From Tabrizicola flagellatus (lineage in GTDB: Bacteria > Pseudomonadota > Alphaproteobacteria > Rhodobacterales > Rhodobacteraceae): 64,000 bases of DNA. The notes below the pieces were generated by a model. That model ran no database searches. It was not told the DNA's origin and worked only from the letters and a program-made list of their open reading frames with translations. How positions within the stretch are numbered: position 1 is the stretch's first letter; each line of letters opens with the position of its first letter. The stretch spans positions 39,589 through 103,588 of the forward strand of contig NZ_JBKBLV010000003.1 of the NCBI RefSeq assembly GCF_046295235.1, written 5' to 3'. Positions 1 to 64,000 of the stretch are shown piece by piece. The position numbers were made by a program, and so were the translations under genes.

Positions 1-28
1 CGCGCAGATCGTCCCAGTCCACGGAAAA

Positions 29-88
29 CTCCTCGTGCGCTTTCGCTTCTCGTCGTACGCCCCCGACGAGCGCATGAAATGCGACGAG
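29..88. repeat. Four-heptamer palindromic intergenic repeat, copy A
   Basis: CTCCTCG(29)-N13-CTCGTCG(49)-N8-CGACGAG(64)-N11-CGACGAG(82). Same architecture at 7942, 32063, 40587 and 47824. Confidence 0.75.
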
Positions 89-183
89 GGGGCGTGCGAT
101 TTTGCAAAACCCTTTTGGGAGATTGCCGCTTTGTCTGGCGTTTGTGCAAGGGTAAAAGGCGCGGCAGGCAAAGGGAGGATTCC

Positions 184-1683
184 ATGCAAGAGATCGGTCA
201 CTGGATCAACGGAAAGCGCGTCGCCGGCACCTCGGGCCGCTTCGCCGATGTCATGAACCCCGCCACCGGCGAAGTGCAGGCGCGTGTTGCGCTGGCCACG
301 CTGGCCGAACTCGACCACGCCATCCAGGAGGCCGCCAAGGCCCAGGTCGGCTGGGCCGCCACCAACCCGCAGCGCCGCGCGCGGGTGATGATGGCCTTCG
401 GGGCGCTCATAAACGCGAACATGGACAAGCTGGCCGAGATGGTGGCCCGCGAGCACGGCAAGACCATCCCGGACGCCAAGGGCGACGTGCAGCGCGGCCT
501 CGAGGTGATCGAGGTCTGCATGGGCGCGCCCGCCATGCTGAAGGGCGAGGCGATGGACAGTGCCGGCCCCGGCATCGACCTTTACGCCATCCGCCAACCC
601 CTTGGCGTCGTTGCCGGAATCACGCCGTTCAACTTCCCTGCGATGATCCCGCTGTGGAAGATCGGCCCGGCGCTGTCCTCGGGCAACGCGATGATCCTGA
701 AGCCTTCGGAACGGGTGCCCTCGACCTCGCTGTTCCTGGCCGAACTCCTGCAACAGGCCGGCCTGCCGGATGGCGTCCTTCAGGTCGTCAACGGCGACAA
801 GGAAGTGGTGGACGGCATCCTGGATCATCCCGTCATCCAGGGCGTGGGCTTCGTCGGCTCCACACCCATCGCGCAGTACATCTACGGCCGCGCCGCGGCC
901 AACGGCAAGCGCGCCCAGTGCTTCGGCGGGGCGAAGAACCACATGATCATCATGCCGGACGCCGATCTCGACAAGGCCGCCGACGCGCTGGTGGGCGCGG
1001 GCTATGGCGCGGCGGGCGAGCGGTGCATGGCGATCTCGGTTGCCGTGCCGGTCGGCGAAAAGACGGCCGACGCGCTGATCGAGCGCCTCGTGCCGCGGAT
1101 CGAGAAGTTGAAGGTCGGCCCCTATACCGCTGGAAACGATATCGATTTCGGCCCGGTCATCACCAAGGCATCGAAGGACCGCATCCTGGGCCTGATCGAC
1201 TCGGGCGTCGAACAGGGCGCGAAGCTGGTCGTGGACGGGCGCAGCTTCAAGCTGCAAGGCTACGAGAACGGCTTCTTCGTCGGGCCGTCGCTCTTCGACC
1301 ATGTCACCCCCGACATGGAGATCTACAAGCAGGAGATCTTCGGGCCGGTCCTGTCCACCGTCCGCACCAAGTCTTATGACGAGGCGCTGAAGTTGGTGAT
1401 GGACAACGAATACGGCAACGGCACCGCGATCTTCACCGCTGACGGCGACACCGCGCGCGACTTCGCGAGCCGGGTGAACGTGGGGATGGTCGGCATCAAC
1501 TTCCCGATCCCGGTGCCCTTGTCCTATTTCAGCTTCGGCGGCTGGAAGAAATCGGCCTTCGGCGACCTGAACCAGTACGGGCCCGATGCCTTCCGCTTCT
1601 ACACCAAGACCAAGACGGTCACGGCGCGCTGGTTCTCGGGCATCAAGGAAGGCGCGAGCCTGAACTTCAAGGCACTGGACTGA
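184..1683 (+). CDS. mmsA: CoA-acylating methylmalonate-semialdehyde dehydrogenase
   Basis: ALDH fold: PLGVVAGITPFNFP, FVGST, AKNH, catalytic GERCMA, EIFGP, FSFGGWKKS. ATG at 184 follows a GGAGG RBS. Confidence 0.95.
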   Translation: MQEIGHWINGKRVAGTSGRFADVMNPATGEVQARVALATLAELDHAIQEAAKAQVGWAATNPQRRARVMMAFGALINANMDKLAEMVAREHGKTIPDAKGDVQRGLEVIEVCMGAPAMLKGEAMDSAGPGIDLYAIRQPLGVVAGITPFNFPAMIPLWKIGPALSSGNAMILKPSERVPSTSLFLAELLQQAGLPDGVLQVVNGDKEVVDGILDHPVIQGVGFVGSTPIAQYIYGRAAANGKRAQCFGGAKNHMIIMPDADLDKAADALVGAGYGAAGERCMAISVAVPVGEKTADALIERLVPRIEKLKVGPYTAGNDIDFGPVITKASKDRILGLIDSGVEQGAKLVVDGRSFKLQGYENGFFVGPSLFDHVTPDMEIYKQEIFGPVLSTVRTKSYDEALKLVMDNEYGNGTAIFTADGDTARDFASRVNVGMVGINFPIPVPLSYFSFGGWKKSAFGDLNQYGPDAFRFYTKTKTVTARWFSGIKEGASLNFKALD

Positions 1684-1701
1684 CCGCGCCGCAACCGACG
1701 C

Positions 1702-1725
1702 AAGGGGGCCTCCGGGCCCCCTTTT
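1702..1725 (+). terminator. Intrinsic terminator
   Basis: AAGGGGGCC-TCCG-GGCCCCCTT followed by TT, directly after the mmsA stop. Confidence 0.8.
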
Positions 1726-1762
1726 CGCTTGCGCCGCGCCCGCCGACCGGCATGATCGCCGC

Positions 1763-2413
1763 ATGTGGACCCTGCCCCCCGATCTTGCCTGCGACCTTGC
1801 CCCCGAAAGCTGCAAGCTGCTGACAGACCTGCCGAATCGGGTAGTCCCAAAGGGCCAGGTCCTGTTTCGGGCCGGCGATCTGGCGCAGGGCTTCGTCATC
1901 GTGCTCTCGGGCCGGATCGAGGTGCGCCTGACCGCCGCCTCGGGGCGTGAGATCCTCCTGTATGCGGTGGAACCCGGCGAAAGCTGCGTGCAGACGACGC
2001 TTGGCCTGATGGGGGACGAACCCTATTCCGGCGAGGCGGTGACGGCCTCCGAGGTCGAACTGGTGCTGATCCCCCGGCCCATCTTTGCCCGGCTTCTGGA
2101 CAGCGATCCGGGCTTCCGCGCCTTTGTCCTGCGTGCCTTCGGGCAGCGCATGGCGGAACTGACGCAGCTTTTGGAGCGAGTCGCCTTCGGCCGGGTCGAG
2201 GTGCGGCTGGCCGAGGCGCTTCTGGACCTGGCTGATGGCGAGCTGGTACAGGCCACCCAGGCAGAACTGGCCGCCCGCATAGGTTCGGCGCGCGAGGTGG
2301 TATCGCGCCGGCTGGAGGCCTTCGCCCGCCAGGGCTGGGTCAGCGTCGAGCGCGGCCATGTCCGCCTGCACGACCCCGAGGAAATCCGCCGCCTGGCCGC
2401 TCAGGCAGTGTGA
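1763..2413 (+). CDS. Crp/Fnr family transcriptional regulator
   Basis: cNMP-binding beta-barrel (VLFRAGD, VLSGRIEV) plus C-terminal HTH (TQAELAARIGSAREVVSRRL). Confidence 0.9.
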   Translation: MWTLPPDLACDLAPESCKLLTDLPNRVVPKGQVLFRAGDLAQGFVIVLSGRIEVRLTAASGREILLYAVEPGESCVQTTLGLMGDEPYSGEAVTASEVELVLIPRPIFARLLDSDPGFRAFVLRAFGQRMAELTQLLERVAFGRVEVRLAEALLDLADGELVQATQAELAARIGSAREVVSRRLEAFARQGWVSVERGHVRLHDPEEIRRLAAQAV

Positions 2414-2423
2414 TCTGGTCACA
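2409..2423 (+). promoter_or_regulatory. Putative Crp/Fnr-type operator TGTGA-N5-TCACA
   Basis: Palindrome overlapping the regulator stop codon, about 30 nt upstream of a GCTATT -10-like element that precedes the DUF2892 gene. Confidence 0.6.
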
Positions 2424-2486
2424 GACCGACTCGGTCGCCTTGTGCTATTCAGGAAGCATGGCCATGACGGCCGCAAGGAGGCTGAA

Positions 2487-2696
2487 ATGTTCAAGACCAA
2501 TGTAGGCGGCGTGGACCGCGTGCTGCGAATCGTGGTGGGCATTGCCCTGCTGGTCTGGTTCTTCGTCGACCGGGGTGAGGGCTTCTGGCACTACGCCAAG
2601 CTGATCGGCGTCGTGCCGCTGGCCACGGGCCTGTTCGGCACTTGCCCGCTCTATTCCATTCTCGGGATCTCCACCTGCCCGATGAAGAAGGCGTAA
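2487..2696 (+). CDS. DUF2892 / YgaP-like small membrane protein
   Basis: NVGGVDRVLRI start, two TM segments, LATGLFGTCPLYSILGISTCP motif, AGGAGG RBS. Confidence 0.9.
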   Translation: MFKTNVGGVDRVLRIVVGIALLVWFFVDRGEGFWHYAKLIGVVPLATGLFGTCPLYSILGISTCPMKKA

Positions 2697-2712
2697 CGAG
2701 TGCGGCGGCGGA

Positions 2713-5577
<2,865 letters not shown>

Positions 5578-5643
5578 GGCCGACCCCAAAGGTGCAGGCG
5601 CAAGACATAGGACGGTTTCGACGAGTCTCCAACCGGAAAAAGT

Positions 5644-5658
5644 GAACGTAGCATGAAC
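5644..5658 (-). promoter_or_regulatory. Alphaproteobacterial LexA (SOS) box
   Basis: GAAC-GTAGCAT-GAAC (GTTC-N7-GTTC on the minus strand), 67-81 nt upstream of uvrA. Confidence 0.85.
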
Positions 5659-5682
5659 ATGCTGCCGACGCGAAAAAGGGGC

Positions 5683-5719
5683 TTCACATTTTCATCTAGC
5701 AAGCTATATAGGTGAAAAT
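5683..5719 (+). promoter_or_regulatory. Putative sigma70 promoter with overlapping inverted-repeat operator upstream of the rhodanese gene
   Basis: TTCACA(5683)-N16-TATATA(5705). Inverted repeat ATTTTCATCTA-N10-TAGGTGAAAAT at 5688-5719, 10 of 11 positions match. Confidence 0.5.
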
Positions 5720-5737
5720 CCACAACCGAGGTGCTCC

Positions 5738-6097
5738 ATGTTCTCCTTTCTCCGTCCGGGCCAGACCACTGCACGTCCCAGCATCGCCGAAGTCGCCGAT
5801 CTGGTCGCGCAGGAAAGAATGGTTCTGCTCGACGTGCGCGAAGTCGCCGAGGCCAAGGCCTCGGGCATCGCCAAGGGCGCGCGGCTGATCCCGCTGTCGA
5901 TTCTGGGCATCAAGGCCGATCCGAAGCACCCGGACTGCGAACTGCCGCACGGGCTACCCATCGCGGTCTATTGCGCCTCGGGCGGGCGGTCGGGGATGGC
6001 GGCGGATGCGCTAACCCGGCTGGGCTACGGTCCGGTCTACAATCTTGGCGGCCTGCGCGACTGGGCGGCAGGCGGCGGCCAGGTCGTCGCCTACTAG
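5738..6097 (+). CDS. Single-domain rhodanese-like sulfurtransferase
   Basis: LLDVRE, GARLIPL, active-site YCASGGRS, VYNLGGLRDW. Confidence 0.9.
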   Translation: MFSFLRPGQTTARPSIAEVADLVAQERMVLLDVREVAEAKASGIAKGARLIPLSILGIKADPKHPDCELPHGLPIAVYCASGGRSGMAADALTRLGYGPVYNLGGLRDWAAGGGQVVAY

Positions 6098-7248
6098 AGC
6101 CGCAAGCGGCGGGCCTTCTGGACCGCGTGAACGGCGATTCCCAACGCTGAAAGCGTGACGGCAGCGATGGTCAGCCCGGCCGGCCCGGCGCTGGCCATGA
6201 GCGTGGCCAGAACCGGCGTGCCGGTCGTGGTGCCCAGATTGCCCAGTTGCGCCACCGCCCCGGCGGCGCGGGCGCGGTCCTCGGCGCTGGCGTTCAGCTC
6301 GGGGATCGCAGCAAAGCTCGCCCCCTGCACGATGCCGAGCGCGGCCGAAAGCAGGAAGCCCCCCGCCACCATCCCGGCCCCCTGCCCCCAGAACAGCCAC
6401 AGGAGCAGGAAGCCGGGGATCGCCACGGCATAGCCCGCCTGGACCAGCCGGACCGCGCTCATCCGGCCCAGGAGCCAGACCCCCAGCGTCAGCGAGACGG
6501 CGATGGAAACGAGCGGCATCCCCGCCGCTATCAGCGCGCGGTGGGTCGCGGGCGTTTCGGGCGGCAGCAGTGTCAGGACGGCGACGTAGAGGAAGGTATA
6601 GCAGCAGAACCCCATCGCCGGGGCCGCGAGGCGGGGCGAAGCGTAGATCCGGGCGTGCTGGGCCAGGAGGTTGTCCATCGGCAGCGCCTGGCCCCGGGGG
6701 TCGGGCGGCAGGGTCAGGGCGAGGATCGCCGCCAGCGCGGCCATCCAGGCGGCGTGGCCGAGGAAGAGGCCGGTCGGCGTTGCCATGGGTCCGATCAGCG
6801 CGAGGATCGTGTAGGTCACCCCGAAGAACGACGACCACAGCGTCATCGCCAGCGGCCGGCGGTGTTCGGGGGCAAGCGCGGCGATCATCGTCGGCCCGAC
6901 GACAACGATGGCAAGGTGGCTTGCCCCTTCCACGATCCGGCTGGCCAGCATCAGGGGGTAGGCGGGCAGCAGGCTTTGCAGCGCCGACATCGCCGCCCCT
7001 GCCGCCAGCGCCGCGACGATGGCCCGGCGCGGGCCAATCCGGGCGACCAGCAGGCCGGCGGTGGTGCCGAAGATCAGCCCGACCATGCCGACGATCGACA
7101 CGACGAGGCCAAGCGCGACTTCTCCCCCGCCGCCGTAGGTGGTGCGCAGGGTCTCGTAGAGGATCGAGATTTTCCCGAACTGGGCGGCGGCGCCAAGGCC
7201 GGCGGCCCAGAGAAGGAGGACGAGAAGCATGGGGGGAAGCGGGCGCAT
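6094..7248 (-). CDS. MFS transporter
   Basis: About 12 hydrophobic segments, motif-A-like LLVARIGPRR. Start MRPLPP chosen at 7248. Confidence 0.85.
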   Translation of the reverse strand: MRPLPPMLLVLLLWAAGLGAAAQFGKISILYETLRTTYGGGGEVALGLVVSIVGMVGLIFGTTAGLLVARIGPRRAIVAALAAGAAMSALQSLLPAYPLMLASRIVEGASHLAIVVVGPTMIAALAPEHRRPLAMTLWSSFFGVTYTILALIGPMATPTGLFLGHAAWMAALAAILALTLPPDPRGQALPMDNLLAQHARIYASPRLAAPAMGFCCYTFLYVAVLTLLPPETPATHRALIAAGMPLVSIAVSLTLGVWLLGRMSAVRLVQAGYAVAIPGFLLLWLFWGQGAGMVAGGFLLSAALGIVQGASFAAIPELNASAEDRARAAGAVAQLGNLGTTTGTPVLATLMASAGPAGLTIAAVTLSALGIAVHAVQKARRLRL

Positions 7249-7457
7249 GGGGCAGTCGTAACCGGAACGATCGCGCGACGCCAGAGCCTGTCCCGCTTGG
7301 ACAGATCGGGATAATCCTTCGGCGTCAGATGTTTGGCTGCGGGCGCCAGGGAATTCGCAAGAGTCTTCGCACGGCGACTCGGCCCGCTGCGGCCTTGTCG
7401 CAAAACGTGACTTCACAGCTTCATGTCGGACTTGCAAAGTTTTCATGAAAGTTCAGC

Positions 7458-7934
7458 ATGGCTTTCATGACACCTCTTGCCGCCGCCCTGCTGGCCACCG
7501 CCCTTCTCCTGGCCCCCGCGGCCCGGGCCGGCGAGCGATGCGCGCTGGTCGCCGGGCTGAATCGCGTCCTGACCGACAGCACCGCCTACGCGCCGGTCCC
7601 CTGCCCCGAGATCGGCTTCTCGGCGCTGGAGGGCGCGGCGGGCCTGCGCTCGCAGGCCGGGGCCTATTTCCCCGAGACCGGGCGGATCGAGCTGGCGCCG
7701 GATCTCGACCTGACCACCGCCTACGGGCAAAGCTTCCTCCTGCACGAGATGGTCCATGCCGCGCAGTTCGCGGAAGGTGCGGACGCCCGCGCGCCCTGCC
7801 CCGCCGCGCTGGAGGCCGAGGCCTACCGGGTGCAGGCCGATTTCCTGCATCGCGCCGGGCTGACCCGCGACGCGCTGCTGACCCGGATGCTGGGTGACCA
7901 GCTGGGCACCTGCGGGGCCGCGCCGGACTACTGA
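7458..7934 (+). CDS. Secreted HExxH protein (DUF6647-like)
   Basis: Signal peptide, LLHEMVHAAQ, CPAALEAEAY, several Cys. Confidence 0.7.
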   Translation: MAFMTPLAAALLATALLLAPAARAGERCALVAGLNRVLTDSTAYAPVPCPEIGFSALEGAAGLRSQAGAYFPETGRIELAPDLDLTTAYGQSFLLHEMVHAAQFAEGADARAPCPAALEAEAYRVQADFLHRAGLTRDALLTRMLGDQLGTCGAAPDY

Positions 7935-7941
7935 CCGGCGG

Positions 7942-8010
7942 CTCCTCGTCGGCTTCGCCGCTCGTCGCTGTAGGTTCCCCACCGACGAGGACCCGAAGGC
8001 GAACGAGGAG
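7942..8010. repeat. Four-heptamer palindromic repeat, copy B
   Basis: CTCCTCG-N12-CTCGTCG-N15-CGACGAG-N14-CGAGGAG between convergent genes. Confidence 0.8.
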
Positions 8011-8019
8011 GCGCAGGGG

Positions 8020-8577
8020 TCAGTCCTTCTGCGCCATGGCCCAGGTGACAACCGGAAAATCGGGATCGTCGGTCAGGTCGTCGTCGTCGCGCAGTTCCGG
8101 CGGCCAGGGAGTTTCGAGGTTCCGCCGCGCGACATGGCGGTTGCCCCATTGGTGCGCCTGGATCCGGTCCGCGGCGAACCCGGCCTCGATCAGCAGGTTC
8201 TTCAACCCCCGCGCCGTCCAGCGCGAACAGTCCACCGGGGCGGCGTGGTAGGGGATGAAGAAGGGCACCGCGAGCCAGAACCAGCCGCCCCTGCGCAGCA
8301 TCCGGTAGATGTTGCGGGTCGCGGCATGGGGGCGGTCCACATGTTCCCAGACCTGGTCCGCCATGATGAGGTCGAAGCGGACCACCTTGCCCGCCCCGTC
8401 CAGCATCGGCCCCTTGCAGGGGTCGAATTTCCAGCGGTTCAGCGCAAGATAGCTGCGGAACGGAAAGCTCTGGCCCCATTTTCCCGACAGTTCCAGCACA
8501 TCCAGCCGCTCGGGGCCGAGACTGGTGATCCAGTCCCGGCTGGCCTTCTGCACCACGACGCGGTTCAGCGACCGCAT
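8020..8577 (-). CDS. Class I SAM-dependent methyltransferase-like protein
   Basis: FDLIMADQVWEHV, RMLRRGGWFWLAVPF, DCSRWT. The ATG overlaps the lpdA stop (TGATG). Confidence 0.8.
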   Translation of the reverse strand: MRSLNRVVVQKASRDWITSLGPERLDVLELSGKWGQSFPFRSYLALNRWKFDPCKGPMLDGAGKVVRFDLIMADQVWEHVDRPHAATRNIYRMLRRGGWFWLAVPFFIPYHAAPVDCSRWTARGLKNLLIEAGFAADRIQAHQWGNRHVARRNLETPWPPELRDDDDLTDDPDFPVVTWAMAQKD

Positions 8578-9974
8578 CAGATGTGCAGCGCGCGTCCGTA
8601 GGCGTCGAGCACGGCCTCGTGCATCATCTCGGACAGGGTCGGATGCGGGAAGACGGTGTTCATCAGGTCTTCTTCCGTCGTCTCGAGCGTGCGGCCCACG
8701 ACATAGCCCTGGATCAGTTCCGTCACTTCCGCGCCGACCATGTGGGCGCCGAGAAGCTCGCCGGTCTTGGCGTCGAAAACGGTTTTCACCATGCCTTCCG
8801 GTTCGCCAAGCGCGATGGCCTTGCCGTTGCCGATGAAGGGGAAGCGGCCGACCTTGACCGTGTAGCCCGCGTCCTTCGCCTTCTGCTCGGTCAGGCCGAC
8901 CGAGGCTACCTGCGGGTGGCAATAGGTGCAGCCGGCGATGGAGTTGGGCTTGATCGGGTGCGGATGGCCGCCCGCGATCAGTTCGGCGACCATCACGCCC
9001 TCGTGGCTCGCCTTGTGCGCCAGCCAGGGCGCGCCCGCGATGTCGCCGATGGCGTAAAGCCCGGGAACCCCGGTGCGGCAGAATTCGTCGGTCACGACAT
9101 GGGTGCGGTCGATCTTCACCCCCAGCGCCTCGAACCCGAGGTTTTCCACGTTGCCGACGATGCCCACAGCCGAGATGACGGTGTCGAAGTCCTGCGTGGT
9201 GACCTTGCCGTCCTGTTCGATATGCGCGGTCACGCCCTTGCCGGGATGCCGGTCCAGCTTCTTGACCGCGGCCTTTTCCAGGATCTTCATGCCCTGCTTG
9301 ACGAACTGTTTCTTGGCAAAGGCGCTGATCTCGGCATCTTCAACCGGCAGGATGCGGTCCATCACCTCGACCACAGTGGTATCGGCGCCAAGCGTGTTGA
9401 AGAAGCTGGCGAATTCGATACCGATGGCGCCCGAGCCGATCACCAGAAGCTTCTTCGGCATCCGGCTGGCGACCAGCGCGTGCTTGTAGGACCAGACCAG
9501 ATCGCCGTCGGCCTCGAGCCCCGGCAGCTCGCGCGCGCGGGCGCCGGTGGCGAGGATGATGTGCTTCGCCGTCAACTCCTCGCTGCCCTTGTCGGTCTTG
9601 ACGCTGACCGTGCCCTGCTTCGGCAGCGTAGCAGTGCCCATGAACACGGTGACCTTGTTCTTCTTCATCAGGTGGCCGATCCCGCCCGAAAGCTGTTTCG
9701 CCACCGCGCGGCTGCGCGCGACGACGGCGGGCAGGTCGTAACCGATTGCTTCCGCCTTCAGTCCGAATTCCTTGGCGCGGTGCATCAGGTGGAAGACCTC
9801 GGCGCTGCGCAGAAGCGCCTTCGTCGGGATGCAGCCCCAGTTCAGGCAGATGCCGCCCAGATGTTCGCGTTCGACGATGGCGACCTTCAGGCCCAGCTGG
9901 CTGGCCCGGATGGCGGCGACATAGCCCCCCGGTCCGGCACCGATCACGATCACGTCGAAGCTTTGGGCAGCCAT
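8577..9974 (-). CDS. lpdA: Dihydrolipoamide dehydrogenase
   Basis: GAGPGGY, GGICLNWGCIPTK redox disulfide, HPTLSE. Confidence 0.97.
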   Translation of the reverse strand: MAAQSFDVIVIGAGPGGYVAAIRASQLGLKVAIVEREHLGGICLNWGCIPTKALLRSAEVFHLMHRAKEFGLKAEAIGYDLPAVVARSRAVAKQLSGGIGHLMKKNKVTVFMGTATLPKQGTVSVKTDKGSEELTAKHIILATGARARELPGLEADGDLVWSYKHALVASRMPKKLLVIGSGAIGIEFASFFNTLGADTTVVEVMDRILPVEDAEISAFAKKQFVKQGMKILEKAAVKKLDRHPGKGVTAHIEQDGKVTTQDFDTVISAVGIVGNVENLGFEALGVKIDRTHVVTDEFCRTGVPGLYAIGDIAGAPWLAHKASHEGVMVAELIAGGHPHPIKPNSIAGCTYCHPQVASVGLTEQKAKDAGYTVKVGRFPFIGNGKAIALGEPEGMVKTVFDAKTGELLGAHMVGAEVTELIQGYVVGRTLETTEEDLMNTVFPHPTLSEMMHEAVLDAYGRALHI

Positions 9975-10050
9975 CTTTCCCTCCTCCAGAAAAAGTAGTT
10001 TGCCATTAAACTATATGGAAACCCCTAGCAACGCTGGGGCTGCCGTGGCC

Positions 10051-10635
10051 CTATGCATCGGGCGCATGGCTTTTCAGCCGATTTACAACGGCCATGTAGC
10101 CGCCCTCGTCGAGATATTTCTGCTCTTCCGGGCTGCTGATCCGTCCCAGCGCGGCATTGCGGGTGGGAAAGCGACCGAAGCGGGCGATAACCTCCTGGTG
10201 CGCGCGGGCGTGCAGCGCCATCTCGGGGTCCGAGGCGACGCGCTCGGTCAGAAGCCGCACCGACAGAGCCTGGTCCTCCGGGTCCTCGGAATGCTCGAAG
10301 GGCATGTAGAAGAACTGCCGTTCGGGTTCGGGCGCGCCAAGGTCCCAGCCGGCCTGCAGCGCCTTGCGGGCGGCGGCGCGGGCCTGCGGGTCGGTCGCGA
10401 AGGCCAGCGCCGTGCCGCGGTGGATGTTGCGCGGGATCTGGTCGGTCAGGATCAGGTAGGCGAGCGTGCCAACCGTGCCCTCGGCCCAGTGCTCCAGCCC
10501 GCCGTCACGGGCCGCCTGCCAGAGATCGGCAAAGCGATCGCGGCAGAGGCTGTCGATCTCGTCCCCGCCCGCATACCAGCCCTCGGGGCCGATCTCGTGA
10601 AGCCAGAAGTCCAGAAGAGCGATCGGATCGGACAT
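10051..10635 (-). CDS. DUF924 family protein
   Basis: LDFW, ILTDQIPRNIHRG, FFYMPFEHSE, FGRFPTRN. Confidence 0.9.
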   Translation of the reverse strand: MSDPIALLDFWLHEIGPEGWYAGGDEIDSLCRDRFADLWQAARDGGLEHWAEGTVGTLAYLILTDQIPRNIHRGTALAFATDPQARAAARKALQAGWDLGAPEPERQFFYMPFEHSEDPEDQALSVRLLTERVASDPEMALHARAHQEVIARFGRFPTRNAALGRISSPEEQKYLDEGGYMAVVNRLKSHAPDA

Positions 10636-10695
10636 GGCAGCCCCCCTTTCCCGGCAAAGACTTGCAGGGAAAGCGCGCCGGCGCAATCGAAGATG

Positions 10696-11946
10696 TCAGG
10701 CGGCCTTGTCGGCGGGCGGTTCGTCCTTGACGGCTTCCTCCAGCACCGCCTCGACCGCCAGTGGCGAGGCGCCCGGCGAGACGCTGCGGAAGGCGCCGGT
10801 GACGGTCGGCGCGGCGCGGCGGGTCATGCGGTAGAGCGCGTAGGCGGCAAGCGCGACGTAGAGCAGCCCGATGAACAGGAAGAAGCCCGAGGGGCCGACC
10901 TCCTCCATCATCCAGCCGGTGGCGGTGGGGCCGAAGATCGCGCCGAAGCCGTTGAGGAAGATCAGCCCGGCCGAGGCTCCAGCCATCTGCTCGCGCGGGA
11001 GGAAGTCGTTGGTATAGGCGATCAGCAACGCATAGACCGGGTTGGTGATCCCGCCCAGCACCATGCCGACCGCGACCAGCGCCGGGAAGGGCAAGGTTAC
11101 GAAGGCCGCCAGCGCCATGGCCAGCGCCGCCACCGCCGACAGGCCCATGATCAGCGTGCGGCGGTCCATCCGGTCGGAGGCCCAGCCGACGGGATATTGC
11201 AGCACCAGCCCGCCCACATAGATCGCGCCGACAAAGACCGAGATCTGCCCGACCGTCAGCCCCTGCTGCGCGCCCCAGACCGCCGCCATCCCGAACATGG
11301 CCGAGAAGATGCCCCCCGTCAGCAGCATGCCCACGCAGCCCAGCGGCGAGATGCGGAAGAGCCGCGCGAAGGACACCCGCCGCGATCCGTCGAAGGCGGG
11401 GGCCGGCGTGGGGGCCAGCAGGATCGGCAGGAAGGCCAGCGAGACCAGGACCGAGGGCAGGATGAACAGGGTGAAGCCGCTCGGGTCGGGCAGGTTCAGG
11501 ATCACCTGGCTGGCGATGATGCCGATCATCTGCACGATCATGTAGGCCGACAGCGCCTGGCCCCGCGTCTCGTTCGAGGCGGTGTTGTTGATCCAGCTTT
11601 CGGCGGTGATGTAGATGCCCGAAAAGCAGAACCCTGCCAGCACGCGCAGCGCCGTCCAGGCCATCCAGTCGGGATAGACCGGGTAGATCACGAGCACCGC
11701 CGAGATCAGCGAGCCGAGCGCGGCAAAGACCCGCACATGCCCCACCCGGCGGATCATCCGCGGCGCGGCCCAGGAGCCGAAGAGGAAGCCCAGGAAATAG
11801 GCCGCCATCACATAGGACAGCTGATAGGTGGTGAAACCTTCCAGGTTGCCGCGGATACCGAGGAGCGTGCCCTGCACGCCATTGCCGACCATCAGGAGCA
11901 TCACCCCCATCAAGAGCGGCCAGGAATGGGTCAGAACCTTCAGCAT
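10696..11946 (-). CDS. MFS transporter (YcaD-like)
   Basis: IRRVGHVRVFAA, ESWIN, GWASDRMDRR. Start MLKVLT chosen at 11946. Confidence 0.9.
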   Translation of the reverse strand: MLKVLTHSWPLLMGVMLLMVGNGVQGTLLGIRGNLEGFTTYQLSYVMAAYFLGFLFGSWAAPRMIRRVGHVRVFAALGSLISAVLVIYPVYPDWMAWTALRVLAGFCFSGIYITAESWINNTASNETRGQALSAYMIVQMIGIIASQVILNLPDPSGFTLFILPSVLVSLAFLPILLAPTPAPAFDGSRRVSFARLFRISPLGCVGMLLTGGIFSAMFGMAAVWGAQQGLTVGQISVFVGAIYVGGLVLQYPVGWASDRMDRRTLIMGLSAVAALAMALAAFVTLPFPALVAVGMVLGGITNPVYALLIAYTNDFLPREQMAGASAGLIFLNGFGAIFGPTATGWMMEEVGPSGFFLFIGLLYVALAAYALYRMTRRAAPTVTGAFRSVSPGASPLAVEAVLEEAVKDEPPADKAA

Positions 11947-12122
11947 CGCCCCTTGCGCCCCCGCGGACTGCCCGCCGCCTTCTGCCTGCCCGAACTTCGC
12001 CCGCATGGCAAGCCGCCCCCGATACCGTCCGGCAGGATTGTTTCGGGTACAGCCGGTTGAATCCCGGCGCCAAGGCCCCATCTGCTACGAAACCCATCGA
12101 TTCCAGCCGCAGGAGAACCGCC

Positions 12123-12857
12123 ATGGCGCGACCGGACAATCTAACCTCCAGAAAGCGTTTCGATGGCGTGCTGACGGGGCCGGAGCTGGCCATGGCGCGG
12201 GCGGCGGGCATGGACCTCGCCTATTGCCCGCTGCAACAGGGCTGGGTCGCCCTTGGCGCGGCCGAGGACGGAGAGACGGGACCGCCGCTGTCCTGGCATG
12301 TGGGCCGGCTGCCGCTGTTCAAGCAGATGCCGGGCCGGCCGGTGCATCCTCAGCCCGAAAGCCTGACGTTGCGAGTCTGGGTCGAGGACGACCTGCCCGC
12401 CTATCGCGCGCTGCTGTCGGACCCCTCGCTCTGGACCTGGATGCTCGAGGACCGGCCACGGCAGCTGGATGACGACACCTGCCGCGCCCTGATCGCGCTG
12501 TCCACCGAAGGCACGCACCACAAGGTGCGCGTGGCGACGCTGGCCGGTCAGCCGGTCGGTCAGGTGCGGCTGGAATACGGGGCAGATCCCGGCACGGGGG
12601 AGCTGAGCTACTGGCTGGGTGCGCCCGCGCGCGGCAAGGGGCTGGGGCGGCAGATGGTTGTGCGCTTCCTTGGCCGGCTGGCAGCCCGCCGGCCGGACAT
12701 CCGCCGCATCACGGCGCGGGTGCATCCCGAGAACCGCGCCTCGATCCGCCTGCTTCAGGCCTGCGGCTTCACCCCCTGCGACCGCGACAGGCTGGGTCTG
12801 GCGCCGCGGGGGCGCGACGACGGCAGCTGGCTGGGCTTCCTGCGACAGTCGGGTTGA
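12123..12857 (+). CDS. GNAT (RimJ/RimL-like) N-acetyltransferase with N-terminal extension
   Basis: ELSYWLGAPARGKGLG, VHPENRASIRLLQACGF. Confidence 0.8.
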   Translation: MARPDNLTSRKRFDGVLTGPELAMARAAGMDLAYCPLQQGWVALGAAEDGETGPPLSWHVGRLPLFKQMPGRPVHPQPESLTLRVWVEDDLPAYRALLSDPSLWTWMLEDRPRQLDDDTCRALIALSTEGTHHKVRVATLAGQPVGQVRLEYGADPGTGELSYWLGAPARGKGLGRQMVVRFLGRLAARRPDIRRITARVHPENRASIRLLQACGFTPCDRDRLGLAPRGRDDGSWLGFLRQSG

Positions 12858-12869
12858 GCCTGGGGAGGC

Positions 12870-13220
12870 TCAGATCGGCAGGCCGAGGCGCGGCGCAAGC
12901 CACAGCAGCAGAAAGTACAGCCCGACGGTAACGGCACAGCCGATGCCGAGCGACAGCCAGAACCCGAGGCCCTGACGCATCAGCCAGGGCAGGATCAGGA
13001 ACATCGGCAGCGAGGGCAGCACATACCAGAAGGTCGCTTCGGCATGGCTGGCGATCCGGGCCCCGTCGCCAGTATCCCGCCAGAGCCAGATCATGCCCAG
13101 AATCGACACCAGCGGCAGCGAGGCGACCAGCGCCGCGAAGCCCGGACTGCGCCGCGCGATCTCGGAGATGGCCGCGATCAGGATGCCGGACAGGATGGCC
13201 TTCAGCGCGAAGTAGCTCAT
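12870..13220 (-). CDS. DUF3147 family membrane protein
   Basis: [41 protein letters not shown] overlap with the queA stop. Confidence 0.85.
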
Positions 13221-14266
13221 TTGGTGCCCTCGGGGATCAGGAGCGAACTGTCGCCGTAGGAGAAGAAGCGGTAGCCCTCCCGGATCGCGTGGTCGTAGAT
13301 GCGGCGGATGCGGCCGTGACCCATCAGGGCGGCCACCAGCATCATCAGCGTCGATTTCGGCAGGTGGAAGTTGGTCATCAGCGCGTCGGTGACGCGGAAC
13401 CGGTAGCCGGGATAGATGAAGATGTCGGTCTCGGCCTCGAAGGGCTGGACCGTGCCCGAGGCATCCGCCGCGCTTTCGATCAGGCGCAGCGCGGTGGTGC
13501 CGACCGGGATCACCCGCCCGCCCGCGCGTTTCGTCGCGTTGATCTCGGCCGCCGCCGCCGCCGAGACCCGGCCCCATTCGGCATGCATGCGGTGGGTGGT
13601 CACGTCCTCGACCTTCACCGGCAGGAAGGTGCCCGCGCCGACATGCAGCGTGACCTCGGTGAACTCCACGCCCCTGTCGGCCAGCCTCCGCAGGAGATCC
13701 TCGTCGAAATGGAGCGAGGCGGTTGGTGCCGCGACGGCGCCCGCGTGGCGGGCGAAGACCGTCTGGTAATCGGTGCGGTCCTGGTCGTCGGCCGCGCGCT
13801 TGGCGGCAATATAGGGCGGCAGGGGCATCACCCCCGCCTCGGCAAGGGCCGCGTCGAAATCCTCGCCGGTCAGGTCGAAGGACAGGGTCAGGTCGGTTTC
13901 CGACTTCTCGACGACTGTCGCGGAAAGCCGGTCGGAAAAGCGGATCACCTCGCCCGGCTGCACCTTGCGCAGGGGCTTTGCCAGGGCCCGCCAGCCGCCC
14001 CCGGCGCGGGGCTCCAAGAGCGTCACCTCGACCTTCGCCACCGCCTCGCCGCGCTGGCGGGTGCCGAAGAGGCGCGCGGGCAGGACCTTGGTGTTGTTCA
14101 GCACCAGCCGGTCGCCGGGGCGCAGGATGTCCACCAGGTCGAAGACATGCCGGTCGGCGATCCCGTCCCCCTCGGCCAGCAGAAGCCGCGCATGGGTCCG
14201 GGGCCGGGCCGGCCGGGTGGCGATCAGCCACTCGGGCAGGTCGAAGTCGAAATCGGAAAGCTTCAT
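13217..14266 (-). CDS. queA: S-adenosylmethionine:tRNA ribosyltransferase-isomerase
   Basis: [53 protein letters not shown]. Confidence 0.97.
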
Positions 14267-17200
14267 CCGCCCGAGCCCCCTTCGGCAGCGGGCAACTTCG
14301 GCGGGCGCTGGCGGAAGATTTCGCGGAACATGCCCGGCGTCAGCACCGACAATGGGTTGACCGAGACGTTCGGCGCCTCGGCCGTGCCGGTCAGCCGGTA
14401 GTTGAAGCCGAAAAGCCCCTCGCCGCGCCGTGTCAGGATCTGTCCCACCCCGTTGACCAGATAGATCGGCGAGATCACGCCCTGAAGGTCGATCCGGCCC
14501 GAGCCGCTGAGATAGAGCCCGGCGAAGGAAATGCCAAGCGAGGCGCCGACGGCCGAGCCTTGCGTGATCTCCACGCCCGCCGGCGTCATCACGAAGGTCA
14601 CCTCCCCATTGTTGAACGCGAGGCCCGACCCGTTCATCTGTTCCAGAAGCCCCACGACCGAGATCGCCGAGAGGAGTTCGGCCAGCGCCGGGGCGCCCTG
14701 CACGCGCAGACGCTCGAAGGTGGCCTTGCCGTTGTATGCGCCCTTCGGCCCGCGCGGGACCAACGACAGGTCCAGCGACCCGCCGCGTCCCTTGTCGAAG
14801 ATCCCCGCCGCCGCCATGACCGCGCCGGCGTTTTCCGAGGTGATGCGGACGGCGGTGCCGCCCTTGACCGGCCCGACCATCCCCCGGATTTCGGCTGCGC
14901 CGTTGACCCCGGCAACGAAGCTGCCGTTCAGGCCGCCCTTGGAACCGAAATCGCCGCGGAAGCCGGTCAGCCGGATCCCGTCGGAGATGCGCAGCGCGTC
15001 GAGCCGCACCTTTACCGGCCCCCCGGTTCCGCCGTTGCCGTCCGGCATCCGCCGCAGGTCGAGCGTGCCCCCGGTGACCGACACATCCGGCGCGGCATTC
15101 CGGCCACGGCCGGTCAGCGTGACACCCGCGCTCAGCCAGTCTCCGGCCACGACCTTGTCGAACACTGCCTTGTCCAGCCCGCCGCCATCGCGCGTCGTGA
15201 CCGTGCCGCGCGCCTCCAGCCCGGGGCCTTTCAGCGTCATGCGGTCCACCACCGGGTTTCGCGACAGTGTCGCCTCGAGGTCGAGCGAAGCCCGCGTCTT
15301 TGCCGCCTTGGACCAGCCCAGGGCATCCAGCCGCAGCGCAAGCCCGGTAAGGTTCGAGGTCAGCGTCAGTTCCGGCGGGCGGTCCTTGACCAGCGCCAGG
15401 TCGATCGCGGCCGGGCCCTCGCCCCGGACCGACCCGGCCGGCAGTTCCACCCCGAAATCGCGCAGGACCGCGTCGGACAGCATCACCGTGCCGTTGACCC
15501 GCGCCCGGCCCTTCTGTTCGGGGCCGAAGCCTTGCAGGTAGGTCAGGTCCACCGGCATCCGGTCCAGCCGACCCGCGGCCGAAAGCTTCAGGCCCTCGGT
15601 ATCGACCGCGACCACGACCTCGGGCGCCGAGAGGATCCGACCCGGCACCAGCGCGGGCGAGGTGAAGTCGCGGATCTTGCCTGCGACGGTAAAGCTGACC
15701 TCCTCGAAGGGGATCTTCGGCTTCAAGGGCATGATGACCGTGGCCCGAAGCTCTGCCCGTCCGTCGCCCAGGTTGTAGGGTTGGCCGGCCTTGGAGAAGA
15801 AGCTGAAGGGCTCCTGGTCCAGAAGCGACAGGGTGGCTGTCAGGCTGGCCGAGGTCACCAGATCGACCCTTGCCGTCGCGGGCCGCTGGGTGATGTCGGG
15901 GATCTGGAACACCGTGCCGTCCGCCTCGATCCGCCCACCTTCGGGCGCGATGACATGCCCCTTCGCCAAGGCAACGATGTAGCTGCGGTTGTCCAGCGTG
16001 GAATGGCCCTTCCCGTTCAGGATCGGCGGCAGGGTGCGGACAAAGCGGACATCGGTATCCGAGAACTCGTAGGCGAGGTTGAAGACCGGCTGCGCGCCGG
16101 GCTTCAGCCGCAGCGCCGCCTGGACATCGGTCAGCTGCCCCTGTCCCACGTTCTCGGCGAACCACTCCCGCGTCCTGGGCACCACCGAAACCGGCCAGAC
16201 CTTCAGCAGCCGCTCGGTCTCGATCTGGTTCAGATGCAGGTCCAGCGCCCCGGTCCAGCCCGCCTCATCGGCCGAAACCGATCCGGACAAGAGCAGCCGC
16301 TCGGTCCCCTCGACCAGGGAAAGCTGGCCGATGTCGGCGCGGAACGGGTCCAGCTTCAACCGCAGGTCCAGCGCCCCCTTGCCGAAGCGGACCGGGGCCT
16401 CGAACAGGCCCTCGGGGTCGAGCATCACCTCCTCAAAGGCTATCTGGGCTTCGATGCTTTCCGGCAAGGCTCCCGGCGCAAGCGGTTGACCGTCGCGGCC
16501 AAGCAGATCGCCATGCCCGGTGGCCTTCAACCGAAGCGATGCGCTTTCCACCGTCAGCCCGTCCAGCCGGATGCGCGCGGACGCCGGATCGTAGCCAAGC
16601 GACAGCGCCGCTCTGTCGAAGGCCACCGGCCGCGCGCCCTGCCCCGGCGACAGGCTGCCCGAGGCAAGGCCAAGCCGACCCGAAAACCCGGCAAAGCGCC
16701 CGCCCTCGTCCAGCCGTGCCTCGATCTGGCCCGAGATCGGCGCGTCGACGAAACCGAGGAAGGCCAGAGGCGGCGCCATGGCCGCAAGGTCGGTTGCGGC
16801 GATGTTGTCGACCTTTGCGGTCAGCCTGGCGGTTTCCGCCGTCTTGTCGGACACCAGCGTCAGCACCGCCTGCGCCGGATCGGTGCCGTCCAGCAGCGTG
16901 AGCCCGAGTTCCGCCGAAAGCGTGGCCTGCCCGTTCTCGATGACCAGGCGACCGTCGCCGACCTGCCAGCTGCGGCCGGCGCGTTCGTCGGTCAGCGACA
17001 GGCTCAGGCCCTCGACCTCGATCACCCGCAACGAGTACAACGCCGGGCTGGAAAACACCCGTTCGGCAGCGTCCAGAATCTCGGACGGGTCGCGCGCCCC
17101 CGCCTCCGGCATGCGATCGTCGAGTTGCAGGTCGACCGCGCCGGTCACATCCCGGCGCACCGCCAGCCGGGCGCCGGTCAGCCGCAGGTGGCTCGGCCGG

Positions 17201-17727
17201 ACCTTGCCGGACAGAAGCGCGCCGGGATCGAAGGCCACCGTCGCCTCGGGCAGGGTCAGGAGCGACCGGCCGTTGCCGCCGATCAGGCGGATGTCCTGCA
17301 ACCGGAAGCGCGGGAAGAAATCGCCCCCCACCGCCAGTTCCACACCGCCCAGCGACAGCGCTGTCCCCGGCGGCAGGCGCGCACCGGCGAGATTATCGTT
17401 CAGTCGCGACTCGATCTCGGCCACGCCCCATGTCGGCACCTGCAATGTGCGGCCGGTATGGGCCAGCGTGAGGTAGACCAGCGTCAGCGCGATCAGGACG
17501 AGGGTCAGGATCACGGTCAGGCTCAGCCGTCCCCGTCCTCGCGTCGGGCGACGGGGGGGCCGGACTGCCCGTTTCTGGCGCTCGGGCTCGGCAACGGCCA
17601 TGGTCCCGCCGTCCGCTCCCGCCCTCTGGTCGTCCATCTGAGCTGGCGCCTCGCTGCCCGTGGTGCGCGCCCCGCGTCGGGGCTTGTTGATTGCTGCTCT
17701 GCTGCCTTTATCTTTGCGCGAAGACAA
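14263..17727 (-). CDS. AsmA-like / YhdP (DUF3971) envelope bridge protein
   Basis: N-terminal TM, long beta-rich body, AsmA_2-type C-terminus ([19 protein letters not shown]). Start uncertain, between 17601 and 17727. Confidence 0.85.
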
Positions 17728-17769
17728 CTAGATGGAAAGTCACATTCCCTTTTCGGCAAGGAGCCGCGC

Positions 17770-18231
17770 ATGATTTCCGCAGGACAGACCGCCCCCGATT
17801 TCACCCTTCCCCGCGATGGCGGCGGCACGGTCACGCTCTCGGCCCTGCGGCCGGGCAAGGTGGTCCTGTACTTCTACCCCAAGGACGACACGCCGGGCTG
17901 CACACTGGAAGCCCAGGACTTCAACGCCCGCCTGGCCGATTTCACCGCCGCCGGGACGACGGTGATCGGCGTGTCGAAGGACAGCGTGAAAAGCCACGAC
18001 AAGTTCTGCAAGAAACACGGACTGTCGATCATCCTGGCCTCGGACGAGGCGGGCCACACCTGCGAGGATTACGGCGTCTGGCTGGAGAAGAGCATGTATG
18101 GCAAGACCTACATGGGGATCGAGCGGACAACCGTGCTGATCGACGGCGAGGGGAAAGTGGCGCGGGTCTGGAACAAGGTCAGCGTCAAGGGCCATGCCGA
18201 CGAGGTGCTAGCGGCCGCACGAGCACTGTGA
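17770..18231 (+). CDS. bcp: Peroxiredoxin BCP
   Basis: APDFTL, VLYFYPKDDTPGCT, GIERTT. Confidence 0.95.
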   Translation: MISAGQTAPDFTLPRDGGGTVTLSALRPGKVVLYFYPKDDTPGCTLEAQDFNARLADFTAAGTTVIGVSKDSVKSHDKFCKKHGLSIILASDEAGHTCEDYGVWLEKSMYGKTYMGIERTTVLIDGEGKVARVWNKVSVKGHADEVLAAARAL

Positions 18232-18247
18232 AATAAACCCGGTTCGC

Positions 18248-18293
18248 GCAAATTCCTTCGAGGGAATTTGCAAATCTTTTCGAAAGGATTTGC
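18248..18293. repeat. Tandem overlapping 24-bp palindromes
   Basis: GCAAATTCCT-TCGA-GGGAATTTGC (18248-18271) and GCAAATCTTT-TCGA-AAGGATTTGC (18270-18293). Confidence 0.8.
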
Positions 18294-18306
18294 GGGAGCC
18301 CGAGCG

Positions 18307-19122
18307 ATGTCCCTCTCTCTTGCCGAAATGGCCGTGGACGTGCTGACCACCGCCGACGGCCGCGCCAAGACCGCGCTCGGCCGTTCCCATGCCGCGCGCT
18401 GGTTTGCCGCGCGCGAGGCTGGCACCCCCCTGCCCATCGGCCGGGCCGAGCCGCCCCGGCGCCCCGCCCGCCCCGACCGGCCCGAGCTGCTGGCGCCGAA
18501 GGATGTGCCCCGCCGCCGCCCCGGCAGCCGCGAGGGCCGCATCGCGCTTCTGCACGCCGTCGCGCATATCGAGCTGAACGCGGTCGACCTGCACTGGGAC
18601 ATCATCGCCCGCTTCACCGACCATCCGATGCCGGCCGGTTTTTACGACGACTGGGTGAAGGCCGCCGACGAGGAAGCCAAGCATTTCAACCTGATCTGCG
18701 ATTGTCTCGAGGCGATGGGCAGTCATTACGGCGCCCTGCCCGCCCATGCTGGCATGTGGCGCGCGGCCGAGGACACGGCCGGGGACCTTCAAGCCCGACT
18801 GGCCGTGGTGCCCATGGTGCTGGAGGCGCGCGGCCTCGACGTGACGCCGGGCATGATCGAGGTCTTCCGCAAGCATGGCGAGACGCAGGCACTGGCCGCG
18901 CTCGAGGTGATCTATGCCGAGGAGGTCGGCCATGTCGCCTACGGGTCGAAATGGTTCAACTGGCTCTGCGGACGGGCGGGCACGGACCCCAAGGAGGTGT
19001 TCCACGCACTGGTCCGCCGCCACTTCCACGGTGCGCTGAAACCCCCGTTCAACGAGGAAAAGCGCGCCGATGCCGGCCTGCCGCCCGACTTCTACTGGCC
19101 CCTTGCCGAAGAGACTGCCTGA
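18307..19122 (+). CDS. Ferritin-like DUF455 protein
   Basis: HAVAHIELNAVDL, DEEAKHF, EARGLD, EEVGHV, PPFNEEKR. Confidence 0.9.
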   Translation: MSLSLAEMAVDVLTTADGRAKTALGRSHAARWFAAREAGTPLPIGRAEPPRRPARPDRPELLAPKDVPRRRPGSREGRIALLHAVAHIELNAVDLHWDIIARFTDHPMPAGFYDDWVKAADEEAKHFNLICDCLEAMGSHYGALPAHAGMWRAAEDTAGDLQARLAVVPMVLEARGLDVTPGMIEVFRKHGETQALAALEVIYAEEVGHVAYGSKWFNWLCGRAGTDPKEVFHALVRRHFHGALKPPFNEEKRADAGLPPDFYWPLAEETA

Positions 19123-19291
19123 TCGGCGGTTTCTTGCCGATGAAAAGTCCGTCCCGCGCGGAAAGTCCCTGAATATGGTCAAAATTGTTGCGGGCCTGAA
19201 ATGCGGTGGATAATCAGGGTCGAACCCGGGGTGCAGACCTTGAGGTAACGTAGCGAAGCCTCTGCCAAGGCTATGAACGGATGACCCCAAC

Positions 19292-20629
19292 GTGCTGAAT
19301 CGCCTCGCCTATCGCTTTCACCAGAGCCTTGAGCGGCACTTTCCCGAGCAACGGCTGTTCCTGAAGTCCGATACCGAGACCCGCTTTATCCGCCTCCGTC
19401 CGGGGACGCAGATCATCGCGCTGGTCGGCGGAACTCTTGCGCTGGCCTGGACCATCGTTGCCACCGCCCTGATCATGATGGACTCGATCGGTGCCGGATC
19501 GGCGCGCGAGCAGTCGGTGCGCCAGCAGGCGCTTTATGAACAGCGGCTGAACGCGCTGTCCTCCGACCGAGACCTGCGCGCCGAAGAGGCGGCGCGGGCG
19601 CAGGAACGCTTCAACATCGCACTCGCCCAGATCTCGGAAATGCAGGAGAAGCTCCTCGCCTCCGAAGACCGCCGGCGCGAGCTGGAGACCGGCATCGAGG
19701 CGATCCAGGGCACGCTCCGTGAAGTCATCAAGGAACGTGACGTCGCCCGTGGCGAGGTCGAGCGGGTGACGCTGGCACTGAACGAACAATCGGGTGTCGC
19801 GACCGAGGCCGGCCGGGTCGCGGATGCGATGGCGACGCTGGAATTCCTGACCGGTGCCCTTGGTGACGCTGCCGAGGAGCGCAACGCGGAACGCGCCGAG
19901 GCCGAAGCCGCGCGCGAAGAAGCCCGCCTGATCGCCGACGCGAAAGAGGCGCTGGAACTCCGCAACGACGCGATCTTCGCCAAGCTCGAAGAGGCGCTGA
20001 CCGTCTCGGTCGAACCGCTGGACAAGATGTTTCGCGAGGCCGGGATGTCGCCCGACGACCTGATCGGCGCCGTGCGCGAGGGCTATTCCGGCCAAGGCGG
20101 CCCGCTGACGCCGATCTCGTTCTCGACCTCGGGCGGCATCGTCACGCCCGAGGAAGCGCGCGCGAACGCGATCCTCGGCGGGCTGGACCGGATGAACATG
20201 TATCGCATCGCTGCGTTCAAGCTGCCCTTCGCAATGCCGGTGAAGGACGCTTTCCGCTGGACCTCCGGTTTCGGGTATCGCCGCGATCCGAAGGGCGCCG
20301 GCACCCGGATGCACGAAGGCACCGACATGGCCGGCAGCTACGGCACGCCGATTTACGCCACCGCCGATGGCGTGGTGATCCATGCCGGCTGGGACAACGG
20401 CTATGGCCGGCTGGTGAAGATCCGCCACGACTTCGGGGTCGAGACGCGGTATGCCCATCTCAGCCAGATCCGGGTCGAGGTCGGCCAAAGGGTCTCGCGC
20501 GGCGACCGGATCGGTGATATGGGCAATTCAGGCCGGTCCACCGGGACGCATCTTCACTACGAGATCCGTCTCAGCGGGGCACCGATCAACCCGATGACCT
20601 TCATAAAGGCAGCGAAGAATGTTTTCTAA
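19292..20629 (+). CDS. M23 peptidase with N-terminal TM and coiled coil (DUF5930-type)
   Basis: HEGTD, YAHL, STGTHLHYE zinc motifs. Confidence 0.92.
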   Translation: MLNRLAYRFHQSLERHFPEQRLFLKSDTETRFIRLRPGTQIIALVGGTLALAWTIVATALIMMDSIGAGSAREQSVRQQALYEQRLNALSSDRDLRAEEAARAQERFNIALAQISEMQEKLLASEDRRRELETGIEAIQGTLREVIKERDVARGEVERVTLALNEQSGVATEAGRVADAMATLEFLTGALGDAAEERNAERAEAEAAREEARLIADAKEALELRNDAIFAKLEEALTVSVEPLDKMFREAGMSPDDLIGAVREGYSGQGGPLTPISFSTSGGIVTPEEARANAILGGLDRMNMYRIAAFKLPFAMPVKDAFRWTSGFGYRRDPKGAGTRMHEGTDMAGSYGTPIYATADGVVIHAGWDNGYGRLVKIRHDFGVETRYAHLSQIRVEVGQRVSRGDRIGDMGNSGRSTGTHLHYEIRLSGAPINPMTFIKAAKNVF

Positions 20630-21125
20630 GAGCCGCATCAACGAGCCCGGCCCCAAGGCTGACGCCGACAAGCCCAAAGCCCCGGAGGCCCCGATGACCA
20701 AACCCGCGATGGACTTCACCGCCTCGGCGCCGAAGGGCAAGGCGGGGGCCTCGGTCCTGTCGTCCGACCTGACCGTGGTCGGCAACCTGCGCACCACGGG
20801 CGACATCCAGGTCGAGGGCACTGTCGAGGGCGACATCCGTGCGCATCTCCTGACCGTGGGCGAAAGCGCCACCATCCGCGGCGAGATCGTCGCCGACGAC
20901 ATCGTCGTGAACGGCCGGGTGATCGGCCGCGTCCGTGGCCTGAAGGTGCGGCTGACCTCGACCGCGCGGGTCGAGGGCGACATCATCCACAAGACCATCG
21001 CCATCGAATCCGGCGCCCATTTCGAAGGCTCGGTGCAGCGGCAGGAAGACCCGCTGGCCAATGGCCGCCCGGGCACCGCGCCCCGGCTGGACGTGACCGC
21101 CGCCGCCGCCAGCGACGCCGAATAA
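20619..21125 (+). CDS. Bactofilin (polymer-forming cytoskeletal protein)
   Basis: Beta-helix repeats (IQVEGTVEGDI, LTVGESATIRGEI, IESGAHFEG). Overlaps the M23 gene stop. Confidence 0.93.
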   Translation: MFSKSRINEPGPKADADKPKAPEAPMTKPAMDFTASAPKGKAGASVLSSDLTVVGNLRTTGDIQVEGTVEGDIRAHLLTVGESATIRGEIVADDIVVNGRVIGRVRGLKVRLTSTARVEGDIIHKTIAIESGAHFEGSVQRQEDPLANGRPGTAPRLDVTAAAASDAE

Positions 21126-21138
21126 GCCAGACCCGATC

Positions 21139-22578
21139 ATGACGCTTGCGCGGGCATCGGAGGGCACTCCGGTGCCCGTTTCCTTCTGTGCGGACACCGA
21201 CCGCCGGGTCATCCTCTGGGCCGCGATCCTCGCCTCGTCGATGGGGTTCATCGACAGCTCCGTCACCTCGATCGCGCTGCCCGCCATGCGCGAGGCGCTG
21301 GGGGCCTCGCTTCCGCAGGCGCAATGGATCAACGCGGCCTATCTGCTGGCCGTCTCCTCGCTGGTGCTGGTCGGGGGCGCGATGGGCGACCGCTTCGGCA
21401 TCGCGCGGATCTTTTCGCTGGGCATCCTCGTCTTCGTTGCCGGATCGCTCGCCTGCGCGGTCGCGGTGACGCCGGAACAGATGATCGCCGCCCGCGCGGT
21501 CAAGGGCGTGGGGGCGGCGATGATGGTGCCGGGATCGATGGCGATGGTCTCGCGCGCCTTCCCCCGGGCCGAACGCGGCCGGGCGCTGGGTCTCTGGGCG
21601 GCGGCCTCGACCCTGACCACGGCGATGGGGCCGGTCCTGGGCGGCATGTTCGTCACCTGGGGCGGCGAGATCGGCTGGCGGCTGGTCTTTGCGCTGAACC
21701 TGCCCCTGGGCCTGGCCGCGCTGGCGCTGGTCCGGGGCCGGACGCCGGGCGATGTCGGCAAGCCGGGGGTGCGGGTGGACCTGGCCGGGGCGGGGTTGGC
21801 GACGCTGGGCCTCGGCCTGATGGCCTGGGCGCTGACCGAGGCCGCGGCGCCGGTCTGGGTGCCTCTGGCAGCCCTGGCGAGCCTTGCCGCCTTCCTGGCC
21901 TGGGAGGCGGTGACGCCTGCCCCGATGCTGCGCCTCGGCCTGTTTCGCAACCGCACGCTGAGCGTCACCAACATCGTGACCTTCGTCCTGTATTTCGCGT
22001 TGAACGGGGTGATGTTCTACCTGCCCATGGCCGCCGTGACAGCCTGGGGCGTGACCGCGCTGGAGGTGACGGCGGCCTTCCTGCCGATCTCGGTCCTGAT
22101 CGGAGTGCTGTCGGCCCCGGCGGGCCGGATGGCGGACCGCTGGGGCGCGGGGCCGCTGATGGCGGCGGGCTCGGCGCTGGTGGCGCTGGCCTATGCGGGC
22201 CTGTGGCATTTCGCGCCGGACGGGCGGTTCTGGGCCCATGTCGTGCCCTTCACCGCGCTGGCGGGGGTCGGGCTGGGCCTGACCGTCGCGCCGCTGACGG
22301 CGGCGGCGATGCAGGGGGCCGAGGATGGCGAACAGGGCGCGGCTTCGGGCATCAACAACGCCGTGGCGCGGGTCGCGGGCCTGGTCGCGGTGGTGCTGCT
22401 GGGCCGGGTGGCAGCGGCGGCCTACGGGCCGGGCGCGCCCGGGTTCGGCCTTCCCGGCGAGACGCCCGAGCATCTGGCGGCGACCGGGGCGGCCTTCGGC
22501 AGCGTGGCGCTGGTGGCAAGCGGGATGGCGGCCCTTGCCGCCGTTCTGGCGCTGTTCGTCGCCCGACCCGTCAGGTGA
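21139..22578 (+). CDS. MFS transporter, DHA2-like
   Basis: GFIDSSVTSIALP, GAMGDRFG, ERGRALGLW, about 14 TM. Confidence 0.9.
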   Translation: MTLARASEGTPVPVSFCADTDRRVILWAAILASSMGFIDSSVTSIALPAMREALGASLPQAQWINAAYLLAVSSLVLVGGAMGDRFGIARIFSLGILVFVAGSLACAVAVTPEQMIAARAVKGVGAAMMVPGSMAMVSRAFPRAERGRALGLWAAASTLTTAMGPVLGGMFVTWGGEIGWRLVFALNLPLGLAALALVRGRTPGDVGKPGVRVDLAGAGLATLGLGLMAWALTEAAAPVWVPLAALASLAAFLAWEAVTPAPMLRLGLFRNRTLSVTNIVTFVLYFALNGVMFYLPMAAVTAWGVTALEVTAAFLPISVLIGVLSAPAGRMADRWGAGPLMAAGSALVALAYAGLWHFAPDGRFWAHVVPFTALAGVGLGLTVAPLTAAAMQGAEDGEQGAASGINNAVARVAGLVAVVLLGRVAAAAYGPGAPGFGLPGETPEHLAATGAAFGSVALVASGMAALAAVLALFVARPVR

Positions 22579-23338
22579 TCGCGCGGCGGTAGAGGTGCCA
22601 GCTCGCGTGGCCAAACAACGGCAGGACCACGAATAGCCCCAGGAAGGCGGGCAGCATGCCAAGGAACAGGCAGACCGCGATCAGCGCGCCCCAGCCCAGC
22701 ATCACCCGGGGGTTTTCCCGCACCAGCGCGAAACTGGTCAGCATGGCGGTGACGAAATCCACCTCGCGGTCCAAGAGCATCGGCAGGCTGACCACGGTCA
22801 GGCAGAACAGAAGCGTCGCGAAGGCCGCGCCCACCGCCGTGCCGAAGGCCAGCATCGCCAGCCCCTGCGGCGACAGGAACACCGCCAGCGAGGACGAGAC
22901 ATTGGTCATCGTCGCGTTCCCCAGGAACAGCGCGAAGATCATGTGGGCGAGAAAGTTCCAGAACAGGAAATAGACGACGATCACCGCCGCCATGGCGGGG
23001 ATCTGGCGATCCTTCTGGTGGAAGATCACGCCGAAGATCTCGGAGGCGACCAGCGGCTCGCCCTTTTCCAGCCGGCGGGAAATCTCGTAGAAGCCACAGG
23101 CGATGAAGGGCCCGAGGATCGGAAACCCGGCGCTGGCGGGCAGCGTCCACCAGACCTGGCCCTTGGTCGTCATAGCCCACACGATCAGCCAGCCGCCCAG
23201 CACATAGACCGCCGAGAAGACCAGCCCCAACAGCGGCGCCCGCCTGAAGTCCCGCCACCCGGCCGCAAGGCTGAACCGCAGGTCGGAGGTCTCGACCAGG
23301 TTGATCTCGGGCGCGGCGGGCGGATGGGTGACGCTCAT
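22571..23338 (-). CDS. DUF2189 membrane protein
   Basis: AGWRDF, GFPILGPFIACGFYEISRR, PLFGHASWHLYRR. Confidence 0.88.
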   Translation of the reverse strand: MSVTHPPAAPEINLVETSDLRFSLAAGWRDFRRAPLLGLVFSAVYVLGGWLIVWAMTTKGQVWWTLPASAGFPILGPFIACGFYEISRRLEKGEPLVASEIFGVIFHQKDRQIPAMAAVIVVYFLFWNFLAHMIFALFLGNATMTNVSSSLAVFLSPQGLAMLAFGTAVGAAFATLLFCLTVVSLPMLLDREVDFVTAMLTSFALVRENPRVMLGWGALIAVCLFLGMLPAFLGLFVVLPLFGHASWHLYRRAIT

Positions 23339-23387
23339 GCCGCAAGTCTAAGCGCGGCGCGAAGCGTCGGGCAAGGATTTTGCAGCG

Positions 23388-24515
23388 TCAGTCGACGTCC
23401 GCGATCTCGCCCCGCTTCTTGCCGCTTGCGTTCAGCGCCAGCGTGGCAGCCATGAACCCGTCCAGGTCGCCGTTCAGCACCCCTTGCGTGTCCGAGGTCT
23501 CATACCCCGTCCGCAGGTCCTTCACCATCTGGTAGGGCTGTAGGACATAGGAGCGGATCTGGTTGCCCCAGCCCGCGTCGCCCTTGTTCTCGTAGGCCTC
23601 GTTGATGGCGGCGTTCCGCTTGTCCAGTTCCATCTGGTACAGGCGGCTCTTCAGCGCCTTCATCGCGATGTCGCGGTTCTGGTGCTGGGACTTGAGCGAG
23701 GAACTGACCACGATCCCGGTCGGAAAGTGGGTGATCCGCACGGCCGAGTCGGTCTTGTTGACGTGCTGGCCTCCCGCGCCCGAGGACCGGAAGGTGTCGA
23801 TGCGGATGTCCTTGTCCTGCACCTCGATCTCGATGTTGTCGTCCACCACCGGATAGACCCAGACCGAGCAGAACGAGGTATGCCGCCGCGCCGCCGAGTC
23901 ATAGGGCGAGATGCGGACCAGCCGGTGCACCCCGGCCTCGGTCTTCAGCCAGCCATAGGCGTTCTTGCCGCTGATCTTGTAGGAGGCCGACTTGATCCCC
24001 GCCCCTTCGCCTTCGGTCTCCGATTGCAGCTCGACGGTGTAGCCATGCGCCTCGGCCCAGCGGACATACATCCGCGCCAGCATCGCCGCCCAGTCGCAGC
24101 TTTCCGTTCCGCCCGCACCCGCGTTGATTTCCAGGAAGGTGTCGTTGGCGTCGGCCTCGCCGTCCAAGAGCGCCTCAAGCTCCTTCGCCTGGGCCACCTT
24201 CACCAGCTCGGCCAGCGCCTTCTCGGCCTCGGCGACGATCTCGGCGTCGCCCTCGGCCTCGCCCAGTTCGATCAGTTCGACATTGTCCTTCAGGCCGCTC
24301 TCGATCAGCTTGTAGGAGGCAACCGCATCCATCAGCGCCTGGCGGTCGCGCATCAGCTTCTGCGCCTTGGCCGGGTCGTTCCACAGGTCCGGCGCCTCGA
24401 TCATGGCGTCGAACTCCTCCAGCCGGTGCGGCGCGGTCTCCCAGTCCATCCGCTGGGCCAAGAGCTTCAGCGTCTTTTCGATCGCTTCGACATTCGCTTG
24501 GGTTTCGGCACGCAT
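23388..24515 (-). CDS. prfB: Peptide chain release factor 2
   Basis: GVHRLVRISPY (SPY variant of SPF), GAGGQHVN, WGNQIRSY. Continuous ORF with no frameshift. Confidence 0.97.
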   Translation of the reverse strand: MRAETQANVEAIEKTLKLLAQRMDWETAPHRLEEFDAMIEAPDLWNDPAKAQKLMRDRQALMDAVASYKLIESGLKDNVELIELGEAEGDAEIVAEAEKALAELVKVAQAKELEALLDGEADANDTFLEINAGAGGTESCDWAAMLARMYVRWAEAHGYTVELQSETEGEGAGIKSASYKISGKNAYGWLKTEAGVHRLVRISPYDSAARRHTSFCSVWVYPVVDDNIEIEVQDKDIRIDTFRSSGAGGQHVNKTDSAVRITHFPTGIVVSSSLKSQHQNRDIAMKALKSRLYQMELDKRNAAINEAYENKGDAGWGNQIRSYVLQPYQMVKDLRTGYETSDTQGVLNGDLDGFMAATLALNASGKKRGEIADVD

Positions 24516-24602
24516 CGGTCGGGTCCAGTCCTTGATCTCGCGGGCGGTCATAAGGGTTTGACCGCGCCCCGGCAAGGGCGCGGCCGGAAGGCGGCGTCGG
24601 TG

Positions 24603-27161
24603 TCAGTAAAGCCCGCCGGACGAGACGGTGCCGAAATCGGCCTTCTTCGGCACGACAACCTGCTTGCCCTGGGAATTGGTCACCGTCTTGCCCTGGTCGC
24701 CCTGGCCCTCGCCCTCGCCATAGGCAAAGAGGGGCAGATTCTCACCCATTGCAAAACCGCCGTCCACCACGTTGCCAAGGCCGATCAGCGCCTCCTCGCC
24801 TTCGCGGAAATATTCCGAGACCACGTTGTCGCCGGTGGCGTCGTCGGGCAGTGGCATGCCGGTATAGCGGTCGATCTTGCGGAAATAGCCGCCCGGCGGC
24901 ACCTTGAACTCGCCACCACCGTATTTCTTGATGGCGGTCTTCATGAAGCGTTCGAACACCGGGCCGCAGAACCCGCCGCCCGAAGCACCGCCGCCCAGCG
25001 TGCGCGGCTGGTCAAAACCGATGTAGCAGCCAGCGGTGATGTTCGAGGTGTAGCCGATGAACCAGACATCCTTGGCGTCATTGGTCGTGCCGGTCTTGCC
25101 GGCCACCGGCACCGGCAGGTTGATGCCGCGCGCGGTGCCGCGCTGGACCACGCCCTGCATCATGCTGGTCAGCTGATAGGCGGTGATCGCGTTCATCACC
25201 CGCTCGCGGTTGGTGGTGATCCTGACGCCCTGCCCGTCCGGGAGATCGGCGGCGGCGCAATCCTCGCAGACGCGCTGGTCGTGACGATAGATCGTCTTGC
25301 CGAACCGGTCCTGCACCCGGTCGACCAGCGTAGGCTCAACCCGTTCGCCGCCATTGGCAAACATGGCATAGGCCGCCACCATCTTGAACAGTGTCGTCTC
25401 CTGCGCACCCAGAGCGTTCGCCAGATAGGGGCCCATCCGGTCATAGACCCCGAAGCGTTCGGCATAGCCCGCAACCGTCTGCATGCCGATTTCCTGCGCG
25501 ATCCGCACCGTCATCAGGTTCCGCGACTGCTCGATCCCGGTGCGCAGCGGCGCGGGGCCGTAGTACTTGCCCGAGGCGTTCTTCGGCGTCCACAGGCCCT
25601 GCGGCGTGTCCACCTCGATCGGCGCGTCCACCACGATCGTCGCCGGCGTGAAGCCCGAATCCAGCGCCGCGGCATAGACGAAGGGCTTGAAGCTCGACCC
25701 CGGCTGGCGCGTCGCCTGGGTGGTGCGGTTGAACACCGAATCCTGGTACGAGAACCCGCCCTGCATCGCCAGAACGCGGCCGGTGTTGACATCCATCGCC
25801 ATGAAGGCGCCCTGCACCTCGGGCACCTGGCGCAGCGACCAGCGGTTGAAGGTGCCGTCCTTGTTGGTGACGGTGCGGACCAGCACCACATCGCCGACCG
25901 ACACCAGGTCGCCCGCGACCTTGGCCTTCGGGCCAAGCTTGCCGTCCGGCAACCGCTTGCGCGCCCATTTCACGTCCTCGGCCGGGATGAAATGGCCGTC
26001 CTCGTCGTCCATCACGCCCTCGATGCCGATCCGGGCGCTGGTCTCGCCCACCTCCAGCACCACGGCCGGGAACCAGGCGGCCACGTCGCGCGGCACATCG
26101 ACCTTGGCCAGAGCCTCGCGCCAGGCCACTTCGGAGCCCAGCACCTCGGCGGGCAGGGTCTTGCCGGTCCCGCGCCACACGCCCTGGCTGCGGTCGTACT
26201 CTTCAAGGCCCTGCCGCAGCGCGGCAGCGGCGGCAGCCTGCAATTCGGGGTCCACCGTCGCGCGGATGGTCAGACCGCCGGAAAAGAACTCCTGCTCGCC
26301 GAACACGCCCGACAACTGGCGGCGGATCTCGTCGGTGAAATAGTCGCGGGGCGGAAGCGCATCGCGGAAGGCCTCGAAATCGCCGTTCTGCACCGATTGC
26401 AGCGGCATGTCCTTTTCGGACAGGTAGGTGGCCTCGTCGATATAGCCGTTCTGCCACATCTCGCGCAGCACATAGTTGCGCCGTTCGGTCACGCGCTCCT
26501 TCGCAGTCACGGGGTGATACTTGCCCGGCGCCTGCGGCATCGCGGCCAGCATCGCGGCCTCGTGCGGGGCAAGCTCGGAAAGCGGCTTGTTGAAATAGGT
26601 CTGCGCCGCCGCCGCCACGCCATAGGAGTTCTGGCCGAGGAAGATCTCGTTCAGATAAAGTTCCAGGATCTTGTCCTTGGACAGCGTCTGCTCCAGCCGG
26701 GTGGCCAGGATGATCTCCTTGATCTTCCGTTCGACGCTGCGCGAGCCGTCGAGCAGGAAGTTCTTCATCACCTGCTGGGTGATCGTCGAGGCCCCGCGCA
26801 TGCTTTCGCCCCGGCTTTTCACCGCCTCGATCAGGGCAGCGACCATGCCACGCGTGTCATAGCCGTGGTGCTTGTAGAAATTCTTGTCCTCGGCCGAGAT
26901 GAAGGCCTGCTTCACCAGGTCGGGGATGTCCTCGCTGGCCACGAACAGCCGGCGTTCCTGGGCGAACTCGTCGATGATCCGGCCCTCGCCCGAATAGATC
27001 CGGCTGATCGTCGCGGGCGTGTATTGCGCCAGGTTCTCGTGGCTGGGAAGATCGCGGGAATACATGTAGAAGATCCCGCCCAGCGTCAGCGCGGCAAAGA
27101 TCAGCCCCAGCGTGACCGTGGTGAAGATACCGCCCAAGACATTGCCGACGAAACGAAGCAC
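24603..27161 (-). CDS. mrcA: Penicillin-binding protein 1A
   Basis: Transglycosylase motifs (SAEDKNF, GASTITQQ, RKIKE) and transpeptidase motifs (PGSSFK, SRN, KTG). GTG start at 27161. Confidence 0.95.
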   Translation of the reverse strand: MLRFVGNVLGGIFTTVTLGLIFAALTLGGIFYMYSRDLPSHENLAQYTPATISRIYSGEGRIIDEFAQERRLFVASEDIPDLVKQAFISAEDKNFYKHHGYDTRGMVAALIEAVKSRGESMRGASTITQQVMKNFLLDGSRSVERKIKEIILATRLEQTLSKDKILELYLNEIFLGQNSYGVAAAAQTYFNKPLSELAPHEAAMLAAMPQAPGKYHPVTAKERVTERRNYVLREMWQNGYIDEATYLSEKDMPLQSVQNGDFEAFRDALPPRDYFTDEIRRQLSGVFGEQEFFSGGLTIRATVDPELQAAAAAALRQGLEEYDRSQGVWRGTGKTLPAEVLGSEVAWREALAKVDVPRDVAAWFPAVVLEVGETSARIGIEGVMDDEDGHFIPAEDVKWARKRLPDGKLGPKAKVAGDLVSVGDVVLVRTVTNKDGTFNRWSLRQVPEVQGAFMAMDVNTGRVLAMQGGFSYQDSVFNRTTQATRQPGSSFKPFVYAAALDSGFTPATIVVDAPIEVDTPQGLWTPKNASGKYYGPAPLRTGIEQSRNLMTVRIAQEIGMQTVAGYAERFGVYDRMGPYLANALGAQETTLFKMVAAYAMFANGGERVEPTLVDRVQDRFGKTIYRHDQRVCEDCAAADLPDGQGVRITTNRERVMNAITAYQLTSMMQGVVQRGTARGINLPVPVAGKTGTTNDAKDVWFIGYTSNITAGCYIGFDQPRTLGGGASGGGFCGPVFERFMKTAIKKYGGGEFKVPPGGYFRKIDRYTGMPLPDDATGDNVVSEYFREGEEALIGLGNVVDGGFAMGENLPLFAYGEGEGQGDQGKTVTNSQGKQVVVPKKADFGTVSSGGLY

Positions 27162-27262
27162 CCGGAACTCCCGCTGATTTCGACCCGCAGTATAGCAGAC
27201 GCGCGCCCGCGTCAAAACCTTGGCCGGTCACAAGTGGCGGCGCGGGCGGCGTTTCGCAAGGC

Positions 27263-28465
27263 TCAGGGCGCGGCCAGCGCCCGCAGCGTCCGGTCCTCCC
27301 CGGACCATGCGACGATGCCCTGCACCACCGCCGCGGCCAGCCGTGCCCGCCAGGCCGGATCGGACAACCGCTTGAAGTCGCGCTCCGAGGACAGGAACCC
27401 CACCTCCAGAAGCGCAGAGGGGATGTCGGGCGATTTCAGCACCGAAAATCCGCCCGACTGGCGCGGATGGCGGTGCATGCGGATCTCGGCCGCCCTGATC
27501 GCGCCCACCACCGCCTCGGCCAGCCGGTCGTTGCGCGGCCGCGTCTCGGTCCGGGCCATGTCCATCAGCACCTCGGCCACCTGATCATCCTGGTTCGACA
27601 GGTCCACCCCGGCCAGAAGGTCGTCGCGGTCATGCCGTTCGGCCAGGGCCGCCGAAGCCGCGTCGGACGCCTCGGGCGCAAGCGTGTAGATCGTCGCGCC
27701 CTGCGCGTCGCCTTCGGCCAGCGCGTCGGCATGGAGCGACAGGAACAGGTCCGCCTCGGCCTCGCGCGCGATCGAGGTCCGGGTCTCCAGCGGCACGAAG
27801 ACATCCTCGTCGCGCGTCATGACCACGCGGAAGCGCCCGTCGCGCAGAAGCGCCTCCTTCAGCTCGCGCGCGAAGGTCAGCATCAGTGCCGCCTCGCTGA
27901 TCCCGTCGCGTTCGGCCCCCGGGTCGATGCCGCCATGCCCGGGATCCAGCACCACCGTGATCGGCCCGGCGCCCGCCACCGGCGGCGGCTCCAGCTGCAC
28001 GGCATCCGGCAGGCCCCATTCCGGCAGATCCGGCCGCGACGCCTCGGTCGCGAAACTGGCCGCATCGGTCGGCTCCAGCCGGATGTCGATCCGCGTGGCG
28101 CTGCCGGTCGTCATCTCGGCCCGCGCCAGCCGATGCGGCCCGTCCAGTTCCAGCACCAGCCGCGACCAGCCCGGCCGGAAGGACCCCGCCCGCATCGCCA
28201 GCGCCGGGCGCACCATGGCCAGAACCTGCGCCCCCGCCCAGTCCACCTCGCGCGTGTCGATCACCAGCCGCGGCGGGCCGTCCAGCATCCGCACCCGCCA
28301 GGGCACCGGCTGGCTCAGGGTCAGCTTCAGGTCCAGCCCATCCCCCGTCGCCACCAGCGCCGAGCGCATCGGATCGACCCGGGCCAACGCCGACAGGCCC
28401 TCGGCCGCGGCCGGCAAGGGCATGAGCAGCAGCAGAATAAGACAAAGCCGGTGGATCGGTCGCAT
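27263..28465 (-). CDS. amiC: N-acetylmuramoyl-L-alanine amidase
   Basis: AMIN-like N-terminus, VVLDPGHGGIDPG, FLSLHAD, LLEVGFLS. Confidence 0.9.
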   Translation of the reverse strand: MRPIHRLCLILLLLMPLPAAAEGLSALARVDPMRSALVATGDGLDLKLTLSQPVPWRVRMLDGPPRLVIDTREVDWAGAQVLAMVRPALAMRAGSFRPGWSRLVLELDGPHRLARAEMTTGSATRIDIRLEPTDAASFATEASRPDLPEWGLPDAVQLEPPPVAGAGPITVVLDPGHGGIDPGAERDGISEAALMLTFARELKEALLRDGRFRVVMTRDEDVFVPLETRTSIAREAEADLFLSLHADALAEGDAQGATIYTLAPEASDAASAALAERHDRDDLLAGVDLSNQDDQVAEVLMDMARTETRPRNDRLAEAVVGAIRAAEIRMHRHPRQSGGFSVLKSPDIPSALLEVGFLSSERDFKRLSDPAWRARLAAAVVQGIVAWSGEDRTLRALAAP

Positions 28466-28623
28466 GGCCGCGTTATCGACGCTTGGGCGCGGGATGTAAA
28501 TTCCGCCCCGCGCCGCTCTGGCGCCGGCGTTGCCCCCGGATCACAAAGCGGCGAGTGGCTTGTCACCAACCGGCCCCGCCCCTATCCTCGCGTCCGCCAG
28601 ACCCGGCCATTGCAGGAGACCCT

Positions 28624-29379
28624 ATGACCCGCCTCGCCCTCGGCCTGTTCGCCGGCCTTGCCAGCCTGCCCGCCTTTGCCGAGACCCAACCGGTCGCGCC
28701 TGCGATGACCGATGCGGAACGCGCCGCCTTCCGCGAGGAGGTGCGCGCCTATCTTCTGGAAAATCCCGAGGTACTGATCGAGGCGATGGATGTCCTCCAG
28801 TCGCGAGAGCAAGAGGCTGCCACCCTGCGCGACGTGCAGATGGTGGCCTCGCTGGGCGACGAGATCTTCAACAACCCCAACGACTGGGTCGGCGGCAATC
28901 CGGAGGGCGACCTTACCCTGGTCGAGTTCATGGACTATCGCTGCGGCTATTGCCGCAAAGCCTACGAGGAAGTGGACAAGCTGATCCAGACCGATGGCAA
29001 GATCCGCTTTGTCGTCAAGGAATTCCCGATCCTGGGCGAGGCCTCGCTCATGTCGGCGCAGTTCGCAATCGCCGTGCGCCAGCTGCATGGTGACGAGGCC
29101 TATGCCAAGGCGCACGACGCATTGATGACGCTGCGCGGCGAACCCACGCCCGAGACGCTGGCGCGACTGGCCGGCGACCTCGGACTGGACGGAAAACAGA
29201 TCCTCGACCGCATGGGCGCGCCCGAGGTGATGCAGGTCATCAAGGACAATCACGCACTGGCCGACAAGATGCAGATCACCGGCACCCCGGCCTTCGTACT
29301 GAAGGACATGGTGATGCGCGGCTATGCGCCGCTGGACGTGATGCGCGATTTCGTGGCCGACGCCCGCTCCGACGGCTGA
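28624..29379 (+). CDS. DsbA family thioredoxin-like protein
   Basis: Signal peptide, EFMDYRCGYC, ITGTP. Confidence 0.92.
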   Translation: MTRLALGLFAGLASLPAFAETQPVAPAMTDAERAAFREEVRAYLLENPEVLIEAMDVLQSREQEAATLRDVQMVASLGDEIFNNPNDWVGGNPEGDLTLVEFMDYRCGYCRKAYEEVDKLIQTDGKIRFVVKEFPILGEASLMSAQFAIAVRQLHGDEAYAKAHDALMTLRGEPTPETLARLAGDLGLDGKQILDRMGAPEVMQVIKDNHALADKMQITGTPAFVLKDMVMRGYAPLDVMRDFVADARSDG

Positions 29380-29507
29380 GCAAGGGCGGGAGGGTCGGCC
29401 GGTGGCTGTCCACTGTCCGTTCCGGCGGTGCAAGGGTCGCAGTTGAACGCGACCGTCGCCGCCGTCTCGCACAGGGTAGCGGGTAATGTCACCTATCGAG
29501 CAGGCGC

Positions 29508-29843
29508 ATGACCCGGACCTATCTCATCCTTCTGGCAGCCATCCTGGCCGAGGTCGTCGCCACGACCGCCCTTGCCCGCTCGGAAAGCTTTACCCGGCTT
29601 GTGCCGTCGCTTCTGGCGATCTGCGGCTATGCGCTCGCCTTCTGGCTCTTGTCCTATCCGCTGCGGGTCATGCCGACCGGCGTCGTCTATGCGATCTGGT
29701 CAGGCATGGGGATCGTGCTGATCAGCACCGTGGCCTGGATCTGGTATCGCCAGGCGCTTGATTTCGCGGCGATCCTTGGACTTGCCTTCATCCTTGTCGG
29801 AGTGCTGATCGTCAACCTGTTCTCGAAGTCGATCCCGCACTAG
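29508..29843 (+). CDS. SMR (EmrE/QacE-type) efflux protein
   Basis: Conserved Glu in AILAEVVAT, YAIWSGMG, 4 TM. Confidence 0.92.
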   Translation: MTRTYLILLAAILAEVVATTALARSESFTRLVPSLLAICGYALAFWLLSYPLRVMPTGVVYAIWSGMGIVLISTVAWIWYRQALDFAAILGLAFILVGVLIVNLFSKSIPH

Positions 29844-29856
29844 GCCTGCACGCGGC

Positions 29857-31065
29857 TCATGCCTCGACCGGGACAGGCTCGGGCCGCACCGCCTGCGCGA
29901 CCCAGAGCCCCAGACCCAGCACCACCAGCCCCATGCCCACCGCCGCGAAGGTGCCCGCCAGACCCAGCCAGGCCACCAAAGGCGCCGAGACCAGGGGCGA
30001 GGCGAACTGGCCCAGGAAGAAGGCCGTGGTCAAGAGGCCCGCGCCCCGCCCCCGCATCGTCGCCGGCACCCGCGCCATGAACCAGGTGGTGTAGTTGGGC
30101 ATCGAGATCCCCATTCCAAACCCCGCGATCAGCGAACCCAGCAGCACCCCGTGCCAGTCGCTTGCCGTGGCATGGGCCAGAAAGCCCAGCCCGATCAGGA
30201 CAAAGGACAAGCCGAAGATGGTCATGGCGCTCAGCCTGGCGCGGATCCGGCCGTACATCAGCGACACCGGGGCCGAGACCGTCACCAGGGCCGCCATCAG
30301 CGCGCCGACGACCAGCGGGCTGTGCACCCCCAGCGCCTCGAGGTGGAAGGGCAGCCGGGTCGGCGTGACGTAGAACGCGACCTGGAACAGGAAGGCGAGC
30401 GGCGCGATGAAGGCATAGGCCGCCCAGGGGAAACGGTCGGTCGTGGCGGCAAGGGCCTGCGGGCGGGCGCGCTCGGCCGCGATGCGGCGGGCATGGGGGC
30501 CAAGCGCCAGGAAGGCCAGCGCGGCGATGGGCAGGATCAGGCCATAGACCGCGAAGGCCCCGCGCCAGTGCCAGCTGGCCAGAAACCCGCCAAGCAGCAT
30601 GAAGACGATGCCCGCCAGCGAAATCGCCGCGCCCTGCATCCCCAGGAACCGCGCTCGCGCCGGTCCCTGCCAGAGGTCCGAGGCCCAGGTCATGCCGAGG
30701 TTCATCGTGCCGGCCACCCCCAACCCCAGCGCCAGGCGCCCGATCAGCATGCCCCAGAGGCTCTCGGCCCAAAGGCCGGAGGTCCCCCCGATGGCATAGA
30801 GACCCGCCGTCAGGAGAAGCAGCTTCTGCCGGTCCCAGCGGTCGATCAGAAGACCCATCCCCCCGGCCGACAGCACGATGGCCAGCGAGGGCAAGGTCAC
30901 GATCAGCCCGGCCAGCGTGTCAATATGGGGGATGTCGGCATAATGCGCGCGCAGGCCCGGCAGCGAGGACGCGACGGTCGCGTTCGCCATGATCGTCATC
31001 GAGGCCAGGCCCAGAACGGCAAGGGTCACCGCGCGCGAGGGCGGTGCTTCGGAAGTCGGTTGCAT
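29857..31065 (-). CDS. MFS transporter
   Basis: GLLIDRWDRQK, 12 TM, RGRGAG. Start MQPTSE. Confidence 0.88.
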   Translation of the reverse strand: MQPTSEAPPSRAVTLAVLGLASMTIMANATVASSLPGLRAHYADIPHIDTLAGLIVTLPSLAIVLSAGGMGLLIDRWDRQKLLLLTAGLYAIGGTSGLWAESLWGMLIGRLALGLGVAGTMNLGMTWASDLWQGPARARFLGMQGAAISLAGIVFMLLGGFLASWHWRGAFAVYGLILPIAALAFLALGPHARRIAAERARPQALAATTDRFPWAAYAFIAPLAFLFQVAFYVTPTRLPFHLEALGVHSPLVVGALMAALVTVSAPVSLMYGRIRARLSAMTIFGLSFVLIGLGFLAHATASDWHGVLLGSLIAGFGMGISMPNYTTWFMARVPATMRGRGAGLLTTAFFLGQFASPLVSAPLVAWLGLAGTFAAVGMGLVVLGLGLWVAQAVRPEPVPVEA

Positions 31066-31153
31066 GCGGAATCCCTGGAACGTGTCTTGCGCACCCTGCC
31101 AAAATCCATGATCATGGACCAGACAGCTATTATTGCAAGGTGCGTTCCGAATT

Positions 31154-32044
31154 ATGGACAATGATCTTGACCTCACCGCGCTCCGCGGCTTTCGCACCGT
31201 GCTGCGCGAGGGCTCGTTCTCTGCCGCGGCGCTGGCGCTCCGGGTGCCGAAATCCACCCTGTCGAAGCGCGTCGCGGATCTTGAGGCCGACCTAGGCGTC
31301 CGGCTGATCGAACGCTCAACCCGCACACTTCGGCCCACCCAGGAAGGCGAGGTGCTGGCCGCCCGCGCCGACCGGCTTCTGGGCGAGGCAGAGGACATCC
31401 GCCGGGCGCTCGGCGAATCCGGCGGCACCCCGCGCGGGCATCTGCGGCTGGCGGTGCCGCAAAGCTTCGGCAACCTCCTGATCGGCGCCATCGCCGCCCG
31501 GTTCCGCAAGCTCCATCCCGAGGTGACGCTGGAAATCCATTTCCTCGACCGCGCGCCCGACCTCTTGGAGGAAGGCTTCGACGGCTGCCTCCGCTTTGGC
31601 CCGCTGGAGGATTCCAGCCAGGTCGCCCGCCGCCTGACCCATGGCCAGGCGATGATGGTGGCCGCGCCCGACCTGCCCGGTCTCGACAGCCTGCGCCGGC
31701 CCGAGGATCTGGCCCGCTTCGACCTTGTCGGCCTTGCCATGCCCTGGCCGGGCGGCCTGCCCTTGCAGAACGGAGAGGAAGAGGTCGTCCTGCCCTTCGA
31801 GCCGCCCTTGCGGCTTGGCTCGCACCTGGCGGTGCGCGACGCGGTGGTGGCGGGGGCGGGCATCGGCGCCCTGCCCGGCATCGTCTGCCGCCCCGACCTC
31901 GCCGCCGGGCGCCTCGTGCGCGTGTTGCCGGACTGGTCCACACCGCGGAAGGCGATCTATTTCGTCTATCCCTCGGCCCAGTCCGTCACCGCGCGGCTGC
32001 GCGCCTTCATCGACCACCTGGTGCGGGAAATGGGCGAGGACTGA
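31154..32044 (+). CDS. LysR family regulator (DmlR/CrgA-like)
   Basis: GSFSAAA...SKRVADLEADLGVRLIERSTR. Divergent from the MFS gene. Confidence 0.93.
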   Translation: MDNDLDLTALRGFRTVLREGSFSAAALALRVPKSTLSKRVADLEADLGVRLIERSTRTLRPTQEGEVLAARADRLLGEAEDIRRALGESGGTPRGHLRLAVPQSFGNLLIGAIAARFRKLHPEVTLEIHFLDRAPDLLEEGFDGCLRFGPLEDSSQVARRLTHGQAMMVAAPDLPGLDSLRRPEDLARFDLVGLAMPWPGGLPLQNGEEEVVLPFEPPLRLGSHLAVRDAVVAGAGIGALPGIVCRPDLAAGRLVRVLPDWSTPRKAIYFVYPSAQSVTARLRAFIDHLVREMGED

Positions 32045-32062
32045 TCCGGCGCGTCCGGACAA

Positions 32063-32129
32063 CTCCTCGAGCACTTCGTGCACTCGTCGTGAGCTTCCCT
32101 GGCGAGGAGTGCACGCAGTGCTCGCCGAG
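32063..32129. repeat. Four-heptamer palindromic repeat, copy C
   Basis: CTCCTCG-N13-CTCGTCG-N13-CGAGGAG-N13-CGCCGAG between convergent genes. Confidence 0.75.
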
Positions 32130-32134
32130 CCGCG

Positions 32135-33259
32135 CTATTCCGCCGCCAGCTTCTCGGTCGCCTCGATCTCGGCGGCCTTCTTCTCGACCAGTTCGACGAT
32201 GTGGTCGATCATCCGGTCATTCGACAGAGTGTGGTCCTGCTTGCCGGCCAGATAGACCATCCCCTTCCCCGCGCCGCCGCCGGTAAAGCCGATGTCGGTC
32301 ATCAGGGCCTCGCCCGGGCCGTTCACCACGCAACCGATGATGGACAGGCTCATCGAGGTCGTGACATGCGCCAGCCGTTCCTCAAGCGCCGCGACGGTCT
32401 TGATGACATCGAACCCCTGCCGCGCGCAGGACGGGCACGAGATGATCGTCACTCCCCGGTGCCGCAGGCCCAGCGACTTCAGGATCTCGTAGCCGACCTT
32501 GACCTCCTCGACCGGATCGGCCGAGAGGCTGACCCGGATCGTGTCGCCGATCCCCATCCACAAAAGGTTGCCCAGACCGATGGCCGATTTCACCGTGCCG
32601 GACACCAGTCCCCCCGCCTCGGTGATCCCCAGATGGATCGGCGCGTCGGTGGCATCGGCCAGCTGCTGGTAGGCGGCGGCGGCCAGGAACACGTCCGACG
32701 CCTTCACGCTGATCTTGAACTCGTGGAAATCGTTGTCCTGCAACAGCCGGATGTGGTCGAGTCCCGATTCCACCATCGCCTCGGGGCAAGGCTCGCCGTA
32801 TTTCTCCAGGAGGTGCTTTTCCAGGCTGCCCGCGTTCACCCCGATGCGGATGGAACAGCCGTGGTCCTTGGCCGCGCGCACCACCTCGGCCACGCGCTTC
32901 GCATCGCCGATGTTGCCGGGGTTGATCCGCAGGCAGGCCGCCCCCGCCTCGGCCGCCTCGATGGCGCGGCGGTAGTGGAAATGGATGTCGGCGACGATCG
33001 GCACCGGGCTTTCGGCGACGATCTCCTTCAGCGCCTTCGTCGAGGCCTCGTCCGGCGTCGATACGCGCACGATGTCCGCACCCGCCACGGCGCAGCGCTG
33101 GATCTGCTCGATGGTCGCCGCCACGTCGGTGGTCAGCGTGTTGGTCATCGTCTGCACGCTGATCGGAGCATCGCCACCGACCAGCACCTTGCCCACGCGG
33201 ATCTGCCGCGACGCCCGTCGCGCGATGTTGCGCCAGGGGCGGACGGGGTTGTGAGTCAT
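32135..33259 (-). CDS. ispG: 4-hydroxy-3-methylbut-2-en-1-yl diphosphate synthase
   Basis: [33 protein letters not shown]. Confidence 0.97.
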
Positions 33260-33330
33260 GGGTCGGGCTTCCCTTGCAATGCCCGCGCAGCATAAGGCGC
33301 GCGACGGCCTGCGGCAATGGGCGGCGGGGC

Positions 33331-34554
33331 CTACTCGCTGACCGTGGGCGCCTGCAGGACCGGCGTCGCATCCGCCGTGGCGAAATTGGCCAGATCCTGA
33401 TCCTTGCTCAGATCGGCCCGGGCATAGGTCTGGGTCAGCGCCTCGGGCGACAGCTTGATATCCTTGGCGACATTGGCGCCAGGGGCGGCGGGACCATAGG
33501 GCACGCCATCCACCACAAAGTAGATGGAACCCGAATTGCCGGTGCGGAACACGGCGGCGGTTTCCAGGGGCGGCACGACATAACGTTCGCCGGCGTCGAG
33601 GATCTTCTCGAACAGCACGGTGCCGTCCGCGGCGTTGACCCGAACCCACGATGGGCGCACGGCCAGGACCTCGATCCCTTCCTTTGCCTCCGCGATGACC
33701 TGGACATCGCTGCCCAGCGCCTCGTCTATCGCGGCGTCGACGACATCGACCTCGGCCACCTCGGCGAGAACCCCGGTCTGGCGCGGATTGATCGCGGCGA
33801 TGGGCCCGTCGCGCGAGGTCAGGACCGGCACGTCCAGCGCCTGCGGGCGATAGAGGCGGTCCATCACATCATTGGCGGCAGCGCCTTCTGCACTGGCCAC
33901 CGCCTGCCCGGCCGGTTCGGCCGGACGGCTGGCTACCATCTGCGGCGCAGCCGTGTCGGCATTCGAAAGAGGGTCGATCTGGGCGACCACGGTCGGGGCC
34001 TGGTCTACCGGGGCAAGTTGCACGCGCTGGACTTCCTGCAGCACCGACCAGCCGCCATAGCCGATGGCCCCGATCAGGGCGACCAGCACCGCAATGGACC
34101 CGACGGCGCCAGGTTCGATCCGGCTCCAGATCGCCTCGCCGCGCGGGATGAAGCTTGCGTTCGGATCGCCCAGCGGATCGGCGACATCGCGCCGGGCCCG
34201 GGCCTTGACGATCTGCTGCGGTGCAGCGGCGGCGGAGAGGCCATGCGACACGGAATAGCCCGCCTCGGCGCAGAAACGCTCGAAGGCCCATTCCGGGTCC
34301 ATCGCCAGATAGCGGGCGTAGGACCGGATGTAACCAGGGACGAATCCAGGCGTCTCGAAAGCCGATAGGTCGGCGTTCTCGATGGCCGCGATGTAGGTGG
34401 CCTTGATCTTCAGCTCTCGCTGAACATCCAGCAGCGACTTGCCCAGCGTGGCCCGCTCGCCACGCATCAGGTCGCCCAGACGCAACTCGAAGTCGTCAAA
34501 GCCCTTTGGCTTGTCCTCTTCGGTCGTCGAAGGTTTCGCCCTCCAACCGATCAT
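33331..34554 (-). CDS. RodZ-like protein (HTH, TM, DUF4115)
   Basis: YIAAIENAD...[10 protein letters not shown], one TM, SWVRV...GNSGS. Upstream of ispG. Confidence 0.88.
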
Positions 34555-34673
34555 GCGCGCCCTGTCCCCTTCGGTGCACCACTCTGCGCGGTCGCCTTCC
34601 CCAGCGACTCACTGCCTTGTTCTATTGGGCAATCCTTACCACAGGACAAGGCCTTTTCCACGGGGCAAACAGT

Positions 34674-35906
34674 TCAGGCAACCGCCTCGGCGCGATTCAG
34701 CGCACACTGCGCCCAAAGCGCATCCATCGCGCGCACCAGCCGGTCGATCTCGTCCGGCCCATGCACCGGCGAGGGAGTGAAGCGCAGGCGCTCGGTCCCC
34801 CGCGGGACGGTGGGAAAATTGATCGGCTGGACGTAGATGCCGTGGTCCTCAAGGAGCATGTCCGACAGCATCTTGCAATGCACCGGGTCGCCGACATGGA
34901 CCGGGACGATGTGGCTGCCATGGTCGATGATCGGCAGGCCCAGCGCCTTCAGCCGGGTCTTCAGGATGCGGGCCTGGGTCTGATGCTGCGCGCGCAAGGC
35001 AACCCCGCCCTCGCCCTTCAGGAACCGGACCGAGGCCGCCGCCCCCGCCGCCACCGCGGGCGGCAGGCTCGTGGTGAAGATGAAGCCCGGCGCGTACGAG
35101 CGCACCGCGTCCGCCAGCCGGGCCGAGGCCGCGATGTAGCCGCCGAAGACGCCATAGGCCTTGGCCAGCGTGCCGTTGATGATGTCCACCCGGCCCATCT
35201 GGCCGTCACGCTCGGCCACCCCTGCCCCGCGCGGGCCGTACATCCCGACGGCATGGACCTCGTCCAGGTAGGTCAGCGCGTCGAATTCCTGCGCCAGGTC
35301 GCAGATTTCCCGGATCGGGCCGAAGTCGCCGTCCATCGAGTAGATCGATTCGAAGGCGATCAGCTTCGGCGCCGCCGGGTCGTCCGCCGCCAGAAGCTCG
35401 CGCAGGTGGGCCAGGTCGTTGTGCCGGAAGATCCGCTTCGCCCCGCCGCCGCGCCGCACGCCCTCGATCATCGAGGCATGGTTCAGCGCGTCGGAATAGA
35501 TGATGAGGCCCGGAAAGATCGTCCGCAGCGTCGAAAGCGTCGCGTCGTTGGCGATATAGGCCGAGGTAAAGACCAGCGCGGCCTCCTTGCCGTGCAGGTC
35601 GGCCAGCTCGGCTTCCAGCGCCTTGTGCCAGACGGTCGTGCCGCTGATGTTGCGCGTGCCGCCCGACCCCGCGCCGGTGGCCTCCAGCGCCGCGTGCATC
35701 GCAGCCAGCACCTCGGGATGCTGGCCCATGCCGAGGTAATCGTTGCCGCACCAGACCGTGATGTCCTTCTGCGTCCCGTCCGGGCGGGTCCAGACCGCAT
35801 GGGGAAACTGGCCCTTGGCGCGCGCGATGTCGATGAAGGTGCGATAGCGCCCCTCGTCGTGCAGGCGTTGCAGGCTGGCGTCGATCGCGTCGTCGTATCT
35901 GGTCAT
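34674..35906 (-). CDS. hemA: 5-aminolevulinate synthase
   Basis: [45 protein letters not shown]. Confidence 0.97.
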
Positions 35907-35957
35907 GCGTTCCGGTTCCTTGTGCGACGGTTCTGTCCCATCCGCCGCAGGGGTGCC

Positions 35958-35971
35958 TTGATGTCGGTCAA
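35958..35971 (-). promoter_or_regulatory. FNR/FnrL-type box upstream of hemA
   Basis: TTGAT-GTCG-GTCAA, one mismatch to TTGAT-N4-ATCAA, 52-65 nt upstream of the hemA ATG. Confidence 0.75.
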
Positions 35972-36100
35972 TCGGCGCATCGGCGCCAGAAGGCGAATTG
36001 TCACTCCCTTCGTTCCAGCCCCTCTTAGCGCAGCCCGCCCGCTCTGGACAGTGCCAAGCCGCCTGCTAGGCTGCTTCCCGATCACATCCGGGAGAGTGAA

Positions 36101-37483
36101 ATGCCCACCCCGTCGCTGGACGCCGTGCTTGACCGCATCGACGAAACCCTGCCGCAGTCGCTCGACCGGCTGATGACGCTTCTTCGCATCCCCTCGATTT
36201 CGACCGACCCTGCCTACAAGGCCGACTGCGCCCGCGCGGCCGAACATCTGGCCGCCGACCTGTCCTCGCTCGGCTTCGACGCCCGCGCCGCCGCGACCCC
36301 CGGTCACCCGATGGTCGTGGCCCACGGCGGCGAAGGGCGTCGGCACCTCCTCTTCTACGGCCACTACGACGTGCAACCCGTTGATCCGCTTGAGCTCTGG
36401 CACCGCCCGCCCTTTGATCCCGAGGTGCAGGAGACGCCGAAAGGCCCCGTGATCCGCGCCCGCGGCGCCTCGGACGACAAGGGGCAGCTGATGACCTTCA
36501 TCGAGGCCTGCCGCGCGTGGAAGGACGTGCACGGGTCCCTGCCGGGCAAGCTGACGATCTTCCTGGAAGGCGAGGAGGAATCGGGCTCGCCCTCGCTCAT
36601 CCCCTTCCTCGAACAGCACCGGGACGAGCTGTCCTGCGACCTCGCGCTGATCTGCGACACGGGGCTTTACGACGAACACACCCCGGCGATCACCACCATG
36701 CTGCGCGGTCTGTGCAAGGCGGAATTCACCATCCGCGCGGCGAACCGCGACCTGCATTCCGGCATGTATGGCGGGCTGGCGCAGAACCCGCTGCACCTGA
36801 TGGCGCGGCTTCTGGCGGGCCTGCATGATTCGCAGGGCCGGGTGCAGGTGCCGGGCTTCTACGACGACGTGGACGAACTTCCCGACGCGCTGCGCCAGCA
36901 GTGGCAGGCGCTGGCCTTCGACCATGCCGCCTATCTGGCCGAGGTCGGCCTCTCGGTCCCCGCCGGCGAACAGGACCGCACGCCGCTGGAGCGCATCTGG
37001 TCGCGCCCGACCGCCGAGGTGAACGGCATGTGGGGCGGCTACACCGGGGCGGGCTTCAAGACCGTGCTGCCGTCCGAAGCCCATGCCAAGGTCTCGTTCC
37101 GCCTCGTCTCGCGCCAGGACCCCGAGAAGATCATCGCCGCCTTCAAGGCCTGGGCGGAAGGACAGATGCCCGCCGATTGCGAGATCCTCTGGCACGGCGG
37201 CAGCGACGGCGCGCCTGCGAGCGTGATGGAAATCTCCGACCCCGCCTTCGAATCAGCCCGCGCCGCACTCACCGAGGAATGGGGCAAGCCCGCCGCCTTC
37301 ATCGGCTCGGGCGGGTCGATCCCGGTCGCGGGCTATTTCAAGACCATCCTCGGGATGGACGCGATGCTGATCGGCTTCGGCAAGGATGACGACAACATCC
37401 ACAGCCCGAACGAGAAATACGACGTGGAGTCCTTCCACAAGGGCATCCGTGCCTGGGCCCGGATCCTCGCGCGGCTCGCGTGA
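36101..37483 (+). CDS. M20/M25/M40 family metallopeptidase
   Basis: YGHYDVQP, RGASDDKG, EGEEESGS, IHSPNE. Confidence 0.92.
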   Translation: MPTPSLDAVLDRIDETLPQSLDRLMTLLRIPSISTDPAYKADCARAAEHLAADLSSLGFDARAAATPGHPMVVAHGGEGRRHLLFYGHYDVQPVDPLELWHRPPFDPEVQETPKGPVIRARGASDDKGQLMTFIEACRAWKDVHGSLPGKLTIFLEGEEESGSPSLIPFLEQHRDELSCDLALICDTGLYDEHTPAITTMLRGLCKAEFTIRAANRDLHSGMYGGLAQNPLHLMARLLAGLHDSQGRVQVPGFYDDVDELPDALRQQWQALAFDHAAYLAEVGLSVPAGEQDRTPLERIWSRPTAEVNGMWGGYTGAGFKTVLPSEAHAKVSFRLVSRQDPEKIIAAFKAWAEGQMPADCEILWHGGSDGAPASVMEISDPAFESARAALTEEWGKPAAFIGSGGSIPVAGYFKTILGMDAMLIGFGKDDDNIHSPNEKYDVESFHKGIRAWARILARLA

Positions 37484-37923
37484 TGGTTGAAATACGCGAC
37501 GCAACCCCTTCGGACGAAGGGGATTTCCTGCGACTCTGGCAGGGGTTCACCGAAGGCTACAACCTCACCCTGCCGGATGGGGTGACGGCCTTCACCTGGG
37601 CGCGGCTGATGGACCCCGCCAACCCCCTGACCGCGCGGCTGGCCTGCATCGACGGCGTGCCGCAGGGCTTTGCCATCCACCAGCACCACCCCTCGACCTG
37701 GGTGATGGGCGACGACGGCTATCTGGAAGACCTCTTCGTCGCTCCCCAGGCGCGCGGACAGGGGCTTGGCCGTGCCCTGATCGAGGATCTCATCGCCATC
37801 GGCCGGGCGCGGGGCTGGCAACGGCTCTACTGGCTGACCGAGATCAGCAATACCACGGCGCGCAGGCTCTACGACAGCTTCTGCGCCGATGACGGGCACA
37901 TCCGCTACCGGATGCGGCTCTGA
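37480..37923 (+). CDS. GNAT N-acetyltransferase
   Basis: YLEDLFVAPQARGQGLG, NTTARRLY. GTGA overlap with the upstream gene. Confidence 0.9.
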   Translation: MMVEIRDATPSDEGDFLRLWQGFTEGYNLTLPDGVTAFTWARLMDPANPLTARLACIDGVPQGFAIHQHHPSTWVMGDDGYLEDLFVAPQARGQGLGRALIEDLIAIGRARGWQRLYWLTEISNTTARRLYDSFCADDGHIRYRMRL

Positions 37924-37927
37924 ACGA

Positions 37928-37953
37928 AAACGGGGGCCTGCCGGCCCCCGTTT
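37928..37953. terminator. Bidirectional intrinsic terminator
   Basis: AAACGGGGGCC-TGCC-GGCCCCCGTTT between convergent genes. Confidence 0.8.
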
Positions 37954-37976
37954 CCCGTTCCGTCGCGGATGGACGG

Positions 37977-38240
37977 TCACGACTTCTCGATGGTCACGGC
38001 GCTCGCCTCGTGCACCGCGCCCTTCATGTCCCAGATCACCGATACCTTCTCGCCCGCCTTCAGGCCGGGATCCTTGAACCCCTTGGGCAGGACGTAGCTG
38101 ACCCCGTTGTCCAGCGTCAGGGTCATGGTCTTGGCGTCGAAGCTCTTGACCATGCCCACGGTCGTCGTCGGCGCCGCGATCGCGGCCGAGCCGATGGCGG
38201 TCATCAGGACAAGGGTGGCAGGAAGGATGAAGGAACGCAT
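37977..38240 (-). CDS. DUF1344 family secreted OB-fold protein
   Basis: Signal peptide, TLTLDNG, LKAGEKVSV. Confidence 0.8.
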   Translation of the reverse strand: MRSFILPATLVLMTAIGSAAIAAPTTTVGMVKSFDAKTMTLTLDNGVSYVLPKGFKDPGLKAGEKVSVIWDMKGAVHEASAVTIEKS

Positions 38241-38446
38241 GTTCAGTCTCCGGTTTCGGCCCGCAGCGCGGGTCCGCAGTTCGGGTGTCATCCCGGTCCG
38301 TCGCGTCGGTGAGAGGTTTCACCCGGCGGACCCTGACGCCCGGCCCGTCAGATACACCCGACCGGATGTTGCGCACAGGGGGTCTCACAGAGGTGTTCCC
38401 GGCCGAAACTACCCGTGATCCGCGCAATTTTCTTGCGCCTGCGGCC

Positions 38447-38668
38447 CTAGCTCCGGACCAGCGCCATCCGCACCAGCTTGGCGATCAGCAGGAGCCATGG
38501 CGCCGCGTGCAGGGCGAGATCGAACCAGTCGATCGGCTTCACCAGCTCGCCCGCCGCCAGCATCTTCAGCTTCTCCCAGATATGCGGCTCGGGCAGGAAC
38601 GGGGCGAGGCCCAGGGTCAGGGCGGCAAGGATCAGGATCGACAGGGGGATCTGGTCAAGGAAGGCCAT
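38447..38668 (-). CDS. Small conserved membrane protein
   Basis: LGLAPFLPEPHIWEKL...DWFDLALHAAPW, two TM. Confidence 0.75.
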   Translation of the reverse strand: MAFLDQIPLSILILAALTLGLAPFLPEPHIWEKLKMLAAGELVKPIDWFDLALHAAPWLLLIAKLVRMALVRS

Positions 38669-38842
38669 GGGCAGAGGTCCGGTTCGGTCGGGCCACGCGG
38701 GCCGCGGGGTTGCAGGTGGACAGGCTATCCCTTGTGGCGCCCGGCCACCAGCCGGGAGGGGACGGTCATTCCGTCGCACAGGAAGCCACCACTGTGCGCA
38801 CCGAAACGGTCCGCATCTCCGTGAACTGTGTGTGGGCAAAGC

Positions 38843-38919
38843 TGGCGCGGTGGACGGGGCTCGAACCCGCGACCCCCGGCGTGACAGGCCGGTACTCTAA
38901 CCGACTGAGCTACCACCGC
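38843..38919 (-). tRNA. tRNA-Asp(GTC), copy 1
   Basis: 77-nt cloverleaf GCGGTGG...CTGTCAC...GGTTCGAG...CCACCGC-G-CCA. Confidence 0.97.
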
Positions 38920-38930
38920 GCGTGGCGGGT

Positions 38931-38959
38931 CAGATAGTAGGTCGCGCGGTGGGCGTCAA
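38931..38959 (-). promoter_or_regulatory. sigma70-like promoter of tRNA-Asp copy 1
   Basis: TTGACG-N17-TATCTG, 11 nt before the tRNA 5' end. Confidence 0.65.
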
Positions 38960-39214
38960 GCGGGAAAGGTGCCGGCACCGCCGCCATGTTCCGCAGGGTT
39001 GGAGCCGATGCCTGCCGAAGCCGGCGCTCCGCCCCGACGGCGAGTCGCGATCAGCGTCGCCATCGACCGGGACGACGCCGGGACCGTCTCCCGCGGCGCC
39101 AGCGTCTCCACCCGGGCGCGCCTCTTCGCCATCGGCGGGATCCAGGTCTCCGCCGCAGCACTCCCCGTGCCCGGACTCGTCTCGTGTGGACAAGAGAGGA
39201 GACGCGGAGGCGGA

Positions 39215-39290
39215 GGTTAAGAAACCCCTAACGTCCGCGATCAATGCACTGAAATCACGACGAAATCGGGAAATGTCCACCGTGGACACC
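39215..39290 (-). repeat. 76-bp dispersed element, copy 1
   Basis: Reverse complement starts GGTGTCCACGGTGGACA and ends TTAACC. About 70% identical to 40487-40562 by manual alignment. Confidence 0.8.
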
Positions 39291-39320
39291 TGCTGGGCTC
39301 GTCAACCGGTCAGGGAAGGC

Positions 39321-39397
39321 TGGCGCGGTGGACGGGGCTCGAACCCGCGACCCCCGGCGTGACAGGCCGGTACTCTAACCGACTGAGCTACCACCGC
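39321..39397 (-). tRNA. tRNA-Asp(GTC), copy 2
   Basis: Identical to copy 1, 478 bp away. Confidence 0.97.
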
Positions 39398-39408
39398 GCG
39401 TGGAGGGC

Positions 39409-39437
39409 GGGATAGACGCTTCCCCCGGGGGCGTCAA
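39409..39437 (-). promoter_or_regulatory. sigma70-like promoter of tRNA-Asp copy 2
   Basis: TTGACG-N17-TATCCC, 11 nt before the tRNA 5' end. Confidence 0.65.
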
Positions 39438-39456
39438 TGGGGGAAGCGCGGGTTTT

Positions 39457-40392
39457 TCACCGCTCGGGGGCGGGGATGAACTCCCGGTCGTCGCCGGGGG
39501 GCAGGGAGAAGCGGCCGTGCTGCCAGTCCCCGGCCCGCCAGGCCTCTTTCGCGGCCTCGATCTTCTCGCGGCTGGAGGCGACGAAGTTCCACCAGATGAA
39601 GCGGGGGCCGTCCATCGTGGCGCCGCCGAGAACCATCACGCGGGCACCCTGCGGGCCGGCCTTGACCGAGACCCGGTCGCCGGGGCGGAAGACGAGCATC
39701 CGGCCGGCCTCGAAGGTCTGGCCGGCGCAGGTGACCTCGCCGTCCAGGACGTAGACCCCCCGGTCCTCGTGGTCGTCGGGCAGCGGGATCGCCGCGCCGG
39801 GGGCGAGGCGGGCGTCGGCATAGAAGACCTCGGAAGGCATCTCGAGCCCCACCCTCTCGCCCCACGCATGGCCGAGGATCAGGCGAACCTGTTTCCCCTC
39901 GCCTTCCAGCTCGGGGAGCTGGTCCTTCCCGACATGGGCGAAGGCGGCGGCATCTTCCTCGCGGTCCTTCGGCAGGGCGAGCCAGGTCTGCAGGCCCAGC
40001 ATCGACATCGGCTGGCGCCTCGCCTCGCCGTCGGTGCGTTCGGAATGGGTGATCCCCTGGCCCGCCAGCATCCAGTTCACGGCGCCGGGTTCGATCCAGG
40101 CGTCGGTGCCGAGGCTGTCGCGGTGGTGGAGGCGGCCCTTCAGGAGGTAGGTCACGGTCCCGAGGCCAATGTGGGGATGGGGGCGGACGTCGATGCCGTC
40201 GCCGGTCAGGAACTCGGCCGGGCCCATCTGGTCGAAGAAGATGAAGGGGCCGACCATCTGCCGCTGGGCCGAGGGGAGGGCACGCCGGACCTCGAACCCG
40301 CCGAGGTCGCGGGCACGGGGGATAATCACGGTCTCGATGGCATCGACCGAGTCGCCGATCGGGATAGAGGGGTCGAGAAGCGGGTTCCACAT
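39457..40392 (-). CDS. Pirin family protein
   Basis: VGPFIFFDQMGP, RPHPHIG, HRDSLG, GITHSE, WNFVAS. Confidence 0.95.
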   Translation of the reverse strand: MWNPLLDPSIPIGDSVDAIETVIIPRARDLGGFEVRRALPSAQRQMVGPFIFFDQMGPAEFLTGDGIDVRPHPHIGLGTVTYLLKGRLHHRDSLGTDAWIEPGAVNWMLAGQGITHSERTDGEARRQPMSMLGLQTWLALPKDREEDAAAFAHVGKDQLPELEGEGKQVRLILGHAWGERVGLEMPSEVFYADARLAPGAAIPLPDDHEDRGVYVLDGEVTCAGQTFEAGRMLVFRPGDRVSVKAGPQGARVMVLGGATMDGPRFIWWNFVASSREKIEAAKEAWRAGDWQHGRFSLPPGDDREFIPAPER

Positions 40393-40486
40393 GGGCGTTC
40401 TCCTTTGCTGACAAAGGTAGGACCTGGGCGGCGGAATTTCATCCCGATCTGCCCGCGCGGAGCCTGTGCGGGGGTGAACAGGCCAG

Positions 40487-40562
40487 GGTGTCCACGGTGG
40501 ACAAACGCGGGATTTCGCTTTTATTCAATGACTTGCTTGCGGGCGTCAGGAGAATGTTAACC
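40487..40562 (+). repeat. 76-bp dispersed element, copy 2
   Basis: GGTGTCCACGGTGGACA...GATTTCG...TTAACC, inverted relative to copy 1. Confidence 0.8.
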
Positions 40563-40586
40563 CTGCCCGCAAGGCCCCTCCAGGGG

Positions 40587-40652
40587 CTCGTCGTCGCCTT
40601 CGTCGCTTCTCGCCGGGGCAGCGCCGACGAGACGCCGAAGGCGCACGAGGAG
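40587..40652. repeat. Four-heptamer palindromic repeat, copy D
   Basis: CTCGTCG-N15-CTCGCCG-N9-CGACGAG-N14-CGAGGAG. Confidence 0.78.
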
Positions 40653-40724
40653 GTCTCACACGAGGCTTGAGTTGCACGAACGAATAATATCCGATGGTCC
40701 CGGAGAATCTCGAGGAGGTGGCGC

Positions 40725-42713
40725 GTGACGGTCCGGTCTGAATTTCCCGAGGCGATCACCGAGATCGAGGACCTGGGCATCCCCCTGCCCGACGGCACCC
40801 GCCTGTCGGCCCGGATTTGGCTGCCGAAGGATGCGCACAGCCGCCCGGTTCCCGCGGTTCTGGAATACATCCCCTATCGCAAGCGCGACGGCACCCTGCC
40901 CCGCGACGAGCTGATGCATCCCTACGTCGCCGGGCATGGCTATGCCTGCGTCCGGGTGGACATCCGCGGCAACGGAGACAGCGAAGGGCTGATGGCGGAC
41001 GAATATTCGCCGCAGGAGTTGCAGGACGCCTGCGACGTGATCGCCTGGCTGGCGCGCCAACCCTGGTGCAGCGGCACGGTGGGCATGATGGGCAAGAGCT
41101 GGGGCGGGTTCAACTGCCTGCAGACGGCCTTCCTGCAACCGCCCGCGCTGAAGGCCGTCATCAGCGTCTATTCCACCACGGACCGTTTCGCCGACGACAT
41201 CCATTTCAAGGGCGGCGCGCTTCTGGGCGAGAATTTCGGCTGGGGGTCGGTGATGCTGTCCTATTCCTCGCGTCCGCCGGACCCGCTTCTGCGCAACGAC
41301 TGGCGCGAGACCTGGCTGCGGCGGCTGGAGAACCAGCCCTTCCATGCCCCCGGCTGGGCGGCGCACCAGACGCGGGACGCCTACTGGAAGCACGGCTCGA
41401 TCTGCGAGGACTGGGACCGGATGACCACGCCGATCCTCTCCATCGGCGGCTGGAACGACAATTACATGAACACGGTCGCGCATCTTATGGAGAAGGCGCG
41501 CGGGCCGGTGAAGGGGATCATCGGGCCCTGGGTGCACCAGTATCCGCACACGGCGGTGCCGGGGCCGCGGATCGGCTTCCTGCAACTCGCGATCCGCTGG
41601 TGGGACCGCTGGCTGAAGGGAGTGCAGAACGGGGCCGAGGATGATCCGGCCTGCCGCGCCTACATGCTGCATTCCGCGCCGCCGAACCCGAGTGCAAAGC
41701 ATCGGGATGGCCACTGGATAGCGGAGGCCGAGTGGCCGACGCCTCGGGTCGGCCGACAGGTGTTGCCGGTTTCGGACGCGGGCCTCGGGGTGGCGGGGGC
41801 GCTGTCCGCCAGCGTCTGCACGCCGCAGCATCTGGGGATGGCGGCGGGCGAGTTCTTCCCGATGGGGCTGAATGCCGAGATGGCGGGCGATCAGCGCACG
41901 GATGACGCGCTGTCGGTCTGTTTCGATGGCGCGCTGCTGGCCGATCCGCTGGAGCTGCTGGGGGCGGCAAGGCTGTCGCTGCGGCTGGCGTCGGACAAGC
42001 CCATGGCCGTCCTCGTGGCGCGGCTCTGCGACGTGGCGCCGGACGGGTCCTCGGTGCGGATCGCGCATGGCATCCTGAACCTCTGCCACCGCAACAGCGC
42101 CGAGGCGCCGGAACCGATGGTGCCGGGCGTGCCGGAGGACGTGGTGCTGGTGCTGGACCAGATGGGCTATCGGGTTGCGGCGGGACATCGCCTGCGGCTG
42201 GCCCTGTCCACGACCTACTGGCCCTTTGTCTGGCCCTCGCCCGAGGCCGCGACGCTGGAGATCACCGAGGCCAGTCTGGACCTGCCCGTGCATCGGGGGA
42301 CGGGAACGGAATGGGAGCCGCCACCGGCCGAGACCGCAAAGCCCTGGGCGCACCGGGTGCTGCGGCCGGGGTCGGCCAGCCGCCGGGTGGAGAGCGACCT
42401 GATTGCCGGCACCCATGCGCTGGTCGTCGCGGAGGACACGGGCGACACGGAAAACCTGGACCACGGGCTGGTCAGCGGCGAGACGACGACCGAGCGCTGG
42501 GAGATCGGCGCCGATCCCCTGTCGGCCCGGGCTGAGATCGCCTGGGAGCAGCGCCTGTCGCGCGGCGACTGGCGGGTCAGGACGCAGGTCCAGACGGTGA
42601 TGACCGCCACGGCGTCGCATCTGCGCATGCAGGCCCGCCTGACCGCCTGGGAAGGCGAGGCGCCGATGTTCCAGCGCGACTGGGACGAGGAGGTGGAACG
42701 CAAGTTTGTCTGA
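40725..42713 (+). CDS. CocE/NonD family serine hydrolase
   Basis: EYIPYRK, VRVDIRGNGDSEG, nucleophile GKSWGG, GPWVH. GTG start after GAGGAGG. Confidence 0.92.
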   Translation: MTVRSEFPEAITEIEDLGIPLPDGTRLSARIWLPKDAHSRPVPAVLEYIPYRKRDGTLPRDELMHPYVAGHGYACVRVDIRGNGDSEGLMADEYSPQELQDACDVIAWLARQPWCSGTVGMMGKSWGGFNCLQTAFLQPPALKAVISVYSTTDRFADDIHFKGGALLGENFGWGSVMLSYSSRPPDPLLRNDWRETWLRRLENQPFHAPGWAAHQTRDAYWKHGSICEDWDRMTTPILSIGGWNDNYMNTVAHLMEKARGPVKGIIGPWVHQYPHTAVPGPRIGFLQLAIRWWDRWLKGVQNGAEDDPACRAYMLHSAPPNPSAKHRDGHWIAEAEWPTPRVGRQVLPVSDAGLGVAGALSASVCTPQHLGMAAGEFFPMGLNAEMAGDQRTDDALSVCFDGALLADPLELLGAARLSLRLASDKPMAVLVARLCDVAPDGSSVRIAHGILNLCHRNSAEAPEPMVPGVPEDVVLVLDQMGYRVAAGHRLRLALSTTYWPFVWPSPEAATLEITEASLDLPVHRGTGTEWEPPPAETAKPWAHRVLRPGSASRRVESDLIAGTHALVVAEDTGDTENLDHGLVSGETTTERWEIGADPLSARAEIAWEQRLSRGDWRVRTQVQTVMTATASHLRMQARLTAWEGEAPMFQRDWDEEVERKFV

Positions 42714-42814
42714 CCCCGCATGCAGAAAACGTTTGGCGACACGCGGGGTTCGGGGTCTATTGATCGGCAAGTCAACAAAGAATCCCCGGCATGGGGACCA
42801 GTAGGGAGACGACC

Positions 42815-44410
42815 ATGAACGACAAGGTGAACCAGCTGGACTGGATGGTGGCTCAGGCGAAGGCGGGCCGGATGAGCCGGCGCGAGTTCGTCGGACGGAC
42901 GACGGCCCTGGGCGTGTCGGCGGGGCTTGCCTCGGCGCTGTTCGGCAAGGCGGTGCAGGCCCAGGCCAAGAAGGGCGGCGTGCTGCGCGCCGGCATGCAG
43001 GGCGGGGAATCGACGAACAGCCTCGACCCGGCGCTGGCCGCGTCCGAGGTGCCCTTCGCGGTCAACATGACCTGGGGCGAGATGCTGGTGGACGTGGCCC
43101 CGGACGGGTCGATCGACTACCGGATCGCCGAGGAGATCAGCTCGAACGCCGATGCGACGGAGTGGAAGTTCAAGATCCGCCAGGGGGTCGAGTTCCATGA
43201 CGGCAAGACGGTGACGGCCGAGGACGTGGTGGCCACGCTGAAGCGGCACACCGACGAGAAGAGCCAGTCGGGCGCGCTGGGCATCGTGCAGGGCATCGCC
43301 GAGATGGTGGCGGAAGGCGACATGGTGACGCTGAAGCTGGCGTCGGGCAACGCCGACCTGCCCTATCTGATGGCGGACTATCACCTGGTGATCCAGCCGG
43401 GCGGCGGCATCGACAACCCGGCCGCCGGGATCGGCGCGGGCGCCTACAAGGTGGCGGTGAACGAGCCCGGCGTCCGCCATGTGTTCGAGCGGCATCCGAA
43501 CTACTGGGATGCGGCCAATGGCGCCCATGCCGATCAGGTCGAGATCATCGTGATCAACGACAACACGGCGCGGACGGCGGCCTTGCAGTCGGGCCAGATC
43601 CACATGATGAACCGGGTCGATCCGAAGATCGTGGCGCTTCTGAAGGGTGCGCCGGGGATCACGATCGAGCATGCTCCGGGCCGGGGGCACTATGTGTTCA
43701 TCATGCATGTGGACAAGCCGCCCTTCGACAACAACGACCTGCGGATGGCGCTGAAGCTGGCGATCAACCGCAAGGAGCAGGTGGAGAAGATCCTCGGCGG
43801 GCTGGGGTCGGTCGGGAACGACTTCCCGATCAACGCCGCCTATCCGCTGTTCGACGACACGATCCCGCAGCGCGAATACGATGCGGCGGCGGCGGCGGAC
43901 TACTACAAGAAGTCCGGCCATGACGGCAGCCCGATCATCCTGCGCACTGCTCCGGGCGCCTTCCCCGGCGCGGTGGATGCGGCGAACCTCTTCGCGGCCT
44001 CGGCCAACGCGGCGGGCATCCCCCTGCAGGTGCAGCTGGAACCCGACGACGGCTACTGGTCGAACGTCTGGAACGTGCAGCCCTTCTGCGCCAGCTACTG
44101 GGGCGGGCGGCCGGTGCAGGACCAGATGTATTCGACCGCCTACCTGTCCACCGCGGAATGGAATGACACCAAGTTCAGGAACGCCAAGTTCGACGAGCTT
44201 CTGGTTGCGGCCCGGGCCGAGCTGGACGAGGGCAAGCGCAAGGCCATGTATTCGGAAATGGCCCATATCCTGCGCGACGAGGGCGGCCTGATCCTGCCGA
44301 TGTTCAACGACTGGGTCGAGGCACGGCGCGAGGAAGTCGCAGGCTGGCAGCCGGACCCGAACGGGGAACTGATGAACGGCAAGGCGCTGATCAAGTGCTG
44401 GCTGGCCTGA
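42815..44410 (+). CDS. Peptide/nickel ABC transporter substrate-binding protein (Tat-exported)
   Basis: SRREFV twin-arginine motif, family 5 SBP (IRQGVEFHDG). Alternative start at 42791. Confidence 0.92.
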   Translation: MNDKVNQLDWMVAQAKAGRMSRREFVGRTTALGVSAGLASALFGKAVQAQAKKGGVLRAGMQGGESTNSLDPALAASEVPFAVNMTWGEMLVDVAPDGSIDYRIAEEISSNADATEWKFKIRQGVEFHDGKTVTAEDVVATLKRHTDEKSQSGALGIVQGIAEMVAEGDMVTLKLASGNADLPYLMADYHLVIQPGGGIDNPAAGIGAGAYKVAVNEPGVRHVFERHPNYWDAANGAHADQVEIIVINDNTARTAALQSGQIHMMNRVDPKIVALLKGAPGITIEHAPGRGHYVFIMHVDKPPFDNNDLRMALKLAINRKEQVEKILGGLGSVGNDFPINAAYPLFDDTIPQREYDAAAAADYYKKSGHDGSPIILRTAPGAFPGAVDAANLFAASANAAGIPLQVQLEPDDGYWSNVWNVQPFCASYWGGRPVQDQMYSTAYLSTAEWNDTKFRNAKFDELLVAARAELDEGKRKAMYSEMAHILRDEGGLILPMFNDWVEARREEVAGWQPDPNGELMNGKALIKCWLA

Positions 44411-44420
44411 GGCCCGGTCC

Positions 44421-45377
44421 GTGCATCCGATCATGAAACTGGTGGTCCAGCGCATCGCGCTGGGCCTCCTCCTGCTCCTCGCTGTCTCGGCGGTGATCTT
44501 CCTGGGCGTCGAGGCGCTTCCGGGCGACACCGCGCAACAGATCCTGGGCCAGTCGGCCACGCCGCAGGCGCTTGAGAACCTGCGCGAGAAGCTGGGGCTG
44601 AACGAGCCGCCGCTCACGCGCTATTTCACCTGGCTGGGCGGGGTCCTGACCGGGGATCTGGGCAAGTCGCTGACCAATGGCGTCGATATCGCCCAGGCGA
44701 TCGGGCAGCGGCTGGGCAACACGCTGTTCCTGGCCGGATGCGCCGCCGTGATCGCCGTGCCGCTGGCGATCCTTCTGGGCCTGATCGCCGCGCGCTATGC
44801 CGGGCGCTGGCCCGACAAGCTGATCTCGGCCGTCACGCTGACCACGATCAGCCTGCCCGAATTCGTCGCGGCCTATTTCGTCATCTTCCTTCTCACCCAG
44901 CTTTTCCCCTTGTTCCAGCCGGTCGCCATGGTCTTTCCGGGCATGAGCTTCTGGGCCAAGCTGCACGCGATCGCCCTGCCGGTCATCGTGCTGGTGCTGG
45001 TCGTCCTTGCCCACATGATGCGGATGACCCGGGCGGCGATCCTGAACGTGATGCAGTCGGCCTATATCGAGACCGCCGAACTCAAAGGCCTGTCGCCGAT
45101 GACCATCATCTGGAAGCACGCCTTCCCGAACGCCATCGCGCCGGTAGTCAGCGTGGTCATGCTGAACCTGGCCTACCTCGTCGTCGGCGTGGTCGTGGTC
45201 GAGGTCGTCTTCGGCTACAACGCGCTGGGCCAATACCTCGTCGATCACGTCACCAAGCGCGACCTGCCGGTGGTGCAGGCCGTGGGGCTGATCTTCGCCG
45301 CCGTCTACATCTTCCTGAACATGCTGGCCGACATCATCGGCATCCTTGCCAACCCGCGCCTGAGGCACCCGAAATGA
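44421..45377 (+). CDS. Peptide ABC transporter permease (DppB-like)
   Basis: GDLGKS, AYIETAELKGL, KHAFPN, RDLPVVQ. Start GTG 44421 or ATG 44433. Confidence 0.92.
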   Translation: MHPIMKLVVQRIALGLLLLLAVSAVIFLGVEALPGDTAQQILGQSATPQALENLREKLGLNEPPLTRYFTWLGGVLTGDLGKSLTNGVDIAQAIGQRLGNTLFLAGCAAVIAVPLAILLGLIAARYAGRWPDKLISAVTLTTISLPEFVAAYFVIFLLTQLFPLFQPVAMVFPGMSFWAKLHAIALPVIVLVLVVLAHMMRMTRAAILNVMQSAYIETAELKGLSPMTIIWKHAFPNAIAPVVSVVMLNLAYLVVGVVVVEVVFGYNALGQYLVDHVTKRDLPVVQAVGLIFAAVYIFLNMLADIIGILANPRLRHPK

Positions 45378-46189
45378 GGATGCCGCTTTCCGCCCTGATC
45401 GGCCTGGTCCTGACCGGCACCTTCCTCTTCATCGCGATCTTCGCGCAGTGGATCGCGCCCTATCCGCTGGACGACAGTTCCGGCGGCCAGTGGGAAGGCT
45501 TCTCGTCCGCGCACTGGCTGGGCACCGACACCATCGGCCGCGATATCCTGAGCCGGCTGATCTATGGCGCGCAGGTCACGATCTTCGTGGCGCTGGCCTC
45601 GTCGCTTCTGGCCTTCGCGCTGGGGGCCTTCCTCGGCTTTCTCGCCGCGGTCAAGGGCGGCTGGATCGACCAGCTTCTGTCGCGGCTGGTCGATCTGATG
45701 ATGGCCATCCCCTCGCTGATCGTGGCGCTGGTCATGCTGTCGGTCCTGCCCCTGAACCTGACCGTGCTGATCCTGGTCATGGGCATCCTCGATTCGACCC
45801 GCGTCTTCCGGCTGAGCCGCGCGGTCGCGGTGGACATCGCGGTGATGGACTATGTCGAGGCCGCGCGGCTGCGGGGCGAAAAGGGCGGCTGGATCATCTT
45901 CCGCGAGATCCTGCCCAATGCGCTGTCGCCGCTGGTGGCCGAGTTCGGGTTGCGCTTCATCTTCGCGGTCCTGTTCATCTCGACGCTCTCGTTCCTCGGC
46001 CTCGGCATCCAGCCGCCGCTGGCGGACTGGGGCGGCATGGTGAAGGAGAACAAGGACGGCCTTATCTACGGCAAGTCGGCGGCGCTGTTGCCCGCGGCCG
46101 CCATCGCCGCGCTCGCGATCAGCGTGAACCTGGTCGCGGACTGGATCCTGACCCGGACCTCCAGCCTCAAGGGAGGGCGCGGTGGCTGA
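45374..46189 (+). CDS. Peptide ABC transporter permease (DppC-like)
   Basis: HWLGTDTIGRDILSRLIYG, LSFLGLGIQPP. Confidence 0.92.
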   Translation: MRMPLSALIGLVLTGTFLFIAIFAQWIAPYPLDDSSGGQWEGFSSAHWLGTDTIGRDILSRLIYGAQVTIFVALASSLLAFALGAFLGFLAAVKGGWIDQLLSRLVDLMMAIPSLIVALVMLSVLPLNLTVLILVMGILDSTRVFRLSRAVAVDIAVMDYVEAARLRGEKGGWIIFREILPNALSPLVAEFGLRFIFAVLFISTLSFLGLGIQPPLADWGGMVKENKDGLIYGKSAALLPAAAIAALAISVNLVADWILTRTSSLKGGRGG

Positions 46190-47816
46190 TCCCCTGTTGC
46201 AGATCAAGGGCCTGGTGATCGAGGCGACCTCCTATCCTCCGGGAGAGCCGCCGAAGACCGTGACGCTGGTGCATGGCGTGGACCTGACGCTGGAGAGGGG
46301 CCGCGTGCTGGGGCTGATCGGCGAATCCGGGGCGGGCAAGTCCACCATCGGCCTGTCGGCCATGGCCTACGGGCGGGGCGGCGTCCGGCTGACGGGGGGC
46401 ACGATCCACCTGAACGGGCGCGAGATCCGGCTGGCGGATGCGCGCAGCCTGCGGCGCCTGCGCGGGCGCGAGGTGACCTATGTCTCGCAATCGGCCGCCG
46501 CCAGCTTCAACCCGGCCAAGCAGATCATGGAGCAGGTGATCGAGACCTGCCTGAGCCATGGACTGTGCAGCAAGGCCGAGGCCGAGGCCCGGGCGCGGGG
46601 GCTGTTCCGCAAGCTCGGCCTGCCGAACCCGGACACGATCGGCAACCGCTATCCGCACCAGGTCTCGGGCGGGCAGTTGCAGCGCTGCATGACGGCGATG
46701 GCGCTGTGCCCGAAGCCGGACCTGGTGATCTTCGACGAGCCGACGACCGCGCTGGACGTGACGACGCAGATCGACGTGCTGGCCGCGATCAAGGAGGCGA
46801 TCCGGGACACCGGGGTGGCGGCCTTGTACATCACGCATGACCTTGCGGTGGTGGCGCAGGTCGCCGACGAGATCATGGTGCTGCGCCATGGCCGGATGGT
46901 TGAACTGGGCGAGACCGGCCAGATCATCCACCGGCCGGTGCAGGACTACACGAAGGCGCTGGTTTCGGTCAGGGGCCTCGACCATGCCGAAAAGCCCCCT
47001 GCCCCGCCGGTCTTGCAGGTGCAGAATGTAACGGCGCGTTACCGGGGCACGAATTTCGACGTGCTGAAGAACGTGTCGATCGATCTGCCGGCGGGTCAGA
47101 CCCTGGCGGTGGTGGGGGAGTCGGGGTCGGGGAAATCGACGCTGGCGCGGGCGATCACCGGGCTGTTGCCGCCGTCCCAGGGCCGGATCACCTTTGCCGG
47201 GCGCGAGCTGTCGGCGGATCTGGCCGGGAGGACGAAGGACGACCTGCGCGAGATCCAGATGATCTACCAGATGGCCGACACCGCGATGAACCCGCGGCAG
47301 ACGGTGGGCACGATCATCGGCCGGCCGCTGGAGTTCTACTTCGGCATGAAGGGGGCGGAACGGGACAGGCGGGTGCAGGAGCTTCTGGACCAGATCGAGA
47401 TGGGCAAGGGCTTTGCCGACCGCTATCCGGCGGAACTGTCTGGGGGGCAGAAACAGCGGGTCTGCATCGCGCGGTCGCTGGCGGCGAAGCCGAAGCTCAT
47501 CATCTGCGACGAGGTGACGAGCGCGCTGGATCCGCTGGTGGCGGACGGGATCCTGAAGCTGCTTCTGGCGCTGCAGGCGCAGGAGCATGTCGCCTACCTG
47601 TTCATCACCCATGACCTGGCGACGGTGAAGGCGATTTCCGACAAGATCGCGGTGATGTTCAAGGGCGCGGTGGTGCGCTACGGGCAGAAGTCCGACGTGC
47701 TGACGCCGCCGTTCGACGATTATACTGATCTCCTCCTGTCCTCGGTGCCCGAGATGGAGCTGGGCTGGCTGGAGCAGGTGATCGCGCACCGCAAGATGGA
47801 GAGCGCAGGGAACTGA
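46182..47816 (+). CDS. Peptide ABC transporter, fused double ATPase
   Basis: Two Walker A motifs (GESGAGKS, GESGSGKS), SGGQ signatures, DEPT and DEVT. Confidence 0.93.
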   Translation: MADPLLQIKGLVIEATSYPPGEPPKTVTLVHGVDLTLERGRVLGLIGESGAGKSTIGLSAMAYGRGGVRLTGGTIHLNGREIRLADARSLRRLRGREVTYVSQSAAASFNPAKQIMEQVIETCLSHGLCSKAEAEARARGLFRKLGLPNPDTIGNRYPHQVSGGQLQRCMTAMALCPKPDLVIFDEPTTALDVTTQIDVLAAIKEAIRDTGVAALYITHDLAVVAQVADEIMVLRHGRMVELGETGQIIHRPVQDYTKALVSVRGLDHAEKPPAPPVLQVQNVTARYRGTNFDVLKNVSIDLPAGQTLAVVGESGSGKSTLARAITGLLPPSQGRITFAGRELSADLAGRTKDDLREIQMIYQMADTAMNPRQTVGTIIGRPLEFYFGMKGAERDRRVQELLDQIEMGKGFADRYPAELSGGQKQRVCIARSLAAKPKLIICDEVTSALDPLVADGILKLLLALQAQEHVAYLFITHDLATVKAISDKIAVMFKGAVVRYGQKSDVLTPPFDDYTDLLLSSVPEMELGWLEQVIAHRKMESAGN

Positions 47817-47823
47817 ACCGCCG

Positions 47824-47890
47824 CTCGTCGTTGGACTGCGTCCCTCCTCGCTGGGGGCCTCCCGACGAGAAGCCGAAGGCGCACGAGGAG
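47824..47890. repeat. Four-heptamer palindromic repeat, copy E
   Basis: CTCGTCG-N13-CTCCTCG-N12-CGACGAG-N14-CGAGGAG. Confidence 0.8.
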
Positions 47891-47897
47891 GCTTTTC

Positions 47898-48731
47898 TTG
47901 ACCAAATTGCTGCTCATTATCCTGGACGGGGTGCCTTACCGCAACTGGCGGCGGCTGTTCGGCAACCTGGAAGGCTGGGTCGAACAGGGCGAGGCGCGGG
48001 TGCGGCAGATGCGCTCGGTGCTGCCCTCGACCTCAGCCTCGTGCTACGCCTCGATCCACACCGGCCTGCCGCCGCAGGTGCACCGGATCTGGGACAATGC
48101 CGACATCCGGCGGCTGGAGTTTCCCGATGTCTTCGGCGCGTTGACGAAGGCGGGTCTTAAGACCGGGGCGGTGACGCACAGCTACTGGTCGGAGTTCTTC
48201 AACCGCGCGCCCTTCGACGTGGTGCGCGACATCGAATACGACGAACCCGAAGGGCCCATCACTCATGGCCGGTTCCACACCATGCACGGTTATGGGCACG
48301 CGAACCAGATGACGCCCTCGGACTACGACCTCTTCGGCACGCTGACGCGCCTCTGCGAGGTCAAGGGCATCGACTACGGCATCCTGCACACCTGCACGCT
48401 GGACAGCATGGGGCACCGCTTCTTCCACGACTGCGAGGAGATGGACCACGCCTGCGGCCATCTCGATGCGGTGCTGGCCCCCTTCATCCACCGCTGGCGG
48501 CAGGCGGGATACGAGGTGATCGTGACCGCCGACCACGGCCAGGACGCGCGCGGGCACCATGGCGGGACGGGCGAGGAGCAGCGCGACTTCGCCTTCTACT
48601 ATTTCGGCACAAGCCCGCTGCCGCCCGAGGATCAGGTGCTGGACCAGCTGGCGCTGGCGCCGTCGATCCTGACGCGGATGGGGGTGCCGGTGCCCGCGAC
48701 GATGACGGCCGCGCCTTTCCTGACCGGCTGA
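47898..48731 (+). CDS. Alkaline phosphatase / nucleotide pyrophosphatase superfamily protein
   Basis: IILDG, PSTSASCY, DSMGH, VTADHG metal-binding motifs. TTG start. Confidence 0.85.
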   Translation: MTKLLLIILDGVPYRNWRRLFGNLEGWVEQGEARVRQMRSVLPSTSASCYASIHTGLPPQVHRIWDNADIRRLEFPDVFGALTKAGLKTGAVTHSYWSEFFNRAPFDVVRDIEYDEPEGPITHGRFHTMHGYGHANQMTPSDYDLFGTLTRLCEVKGIDYGILHTCTLDSMGHRFFHDCEEMDHACGHLDAVLAPFIHRWRQAGYEVIVTADHGQDARGHHGGTGEEQRDFAFYYFGTSPLPPEDQVLDQLALAPSILTRMGVPVPATMTAAPFLTG

Positions 48732-48748
48732 AAGGCGCGGCCGCAGGG

Positions 48749-49054
48749 CTATTTCGCGGCCGGTCCGAGCGTCAACCGGACTTCGGACGCGCAGGCCATG
48801 TAGCTGGCGCGGGCGGAATGGCCGTTGCCCGCAGAGGACCGGCCGGTCCGCTCTTCGGCGGCCACCCGGCGCAGCGCGAGGCAGGTCTGGACCTTGTCGG
48901 TGTAATCGGCCCTGAGGGCCTGGCATTCGGCCGAGGCCGAGCCGGTGGCGCCGGTCAGGGGGCAGTTTTCCGGCATCCGGGCGGCGGTCTCGGCCAGAAG
49001 GGGTGTGGCGCCTGCCGCGAACAGGGCAAGCAGCGACGCGATGAGGGTTTTCAT
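48749..49054 (-). CDS. Small secreted four-Cys protein
   Basis: MKTLIASLLALFAAGATPLLA signal peptide, 4 Cys, GGAGA RBS. Confidence 0.65.
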   Translation of the reverse strand: MKTLIASLLALFAAGATPLLAETAARMPENCPLTGATGSASAECQALRADYTDKVQTCLALRRVAAEERTGRSSAGNGHSARASYMACASEVRLTLGPAAK

Positions 49055-49297
49055 CCCGATCTCCGTTCAAATGGATCTGTCTGAAAATGCGCTTCCCCTT
49101 CCCCGGATCGCGGCGAAGGACAGGGTCTGGTCTAGGGCATCAGCGTGATTTTCGCGTGACACCAGCGCCAAATCGGTAGCGGGCCGGGCAACCCTGGCGC
49201 CGGAACGCTGGATTAGGGTGGATTTCCCGATCGTCGTCTGTTGAAAGGCCGCGTGTCTCTGTGCATCGTTAACCTCCGTAATCCCGAACGGTATCGC

Positions 49298-51316
49298 ATG
49301 TTTCGCTTCCAGGTTGATCTCCTCGGTGCCTGCCGGGTCGCGCGTGTCGCGACCGGAGAGGAACTGGCGTTCCGGACGCGGAAGACGCGGCTGCTTCTTG
49401 GCCTTCTCCTGCTGTCGCCCGGCCAAAGGATGAACCGCGAACAGCTTGCCTCGCTCCTCTGGGACCCCGCGCCCGAATCGCTGGCGCGTTCCAGCCTGCG
49501 GCAGGCGCTGCGCGAGCTGAAGGAAGTGCTGGGACCGGAGAACGAGGACGTGGTCGAGGCCGACCGCTTTTCCGTCGGTCTGAAGGCTCAGGCCTTCGAC
49601 CTGGACGTGCGCCGGTTCCGCGAGCTGATCGCGACGGCGGTGCATGACCAGAACGCGCTCCTGTCGGCTGCGGCACTGTGGCAGGGAGAGCTTTTCGGCC
49701 CGGCCCAGCCCAGCGCGCCGGTCTTCGAGGCCTGGTTGCAGATCGAACGGTCGCAGCTGCGGTCGGTCCTGACCTCGGCCCTGACCGACCAGCTGGAAAA
49801 GCTGATCGCAGCCAATGCCTTCACCGATACACGCATCGCCGAGGAATTGGTGCGGGTGGAACCCAGTCACGAACTGGCGCACCAGTTCATCATGCGGTTC
49901 CACGCCCAGCGCGGCGACCAGTCGGCGGCCTTGCGGCAATACGCGCTTTTGCAACAGGCGCTGGCCGAGGAACTGGACAGCGAGCCGAGCGAGGCCTCGA
50001 ATGCGCTGCTGGTCGCGATCAAGAGCGGCGAGGTCTCGTTGCAACGTCCGGCCACGGCGCCGGTGGCACCGGCCGCGCCCCTGACGCGCAGCGGCCCGCC
50101 GCGGATCACCATCCGCCCGCCGCTGACCCGCTACACCGACAACAGCAAGGACTATCTAGGCGAGGGCTTTGCTTTCCTGGCCAAGTCCTGCCTGTCACGG
50201 TTCCGCTGCTGGATCGTCATCCCCTGGCCATCGAGCGGCTTCGACTCGACCACCGCTGTGGACTTCACCGCCGTCGGCCAGGTGATCGACGCCGATTTCG
50301 CAGTGGACTGCGTGCTGGACTGGCGCACGGGCAGCGGCAAGCTGTTCGTCACCCTGATCGACTGCCGAGACGGCAGCGAGGTCTGGTCCGAGCTTTACCC
50401 GGTGGCCGAGCACGAGTTGCAGGAGGTCAGCTCCTCCGTCGCGGGCGCGGTGGCGGCGAACCTGGCCAGCCAGGTGAACCACATCACCCTGTTGCGCCAC
50501 GCGCGGTCCACGCCGGGCAATCCGGTGGCCTATGACCTGTGGCTGAAGGGACACCAGTTGTCGCGGCTCTGGTCGGCCGAGGCGGATGCGCAGGCCGAGG
50601 CTCTGTTCCTGAAGGCGATCGAGCTGGATCCGGGGCTGGCCGGGAGCCACGCGAGCCTGGCGCAGGTCCTGAGCACGCGCTGCATGGTCCGGCCGGGCTA
50701 TCCCAACCGCAAGGCCGATTGCGCCGCGGCCTTCAAGCACGCGCGCGAGGCCATCGCACTCGACCCCTACGATCCGCGCTGCCACATCAGCATGGCCTGG
50801 AACTGGGCCATCGCGCGGTCGCCGGAACGGGCCAATTCGCATTTCCGGCTGGCGGTGGACATGAACCCGCACGATGCCGAGACGCTGATCGCGGCGGCGA
50901 GCGGGCTGGGCTTCCTCGGCCATGTCGATCTGGCGAAGGACCTTGCCCAGCAGGCCCTGCGGCTGAACCCGATCTATCCGGAATATTACATCGCCTATCT
51001 GGCCGGCATCCACTTCATGGCGGGCGACCACGAGGCGACAATCGCCACGGTCGAGAAATGCCCCGATGGCTTTCCGGACCTCGGGGTCTGGGCGGTGGCA
51101 TCCTATGCGCATCTCGGCCGGGCAGAAGAGGCGGCGCGCGCCTACGGAACCTTCCGCCGGATCGCGACGCAGATGTGGGAGGGCGGCTCTGCCCCGACCG
51201 AGGAAGAGCTGGAGGCCTGGGTGCTGGACACTCTGCCGATCAACTGGCCCGAGGGCCGGCTGGCCCTGCAGAAGGGCATAAGGCTGGCCCGGGCCATGGC
51301 GGTAGAGGCCGCCTGA
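49298..51316 (+). CDS. SARP-type activator: winged HTH-BTAD, central domain and TPR repeats
   Basis: LGLLLLSPGQRMNREQLASLLW..ARSSLRQAL..LK, LWQGELF, EPSHELAH..IMR..ALRQY, TPRs (AIELDPGLA, AIALDPYD). ATG at 49298. Confidence 0.88.
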   Translation: MFRFQVDLLGACRVARVATGEELAFRTRKTRLLLGLLLLSPGQRMNREQLASLLWDPAPESLARSSLRQALRELKEVLGPENEDVVEADRFSVGLKAQAFDLDVRRFRELIATAVHDQNALLSAAALWQGELFGPAQPSAPVFEAWLQIERSQLRSVLTSALTDQLEKLIAANAFTDTRIAEELVRVEPSHELAHQFIMRFHAQRGDQSAALRQYALLQQALAEELDSEPSEASNALLVAIKSGEVSLQRPATAPVAPAAPLTRSGPPRITIRPPLTRYTDNSKDYLGEGFAFLAKSCLSRFRCWIVIPWPSSGFDSTTAVDFTAVGQVIDADFAVDCVLDWRTGSGKLFVTLIDCRDGSEVWSELYPVAEHELQEVSSSVAGAVAANLASQVNHITLLRHARSTPGNPVAYDLWLKGHQLSRLWSAEADAQAEALFLKAIELDPGLAGSHASLAQVLSTRCMVRPGYPNRKADCAAAFKHAREAIALDPYDPRCHISMAWNWAIARSPERANSHFRLAVDMNPHDAETLIAAASGLGFLGHVDLAKDLAQQALRLNPIYPEYYIAYLAGIHFMAGDHEATIATVEKCPDGFPDLGVWAVASYAHLGRAEEAARAYGTFRRIATQMWEGGSAPTEEELEAWVLDTLPINWPEGRLALQKGIRLARAMAVEAA

Positions 51317-51334
51317 GCCGGGGCCGAGGCCCGG
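51317..51334. terminator. GC-rich hairpin between convergent genes
   Basis: GCCGGGCC-GA-GGCCCGGC perfect inverted repeat. No U-tract. Confidence 0.45.
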
Positions 51335-51360
51335 CCCCGGACCCGCCTATCAGCGTAACT

Positions 51361-51741
51361 TCAGCGGCAGTGCCGCATGAAATAGCGTGCGAGCAGCACC
51401 TTGAACCGGGTCGTCTTGCCGTTGCCGTAGGACGGTTCGTCCACCACGTCGGGCACGGTCTTCAGCACGTCCGCCGAGGGGATGCGGACATGCATCCGGT
51501 TCGGCGTGTCATAGACCGGCACGATCTGCACGCTGTCGGGGATCTCGCCGTTCGGGCCGGCGCCGGGACCGTCGTAGCGGTAGCCGTTGGCATGCAGCCA
51601 GCCGCGCGTGTCGTCGTTGAACTTCTTCCATTCCGAATTCGGCGTGTCCTTGAACACGCTTTTCGCAACTCGCAGGATCGCCTCGCCGGTCTGTTCCTGG
51701 TCGGCGATCGAATTGTTCTTGAGATTGAAGAACCCCACCAT
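51361..51741 (-). CDS. NHLP-leader-like protein, candidate RiPP precursor
   Basis: IPDSVQIVPVYDTPNRMHVRIP resembles the NHLP/nitrile hydratase alpha segment. C-terminus YFMRHCR. GGGAGA RBS. Confidence 0.65.
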   Translation of the reverse strand: MVGFFNLKNNSIADQEQTGEAILRVAKSVFKDTPNSEWKKFNDDTRGWLHANGYRYDGPGAGPNGEIPDSVQIVPVYDTPNRMHVRIPSADVLKTVPDVVDEPSYGNGKTTRFKVLLARYFMRHCR

Positions 51742-51873
51742 TCCGCTGTCTCTCCCTGTGTCCTGGCTGTTTCCGCCCTTGCTGTCGGACCACTATCGGG
51801 CCGGTTCGTGATGCCAGCGTGAAATGCGCCGGCAGCGTCCGATTCCGTCCTTGATCCTGTCCGTCATCCTGCC

Positions 51874-52944
51874 TTGAATACGCGCATGAAGCAAAATCCG
51901 GCCGAGATGATCGCCAAGATGGCGCGCGCCCTGGGCGAGGATTTCCACCTCATGGCCCTGGACGCACCCGAGGCACCGCTGTTCCTGGCCGTCGCCCTGC
52001 CGACGGAAGAGGGGGTGACGGGGTTGAAGCCGCGTCTGCCGGCGGGACGGGGGCTGACGCCGCAGCAGGCGATGCTGGCGGCGGGGGCCGAGGCGCTGGA
52101 GCTGCGGGCAAGCCTGGCGCAGCACCACCTCCCGGACCTGCGCACCCTGCCGCGGCGCGACGGGATCGCCATGGTCGCGGCGACCGATCTGGTCAGCGGC
52201 GAGACGGTCGAGGTGCCGGCGCAGGAGGTCTATCTCGACTGCGCGGCGGTCCTGGGCGAGCCCCTGCGCCAGGATGCCGATTCCACCGGCTGCGCGGTGG
52301 GGCCCGACCGCGACAGCGCCTTGGCGCGGGGCCTGTGGGAATGTGTGGAACGCGATGCGGTGGCGCTGTGGTGGCACGGTCGCCGGCCCGGCGGGGCGGT
52401 GGCGACCGAGATCATCGATGCGCACCAGCCGAGGCTCTTCTGGTGGCTGCACCAGCGCGCCCGCGAGACCCGGCTGATCGAGGTGACCAGCGACATCGGC
52501 CTGCCGGTGGTGGTGGCGGTGGCCGCCGATCCGGACGGGCGGAGGGTTGCCATGGGCTCGGCCGCGCGGCCGGTGCTGGCGGATGCGGCACTCGCCGCGG
52601 TGACCGAGATGGTGCAGACCGAGGTCAGCCTCGACCATGCGCGCGAGGCGGGCGACCCGGAGGCCGCCGCCTGGCTGGCCGCGGCCTCGCTGGCCGATCA
52701 GCCGCAGTTCCGTCCGGGGCCGGAACGGGCCACGCCGCCGCTGGAGATGGCCGGGCTGCTGGAACGGCTGGGCGGGCTGGGCCAGCGGGCGCTGGGGGTC
52801 GAGATGACCCTGCCGGGCGACCCGCTCCCCTCGGTGCGGGTCCTGGTGCCCGGGCTTTGCGCGATGCGGGGCCGGACGCAGTGCCCGCGCTTTGCCCGGC
52901 TTTGTCCCGACCTGCCGCCCCCGACCCTGCCCGAACCCTTCTGA
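51874..52944 (+). CDS. Stand-alone YcaO-family ATP-dependent peptide-modifying enzyme
   Basis: GRGLT..A...A.EALE, STGCAVG, ECVERDA, AVTEMVQ, Pro-rich C-terminus PPPTLPEPF. Start uncertain: TTG 51874, ATG 51886 or ATG 51907. Confidence 0.9.
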   Translation: MNTRMKQNPAEMIAKMARALGEDFHLMALDAPEAPLFLAVALPTEEGVTGLKPRLPAGRGLTPQQAMLAAGAEALELRASLAQHHLPDLRTLPRRDGIAMVAATDLVSGETVEVPAQEVYLDCAAVLGEPLRQDADSTGCAVGPDRDSALARGLWECVERDAVALWWHGRRPGGAVATEIIDAHQPRLFWWLHQRARETRLIEVTSDIGLPVVVAVAADPDGRRVAMGSAARPVLADAALAAVTEMVQTEVSLDHAREAGDPEAAAWLAAASLADQPQFRPGPERATPPLEMAGLLERLGGLGQRALGVEMTLPGDPLPSVRVLVPGLCAMRGRTQCPRFARLCPDLPPPTLPEPF

Positions 52945-52957
52945 CCGCGAGGCCGCC

Positions 52958-54625
52958 ATGCCGCCGATCTCGACCCCGCACAGCCTGTTCGGTCCGGCAC
53001 CCGCAGCGCCGAGGGCCGAAGCGGCGGGGGCCTCTCAGTCGGGCTACTGCTATCTGTTCCCGGATCTGGCCCAGCGGGCCGATGTCGGCTGCTTTCGCGG
53101 CACCACTCCGGCCGAGACCTTCCGGCGGCTCAGGGCCTTCGAGAAGGACAGCCGCACCGCCCTGACCACGCCGCAGGTTCTGCCGATGCGGCTGGCGCCG
53201 GTCTACACCTACTTCGGACAGTTCGTGAACCACGACATCTCGGCCCCGGTGGGCGATGTGGTCACGCGGCCCGCTCCGCCCGAGGGCACCGGCGTGATCG
53301 ACGCCGGGCTGCCGCCCGGGCTGGACCGGGTCCACCGGGCCTCGCCCAGGGTGATCCTGGCGAATTTCGTCAACGAACAGGCCGAGCCCCTGGCGCTGGA
53401 CAGCCTGTACGGCGACGGGCCGGACAGCGCCGACCCGGGGATCCGGGCGCTTTATGCCACGGACGGCAAGCGGTTCCGGCTGGGCAGGACCAGGCGCGAG
53501 CCGCCGGAATTCTTTGAGGAAAAGGGCCTGAAGCCCGCGCGCATCCATCACGACTGGGACGCGCCCGACATCCTGCGCCGGGACGGGCAGCCGCTGATCG
53601 CCGACCGGCGGAACGACGAGAACCTGATCGTCAGCCAGCTGCACCTGGCGCTGATGCTGGTCCACAACAAGGCCGTCGCCGCGCTGGAAGGCGAGGCCCC
53701 GGATGCGGCGACCTGTTTCGCCCGCGCCCGGCAGCTGGTCACGCTGCATTACCACTGGCTGATCCTGCACGATTTCCTGACGAACCTCCTGTCGCCTGCC
53801 ACTCTGGCGACGCCCTTCGCCAACCGGGCGCAGAAGCTGCCCGGCCCGCGGCTGGTACCCCTGGAATTCACCACTGCCGCATTTCGCTTTGGCCATTCCA
53901 TGGTCGGGGCCAGCTATGACTTCAACCGCAACTTCGGCCACGGCGGGCGGATCGACCGCCGGGGGGCCAAGCTGCAGGACCTGTTCGACTTCACCACCCA
54001 TCGCAACATGGGCCAGCCGGGCATGGCCGAGACGCTGCAACTGCCCGACCACTGGGTGATCGACTGGAACCGGATGACCCGGACGCCGAAGGGCGCCACC
54101 GGGGCCGAGCGGATCGACCTGACCTTCGCGCCGGGGATGCTGAGCGCGATGGGCACCTCCGAGATCGCCGTGCACGGGTCGATCCTGTTCCGCAACCTGA
54201 TGCGCGGCTTCCAGCGCCGGATCGCCTTTGGCCAGGTGCTGGCCGAGGCCTGCGGGCTGGAGGCGCTGGACGAGAACCAGCTGCGCGACGCGCTGCCGGA
54301 AAGCGCGCCGGGCATGCTGGGGCTGCGCGAGCTGGCCGAGGAGCTGGGCATGCTGGCCGAGACCCCGGCCTGGCTGTATGTCCTGGCCGAGGCGCGGCAC
54401 CATGGCGCGGGCGAGCGGCTGGGTCCGGTCGCCAGCGAGATCATCGCCGACACGATCATCGGCCTGATGCGCCACATGCCGCAGTCGATCCTGAACCATC
54501 AGGGCGGCGGTTGGCATCCGAGACTGAGCCCGCTCAAGGGCCCAGGCAAACGGGCGCTGACCTCGCTGCGATCCTTCCTGCGCTTTGCCGTGCAGGATTC
54601 CCACATGGATGTCGCGCCGGCGTGA
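52958..54625 (+). CDS. Animal-type heme peroxidase (peroxidase-cyclooxygenase superfamily)
   Basis: YTYFGQFVNHD (distal Gln/His), RRNDEN (distal Arg/Glu), AFRFGHSM (proximal His), TPAWLYVLAEA, LGPV. Confidence 0.9.
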   Translation: MPPISTPHSLFGPAPAAPRAEAAGASQSGYCYLFPDLAQRADVGCFRGTTPAETFRRLRAFEKDSRTALTTPQVLPMRLAPVYTYFGQFVNHDISAPVGDVVTRPAPPEGTGVIDAGLPPGLDRVHRASPRVILANFVNEQAEPLALDSLYGDGPDSADPGIRALYATDGKRFRLGRTRREPPEFFEEKGLKPARIHHDWDAPDILRRDGQPLIADRRNDENLIVSQLHLALMLVHNKAVAALEGEAPDAATCFARARQLVTLHYHWLILHDFLTNLLSPATLATPFANRAQKLPGPRLVPLEFTTAAFRFGHSMVGASYDFNRNFGHGGRIDRRGAKLQDLFDFTTHRNMGQPGMAETLQLPDHWVIDWNRMTRTPKGATGAERIDLTFAPGMLSAMGTSEIAVHGSILFRNLMRGFQRRIAFGQVLAEACGLEALDENQLRDALPESAPGMLGLRELAEELGMLAETPAWLYVLAEARHHGAGERLGPVASEIIADTIIGLMRHMPQSILNHQGGGWHPRLSPLKGPGKRALTSLRSFLRFAVQDSHMDVAPA

Positions 54626-54762
54626 TCGGCCCGGCAACGGGCTGGACAGAGGCAAGGTTTCGCTTCATAGACGCGCTCGTCGGGCGAGGTGCGCCGCGCC
54701 GGTCCCGGCCAGCTACGCAACGAAGATGCGCCGGTAACGGCCGAGCAGAGACGCCTTCGCCC

Positions 54763-55251
54763 ATGACCCCTGACCCGATCCCGTCACACCCGCGGTCGCC
54801 CGCCCTGGCCCGCCGTTTGGCCCTGGTCCTGATCCTGCCGCTGGGGGCCTGCGCCGACGCAACCAGCACCATGCAGCTTTACCCGCTGTCGGGCGAGATC
54901 GCGGATGCCGATCCGACCCTGGTCATCAAGGCGGTGGCGAAGAATACCAACAGCACCTCCGGCCCCCTGACCTTCCGCCTGCCCAAGCGCGGCAAGTGCA
55001 CCGGCACCTGGACCTCGCTGACCCCGCGGGTGGTGTCGAACTCGCAGGGGATGGCGCTGACGCTGAAGAAGACCGGGGGCGAGGTCGGCACCAAGCGCGA
55101 GACCGTGGCCGGGGTGAACAACGGCGAGATCTATGCCGTCTGCGACGACGGCACCCGGGTGCAGGGCACCTTCGTCATCGGGTCGGGCACGGCCAGCGGC
55201 ACGGGCCAGGCCAGCGACACCAACGGCAACGTCTACAAGCTTCTGTTCTGA
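54763..55251 (+). CDS. Putative lipoprotein
   Basis: Lipobox LGAC after a hydrophobic stretch, Gly/Thr-rich beta-type mature part. Confidence 0.7.
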   Translation: MTPDPIPSHPRSPALARRLALVLILPLGACADATSTMQLYPLSGEIADADPTLVIKAVAKNTNSTSGPLTFRLPKRGKCTGTWTSLTPRVVSNSQGMALTLKKTGGEVGTKRETVAGVNNGEIYAVCDDGTRVQGTFVIGSGTASGTGQASDTNGNVYKLLF

Positions 55252-55257
55252 CGGCCG

Positions 55258-56376
55258 TCAGGTCGGCCGGCGCCCGGAGAGGGCGTCGTCCAGCACCGCG
55301 CGGACGGCTTCGGTCGGCACGTCCTCGGCCACGAAGGCCCGTCCGATCCCGCGCGCGAGGATGAAGCGCAACCGGCCGTCCACCACCTTCTTGTCCTGCC
55401 CCATCAGCGCGATCAGCGCCTCGGCCCCCGGCAGATCGCCCGGAATGTCGGCCAGATCGACCTTCATCCCCATCGCCGCCAGATGCGCCCGGACGCGCGA
55501 GGGTTCCTCCTGGCTGCACAGACCCAGCCGCGCCGACAGCGCGAAGGCCAGCGTGCAGCCGATCGCCACGCCTTCGCCGTGCAGCAGGCGGTCGGAATAG
55601 CCGGTGGCCTTTTCCAGCGCGTGACAGAAGGTGTGGCCAAGGTTCAGGAGCGCGCGCTCGCCTTCCTCTGTTTCGTCACGAGAAACGATCCCGGCCTTCA
55701 TCTCGACCGACCGCGTCACCGCTCGCAGCCGTGCGGCCGGATCGCCCGCCCGGATCGCGGGGCCGTCGCGTTCCAGCCAGCCGAAGAAGGCGGCATCGCC
55801 GAGAAGGCCGTATTTCACCACCTCGCCATAGCCCGACAGGAAATCGCGGTCGGGCAACGTGTCGAGGACGGAAATGTCGGCGAGCACGAGGCTTGGCTGG
55901 TGGAAGGCGCCGACGAGGTTCTTGCCTTGCGCGGTGTTGATCCCGGTCTTGCCGCCGACCGAGCTGTCCACCTGCGCAAGAAGCGTCGTCGGCAATTGCA
56001 CGAAACGCACCCCACGGCGCAGGATCGCGGCGGAAAAGCCCACGAGGTCGCCGATCACCCCGCCGCCGAAGGCCAGCACCACGTCGCGGCGTTCGACCTT
56101 CTGCTCCAGCAGCCATTCGGTGCAGCGGGCGAGGTTTTCCCAGTTCTTCGTGCCCTCGCCCGGCGGCAGGGCCAGCGCGGCAGAGGCGATGCCCGCAGCC
56201 TGAAGCGCCGCGGTCAGCGCCGGCAGGTGGCGGGCGGCGACGGTTTCCTCGGTGACGATGGCCACACGGGGACGACGCAAGAGCGGCGCGATCTCCTCGC
56301 CCGCGCGCGCGATCAGGCCGGGGCCGATCCGCACCTCGTAGGACCGATCCCCCAGATCCACCGCAACCCTGTTCAA
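55258..56376 (-). CDS. aroB: 3-dehydroquinate synthase
   Basis: GGGVIGD, PTTLLAQVDSSVGGKTG, LNLGHTFCHA. TTG start overlaps the aroK stop. Confidence 0.97.
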   Translation of the reverse strand: MNRVAVDLGDRSYEVRIGPGLIARAGEEIAPLLRRPRVAIVTEETVAARHLPALTAALQAAGIASAALALPPGEGTKNWENLARCTEWLLEQKVERRDVVLAFGGGVIGDLVGFSAAILRRGVRFVQLPTTLLAQVDSSVGGKTGINTAQGKNLVGAFHQPSLVLADISVLDTLPDRDFLSGYGEVVKYGLLGDAAFFGWLERDGPAIRAGDPAARLRAVTRSVEMKAGIVSRDETEEGERALLNLGHTFCHALEKATGYSDRLLHGEGVAIGCTLAFALSARLGLCSQEEPSRVRAHLAAMGMKVDLADIPGDLPGAEALIALMGQDKKVVDGRLRFILARGIGRAFVAEDVPTEAVRAVLDDALSGRRPT

Positions 56377-56918
56377 CTTGCGTCCTCCAGCACATCCGGC
56401 CGTGATTTCAGCGCCTCGCGCACCCGTCTGGCCATCTCCTCGATGGACTTGTCCGGCTGGCTTTCCACCACGATGTCGGCCAGCGCATAGAACGGCTGAC
56501 GCGCCTCGTAAAGCTGGCGCAGCGTCTCGCGCGGGTTGGGGGTGCGCAGAAGCGGCCGCGTCGTCTTGTGCCGCACGCGCTGCCACAGAAGGTCGAGGTC
56601 CGCCTTCAGCCAGACCGAGACTCCGACATCGTGAATCAGCTTGCGGTTCGCCTCGGACAGGAAGGCGCCGCCGCCGGTGGACAGGATGCAGGGCGTGCCG
56701 CGCAGGAGACGGGCGATGACCTCGGTCTCGCGGGCGCGGAAGAAGGGTTCGCCGTCGCGTTCAAAGATCTCGGCGATGGAGCGGTTGGCGGCGCGGACGA
56801 TCTCTTCGTCGCTGTCGCGGAACTCCACCCCCAGCTGACGGGCAAGGGCGGTGCCGACGGCCGTCTTGCCCGCACCCATCATCCCCACCAGCACAACCGT
56901 CTTCGCCAGCCCCGCCAT
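56373..56918 (-). CDS. aroK: Shikimate kinase
   Basis: GMMGAGKT, FRARE, STGGG, RPLL. Confidence 0.96.
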   Translation of the reverse strand: MAGLAKTVVLVGMMGAGKTAVGTALARQLGVEFRDSDEEIVRAANRSIAEIFERDGEPFFRARETEVIARLLRGTPCILSTGGGAFLSEANRKLIHDVGVSVWLKADLDLLWQRVRHKTTRPLLRTPNPRETLRQLYEARQPFYALADIVVESQPDKSIEEMARRVREALKSRPDVLEDAS

Positions 56919-57118
56919 GTCCCTCCGGTTCCCGCCGCGCCGTTCCCGGGCAAGGACTTGCCGACAGGAAATCTTTCCCCCTCAATGGCGTGAACTCTTG
57001 CCGAATGCTATATACATTCGCACGGATACCTGCGACGGGCGCCCCGAAGGGCGGACCGGCGCGGCAACAAGCGCCCATGGGATGAAGCCCATGGCAGAAG
57101 TCGAGGAAGGGCTATCAC

Positions 57119-57256
57119 ATGGGTCGGATCATCAAGGCTTTCCTGTTGCTGGTGATTCTTGGCTTCCTCGGGCTGACCGTCTATGCCTATCTGGGCGACC
57201 TGACCCCGGTGCAGGGCGAGGTCAAGAAGCCAGTGGTGTTGAATGCGGACGGGTAG
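57119..57256 (+). CDS. 45-aa single-TM small protein (absent from the ORF track)
   Basis: MGRIIKAFLLLVILGFLGLTVYAYLGDLTPVQGEVKKPVVLNADG. GAGGAAGG RBS. Overlaps the start of the next gene. Confidence 0.7.
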   Translation: MGRIIKAFLLLVILGFLGLTVYAYLGDLTPVQGEVKKPVVLNADG

Positions 57257-58811
57257 TGCCGGTGTCCTTTTCCTGATCCTGTCGCTGCAGCCGGCCCCGG
57301 CGCAGGAGGCCGGCACCACCGGCGGGCCGCTTTCGGCGATCGACTGGCTGTCGCAATCGGTGGCAACCCCGGCGACCGCCGTCCCGGAGGCTGGCACCAC
57401 CAAGCCGGACGAGCCGCCAGTCGCCGCTGCCGGAAGCGCCCTGCCCTCGACTGTAACGACATCCTCGCTGGACGGGCCCTCACCAGACGGCGTGGGGCTG
57501 ATCGCCCCGGCAGCGTCCGGCTTGCCGCGCAACCTTTGGGGTGCCGGCCTGACCCGCGAAATCGCCGAAAGCCTGGTCACGCATCCCGACGACGCGCTGC
57601 CGGCGCTGCGCCAGCTGTTCCTGACGATCCTTCTGGCCGAACTGGAGGCTCCGGCAGATGCCGGAGGCCGGGGCGAGCTCCTTCTGGTGCGCGTCGACAA
57701 GCTGCTTGCGCTGGGGGCGCTGGAACAGGCAGCGGCGCTGATCGAGGCGGCGGGGGTCACGACGCCCGAACTTTTCCGCCGGAGCTTCGACGTGGCGCTG
57801 CTGACGGGGTCCGAGGACCGCGCCTGCGCAAGCATGGCCAGCAAACCTCACCTGGCGCCGACGCTTCCTGCGCGTATCTTCTGCCTGGCGCGGTCGGGCG
57901 ACTGGGACACCGCCGCGCTTACCATCCGCACCGCAAGCGCGCTGGGACAGATCAGCCCCGACCAGGAGGCGCTGCTGTCACGCTTCCTCGACCCCGACCT
58001 CTACGAGGGCGAGCCGGTGCCGCCGGCGCCGAACCCGGTCACGCCGCTCGACTGGATGATCTATGCCGCAATCGGCGAGCCGCTACCGACAGACGGCCTG
58101 CCGATCGCCTTCTCCTATGCCGAATTGGGGCCACGGTCGGGCTGGAAGGCCCGGATCGAGGCGGCCGAGCGGCTGACCCGCGCCGGAACCATCCCTCCGA
58201 ACGTCATCCTCGGACTCTACACCGAAAGCACCCCGGCCGCATCCGGCGGGGTCTGGGACCGTGCGGCGGCCTTCCAGGCCTTCGATGCCGCCATCGCCTC
58301 GGGCAGTGCAGAGCGCGTCGCGGCCACGCTTCCCGCTGTCTGGGCCAGGATGCAGGAGGTCGAGCTGGAGGTGCCCTTTGCCACGCTTTACGCCAAGGCG
58401 CTGCTGGACCTCCCACTGGCCGGAGAGGCAGCGGCCATCGCCTTCCGGGTCGGCCTTCTGTCGCCGCAGTCCGAGACCTGGGCGCGGCAGGCCAGCCCGG
58501 CCACGCCGGAAGACGCCTTCCTGACCGCGATCGCGCTTGGCCGCGGGGCCGAGGCGCTGCCGCCCGACAGCATGGGGCGGGCGATCTCGGCCGCCTTCCG
58601 CGCCCCTGCCCCTTCGACCGAGGGACAGCGGCTGCTGGACGAGAACCGCACCGGCGAGGCGGTCCTGGTCGCCATCGACAGCATCGGGCGCGGCGTCAAG
58701 GGCGACCTGCGCGGTGTGACAGAAGGCCTGTCGATCCTGCGGCTCGCGGGACTGGAGGCCGTGGCCCGGCGCACGGCGCTGGAGTTGATGATCCTGGAAC
58801 GCAGGGGCTAG
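57243..58811 (+). CDS. Exported hypothetical protein upstream of xerD
   Basis: Signal-like N-terminus, Ala-rich helical body, apparent operon with xerD. Confidence 0.8.
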   Translation: MRTGSAGVLFLILSLQPAPAQEAGTTGGPLSAIDWLSQSVATPATAVPEAGTTKPDEPPVAAAGSALPSTVTTSSLDGPSPDGVGLIAPAASGLPRNLWGAGLTREIAESLVTHPDDALPALRQLFLTILLAELEAPADAGGRGELLLVRVDKLLALGALEQAAALIEAAGVTTPELFRRSFDVALLTGSEDRACASMASKPHLAPTLPARIFCLARSGDWDTAALTIRTASALGQISPDQEALLSRFLDPDLYEGEPVPPAPNPVTPLDWMIYAAIGEPLPTDGLPIAFSYAELGPRSGWKARIEAAERLTRAGTIPPNVILGLYTESTPAASGGVWDRAAAFQAFDAAIASGSAERVAATLPAVWARMQEVELEVPFATLYAKALLDLPLAGEAAAIAFRVGLLSPQSETWARQASPATPEDAFLTAIALGRGAEALPPDSMGRAISAAFRAPAPSTEGQRLLDENRTGEAVLVAIDSIGRGVKGDLRGVTEGLSILRLAGLEAVARRTALELMILERRG

Positions 58812-58817
58812 GCGGCC

Positions 58818-59762
58818 ATGCCCGACCCCGAGTCGAGCCGGTGGATCTCGACCTTCCTGGACGCAAGGGCCGCCGACCTCGGGGCGGCGCGCAACACGCA
58901 GTTGGCCTATGGCCGGGATCTTGTGGATTTCGCCGACTGGCTGAACCGCCGCGGGTCGGACCTGGCCGGGGCCGACCGTGCGGCGGTCGAGGACTACCTC
59001 GTGCGCTGCGACGCCGAGGGCCTGTCGCAGGCCACCCGCGCGCGGCGGCTGTCCTCGATCCGGCAGCTTTACCGCTTTGCCTTCGAGGAAGGCTGGCGCG
59101 CCGACAATCCCGCGCTGCGGCTGACCGGCCCCGGCAAGGCGCAGGGCCTGCCGAAGACCCTGAGCGAGGCCGAGGTCGCGCGGCTGATGGAGGCCGCCCG
59201 GACCCGGGGCCGGACGGAAGCCGACCGGCTGCGCGACACGGCGCTGTTCGAGTTGCTCTATGCCACCGGCCTGCGCGTCAGCGAACTGGTCGGCCTGCCG
59301 GTGGCGGCGGTGCGCGGCGATCCCCGGATGATCCTGGTGCGCGGCAAGGGCGACAAGGAGCGGATGGTGCCCCTGTCCACCCCTGCCCGCGCGGCGCTGG
59401 CGGCTTGGCTTGCCCACCGGGACAGGGCCGAGGAGGCCGCGCGACAGCAAGGGCGCGCGCCGTCGCGCTTTCTCTTTCCCGGCGAAGGGCGCGAGGGGCA
59501 TCTGACACGGCAGTACTTCCACGCGCTGGTGAAGGATGTTGCGGTGCTGGCCGGGATTTCGCCGGCCCGCGTCACGCCGCATGTGCTGCGCCATGCCTTC
59601 GCAACGCATCTTCTGGCCAACGGCGCGGACCTGCGGGTGATCCAGACCCTCCTGGGCCACGCCGATGTGTCCACGACCGAGATCTACACCCATGTGCTGG
59701 ACGACCATCTGAAGGACCTTGTCCTGACCCGCCACCCCCTGGCCCGCAAGACCCGAGACTGA
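58818..59762 (+). CDS. xerD: Tyrosine recombinase XerD
   Basis: LYATGLRVSEL, VRGKGDKERMVP, TPHVLRHAFATHLL, LLGHA, TEIYTHV. Core-genome context. Confidence 0.92.
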   Translation: MPDPESSRWISTFLDARAADLGAARNTQLAYGRDLVDFADWLNRRGSDLAGADRAAVEDYLVRCDAEGLSQATRARRLSSIRQLYRFAFEEGWRADNPALRLTGPGKAQGLPKTLSEAEVARLMEAARTRGRTEADRLRDTALFELLYATGLRVSELVGLPVAAVRGDPRMILVRGKGDKERMVPLSTPARAALAAWLAHRDRAEEAARQQGRAPSRFLFPGEGREGHLTRQYFHALVKDVAVLAGISPARVTPHVLRHAFATHLLANGADLRVIQTLLGHADVSTTEIYTHVLDDHLKDLVLTRHPLARKTRD

Positions 59763-59778
59763 CCGACCGAAGGACCCA

Positions 59779-61083
59779 ATGCCCGACGCCTCGCTTGACA
59801 CCGCCTTCTGGCTGACCACCGCCGCCATTCTGGGGCTATTGGTCCTGTCCGCCTTCTTCTCCGGTTCCGAAACAGCGCTGACTGCGGCCTCGCGGGCCAA
59901 GCTGAAGGCGCAGGCCGACAAGGGATCGCGCGGGGCGAAGGCCGCGATGGTGGTCACCGAGGACCGCGAGCGGATGATCGGCGCGCTGCTTCTGGGCAAC
60001 AACATCGTCAACATCTTGTCCGCCGCGCTGGCGACGGCGCTGTTGACGCGGCTGTTCGGCGACAGCGGCGTGGCGCTGGCAACGCTGGTCATGACCCTGC
60101 TGGTGCTGATCTTCGGCGAGGTGATGCCCAAGACCGTCGCCATCACCTTCCCCGAGCCGGTCGCGACCCGGGTTGCCCCGGTGATCGGGGTGCTGATCCT
60201 GGTCTTCTCGCCCGTCGTCGCCGTGGTCCGGGCGCTGGTGCGCGGCATCCTGCGGCTGTTCGGGCTGAAATCCGAGGAAGGCAGCGCCATGCTGGCCCTG
60301 CGCGAAGAGATCGCCGGGGCCATCGCGCTGGGACACTCCGAGGGCGCGGTGGAGAAGGAGGACCGCGACCGCCTGCTGGGCGCGCTCGACCTTGGCCACC
60401 GCACGGTGGACGAGATCATGCGGCACCGCCGCCAGATCGAGATGATCGACGCCGACCTGCCACCGGGCGAGATCATCACCCGGGTGCTTGCCTCGCCCCA
60501 CACCAGGCTGCCAATCTTCCGCGAGAGCGACGACAACATCCTGGGCGTGATCCACGCCAAGGACCTTCTGCGCGAGGTGGACCGGCTGGTCCGCGGCGAG
60601 GACGGGTCGGTCGAGGGGATCGAGGCGCTGAAGATCGAGAAGGTGGCGATGAAACCCTATTTCATCCCCGACACGACGACCCTGGACGAACAGATGCGCG
60701 AGTTCCTGGCGCGGCGGACGCATTTCGCGCTGGTGGTGGACGAATACGGCGCGTTGCAGGGGCTGATCACGCTGGAGGACATCCTGGAGGAGATCGTCGG
60801 CGACATCACCGACGAGTTCGACGTGGTGAAGAAGGATTCGGGCCTGACCCAGACCGAGGACGGCGCCTATATCGTCGATGGCGCGATGACGATCCGCGAC
60901 CTGAACCGGGCGATGGACTGGCGCCTGCCGGACGACGAGGCGAACACGGTGGCGGGCCTCGTGATCCACGAAGCGCAGATGATTCCGAACGAGGGCCAGG
61001 TGTTCAGCTTCCACGGCTTCCGCTTCACCGTGGTGCAGCGGCGCGAGAACCGGATCACGAAGCTGAAGCTGCGCCCGCTCTGA
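59779..61083 (+). CDS. HlyC/CorC (CNNM-CBS-CorC) transporter
   Basis: SAFFSGSETAL, IFGEVMPK, CBS pair, LEDILEEIVG, CorC domain. Confidence 0.93.
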   Translation: MPDASLDTAFWLTTAAILGLLVLSAFFSGSETALTAASRAKLKAQADKGSRGAKAAMVVTEDRERMIGALLLGNNIVNILSAALATALLTRLFGDSGVALATLVMTLLVLIFGEVMPKTVAITFPEPVATRVAPVIGVLILVFSPVVAVVRALVRGILRLFGLKSEEGSAMLALREEIAGAIALGHSEGAVEKEDRDRLLGALDLGHRTVDEIMRHRRQIEMIDADLPPGEIITRVLASPHTRLPIFRESDDNILGVIHAKDLLREVDRLVRGEDGSVEGIEALKIEKVAMKPYFIPDTTTLDEQMREFLARRTHFALVVDEYGALQGLITLEDILEEIVGDITDEFDVVKKDSGLTQTEDGAYIVDGAMTIRDLNRAMDWRLPDDEANTVAGLVIHEAQMIPNEGQVFSFHGFRFTVVQRRENRITKLKLRPL

Positions 61084-61621
61084 GCCGGGGTTTCAGGTCC
61101 GCCACCCACGCGTCCAACGTCGTCCCCAGCGCCGCCCAGTCGGTATATTCCTTGTCCTTGCCGGGTTCCACCGTCTCGCCCTTCATGTCCGCGATGCGGC
61201 GCATCGCCCAGGCGCGGAAAAAATCGTATTCGGAAAAGCGGAAGGCCCCGGCGACATGCTCCACCCGACCGGGGGTCCAGCCGGTTTCAAGCTCGAACTC
61301 GGCCAGGCACTTGCGCAGGCCGGCCCAGTCCTCGGCATCCTGCCCCGCGGCCGATAGCGAGACCGAGAGGAACAGCGTGGGCATCAACGCCAGGTTCACC
61401 CTGTCGGCCGAGGCGAAGCGGGTCAGCGCCTTCTGATAGCCCCCGGCATGGAGCGAGCCGGCAAGGATCGCGGCGTCGAAGCGGGCGAGGTCCAGCCCTT
61501 CGGCATCCTCGAGGTTCAGAAGTTCGACTGCATGGCCCTGCCCCGCCAGCCGGTCGGCGGCAAAGCGGGCGATCTTGCGGGTCTGGCCGTCGGTCGTGGC
61601 ATAGGCGATCAGGATCTGCAT
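61055..61621 (-). CDS. Flavodoxin-domain protein (HemG-like)
   Basis: IAYATTDGQTRKI, LFLSVSL, EYTDW. Confidence 0.8.
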   Translation of the reverse strand: MQILIAYATTDGQTRKIARFAADRLAGQGHAVELLNLEDAEGLDLARFDAAILAGSLHAGGYQKALTRFASADRVNLALMPTLFLSVSLSAAGQDAEDWAGLRKCLAEFELETGWTPGRVEHVAGAFRFSEYDFFRAWAMRRIADMKGETVEPGKDKEYTDWAALGTTLDAWVADLKPRLRAGAASAS

Positions 61622-61688
61622 GGGGCGCCCTCCTTTCGGGATGCGCGTCCCGCATATCAGGGGACGGACGGTCGCGCCCTGATCTGGC

Positions 61689-62480
61689 TCAAGCCGAGCG
61701 GGCCAGCGCCGCGGGGCGTTTGCCTTCCGCCCAAGCGACTGCGGCGCGACCGAAGGCCTGGAACAGCGGGCGCGAGACCGGGTCGTTGCCGGCGTTCCAT
61801 TCCGGGTGCCACTGGACCGAGAGGGTGAAGCCCGGTGCGTCCTTGACGTAGATCGCCTCGGGCGTGCCGTCGGGGGCGTAGCCGTCGATCACGATGCGGG
61901 GGCCGGGCCGCGCGATGCCCTGGCCGTGCAGCGAGTTCGTCATAACCTCGCGCGCGCCCATCAGCCGGTGGAACACCCCGCCTTCGGTAAAGGTCACGGC
62001 ATGGCGCAGGGCAAAGCAGTCCTCCAGCGCGCAATCGGGCGGCATGCGGTGGTTCATCCGGCCCGGCAGTTCGCGGATTTCCGGGTGAAGCGTGCCGCCG
62101 AGTGCCACGTTTACCTCCTGGAAGCCGCGGCAGATGCCGAGGAAGGGCTGGCCGCGTTCGACGCAGGCGCGGATCAGGGGCAGCGTGATCGCGTCGCGGC
62201 AGCGGTCGAAGGCGCCATGGGCGGGCGTCTCTTCCTCGCCGTATTCACTGGGGTGGACATTGGGGCGGCCGCCGGTCAGCAGGAAACTGTCGCAGAGGTC
62301 CAGCAGTTCCTCGACCGAGACATAGCGCGGATCGGAGGGGATGATCAGCGGCAGGCAACCCGCGACCTCGGACACCGCGGCGGTGTTCATCGTGCCGGCG
62401 GAATGCGACGGATAGCTGCCGTTGATGAGGTAGCTGTTGCCGATGATCCCGACGACGGGCCTTTGCCCCTTGCGCTTCAC
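61689..62480 (-). CDS. Gamma-glutamyl-gamma-aminobutyrate hydrolase family (peptidase C26)
   Basis: LLTGG, LGICRGFQE, NSLHGQG, VQWHPE. GTG start at 62480 is tentative. Confidence 0.9.
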   Translation of the reverse strand: MKRKGQRPVVGIIGNSYLINGSYPSHSAGTMNTAAVSEVAGCLPLIIPSDPRYVSVEELLDLCDSFLLTGGRPNVHPSEYGEEETPAHGAFDRCRDAITLPLIRACVERGQPFLGICRGFQEVNVALGGTLHPEIRELPGRMNHRMPPDCALEDCFALRHAVTFTEGGVFHRLMGAREVMTNSLHGQGIARPGPRIVIDGYAPDGTPEAIYVKDAPGFTLSVQWHPEWNAGNDPVSRPLFQAFGRAAVAWAEGKRPAALARSA

Positions 62481-62678
62481 CCTTTGCACCGCTTGCGTGG
62501 TTACGTACTGGCAGAAATGATACGCCGAGGCGGCGGCAGCGGAAAGGGGTGCGGTGCGCACAAGTCGCCTCGGCCCGTGCACAGAAGGGTGACAATCGTG
62601 CCTCACGCCGAAATGAGTTTCCTTCCCATGCGGGAAGGTCGCACAAAGCGGCGGAGCAAAAATCCGAGGAGAGCGACG

Positions 62679-63062
62679 ATGCTGAAACCCCTGACCCTCG
62701 CCGTGATGATCGCAGCCGCCGCCGCCGCGGCTACCGCGCTTGCGCAAGAGGCCTCGACCGGTCATGAGGGCCACAAGATGTCAGGCGACATGATGGCGGG
62801 CGACATGGGCCCCGCCGCGATGGCCTTCATGGAGGCCAACACCCGGATGCATGAGGGCATGGCCATCGCCTACACCGGAAATGCCGATGTCGATTTCATC
62901 AAGGGCATGATCCCGCACCATCAGGGCGCGGTCGAGATGGCGAAGATCGTGCTGGAGCACGGCAAGGATCCCGAGGTCCGCAAGCTGGCCGAGGGCATCA
63001 TCGCGGCGCAGGAAGCCGAGATCCAATGGATGCAGGACTGGCTGGCGAAGAACGGCGGCTGA
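62679..63062 (+). CDS. DUF305 (CopM-like) periplasmic Met/His-rich protein
   Basis: Signal peptide, DFIKGMIPHHQGAVEMA, IIAAQEAEI. Confidence 0.9.
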   Translation: MLKPLTLAVMIAAAAAAATALAQEASTGHEGHKMSGDMMAGDMGPAAMAFMEANTRMHEGMAIAYTGNADVDFIKGMIPHHQGAVEMAKIVLEHGKDPEVRKLAEGIIAAQEAEIQWMQDWLAKNGG

Positions 63063-63116
63063 TCCGCTTGGCATCGCGCGGCTGATGTGATCCCCTGCCG
63101 GAAACGGGAGGGGACT

Positions 63117-64000
63117 ATGCATATCCTGATCCTCGGCGCGGCGGGAATGCTTGGCCGCAAGCTGGGCGCGGCCATCACGGGCGGCGCCCTGCCCTTCACG
63201 CGCCTGACGCTGGCCGATGTCGTGGCCCCGGCGCCGGTGCCGGGTGCGACGGTGAAGGTGCTGAACCTGGCCGATCCAGGGGCGGCGGCCAAGGCGGTGC
63301 GGGACCGGCCGGACCTGATCTTCCACCTCGCCGCCGTGGTCTCGGGCGAGGCCGAGGCGGACCTGGCCAAGGGCTATGCCGTCAACCTCGATGCCTCGCG
63401 CGCGCTGTTCGATGCGATTGCCGCCCTACCCGGCTATTGCCCGCGGCTGGTTTTTGCCTCGTCGCTGGCGGTCTTCGGCGCGCCCTTCCCGAAGGTCATC
63501 CCGGACGATTTCCATCTGACCCCGCGCACGAGTTACGGCACGCAGAAGGCGATGACCGAACTTCTGTTGTCGGACTATTCCCGCCGGGAACTTCTGGACG
63601 GGGTCGCGCTGCGCCTGCCGACGATCTGCATCCGGCCCGGCGCGCCGAACCGGGCGGCGTCCGGCTTCTATTCCTCGATCCTGCGCGAACCCCTGAACGG
63701 CCAGCCCGCGACGCTGCCGGTGCGCGACAGCCTGCGGCACTGGTTCGCCAGCCCCCGGGCCGCGACCGGGTTCTTCCTGCAGGCTGCCCGGCTGGATACC
63801 GGGCTGCTTGGCCCCAGCCGGGCCCTGTCGATGCCGGGCCTGTCGGCCAGCATCGCCGAGATGATCGAGGCGCTTCGGCGCGTCGCAGGGCAAGAGGCCG
63901 TGGACCTGATCCGGCACGAGCCCGACCCGGTGATCCAGGCCATCGTCGAACCCTGGGCCGAGGCCTGCGAGGCCAGGACCGCCCGCGACCTGGGGTTCAC
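63117..64000 (+). CDS. denD: NAD-dependent epimerase/dehydratase, D-erythronate dehydrogenase-like (partial, runs off the window)
   Basis: Read by hand: MHILILGAAGMLG, FHLAAVVSGEAE, YGTQK, RLPTI..RPGAPNRAASGFYSSI. Confidence 0.8.
   Translation, partial: MHILILGAAGMLGRKLGAAITGGALPFTRLTLADVVAPAPVPGATVKVLNLADPGAAAKAVRDRPDLIFHLAAVVSGEAEADLAKGYAVNLDASRALFDAIAALPGYCPRLVFASSLAVFGAPFPKVIPDDFHLTPRTSYGTQKAMTELLLSDYSRRELLDGVALRLPTICIRPGAPNRAASGFYSSILREPLNGQPATLPVRDSLRHWFASPRAATGFFLQAARLDTGLLGPSRALSMPGLSASIAEMIEALRRVAGQEAVDLIRHEPDPVIQAIVEPWAEACEARTARDLGF

Follow-up and report, generated by a model that had tools for sequence, protein, structure and literature searches.

YcaO enzymes may rely on an E1/RRE partner or on TfuA, or act alone, as in bottromycin and amidine formation; stand-alone YcaOs often require partner proteins. 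The bottromycin pathway employs the stand-alone YcaOs BotC/BotCD and the haem enzyme BotCYP without E1/RRE or TfuA; a Cys near the C-terminus is converted into a thiazoline, after which the haem enzyme oxidises the ring. A similar combination of a partnerless YcaO and a haem enzyme was found in a gene cassette with a predicted tail-modifying chemistry, located in a window of 64,000 nucleotides of the Tabrizicola flagellatus genome (the whole stretch of DNA that was analysed). In bottromycin biosynthesis, a cytochrome P450 oxidises a C-terminal thiazoline once the follower peptide has been removed, whereas the haem enzyme of the cassette belongs to the peroxidase-cyclooxygenase family. Furthermore, the presumed substrate in the cassette is a folded 126-aa protein in which an invariant Arg follows the Cys, and the cassette lacks the hydrolase, methyltransferase and radical SAM set of the bottromycin pathway. 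On balance, the window is judged to carry an intact single copy of a self-contained cassette for the post-translational modification of a protein tail. Literature searches retrieved no paper describing this cassette, nor one pairing YcaO with the peroxidase-cyclooxygenase family, in line with the novelty that an earlier, sequence-only reading of the locus had claimed for this pairing.

All genes listed in that reading were recovered at the positions it had given, and its assignments of a YcaO, an animal-type haem peroxidase and a SARP/BTAD-TPR regulator each scored above the Pfam threshold. The locus is flanked on the left by an Opp/Dpp-type ABC operon and a phosphodiesterase gene, and on the right by aroB-aroK. 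A gene designated here as sec101 (48749-49054, minus strand; 101 aa including a signal peptide; four Cys residues) is followed by the gene for the SARP-type regulator (49298-51316, plus strand), the gene for the 126-aa protein (51361-51741, minus strand) and, divergent from the latter, the YcaO-encoding gene, whose ORF opens at 51874 and whose conserved start is the ATG at 51886 (51886..52944, plus strand; ~352 aa). The haem peroxidase gene (52958-54625, plus strand; 555 aa) starts 13 nt after the ycaO stop codon and is followed by a lipoprotein gene (54763-55251, plus strand; lipobox LPLGAC). The convergent SARP and small genes are separated by a GC-rich hairpin (51318..51345, no strand assigned), a possible bidirectional terminator; RNAfold predicted -25.7 kcal/mol for the region 51311-51365, while the hairpin is devoid of a U tract and a terminator scan made no call there.

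The SARP, 126-aa, YcaO and peroxidase genes were found in identical order and orientation in approximately 43 species genomes of the alphaproteobacterial orders Rhodobacterales and Hyphomicrobiales, a number that renders a chance origin of this arrangement far from likely. The flanking genes vary between loci and the divergence of the four encoded proteins is closely correlated (Spearman 0.83-0.94, values that are inflated by shared ancestry); the four core genes therefore form one inherited module. The regulator is the most conserved member, with a mean identity of 74% compared with 56-63% for the other cassette proteins, and its divergence shows the best correlation with that of the small protein (rho 0.92, likewise inflated by shared ancestry). 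Wherever the contig reaches far enough, peroxidases of at least 37% identity are adjoined by the other three genes, one locus (L051) representing a decayed copy without YcaO, while the gene neighbourhood is not conserved around the peroxidase homologues of at most 36% identity in Actinomycetota and Chloroflexota. The sequence-only reading had named a lack of co-occurrence in other genomes as a finding that would count against its proposal; as the four genes are conserved and co-inherited elsewhere, the proposal does not fall on this point. Its inclusion of the lipoprotein could not be upheld, as this gene is restricted to the syntenic Tabrizicola-type clade and is thus not core. Among the conserved neighbours of the loci, no protease or hydrolase, no peptide-capable exporter, no C39 peptidase-exporter and no further small ORF was observed. 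Cultured carriers of the cassette include T. flagellatus SYSU G03088, T. thermarum YIM 73036, Rhodobacter calidifons M37P and Tabrizicola sp. M-4.

The deduced YcaO protein (PF02624, 2e-38, 132.9 bits with a cut-off of 25.7) contains no domain besides YcaO, lacks a recognition domain and is the only YcaO encoded by this 96.4%-complete genome. Its best NCBIfam model is that of the TOMM SagD family (TIGR03604; 4.8e-32), although its 111.3 bits fall below the cut-off of 219.25; the match to the thioamide-type model TIGR03266 is weaker (2e-15). Among solved structures, the best matches were to the YcaO domains of LynD, TruD and MusD (1.8e-14 to 4e-11); by sequence, the protein is closest to these thiazoline-forming enzymes and to the SagD model rather than to the thioamide-forming clade. 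The motifs ExxE (E73/E76), DS(T/N)GCA, E156xxE159-R-D (ExxERD) and E245xxQ248xE250 (TEMxQTE), as well as a C-terminal EP[FY], show no variation among three sequences that are 43-64% identical to that of the window. The acidic motifs, putatively assigned to the ATP/Mg2+ site, are intact. The cyanobactin/TOMM enzymes (LynD, TruD and MusD) share these ATP/Mg motifs and the Pro-containing C-terminus, yet, in addition to the sub-threshold SagD score, the cassette differs from these systems in having no fused or separate E1-like or RRE domain for substrate recognition. Across the genome, neither TfuA (PF07812) nor an E1-like partner (TIGR03882) was matched, and the best match to a SagB-type FMN dehydrogenase, located on another contig, reached 26 bits (cut-off 78). 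The stand-alone status of the YcaO, previously noted for the window, consequently extends to the whole genome. In TOMM substrates, the core is also variable and abundant in Cys, Ser and Thr, whereas the small protein of the cassette has only one Cys and its tail is invariant.

The peroxidase matched PF03098 (1.5e-10, 40.8 bits against a cut-off of 25). A plain phmmer search yielded no PDB match, while a profile search retrieved the lactoperoxidase entry 8s6c, peroxinectin A (PoxA) of Dictyostelium (6erc) and eosinophil peroxidase, the similarity to these PDB relatives being limited to approximately 110 residues around the haem site. The distal YFGQFVNHD (GQFxxHD), ADRRNDEN with the catalytic Arg and the proximal FRFGHS are invariant, and these motifs align with the corresponding motifs of lactoperoxidase and peroxinectin. 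Short bacterial and protist peroxidases (8s6c and 6erc) thus share with the cassette enzyme the distal Gln-His-Asp, the catalytic Arg with its adjacent Glu and the proximal His; the cassette enzyme differs from them in its apparently cytoplasmic location and in its close translational coupling to YcaO. The enzyme belongs to the peroxidase-cyclooxygenase (animal haem peroxidase) superfamily, its haem-site residues are intact and, having no apparent signal peptide, it is predicted to be cytoplasmic. A cytoplasmic peroxidase requires H2O2. Few bacterial 'animal-type' haem peroxidases have a known role.

The sequence-only reading had regarded the 126-aa protein as an NHLP-like precursor. There is a certain likeness to NHLP/proteusin precursors (TIGR03793), namely a conserved N-terminal region of ~100 aa, a short C-terminal segment, an adjacent modifying enzyme and a superficially similar V-P-V-x-D-T-x-x-x-H-V motif in both. 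However, none of 62 family members matched any NHLP model at E<=10, and no Gly-Gly cleavage site was found in the small protein, a conserved Y-G being followed by a variable linker; the NHLP leader assignment was therefore rejected. The tail is, moreover, invariant rather than hypervariable. Each family member ends in A-x-Y-F-x-R-x-C-R, the terminus of the window protein being LLARYFMR-x-CR with its single Cys at position 125, and this tail represents the most invariant stretch of the protein (alignments A1 and A4). Position 124, the variable position within the tail, would contribute only its carbonyl. The protein has no Pfam or NCBIfam family match, and all 118 homologous clusters are annotated as 'hypothetical'. 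Among 1.84 billion representatives, ~23 genuine clusters at 50% identity were identified; all of these carry the tail, and the N-terminal domain was never paired with another.

AlphaFold2 (AF2) predicted the small protein to form a compact domain (pLDDT 89.5, pTM 0.82), with a helix at residues 109-121 (pLDDT 93-95) preceding less well-defined last residues (pLDDT 67). Neither sequence nor fold comparison identified a PDB match (the best Foldseek E-value against PDB was 4.2, with no nitrile hydratase), indicative of a confidently predicted novel fold. Tyr120 and Phe121 are situated inside the predicted packed helix, and they may therefore be invariant for structural reasons rather than as reaction sites. 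A confidently folded domain with an invariant 'core' sets this protein apart from most RiPP precursors and is at odds with an organisation into a leader and a variable core. In view of the confident fold, the lack of a PDB match and a tail that is never swapped, the protein resembles a dedicated substrate or carrier rather than a leader.

The regulator comprises an OmpR-like wHTH, a BTAD domain (1.1e-15, 58.8 bits against a cut-off of 22.1), a middle domain and a C-terminal TPR domain (TPR_17, 1.7e-6), without an ATPase domain. Its Trans_reg_C match (2.1e-4) is located at the expected N-terminal position, with 21.7 bits being below the cut-off of 26.2, and weak NCBIfam matches to AfsR and BagI/FevR were obtained. 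SARP-type promoter logic is best known from actinomycetes. A direct repeat (CGTGAW-N5-CGTGAA, 11-nt period) precedes the small gene in every cassette and was observed in the same orientation in all 42 related cassette loci that were aligned. In the window, this box (51807..51823, minus strand) reads TTCACG-N5-ATCACG on the coding strand of the small gene, and it is one of two exact matches in the 3.64-Mb genome, the other being located inside a csp gene. An anchored alignment of 43 loci revealed a -10-like hexamer (consensus AATAGT) at 8-9 nt from the proximal repeat; in the window, it is represented by GATAGT (51792..51797, minus strand), with a gap of 9 nt when counted from ATCACG and of 8 nt when counted from ATCACGA. 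A Shine-Dalgarno-like GGGAGAG is present 8-9 nt 5' of the small-gene ATG. SARP targets are direct repeats 11 or 22 bp apart, the 3' repeat being ~8 bp from the -10 element (PMC10936776), and the cassette pattern fits this rule in 42 of the 42 related loci aligned. The small-gene box thus matches a SARP-activator promoter layout as judged by repeat and spacing, and the conserved repeats tie the regulator to the cassette, in agreement with the role previously suggested for it. AfsR-type SARPs share the wHTH, BTAD and C-terminal TPR domains, the 11-bp direct repeats and the ~8 bp to the -10 element (PMC10936776), whereas the present regulator is alphaproteobacterial rather than actinobacterial, lacks a NOD/ATPase domain, has a wHTH under the Pfam cut-off and is associated with a (T/A)TCACG rather than a TCGAG-type repeat.

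The box points at the small gene and not at the enzyme operon. Upstream of the latter, a promoter-like pair (CTTGAT, 18 nt, TTGAAT; 51850..51879, plus strand) was read by eye from 40-odd intergenic sequences, with TCCAAT replacing TTGAAT in most loci. This pair ends 6 nt before the ycaO ATG, and the ycaO-peroxidase mRNA is therefore probably leaderless. A second box (49144..49160, minus strand), reading GTCACG-N5-ATCACG on the sec101 coding strand, exhibits one mismatch to the consensus and is followed after 8 nt by the hexamer CTAGAC. In 16 loci, a sec101 homologue was found no more than 7 kb from the cassette, invariably in divergent orientation to the genes on the SARP side. A correctly oriented box was present roughly 85-125 nt upstream of the homologue in 11 of these 16 loci; the position and orientation of the second box of the window are shared by L009, L025, L026, L027, L029, L030, L034, L036, L037 and L044. 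The encoded protein has four invariant Cys residues and a near-invariant His (alignment A5), no Pfam match and an AF2 model representing a helical hairpin (pLDDT 76.6) for which no PDB match was found. It is considered a putative accessory regulon member rather than a core gene product.

These observations suggest the following mechanism. The SARP-TPR regulator would bind the direct repeats, which lie one helical turn apart and replace the -35 element of the small-gene promoter, and would therefore switch on the 126-aa protein; the similar boxes suggest that it may also activate sec101 and, elsewhere, an amino-acid-permease-EamA-SARP operon. The 126-aa protein would act as a compact folded carrier from whose C-terminal helix the last five residues (M-R-x-C-R) are predicted to protrude. 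The azoline-type stand-alone YcaO, presumably co-transcribed with the peroxidase from the apparently leaderless promoter, would use ATP to activate the backbone amide preceding Cys125, yielding a thiazoline, and the cytoplasmic haem peroxidase would perform a subsequent oxidation. The likeliest outcomes would be oxidation of the thiazoline to a thiazole, with the peroxidase taking the place of the absent FMN dehydrogenase, or a radical cross-link between Tyr120 and Cys125. In this preferred reading, YcaO and a cytoplasmic haem peroxidase probably act on the C-terminal tail that a dedicated carrier protein exposes; here, we infer the substrate status of the small protein, the modified residue and the role of the product. 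Several points speak against it: a conserved protease, a peptide-capable exporter and an RRE or E1-like recognition domain are lacking, the peroxidase would depend on H2O2 in the cytoplasm, the folded protein with its invariant 'core' is atypical of RiPP precursors, Tyr120 and Phe121 may be conserved for structural reasons, and the box faces the small gene rather than the enzyme operon.

The transporter genes bear on another reading, in which the small protein serves as a scaffold for small-molecule synthesis according to the pearlin/PQQ logic, the C-terminal Cys-Arg or R-x-C-R being converted into an amino-acid-like metabolite that is released, exported by EamA (DMT) and perhaps recycled via an amino-acid permease. 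In ~13 of 43 loci, an EamA gene immediately precedes the SARP gene in the same orientation, and in 8 loci it is itself preceded by an AA_permease_2 gene, with correctly oriented boxes, similar to that of the small gene, ahead of the resulting operon in 6 of these 8. EamA and permease families move small molecules rather than 14-kDa proteins, and both the invariance of the tail and a carrier domain that is never reused with another tail would suit such a scaffold. Nevertheless, in the clade to which the window belongs (~17 loci), neither EamA nor permease adjoins the cassette, no amino-acid-adding PEARL-type enzyme is present, and neither a protease nor a hydrolase is among the conserved genes, rendering this reading unlikely.

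The conservation of the regulator would also be compatible with a signalling circuit, in which the TPR domain of the SARP binds as its ligand the tail of the small protein, unmodified or oxidised by the peroxidase upon exposure to H2O2, and the cassette acts as a redox- or peptide-sensing feedback switch over sec101 and the transporters rather than in biosynthesis. C-terminal peptides are common ligands of TPR domains, the regulator is the best conserved cassette protein and co-varies most with the small protein, the box would act on the small gene itself and so create a feed-forward loop, and the extra boxes at sec101 and the transporter genes would delineate a small regulon. Such a circuit is quite improbable, however, as it leaves the ATP-dependent YcaO without a role, and the correlations on which it draws are inflated by shared ancestry. 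Finally, a small protein that acts as an accessory subunit (a substrate recruiter or chaperone replacing E1/RRE), with the enzymes acting on a small molecule or on a substrate encoded elsewhere, would agree with its confidently predicted fold and with a YcaO that has no recognition domain of its own and may need a partner, but is very unlikely given that the cassette has no further conserved small ORF, that the single-Cys extreme C-terminus is the most invariant part, as is typical of a modification site, and that the partner-like protein appears to be the SARP-induced gene while the enzyme operon seems to have its own promoter.

Modification of the carrier tail, the preferred reading, may be taken one tentative and rather doubtful step further, to a product type not seen before (a tail thiazole or Tyr-Cys-type cross-link, or an amino-acid-like molecule derived from Cys-Arg) that feeds back on the SARP TPR domain and thereby regulates a secreted disulfide protein and amino-acid/DMT transporters. 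If true, this product feedback would represent a new class of YcaO chemistry with a built-in signalling loop in Alphaproteobacteria. The conserved direct-repeat box upstream of the small gene is new here and would carry SARP-type promoter logic into this class. The cassette is compact, comprising three genes and a regulator with a recognisable candidate operator, and is present in cultured strains. If the proposed modification is correct, YcaO biology would gain a new enzyme partnership, and probably a new post-translational chemistry, while bacterial 'animal-type' haem peroxidases would gain a defined physiological substrate.

The gene block that the sequence-only reading took for a RiPP-like system was found to be correctly described, with all listed genes present and Pfam matches for BTAD, YcaO and An_peroxidase. 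It consists of genes for a SARP-type regulator (49298-51316, + strand; BTAD, 1.1e-15, plus TPR), a 126-aa small protein (51361-51741, - strand), a YcaO protein (51886-52944, + strand; 2e-38) and, 13 nt after the YcaO stop, a haem peroxidase (52958-54625, + strand; An_peroxidase, 40.8 bits, cut-off 25), together referred to here as the cassette. The YcaO start was set at the ATG at 51886 (MKQ...), as in homologues, the ORF finder opening the frame at TTG 51874. A GC-rich hairpin between the convergent SARP and small-protein genes (51318-51345) could serve as a bidirectional terminator; it has no U tract and was not called by a terminator scan. On the left, the cassette is preceded by a gene for a secreted 101-aa protein with four cysteines (sec101; 48749-49054, - strand) and by an Opp/Dpp-type peptide ABC operon (SBP_bac_5, permeases and an oligo_HPY-containing double ATPase), followed by a type I phosphodiesterase/PglZ-like gene (42791-48731). 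Synteny of this operon with the cassette was observed in the close clade only, which makes a functional tie between them no more than a possibility. On the right, the lipoprotein gene (54763-55251, + strand; lipobox LPLGAC), which the earlier reading had placed in the block, was rejected as a cassette member, as it is confined to the syntenic Tabrizicola-type clade (~17 loci) and lacks the SARP-type direct repeat (box) described below; aroB-aroK and a XerD-type recombinase gene lie on the same flank. The window has a G+C content of ~68%, and the closest relatives of its proteins are from Tabrizicola and related Rhodobacteraceae/Paracoccaceae.

The distribution of the cassette was assessed by running a peroxidase alignment against 185,579 species, each represented by a single genome, and the best 78 loci were kept. 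As shown by tblastn, SARP (+), small-protein (-), YcaO (+) and peroxidase (+) genes are collinear and near-constantly spaced in ~43 species, i.e. at every locus with a peroxidase of at least 37% identity and a contig reaching far enough. The carriers are mostly Rhodobacterales, with a few Hyphomicrobiales, and two distant small-protein relatives (48-49% identity) on long contigs exhibited the same order (peroxidase-YcaO / small / SARP) between unrelated flanks. Furthermore, identities to the window copies were correlated among the four proteins across 35 complete loci (Spearman 0.83-0.94, figures inflated by shared ancestry). The expected conservation of the four-gene set was thus borne out, and the four genes form one inherited module. 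The cassette is patchy within the family, occurring in 5 of 401 genomes that were sampled at one per genus. It gives the impression of an accessory and probably mobile element.

Peroxidase homologues of at most 36% identity, from Actinomycetota and Chloroflexota, are not accompanied by the other three genes, and no conserved neighbours were found around them, so that their neighbourhoods provided no lead to function. Related haem peroxidases of 31-37% identity (loci L055-L086) occur widely as solitary genes in Actinoplanes, Pseudonocardiales, other Actinomycetota and Chloroflexota. A Pseudorhodobacter MAG (locus L051, 4697-8125) retains an intact SARP gene, a small gene cut down to ~66 codons and a peroxidase gene without its 5' end (match from residue 133), whereas the YcaO gene is absent; this looks like a decayed copy with an internal deletion. 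In another MAG (locus L031), the amino-acid permease gene is split into two ORFs (778-2303) and the YcaO match (6192-6908) begins at residue 116, which could reflect an assembly error or incipient decay.

The small protein has homologues in 118 clusters at 90% identity, all unnamed or annotated as 'hypothetical'. It had been considered NHLP-like, an assignment that did not hold: NHLP-type NCBIfam models gave no match to the window protein or to the 62 aligned members, even at E<=10, and no match was obtained in a Pfam search, with the family profile against PDB sequences, or with Foldseek against the PDB (best E-value 4.2), by which kinship with NHLP or nitrile hydratase was rejected. The AlphaFold2 model based on the 62-sequence alignment is compact (mean pLDDT 89.5, pTM 0.82), and its C-terminal helix (109-121) is predicted with a confidence equal to that of the rest of the domain, only the last residues dropping. 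At all loci the protein ends in [LFM][LM]A[RKH]YF[MIT]R-x-CR, with position 124 free (K/H/R/Q/S) and the sole cysteine always penultimate. Only 28 hits were obtained when 1.84 billion cluster representatives were searched exhaustively with a profile; ~23 were genuine, and every full-length genuine hit ends in the tail A-x-Y-F-x-R-x-C-R; three long multi-repeat hits (P0134, P0139 and P0140) proved on inspection to be low-complexity or repeat artefacts. As this domain is always paired with the one invariant tail, the small protein looks like a dedicated substrate or carrier, rather than a leader preceding a hypervariable core.

The YcaO protein consists of the YcaO domain only. Its acidic ATP/Mg motifs and C-terminal E-P-[F/Y] were invariant in three sequences with 43-64% identity to that of the window. 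The nearest solved structures are the YcaO domains of LynD, TruD and MusD (1.8e-14), which are thiazoline-forming cyanobactin enzymes, the thioamide-type MJ1094 being a much weaker match; the best curated model is SagD, below its cut-off. This is the sole YcaO of a 96.4%-complete genome in which neither TfuA nor an E1-like partner was found and no SagB dehydrogenase scored above threshold, in agreement with the claim that the usual partners are missing. The peroxidase has retained the distal GQFxxHD motif, the catalytic Arg with its adjacent Glu (ADRRNDEN) and the proximal FRFGHS motif, which align with those of the lactoperoxidase entry 8s6c, Dictyostelium peroxinectin A and eosinophil peroxidase. 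Judged by these motifs, both enzymes look active, and since the peroxidase has no apparent signal peptide, it is predicted to be cytoplasmic, like YcaO and the small protein.

Promoter elements were defined by cross-genome conservation; a generic sigma-70 and terminator scan called no promoter in the region. The spacers between the small and YcaO genes of the window and 42 related loci share the box CGTGAW-N5-CGTGAA (+ strand; 51807-51823 in the window). On the coding strand of the small gene it reads TTTCACG-CTGGC-ATCACG, with a -10-like AATAGT 8-9 nt downstream (GATAGT in the window, 51792-51797), upstream of a predicted ~45 nt 5' UTR with a GGGAGAG Shine-Dalgarno sequence. SARP-activated promoters are characterized by two repeats one helical turn apart, the proximal one ~8 bp from the -10 element (PMC10936776), a signature to which the geometry at the small gene corresponds. 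In one Bradyrhizobiaceae-labelled MAG (locus L054, 5684-5786), two box copies occupy a lengthened small/YcaO spacer. The box was always oriented towards the gene it precedes, and none points towards the ycaO-peroxidase operon. In most loci a conserved pair, CTTGAT-N18-T(T/C)(G/C)AAT (within 51850-51888 in the window; TTGAAT/TCCAAT), stops 5-7 nt short of the ycaO ATG, which is not preceded by a Shine-Dalgarno sequence, and this arrangement suggests that the ycaO-peroxidase mRNA is leaderless.

Only two exact box matches occur in the genome, that of the cassette and one on contig C11, which falls within a cold-shock protein (csp) gene, at its 3' end, and was taken as a chance match. A one-mismatch copy between the sec101 and SARP genes (49144-49160; GTCACG-N5-ATCACG, 8 nt, CTAGAC) is positioned with respect to sec101 as the main box is to the small gene, and a box in this orientation was present ~85-125 nt upstream of the sec101 homologue in 11 of the 16 loci that have one. 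The sec101 protein has no significant match in Pfam or the PDB and was modelled as a helical hairpin with moderate confidence (pLDDT 76.6); no function was assigned from this fold. An EamA gene lies directly 5' of the SARP gene in ~13 of 43 loci, and oppositely oriented boxes were observed 5' of an EamA-SARP operon (locus L029) and, in six loci (L026, L034-L037 and L042), 5' of an AA_permease_2-EamA-SARP operon. Taken from these conserved elements, a new SARP-type operator with a small putative regulon (sec101, EamA and the amino-acid permease) is proposed. Across the window and loci L009-L054, the regulator has a mean identity of 74% (minimum 49%), above the means of the other cassette proteins, which are 63% (YcaO and small protein) and 56% (peroxidase). 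Its slower evolution relative to the accompanying enzymes is unusual for a pathway regulator.

A general scheme in which a SARP-controlled small protein is modified at its tail by YcaO and the peroxidase is considered probable, its chemistry being far less certain. The SARP would switch on the small gene and the accessory genes, and the folded small protein would expose a flexible M-R-x-C-R end. YcaO, with ATP, would then activate the amide between residue 124 and Cys125 to form a thiazoline, which fits the single cysteine, the proximity of this YcaO to thiazoline formers and the variation of residue 124 only, a residue that contributes just its carbonyl. Finally, the haem peroxidase would oxidize the product to a thiazole, replacing the absent FMN dehydrogenase, or generate a Tyr120 radical that is coupled to sulfur. 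The thiazole route is placed slightly ahead of the cross-link because Tyr120 and Phe121 sit in a well-packed helix in the model, and their invariance may be structural.

Among the alternatives, a scaffold-borne small molecule that is freed from the tail for export through EamA is unlikely. A signalling loop, with the SARP TPR domain binding the tail as its ligand, draws on the conservation of the regulator, the highest among the cassette proteins (mean identity 74%), and is rated as quite improbable. That the small protein is a partner of the enzymes and not their substrate is very unlikely. For the favoured scheme of tail modification, the closest functional analogue is bottromycin maturation, in which the YcaOs are stand-alone and a C-terminal thiazoline is acted on by a haem enzyme; that enzyme, however, is a P450, and a short peptide serves as the substrate.

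The cassette, of which the window contains an intact copy, is real and conserved, and its YcaO is stand-alone; this part of the sequence-only reading stands, whereas the NHLP identity of the small protein falls. Its proteins belong to the YcaO, peroxidase-cyclooxygenase and SARP superfamilies, and it departs in at least one tested defining feature from each of the TOMM/SagBCD, TfuA-YcaO and NHLP systems. No description of it was found in the literature combining YcaO with a peroxidase, in a search with most subscription journals outside its coverage, and the cassette is apparently undescribed. As read from its genes, it would widen the range of YcaO-dependent post-translational modification.

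Follow-up and report, generated by a model that had tools for sequence, protein, structure and literature searches.

What is the product of a small gene with no annotated family doing beside a YcaO enzyme and a haem peroxidase? This question is raised by a locus in the 64,000-nt stretch of the Tabrizicola flagellatus genome that was analysed here as a whole (the window). The small gene lies at positions 51361–51741 on the minus strand (126 aa, stop included, from the ORF list and the sequence); the protein sequence quoted in an earlier sequence-only reading agreed exactly with the DNA. Convergent with the small gene is a gene for a SARP-like BTAD and TPR regulator (49298–51316, plus strand; PF03704 at 1.1e-15 together with TPR matches). 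On its other side, a stand-alone YcaO of 352–356 aa, about 352 aa when counted from the conserved Met, is encoded from 51874 or 51886 to 52944 on the plus strand (PF02624 at 2e-38). The two genes diverge and are 132–144 bp apart depending on the YcaO start, and from the gene layout the intergenic region (51742–51885) presumably carries both promoters. A cytoplasmic haem peroxidase gene of the peroxidase-cyclooxygenase (animal-peroxidase) superfamily starts 13 nt past the YcaO stop (52958–54625, plus strand; PF03098 at 1.5e-10). The ribosome-binding site of the small gene had been called good; the predicted Shine-Dalgarno-like GGGAGAG, read from the sequence at 51750–51756 on the minus strand, is acceptable, but its spacing of 9–15 nt 5' of the ATG is at the long end of normal.

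The small protein had no Pfam or NCBIfam match even at E≤1, scans of 41 homologues with both collections assigned no family, and searching the PDB by sequence and by profile gave nothing but noise (FlgE and L38, E of ~0.5). We conclude that it is a genuine, folded, unannotated small protein and, for the reasons developed below, probably the target of an undescribed protein-modification system.

A word-indexed search retrieved 118 homologues, nearly all 125–128 aa long, with Tabrizicola and other Rhodobacterales as the main sources. With only 29 representatives at 50% identity found when 1.8 billion cluster representatives were scanned in full with HMMER, and with the gene present in 4 of 400 other genomes sampled from the family, this protein family (family 1) is narrow and patchily distributed; the window's own genome carries a single copy. 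In an alignment of 83 sequences, P88, Y120, F121, R123, C125 and R126 were invariant, and the C-terminal pattern was A-x-Y-F-x-R-x-C-R. The corresponding codons in the window, A118-R-Y-F-M-R-H-C-R126, span 51364–51390, with those of Tyr120 at 51382–51384 and Cys125 at 51367–51369, all on the minus strand. The expected invariant Y-x4-C-x end was present in 83 of the 83 sequences, and Cys125 was, as had been noted, the sole Cys of the 126-aa protein and its penultimate residue.

Other parts of the highlighted YFMRHCR ending fared less well: Y, F, R123, C and R126 are fixed, but Met122 is replaced by V, L, I, T or A in divergent members and position 124 varies among H, K, Q, R and S, which leaves the suggested His cross-link site unsupported. 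The Ser, Thr and Thr once thought notable in the tail (Ser104, Thr110 and Thr111) are not conserved and fall within residues 89–112, the most variable part of the protein. His124, Ser104, Thr110, Thr111 and Met122 were thus rejected as modification sites for want of conservation. The tail codons varied synonymously, with six Arg codons at the last position, TAT and TAC in a ratio of 9:9 and all three stop codons in use, indicating selection on the peptide and not on a DNA element. No conserved GG or GA cleavage motif was found in alignments of 31, 27 and 83 homologues, in agreement with the earlier remark that a double-Gly site is absent.

The BTAD-TPR, small, YcaO and peroxidase genes form a four-gene module that was found at every locus examined with enough DNA, so the proposed tie of the small protein to YcaO and peroxidase held in every context. 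The order peroxidase-YcaO, small gene, BTAD was kept amid unrelated flanks in L001, L002 and L004 and around the most divergent full-length member (P0135 in L038, 32% identity), and the divergent layout of small gene and YcaO was also seen in L001, L002, L004, L038 and L043. Among the loci examined, the module had no conserved protease, ABC/C39 exporter, TfuA, E1-like protein or FMN (SagB-type) dehydrogenase, and no TfuA gene stood beside YcaO in any of them. No second conserved small ORF that could be the true precursor was found in the module of the window, L001, L002 or L004. An EamA transporter gene accompanied the module in only three of the six fully read contexts (L001, L002 and L038).

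Several observations were made on the surroundings of the module. An EamA/DMT transporter gene adjoins the BTAD gene in these three independent contexts, as does a gene for a BBE-type FAD oxidase in one (L001:10495-11211, L002:10538-11443, L038:12050-12967 and L038:10558-11907); such genes may serve in export or tailoring as optional extras. In L001:8359-8378, L038:8356-8375 and L043:1695-1714, the small gene and the convergent BTAD gene share 20 nt at their 3' ends, an arrangement that may cause transcriptional interference or coupling; in the window they are separated by a 44-bp gap with no overlap. A 101-aa secreted protein with four Cys is encoded to the left of the window module (48749–49054, minus strand) and a probable lipoprotein with an LPLGAC lipobox just after the peroxidase (54760–55251, plus strand). 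Both are kept in the syntenic L004 and are absent from L001, L002 and L038, and therefore probably lie outside the module.

A YcaO alignment search was run on one genome per species, and the best 80 loci were analysed by ORF, HMM and phmmer searches. Among these best 80 YcaO-related loci, 35, which include relatives and are not 35 independent events, combined YcaO, BTAD and peroxidase genes, and their small proteins fell into three families with 12, 18 and 5 loci. Carriers of the cassette are found across many Alphaproteobacteria and include Tabrizicola, Cypionkella, Hoeflea, Bradyrhizobium, Nitratireductor, Inquilinus and Microvirga. Family 1 (12 loci in Rhodobacterales and Aestuariivirga) comprises proteins of ~126 aa ending in ...LARYFMRxCR. 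Family 2 (18 loci in Bradyrhizobium, Nitratireductor, Inquilinus, Microvirga and others) comprises proteins of ~135 aa ending in ...R[IV]GDY[TS]xxxCx; in alignment A5, its Tyr at -7 and its Cys at -2 never vary, and their spacing is that of the window protein. Families 1 and 2 are barely alignable (hhalign P of 0.0066). Family 3 (five loci in Cypionkella, Pararhizobium, Hoeflea and Pseudoxanthobacter) comprises proteins of ~155 aa with tails ...YLLGTITFRRCR, ...TVTFQRCL or ...LLLKRCR and, on informal comparison, has no evident similarity to families 1 or 2 beyond the Cys-x end. The small protein had a Cys at -2 in 35 of the 35 loci that combine YcaO, BTAD and peroxidase. Since family 3 lacks the Tyr at -7, this residue is not universally required, and the suggestion that Tyr is a cross-link site is favoured by its invariance in families 1 and 2 but not by its absence from family 3.

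Gene order differed among the families. The family 2 loci L071, L073, L075, L080, L083, L086-L088, L095, L098, L099, L103, L105, L109, L112 and L122 (small gene at ~7900-8900, minus strand) have the order YcaO(+) BTAD(+) small(-) peroxidase(-). The family 3 genes (L056:3348-3809, L057:7725-8255, L058:1508-1996, L060:1507-1995 and L076:7720-8193) encode 153–176 aa and lie just downstream of the peroxidase gene, their products ending in ...TFRRCR, ...TFQRCL or ...LLKRCR.

At some related BTAD-YcaO loci, the Cys was located at -3 or further in. Three of the BTAD-YcaO loci had no detectable peroxidase in the stretch examined and still encoded a near-terminal Cys, the tails being ...EYTINMCM in L059, ...IRACKR in L063 and ...SGCKR in L084; in L078, where a peroxidase was present, the tail was ...SCADGC. 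The L084 locus (612-6215) is from a Candidatus Acidoferrum metagenome-assembled genome (MAG) and has the BTAD(+), small(-), YcaO(+) layout of the window with a Peptidase_S8 subtilase upstream. [quoted passage not shown]

The relation to NHLP, which the sequence-only reading had proposed for the window protein, was evaluated with an alignment of 15 NHLP-type precursors from two genomes (A2). In a positive control, A2 recovered the alpha chains of nitrile hydratase (NHase) as well as 8TB1 and 9CJX, which are NHLP structures, with values of 1e-6 to 1e-13. In hhalign comparisons with A2, 31 close sequences gave a P of 2.4e-4, a more diverse family alignment gave a probability of 79.6% and an E of 1.5e-5 over the whole protein, and residues 28–95 gave 88.8% and 2.5e-6. 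When the query was split, residues 28–57 alone aligned to NHLP columns 24–41 (P of 2e-4), residues 66–90 alone to columns 41–63 (P of 4e-4), and residues 96–126 had no match to A2. The hhalign scores were 29–35 against a maximum of ~16 (15.8) for column-shuffled controls, and either half by itself also exceeded the controls, the two being collinear. The NHLP-like profile region found by hhalign covers residues 28–90 (51472–51660, minus strand) and comprises two helices (SEW.kF..DP..WL..GY), an insertion of ~11 residues and a strand motif, IP..V.IVPVYDT...MHVRIP. This profile-profile alignment reproduced, in the same register, the earlier proposal that IPDSVQIVPVYDTPNRMHVRIP matches the strand motif of NHLP without gaps, and the suspected likeness of the N-terminal helix was also recovered, with the SEW..F..DP..WL..GY helices aligning collinearly just upstream of the strand motif.

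Membership of the NHLP family itself was not supported. The small protein had no match to TIGR03793 at E≤1, its 31 homologues had none at E≤10, and a six-frame search of the genome with this model found no match. In the divergent members P0126 and P0131, TIGR03793 was the only NCBIfam match, with an E of 0.03–0.07 and 13–14 bits for a curated cut-off of 50.9 bits. A family HMM searched against 4402 ORFs found genuine NHLP precursors of L107 as its best non-family matches, and hhalign against true nitrile hydratase alpha subunits gave noise (score of 11.7). We rejected assignment to the NHLP family (TIGR03793), given the absence of an HMM match above the cut-off, of a Foldseek match to an NHLP structure and of a GG or GA motif, and the profile comparisons support a relation that is limited to remote similarity over residues 28–90. 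Of the proposed NHLP-leader-like identity, this remote similarity is what stands; HMM membership is not supported, and Foldseek did not confirm the fold.

Other proteins with NHLP-like features were encountered in these searches. The L107 locus (249-7544) of an alphaproteobacterial MAG is a canonical multi-precursor NHLP cluster with at least 14 tandem NHLP-type precursor genes, bearing GG or AG motifs, around a long fused YcaO, and served as an internal positive control. The BTAD and YcaO loci L123 (3101-3448) and L117 (3041-3430) encode NHLP-like small proteins (TIGR03793 E of 0.0015 and 0.13) that end in ...LGNCYYEDLPE or ...LGSCFYEDLPE with an internal Cys, each with a second small ORF beside it. 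The central part of the family profile is also matched, at E of 9.5e-12, by the metagenomic P0134 (1376 aa), in which G.LPAKVKVVGGYDGSNVQVLKTD is repeated at least seven times. This protein and P0141, both long repeat proteins, were rejected as whole-domain homologues since they share a repeated short strand motif only, and the P0134 repeats are a warning that the strand motif 'IP..V.IV..YD' is not by itself confined to NHLP-like proteins.

An AlphaFold2 model built with 83 sequences had a pLDDT of 90.9 and a pTM of 0.83, and the small protein is accordingly predicted to be one compact domain with a fold that has no recognisable PDB representative. The model consists of a strand (residues 4–7), a helix (12–27), two short helices (37–43 and 45–51), a strand (54–57), an ordered non-regular stretch (58–89), a helix (90–94) and a last helix (109–121) that includes Tyr120 and Phe121. 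Lower confidence was restricted to residues 122–126, and in the model the exposed "core" is about five residues, M-R-x-C-R. Foldseek searches of the PDB with this model and with one of pLDDT 79.5 gave no match at E<1, the lowest E being about 10, and the NHase alpha and NHLP structures (8TB1, 9CJX, 1AHJ and others), which were present in the PDB copy, remained unmatched. The check for an NHLP-like fold thus gave a split answer, in which the profile alignment agrees remotely but Foldseek finds no NHase-alpha or NHLP fold. Likewise, the picture of a structured scaffold tied to YcaO and peroxidase stands, but its 23-residue tail is not a free core, as residues 109–121 are modelled as a confident helix.

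The YcaO of the window has no fused E1 or RRE domain. It matched the SagD-type model TIGR03604 at 4.8e-32, below that model's cut-off, and its best PDB relatives were YcaO domains from azoline-forming enzymes, namely LynD, TruD and MusD. The first YcaO motif reads EALEL and not ExxER (alignment A4), which leaves the catalytic competence of the enzyme unproven. For the peroxidase, the only PDB sequence match was peroxinectin A (6erc), and the peroxidases of all three cassette types retained Q-x3-H on the distal side, RN[DE] with the catalytic Arg, and R[FL]GH[SA]M with the proximal His.

Taken together, we favour the explanation that the small protein is a substrate of YcaO and peroxidase, cyclised and then oxidised at Cys125, with a probability of roughly 0.55. 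The earlier proposal of Cys as the YcaO target fits, in that the penultimate Cys is the one feature common to all three families, and its presence at -2 in all 35 loci across families that are barely or not alignable favours this explanation. It is further favoured by the linkage of the module whatever its flanks, down to 32% identity of the small protein; by a YcaO closest to azoline-forming cyclodehydratases with no TfuA and no other small ORF beside it; by the conserved catalytic residues of the peroxidase; by a model of pLDDT 90.9 in which only residues 122–126 are less ordered; by tail residues that are invariant while their codons vary synonymously; and by the precedent of NHLP-type precursors, which bind YcaO as folded proteins (PMC12455567). 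The free variation of residue 124 is in keeping with chemistry that involves just a backbone amide or carbonyl and the thiol.

The modification may proceed as follows. Residues 1–121 would form the compact domain, of which residues 28–90 appear distantly related to nitrile-hydratase-like leader peptides. This folded domain probably docks on the RRE-less YcaO as a recognition handle that replaces the missing RRE or E1. Only the last five or so residues, M-R-x-C-R, would protrude. From the chemistry of the family and its nearest relatives, YcaO with ATP would phosphorylate the amide between residue 124 and Cys125, and attack by the Cys125 thiol would yield a thiazoline. The co-transcribed peroxidase would then oxidise the thiazoline, giving a thiazole or some other form, whether oxidised or cross-linked; this is the weakest step, the role of the peroxidase being a guess. 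As the conserved module has no protease, cleavage motif or dedicated exporter, the product may persist as a small protein in modified form, or host proteases may release it, and we regard the two fates as equally likely. The BTAD-TPR regulator would control the locus and, more speculatively, could sense the tail.

In terms of recognised precursor systems, the evidence was mixed. [quoted passage not shown] Machinery for leader removal or export was not part of the cluster, EamA genes being nearby in three contexts and a subtilase gene in the distant L084 only. Of an azoline-forming system, the putative YcaO cyclodehydratase (PF02624 at 2e-38) and a candidate substrate Cys (Cys125) can be assigned from the sequence; no E1-like or RRE partner and no FMN (SagB-type) dehydrogenase was found in the window module or homologous modules. 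The absence of a conserved azoline dehydrogenase, protease or exporter weakens the case for a substrate, as do the EALEL motif of YcaO, the missing Tyr at -7 of family 3 and the Cys at -3 or further in at some related BTAD-YcaO loci. Also against it, RiPPs do not typically have an invariant "core" or a precursor that is fully folded.

A more far-reaching version, which we hold only tentatively, is that the cassette makes protein-sized ribosomal products of a class not described before. The stand-alone YcaO and the cytoplasmic haem peroxidase would together alter the penultimate Cys of a folded, uncleaved small protein derived from NHLP, creating a novel heterocycle or cross-link at its C-terminus that may involve the Tyr at -7, and the modified end would serve as a cofactor-like group or as a ligand that the TPR domain of the adjacent SARP-type regulator senses.

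We also considered whether the small protein is an adaptor that activates or targets the stand-alone YcaO, with the true substrate encoded elsewhere. YcaOs are known to be activated or targeted by E1-like/Ocin-ThiF or TfuA partners, and the YcaO of the window is without any recognition domain. The predicted compact and highly conserved fold of the small protein would suit such a role, one would expect such invariance in an enzyme subunit sooner than in a core peptide, and cleavage site, protease and exporter are all absent. However, it has no Pfam or NCBIfam similarity to known YcaO partners, the module contains no other conserved small ORF, and an adaptor hardly explains why a Cys-x end is the sole feature common to three barely alignable families. 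We consider this role unlikely.

It is similarly improbable that the protein is a redox partner or sensor centred on the peroxidase, with the C-terminal thiol as a reducing substrate or sulfenylation site, for example in an H2O2 relay to the BTAD-TPR regulator, and with YcaO doing something else. The near-C-terminal Cys persists in L059, L063 and L084 with no detectable peroxidase, which ties it to YcaO rather than to the peroxidase, and YcaO is the most constant partner. Nevertheless, the small gene adjoins the peroxidase gene in the same direction in families 2 and 3, and the catalytic residues of the peroxidase are conserved. A lone exposed Cys beside Arg residues would have a lowered pKa, and TPR domains often bind C-terminal peptides, both of which would suit a sensor.

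Equally small is the chance of a canonical NHLP-type RiPP, whose leader would be cut off and whose modified peptide (about the last 5–15 residues) would be exported as a bioactive compound or signal. Its presumed core sits in a confidently predicted helix packed in the fold, its tail is invariant rather than variable, and neither a double-Gly or other conserved cleavage motif nor a protease or ABC/C39 exporter was found in the conserved module. These features outweigh the remote NHLP similarity, the acidobacterial L084 with its subtilase and a small protein matching TIGR03793, the EamA transporters that flank the module in L001, L002 and L038, and the alphaproteobacterial precedent of trifolitoxin, in which a YcaO-like enzyme acts and a thiazoline lies near the C-terminus. 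Finally, the idea of another conserved small ORF as the real precursor was rejected, as none exists in the module.

Full-text literature searches (YcaO with haem peroxidase, BTAD and Alphaproteobacteria) found no published description of a cassette of YcaO, haem peroxidase and BTAD or of the small-protein family. YcaO enzymes rank among the major sources of the backbone chemistry found in natural products. In every well-understood case known to us, the substrate is a short peptide, recognition falls to a fused or separate domain, and the oxidase is a flavin or P450 enzyme. In the cassette described here, a stand-alone YcaO is locked to two partners, a haem peroxidase from the animal-peroxidase superfamily and a fully folded small protein whose only universal feature is a Cys next to the C-terminus. 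If the predicted chemistry holds, the cassette would represent a new mode of substrate recognition, a new role for bacterial haem peroxidases and a new kind of C-terminal protein modification.

Among known systems, NHLP-type precursors are established YcaO substrates that bind as folded proteins, with leaders docking on MprC (PMC12455567). As in the NHLP/proteusin systems (TIGR03793; MprE7 with MprC, PDB 8TB1), a long folded leader-like domain is encoded beside YcaO in the window. By hhalign (E of 1.5e-5 to 2.5e-6), both kinds of protein share the collinear patterns 'D.eF...L..DP...L..lG' and 'lP..v.v.VV..t....y.vlP', and both carry a Cys C-terminal to the domain, the cyclisation of which is a prediction in our case. 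The small protein differs from NHLP in its 11-residue insertion, extra C-terminal helix and lack of a GG site, in having an invariant tail of ~5 residues where NHLP precursors have a variable core, and in matching neither TIGR03793 nor, by Foldseek, 8TB1, 9CJX or NHase alpha. The enzymes differ as well, with an RRE-less YcaO and a haem peroxidase in place of an FMN dehydrogenase.

Bottromycin biosynthesis has the stand-alone, RRE-less YcaOs BotC and BotCD and the haem enzyme BotCYP: the terminal Cys of the core is cyclised to a thiazoline by a YcaO, and the haem enzyme then oxidises it. The window module resembles this system in combining a stand-alone RRE-less YcaO with a haem enzyme, its chemistry being predicted from the genes. 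Bottromycin differs in its short precursor with a follower peptide, its P450, and its dedicated hydrolases and other tailoring enzymes, and the window YcaO is not a close homologue of the bottromycin YcaOs, having LynD and TruD as its best PDB matches. Trifolitoxin and the tiarins are made from TfxA (core DIGGSRQGCVA) with the YcaO-like TfxE, a thiazoline being proposed at the Cys at -3 (bioRxiv 10.64898/2025.12.02.691738). The shared features are the alphaproteobacterial origin, the YcaO-like enzyme and a Cys at -2 or -3; unlike the window module, the trifolitoxin system has a 42-aa TfxA, the FMN dehydrogenases TfxB/C/F and an export pump, with no peroxidase or BTAD.

YcaO enzymes also act on whole folded proteins, as in the McrA thioglycine and the thioamidation of uL16 (PMC13063428). 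Those proteins are thioamidated, as a rule with the help of TfuA or a sulfur donor; the window module has no TfuA, and its hallmark is the side chain of the Cys at -2. As with McrA and uL16, the substrate would be a folded protein and the modified product would remain a protein. In sum, we place the cassette with the YcaO-modified, NHLP-related ribosomal products, as a probable variant.

Follow-up and report, generated by a model that had tools for sequence, protein, structure and literature searches.

An animal-type haem peroxidase in a conserved YcaO cassette of Alphaproteobacteria

The gene at 52958-54625 of the window (the whole 64,000-nucleotide stretch of Tabrizicola flagellatus DNA analysed here) codes for a predicted haem peroxidase of the peroxidase-cyclooxygenase superfamily, which probably serves a conserved alphaproteobacterial cassette as its dedicated oxidising enzyme, acting with a YcaO enzyme on the tail of a small protein. 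Because its linkage to YcaO is conserved, the linked peroxidases are monophyletic and the genes co-occur strictly, the best reading of the data gives the peroxidase a dedicated role in the YcaO pathway. That the peroxidase works in the same pathway as YcaO is very likely; that it acts directly on the small protein's tail is somewhat favoured, and any single chemistry suggested for it is doubtful. A tailoring role is well supported by the gene context, and from there we infer a substrate, an order of steps and a chemistry.

The cassette and its members

48749-49054, minus strand: secreted Cys-containing small protein of 101 amino acids, a possible accessory (recurrent upstream neighbour)
49241-51316, plus strand: SARP/BTAD-TPR regulator, the fourth constant member of the cassette (PF03704)
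51361-51741, minus strand: small protein of 126 amino acids with the invariant tail A-R-Y-F-M-R-x-C-R (alignment, AF2 model, co-occurrence)
51874-52944, plus strand: stand-alone YcaO of 356 amino acids, alternative start ATG 51886 (PF02624, 132.9 bits)
52945-52957, plus strand: 13-nt spacer between YcaO and peroxidase with a GAGG ribosome-binding site (spacing in 48 loci)
52958-54625, plus strand: haem peroxidase of the peroxidase-cyclooxygenase superfamily, YcaO-linked clade, 555 amino acids, predicted to be cytoplasmic (PF03098, AF2, Foldseek, clade placement)

The cassette comprises the SARP/BTAD regulator, the divergently encoded 126-residue small protein, the stand-alone YcaO and the peroxidase. 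In a survey of 80 loci, with one genome taken per species and neighbours identified by tblastn with the window's proteins, it was found in 47 loci from Rhodobacterales, Hyphomicrobiales and other or unclassified Alphaproteobacteria, down to 37% identity in the peroxidase. The order regulator (+), small protein (-), YcaO (+), peroxidase (+) is the same in every alphaproteobacterial locus with upstream sequence. YcaO lies directly upstream of the peroxidase in all 47 loci where upstream sequence is available, and the regulator is present in every linked locus with enough flank. Downstream of the peroxidase the surroundings vary, with 21 different contexts among 39 loci. One locus (L043) carries a truncated peroxidase and a stop codon in the small protein and has no YcaO; here the cassette looks to have decayed as a unit.

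The genes for peroxidase, small protein and YcaO were also searched for one by one in 251 sampled genera of the family. Each orthologue (for the peroxidase, at more than 50% identity) was found in the same three genomes only, always adjacent to the other two, and the small protein was found in no genome of this sample without a peroxidase orthologue; the genomes of one family are related and do not count as independent samples.

The YcaO stop codon (52942-52944) is followed on the same strand by the peroxidase ATG at 52958 in an operon-like arrangement. Across 48 loci the two genes lie a median of 21.5 nt apart, with 46 of the loci falling within 6-39 nt, and with this tight spacing kept in relatives the 13-nt gap is consistent with the co-transcription with YcaO proposed in the first-pass annotation. 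The open reading frame spans 52892-54625 on the plus strand; ATG 52958 is taken as the start, since GAGG lies 8 nt upstream of it and the MPPIxxxH N-terminus that it gives is kept across orthologues. That the frame is coding is marked by the GC content at its codon positions (GC3 0.90); the DNA of the window is high in GC. A scan of 48600-55400 with promoter and terminator consensus patterns gave no promoter-like site, and its two terminator-like sites were no more than are found in shuffled sequence.

The YcaO protein is most similar among the NCBIfam models to TIGR03604 (SagD-type), below the cut-off of the model, with a weak match to TIGR03266. Across 44 orthologues the ExxE, STGCA, ExxERD and ExxQ motifs are kept and the C-terminal EP[FY] is invariant. 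No FMN dehydrogenase or other oxidase is found in the cassette besides the peroxidase, nor is there an E1/RRE partner or a protease, and no genes of a small-molecule pathway are conserved around it.

The small protein is highly conserved over its entire length. Its AF2 model (pLDDT 87.6) contains a helix at residues 109-121 that carries Tyr120 and Phe121, so that most of the conserved tail is predicted to be helical and to pack against the domain; flexibility is modelled only for about the last six residues, Cys125 among them (mean pLDDT 63 for the last six). Cys125 is the penultimate residue and is followed by an invariant Arg. No match to NCBIfam was obtained with 24 members of the family even at an E-value of 10, a profile search found nothing in the PDB, and the model had no Foldseek match. 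By its model the protein thus appears to be confidently folded with a novel fold, and it does not look like a classical leader-core peptide. A relation to NHLP or nitrile hydratase precursors was considered and rejected, as neither HMM, PDB profile nor fold search gave a match. The first-pass annotation had presumed a peptide precursor, which does not agree with this folded 126-residue protein; the likely substrate of modification is the folded small protein rather than an NHLP peptide, and the small protein is the probable substrate of the cassette enzymes.

Several other neighbours recur. About 14 other loci have a weak homologue of the secreted 101-residue protein on the upstream side of the cassette. 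An EamA/DMT transporter is encoded beside the regulator in many loci outside Tabrizicola, about 20 in all, and in the two most divergent loci (L044 and L045) it follows the peroxidase on the opposite strand. No such transporter is found in the window's genome or its close relatives and it is therefore not essential. Upstream similarity shared between loci by tblastx was traced to this transporter, in the non-Tabrizicola loci, and to paralogy of ABC ATPases. The 80-residue open reading frames grouped as 'cluster 5' look like antisense shadows of the EamA gene. An Opp-type ABC transporter, a phosphodiesterase, aroB/aroK and xerC were rejected as members of the cassette, being flanks common only to a Tabrizicola-like group.

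Fold, haem pocket and descent of the peroxidase

53216-53236, plus strand: distal motif GQFVNHD with Gln88, Asn91 (in place of the ester-link Asp), the distal His92 and Asp93 (translation)
53606-53623, plus strand: RRNDEN with the distal Arg218 and Glu221, the second ester-link position (translation, profile alignment)
53882-53899, plus strand: FRFGHS with the proximal His313, and Arg310 where COX and the alpha-dioxygenases have their catalytic Tyr (translation, profile alignment)

PF03098 (An_peroxidase) matches the protein with 40.8 bits against a Pfam gathering score of 25, the alignment covering only the core (residues 213-324 of 555), and is present in 120 of 120 peroxidase homologues among the matches listed; no NCBIfam model matched. 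A single-sequence search of the PDB was marginal (E 0.007), and a profile of 33 relatives found the cyanobacterial peroxidase 8s6c, MPO, EPO, LPO and DdPoxA at E-values of 1e-10 to 1e-7. The AlphaFold (AF2) model (pLDDT 78, pTM 0.85) agrees with this, its best Foldseek matches being MPO, 8s6c, DdPoxA, LPO and DUOX (E 5e-11 to 1e-8). The match to MPO (7oih) has an E-value of 5e-11 and a TM score of about 0.53, with 8s6c and 6erc also matched, and alpha-dioxygenases and cyclooxygenases follow more weakly (E 1e-6 to 1e-5). There were 76 PDB matches at E ≤ 0.001, and all 50 of the 50 listed belong to the peroxidase-cyclooxygenase superfamily. Together the searches and the model place the protein in this superfamily, with a predicted peroxidase fold that is mainly alpha-helical.

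The protein is predicted to be cytoplasmic, as the first-pass annotation had supposed from the lack of a signal peptide. Hydropathy gives no sign of one (the highest 10-residue value within the first 60 residues is 0.66), no twin-arginine motif is seen at the N-terminus, and no segment is membrane-like, the highest 19-residue hydropathy being 1.33.

In the profile alignment RRNDEN falls on the distal Arg and ester Glu of MPO, FRFGH on the proximal His, and GQFVNHD on GQFLDHD of 8s6c. Translation and alignment therefore bear out what had been read from the sequence before, namely that the distal Gln88/His92 and Arg218 and the proximal His313 are present, that the Glu of RxxE is kept as Glu221 and that the Asp of GQxxDHD is replaced, by Asn91. 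Gln88, His92, Arg218 and His313 are invariant across the 90-92 sequences compared (His313 in 92 of 92), and Asp93, Asn222 and Arg310 are invariant or nearly so. The protein is predicted to bind haem. Residue 310 is the one that we take, from the family alignment rather than from structural superposition, to stand where COX has its catalytic Tyr. The Tyr of the fatty-acid dioxygenases and COX (YHWH or YRxH) is absent from the peroxidase, which has Arg310 instead.

The two positions that carry the ester links to haem in the superfamily differ between the YcaO-linked peroxidases and their relatives. At position 91 the 47 sequences scored in the linked clade have Asn (46) or Ser (1) and never Asp, whereas Asp is found in 40 of 43 stand-alone relatives. 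At position 221 the linked clade has Glu in 27, Gly in 15 and another residue in 5 of 47, so that Glu is replaced in 20, and the stand-alone relatives have Glu in 42 of 43. Ser95, Pro97, His365 and Arg420 are further residues specific to the linked clade. With Asp91 gone and Glu221 so often replaced, covalent attachment of haem appears to have become dispensable in the whole YcaO-linked clade. It had been argued that at most one ester link is to be expected; this holds for the window's protein and fails as a conserved requirement, given the replacements of Glu. No obvious pattern emerged when residue 221 of the peroxidase (E/G/Q/D/S/N) was set against residue 124 in the tail of the small protein (H/K/R/Q/S). 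Within the superfamily, redox potential and the capacity for chloride and bromide oxidation are governed by how many ester bonds there are (PMC5787809). A change of Asp91 to Asn or Ser that coincides with YcaO linkage, together with a relaxed Glu221, is the pattern that would be expected after recruitment to a new, non-halide substrate.

The 92 homologues compared consist of a YcaO-linked clade of 49 rows and 43 stand-alone relatives. In a maximum-likelihood tree of 94 rows (quick search under LG+G4), rooted on the two peroxidase domains of a 2950-residue protein from another locus of the same genome, the YcaO-linked peroxidases group in a single clade with an SH-aLRT of 99, made up of 47 linked rows and 2 in which the contig ends at the peroxidase. 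As the linked sequences all lie in this clade, the linkage to YcaO arose once and was kept. The 43 stand-alone relatives fall outside it and have no conserved neighbour in common; 32 of them come from Actinomycetota, Acidobacteriota and other phyla, and 11 from other genera of the same family. Distant homologues of 28-43% identity occur in 16 other genera of the family, and none of the 11 whose peroxidase loci were compared has an adjacent YcaO, small protein or regulator. The conserved linkage to YcaO, on which the idea of a tailoring peroxidase depended, is thus upheld both by this phylogeny, which the first-pass annotation had proposed, and by the strict co-occurrence.

Proposed role and rival explanations

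In the pathway that we favour, the small protein would first be activated by YcaO, with ATP, at the backbone of its flexible C-terminus (...A-R-Y-F-M-R-x-C-R); most likely Cys125 would be cyclised with the carbonyl before it, forming a thiazoline. The peroxidase, made from the same mRNA as YcaO, would bind haem b without a covalent link or with a single ester bond at most, and would oxidise the tail using H2O2, or O2 and a reductant. In other YcaO pathways an FMN dehydrogenase oxidises thiazoline to thiazole. Our best guess for the chemistry is that the peroxidase may carry out this step, filling the slot taken elsewhere by the FMN dehydrogenase or by the P450 BotCYP; alternatively, it may oxidise the invariant Tyr120 to a radical that forms a cross-link. 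Oxidative decarboxylation of the BotCYP type would not apply as such, because Cys125 is not C-terminal. Several observations sit uneasily with the pathway: the proposed substrate is folded, with most of its conserved tail in a predicted packed helix; the cassette has no protease; residue 221 of the peroxidase and tail residue 124 of the small protein show no obvious joint pattern; and the EamA/DMT transporter of many relatives is a hint that the product is small and exported and not a modified protein. More tentatively, and as something a little short of probable, we suggest that a branch of peroxidases that had lost its covalent haem links was recruited once as the oxidising partner of a stand-alone YcaO, and that the two enzymes turn the invariant Y-F-M-R-x-C-R tail of a folded scaffold protein into a heterocycle or cross-link of a new type, which may be released and exported as a small molecule.

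As the main rival reading, the small protein could instead be a subunit of the peroxidase or a carrier of its cofactor, with YcaO introducing a heterocycle or another backbone change into its tail (or into the peroxidase itself) and the holoenzyme oxidising a small molecule that EamA/DMT exports. Some YcaO enzymes modify proteins rather than peptides, as in the thioamidation of McrA, and the weak match to TIGR03266 would fit such a role, as would a small protein that is folded, novel in fold and conserved over its full length, unlike hypervariable core peptides. The same reading would accommodate the lack of a protease and the transporter, present in about 20 loci and rearranged in L044 and L045; this transporter is, however, missing from the window's genome and its close relatives, and no candidate genes for a small-molecule pathway are conserved around the cassette. 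An invariant penultimate Cys on a flexible end is moreover the classic geometry of a YcaO substrate, and we regard a subunit or cofactor carrier as rather unlikely.

A halogenase-type peroxidase, in which hypohalous acid or a bound halogenating species would halogenate Tyr or another residue of the peptide, was one of three chemistries put forward in the first-pass annotation and seems the least likely of them. The family does include oxidisers of halide (MPO, LPO, EPO and LspPOX), and the distal His/Arg/Gln triad is intact. Against this, none of the 47 linked sequences has the ester-link Asp and 20 of them also lack the Glu, while oxidation of chloride and bromide depends on the ester links, DdPoxA with its one link making neither HOCl nor HOBr (PMC5787809). 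The enzyme is also predicted to be cytoplasmic, where free hypohalous acid would be damaging. With the Asp gone, the Glu seemingly dispensable and halide oxidation dependent on such links (PMC5787809), the halogenation proposal would appear highly improbable. Much the same can be said of the reading in which a general stress peroxidase or a fatty-acid dioxygenase just happens to lie next to YcaO. Alpha-dioxygenases and cyclooxygenases do have this fold (E 1e-6 to 1e-5), and relatives that stand alone without conserved neighbours do exist, but such an enzyme would hardly be expected to co-occur with and adjoin YcaO strictly, in every linked locus and across 21 flanking contexts, or to fall with the other linked sequences in a monophyletic clade. 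The fold search also scores peroxidases above dioxygenases, and Arg310, where the catalytic Tyr of COX and the alpha-dioxygenases would stand, argues against a dioxygenase role both here and in 89 of 90 scored sequences. A bystander of this kind is accordingly given very little weight, and a dedicated oxidase of the YcaO pathway remains the preferred reading.

Relation to known peroxidases and YcaO pathways

To our knowledge, bacteria have many members of the animal-type peroxidase superfamily, but a physiological role is known for very few of them. The cassette offers such proteins a directly testable function, with only four constant genes and with cultured strains among its carriers. In a full-text search, with most subscription journals outside its coverage, no paper was found describing a gene cluster in which YcaO occurs together with a haem or animal-type peroxidase. 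The superfamily and the logic of the pathway, a YcaO plus a haem oxidant, are known, and it is the fold that has not previously been seen in such a role. New here are the finding that the linked clade originated once, its Asp-to-Asn synapomorphy and relaxed Glu, the contrast to the canonical stand-alone sisters and the exact three-way co-occurrence. A whole clade therefore comes with a fixed set of partners (YcaO, the small protein with its invariant tail and the regulator) and a clade-defining loss of Asp, and offers a natural experiment in which to ask what purpose covalent haem links serve. If the proposed role is correct, it would widen the range of YcaO partner enzymes by a new haem fold and would be the first use of the animal-type peroxidase fold in the maturation of a ribosomal peptide or protein.

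The nearest relatives in sequence, at 28-37% identity, are the stand-alone proteins annotated as 'peroxidase family protein' (loci L046-L097) from Actinomycetota, Acidobacteriota and other Paracoccaceae. Like the window's peroxidase they have an N-terminal MPR(L)xHG...FD(F/Y)LFP region and, on inspection of the N-terminus, no visible signal peptide. Unlike it, they retain both the canonical Asp and the canonical Glu and are not flanked by a YcaO, a small protein or a regulator, and those of Actinomycetota are longer by about 100 residues.

Among proteins of known structure, the best bacterial match by structure and profile is to the short bacterial peroxidases, represented by the peroxidase of Cyanobacterium TDX16 (PDB 8s6c) and LspPOX. 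They have a single domain of similar size and the same distal and proximal residues, but keep GQFLDHD and the Glu, where the window's peroxidase has Asn and lies inside a YcaO cassette. LspPOX, a characterised cyanobacterial enzyme, has two ester bonds and oxidises bromide (PMC5787809). Secreted peroxidase A of Dictyostelium discoideum (DdPoxA, PDB 6erc) shares the superfamily and the fold, and it resembles the window's peroxidase in having lost the ester-link Asp while keeping the Glu position. Its single Glu link goes with a lower redox potential and no oxidation of chloride or bromide (PMC5787809). DdPoxA is a secreted, glycosylated and antimicrobial eukaryotic protein, whereas the window's peroxidase is bacterial, predicted to be cytoplasmic, encoded in a YcaO operon and only about 16% identical to it, and in the clade of the latter even the Glu appears dispensable.

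The closest analogy in function would be BotCYP, the P450 of bottromycin biosynthesis, which follows a stand-alone YcaO and aromatises a C-terminal thiazoline by oxidative decarboxylation (PMC10591300). The precedent of a haem enzyme in bottromycin, to which the first-pass annotation had appealed, is thus a real one (PMC10591300). In both systems a haem enzyme comes after a stand-alone YcaO, by proposal in the case of the window's peroxidase. The P450 fold of BotCYP is unrelated to the peroxidase-cyclooxygenase fold, and where BotCYP acts on a C-terminal thiazoline, the small protein has its Cys followed by an invariant Arg.

Small proteins flanking the cassette

The open reading frames adjoining the cassette in the window are:

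48749-49054, -, 101-aa protein carrying a clear signal peptide and several cysteines
54879-55121, -, 80-aa open reading frame between the peroxidase gene and aroB

The 101-aa protein lies directly upstream of the regulator, and weak homologues of it (32-38% identity) are found 1-4 kb upstream of the cassette at about 14 other loci. The 80-aa frame, which has a very high GC3 (0.95), matches no family and does not belong to the cassette; its conservation (62-91% identity) is confined to the Tabrizicola-like group.

A transporter beside the cassette

Outside the Tabrizicola-like group, most loci pair the cassette with an EamA/DMT-family transporter of about 295 residues, which may export a product. 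It is found in two different arrangements relative to the cassette:

L019, L022, L024, L025, L027-L034, L036, L038 and L043: immediately upstream of the regulator
L044 and L045, the most divergent linked loci: after the peroxidase, on the opposite strand

No such transporter was found in the window's own genome (96% complete) at E <= 1e-10.

A decayed copy and other peroxidases

L043 (Pseudorhodobacter sp. MAG), 5697-9125: decayed cassette
Own genome, contig C23, ~52889-59053, -: giant two-domain peroxidase (loci L081-L085)

The L043 copy retains an intact regulator and EamA transporter, while YcaO is missing, the small protein has a foreign N-terminus and is interrupted by a stop, and the match to the peroxidase is restricted to residues 133-496. 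The genome search also returned a peroxidase orthologue with one in-frame TGA (G057:C111:10715-12352, the same sequence as L028, Cypionkella sp.), which may reflect either a broken gene or a sequencing error.

The single open frame on contig C23 encodes about 2950 residues with two An_peroxidase domains, a giant peroxidase of several domains that is probably secreted. It has no relation to the cassette, and its sole use here was as the outgroup of the peroxidase tree. A stand-alone peroxidase retaining the ester-link Asp and Glu is present in two tandem copies in a Pseudonocardiaceae MAG (L057:7623-11223).

YcaO motifs

The first acidic motif of the cassette YcaO is EALEL. Azoline-forming YcaOs typically have a PxPxP tail; in the cassette YcaO clade the C-terminal residues are instead invariably Glu-Pro-Phe/Tyr (52933-52941 in the window).
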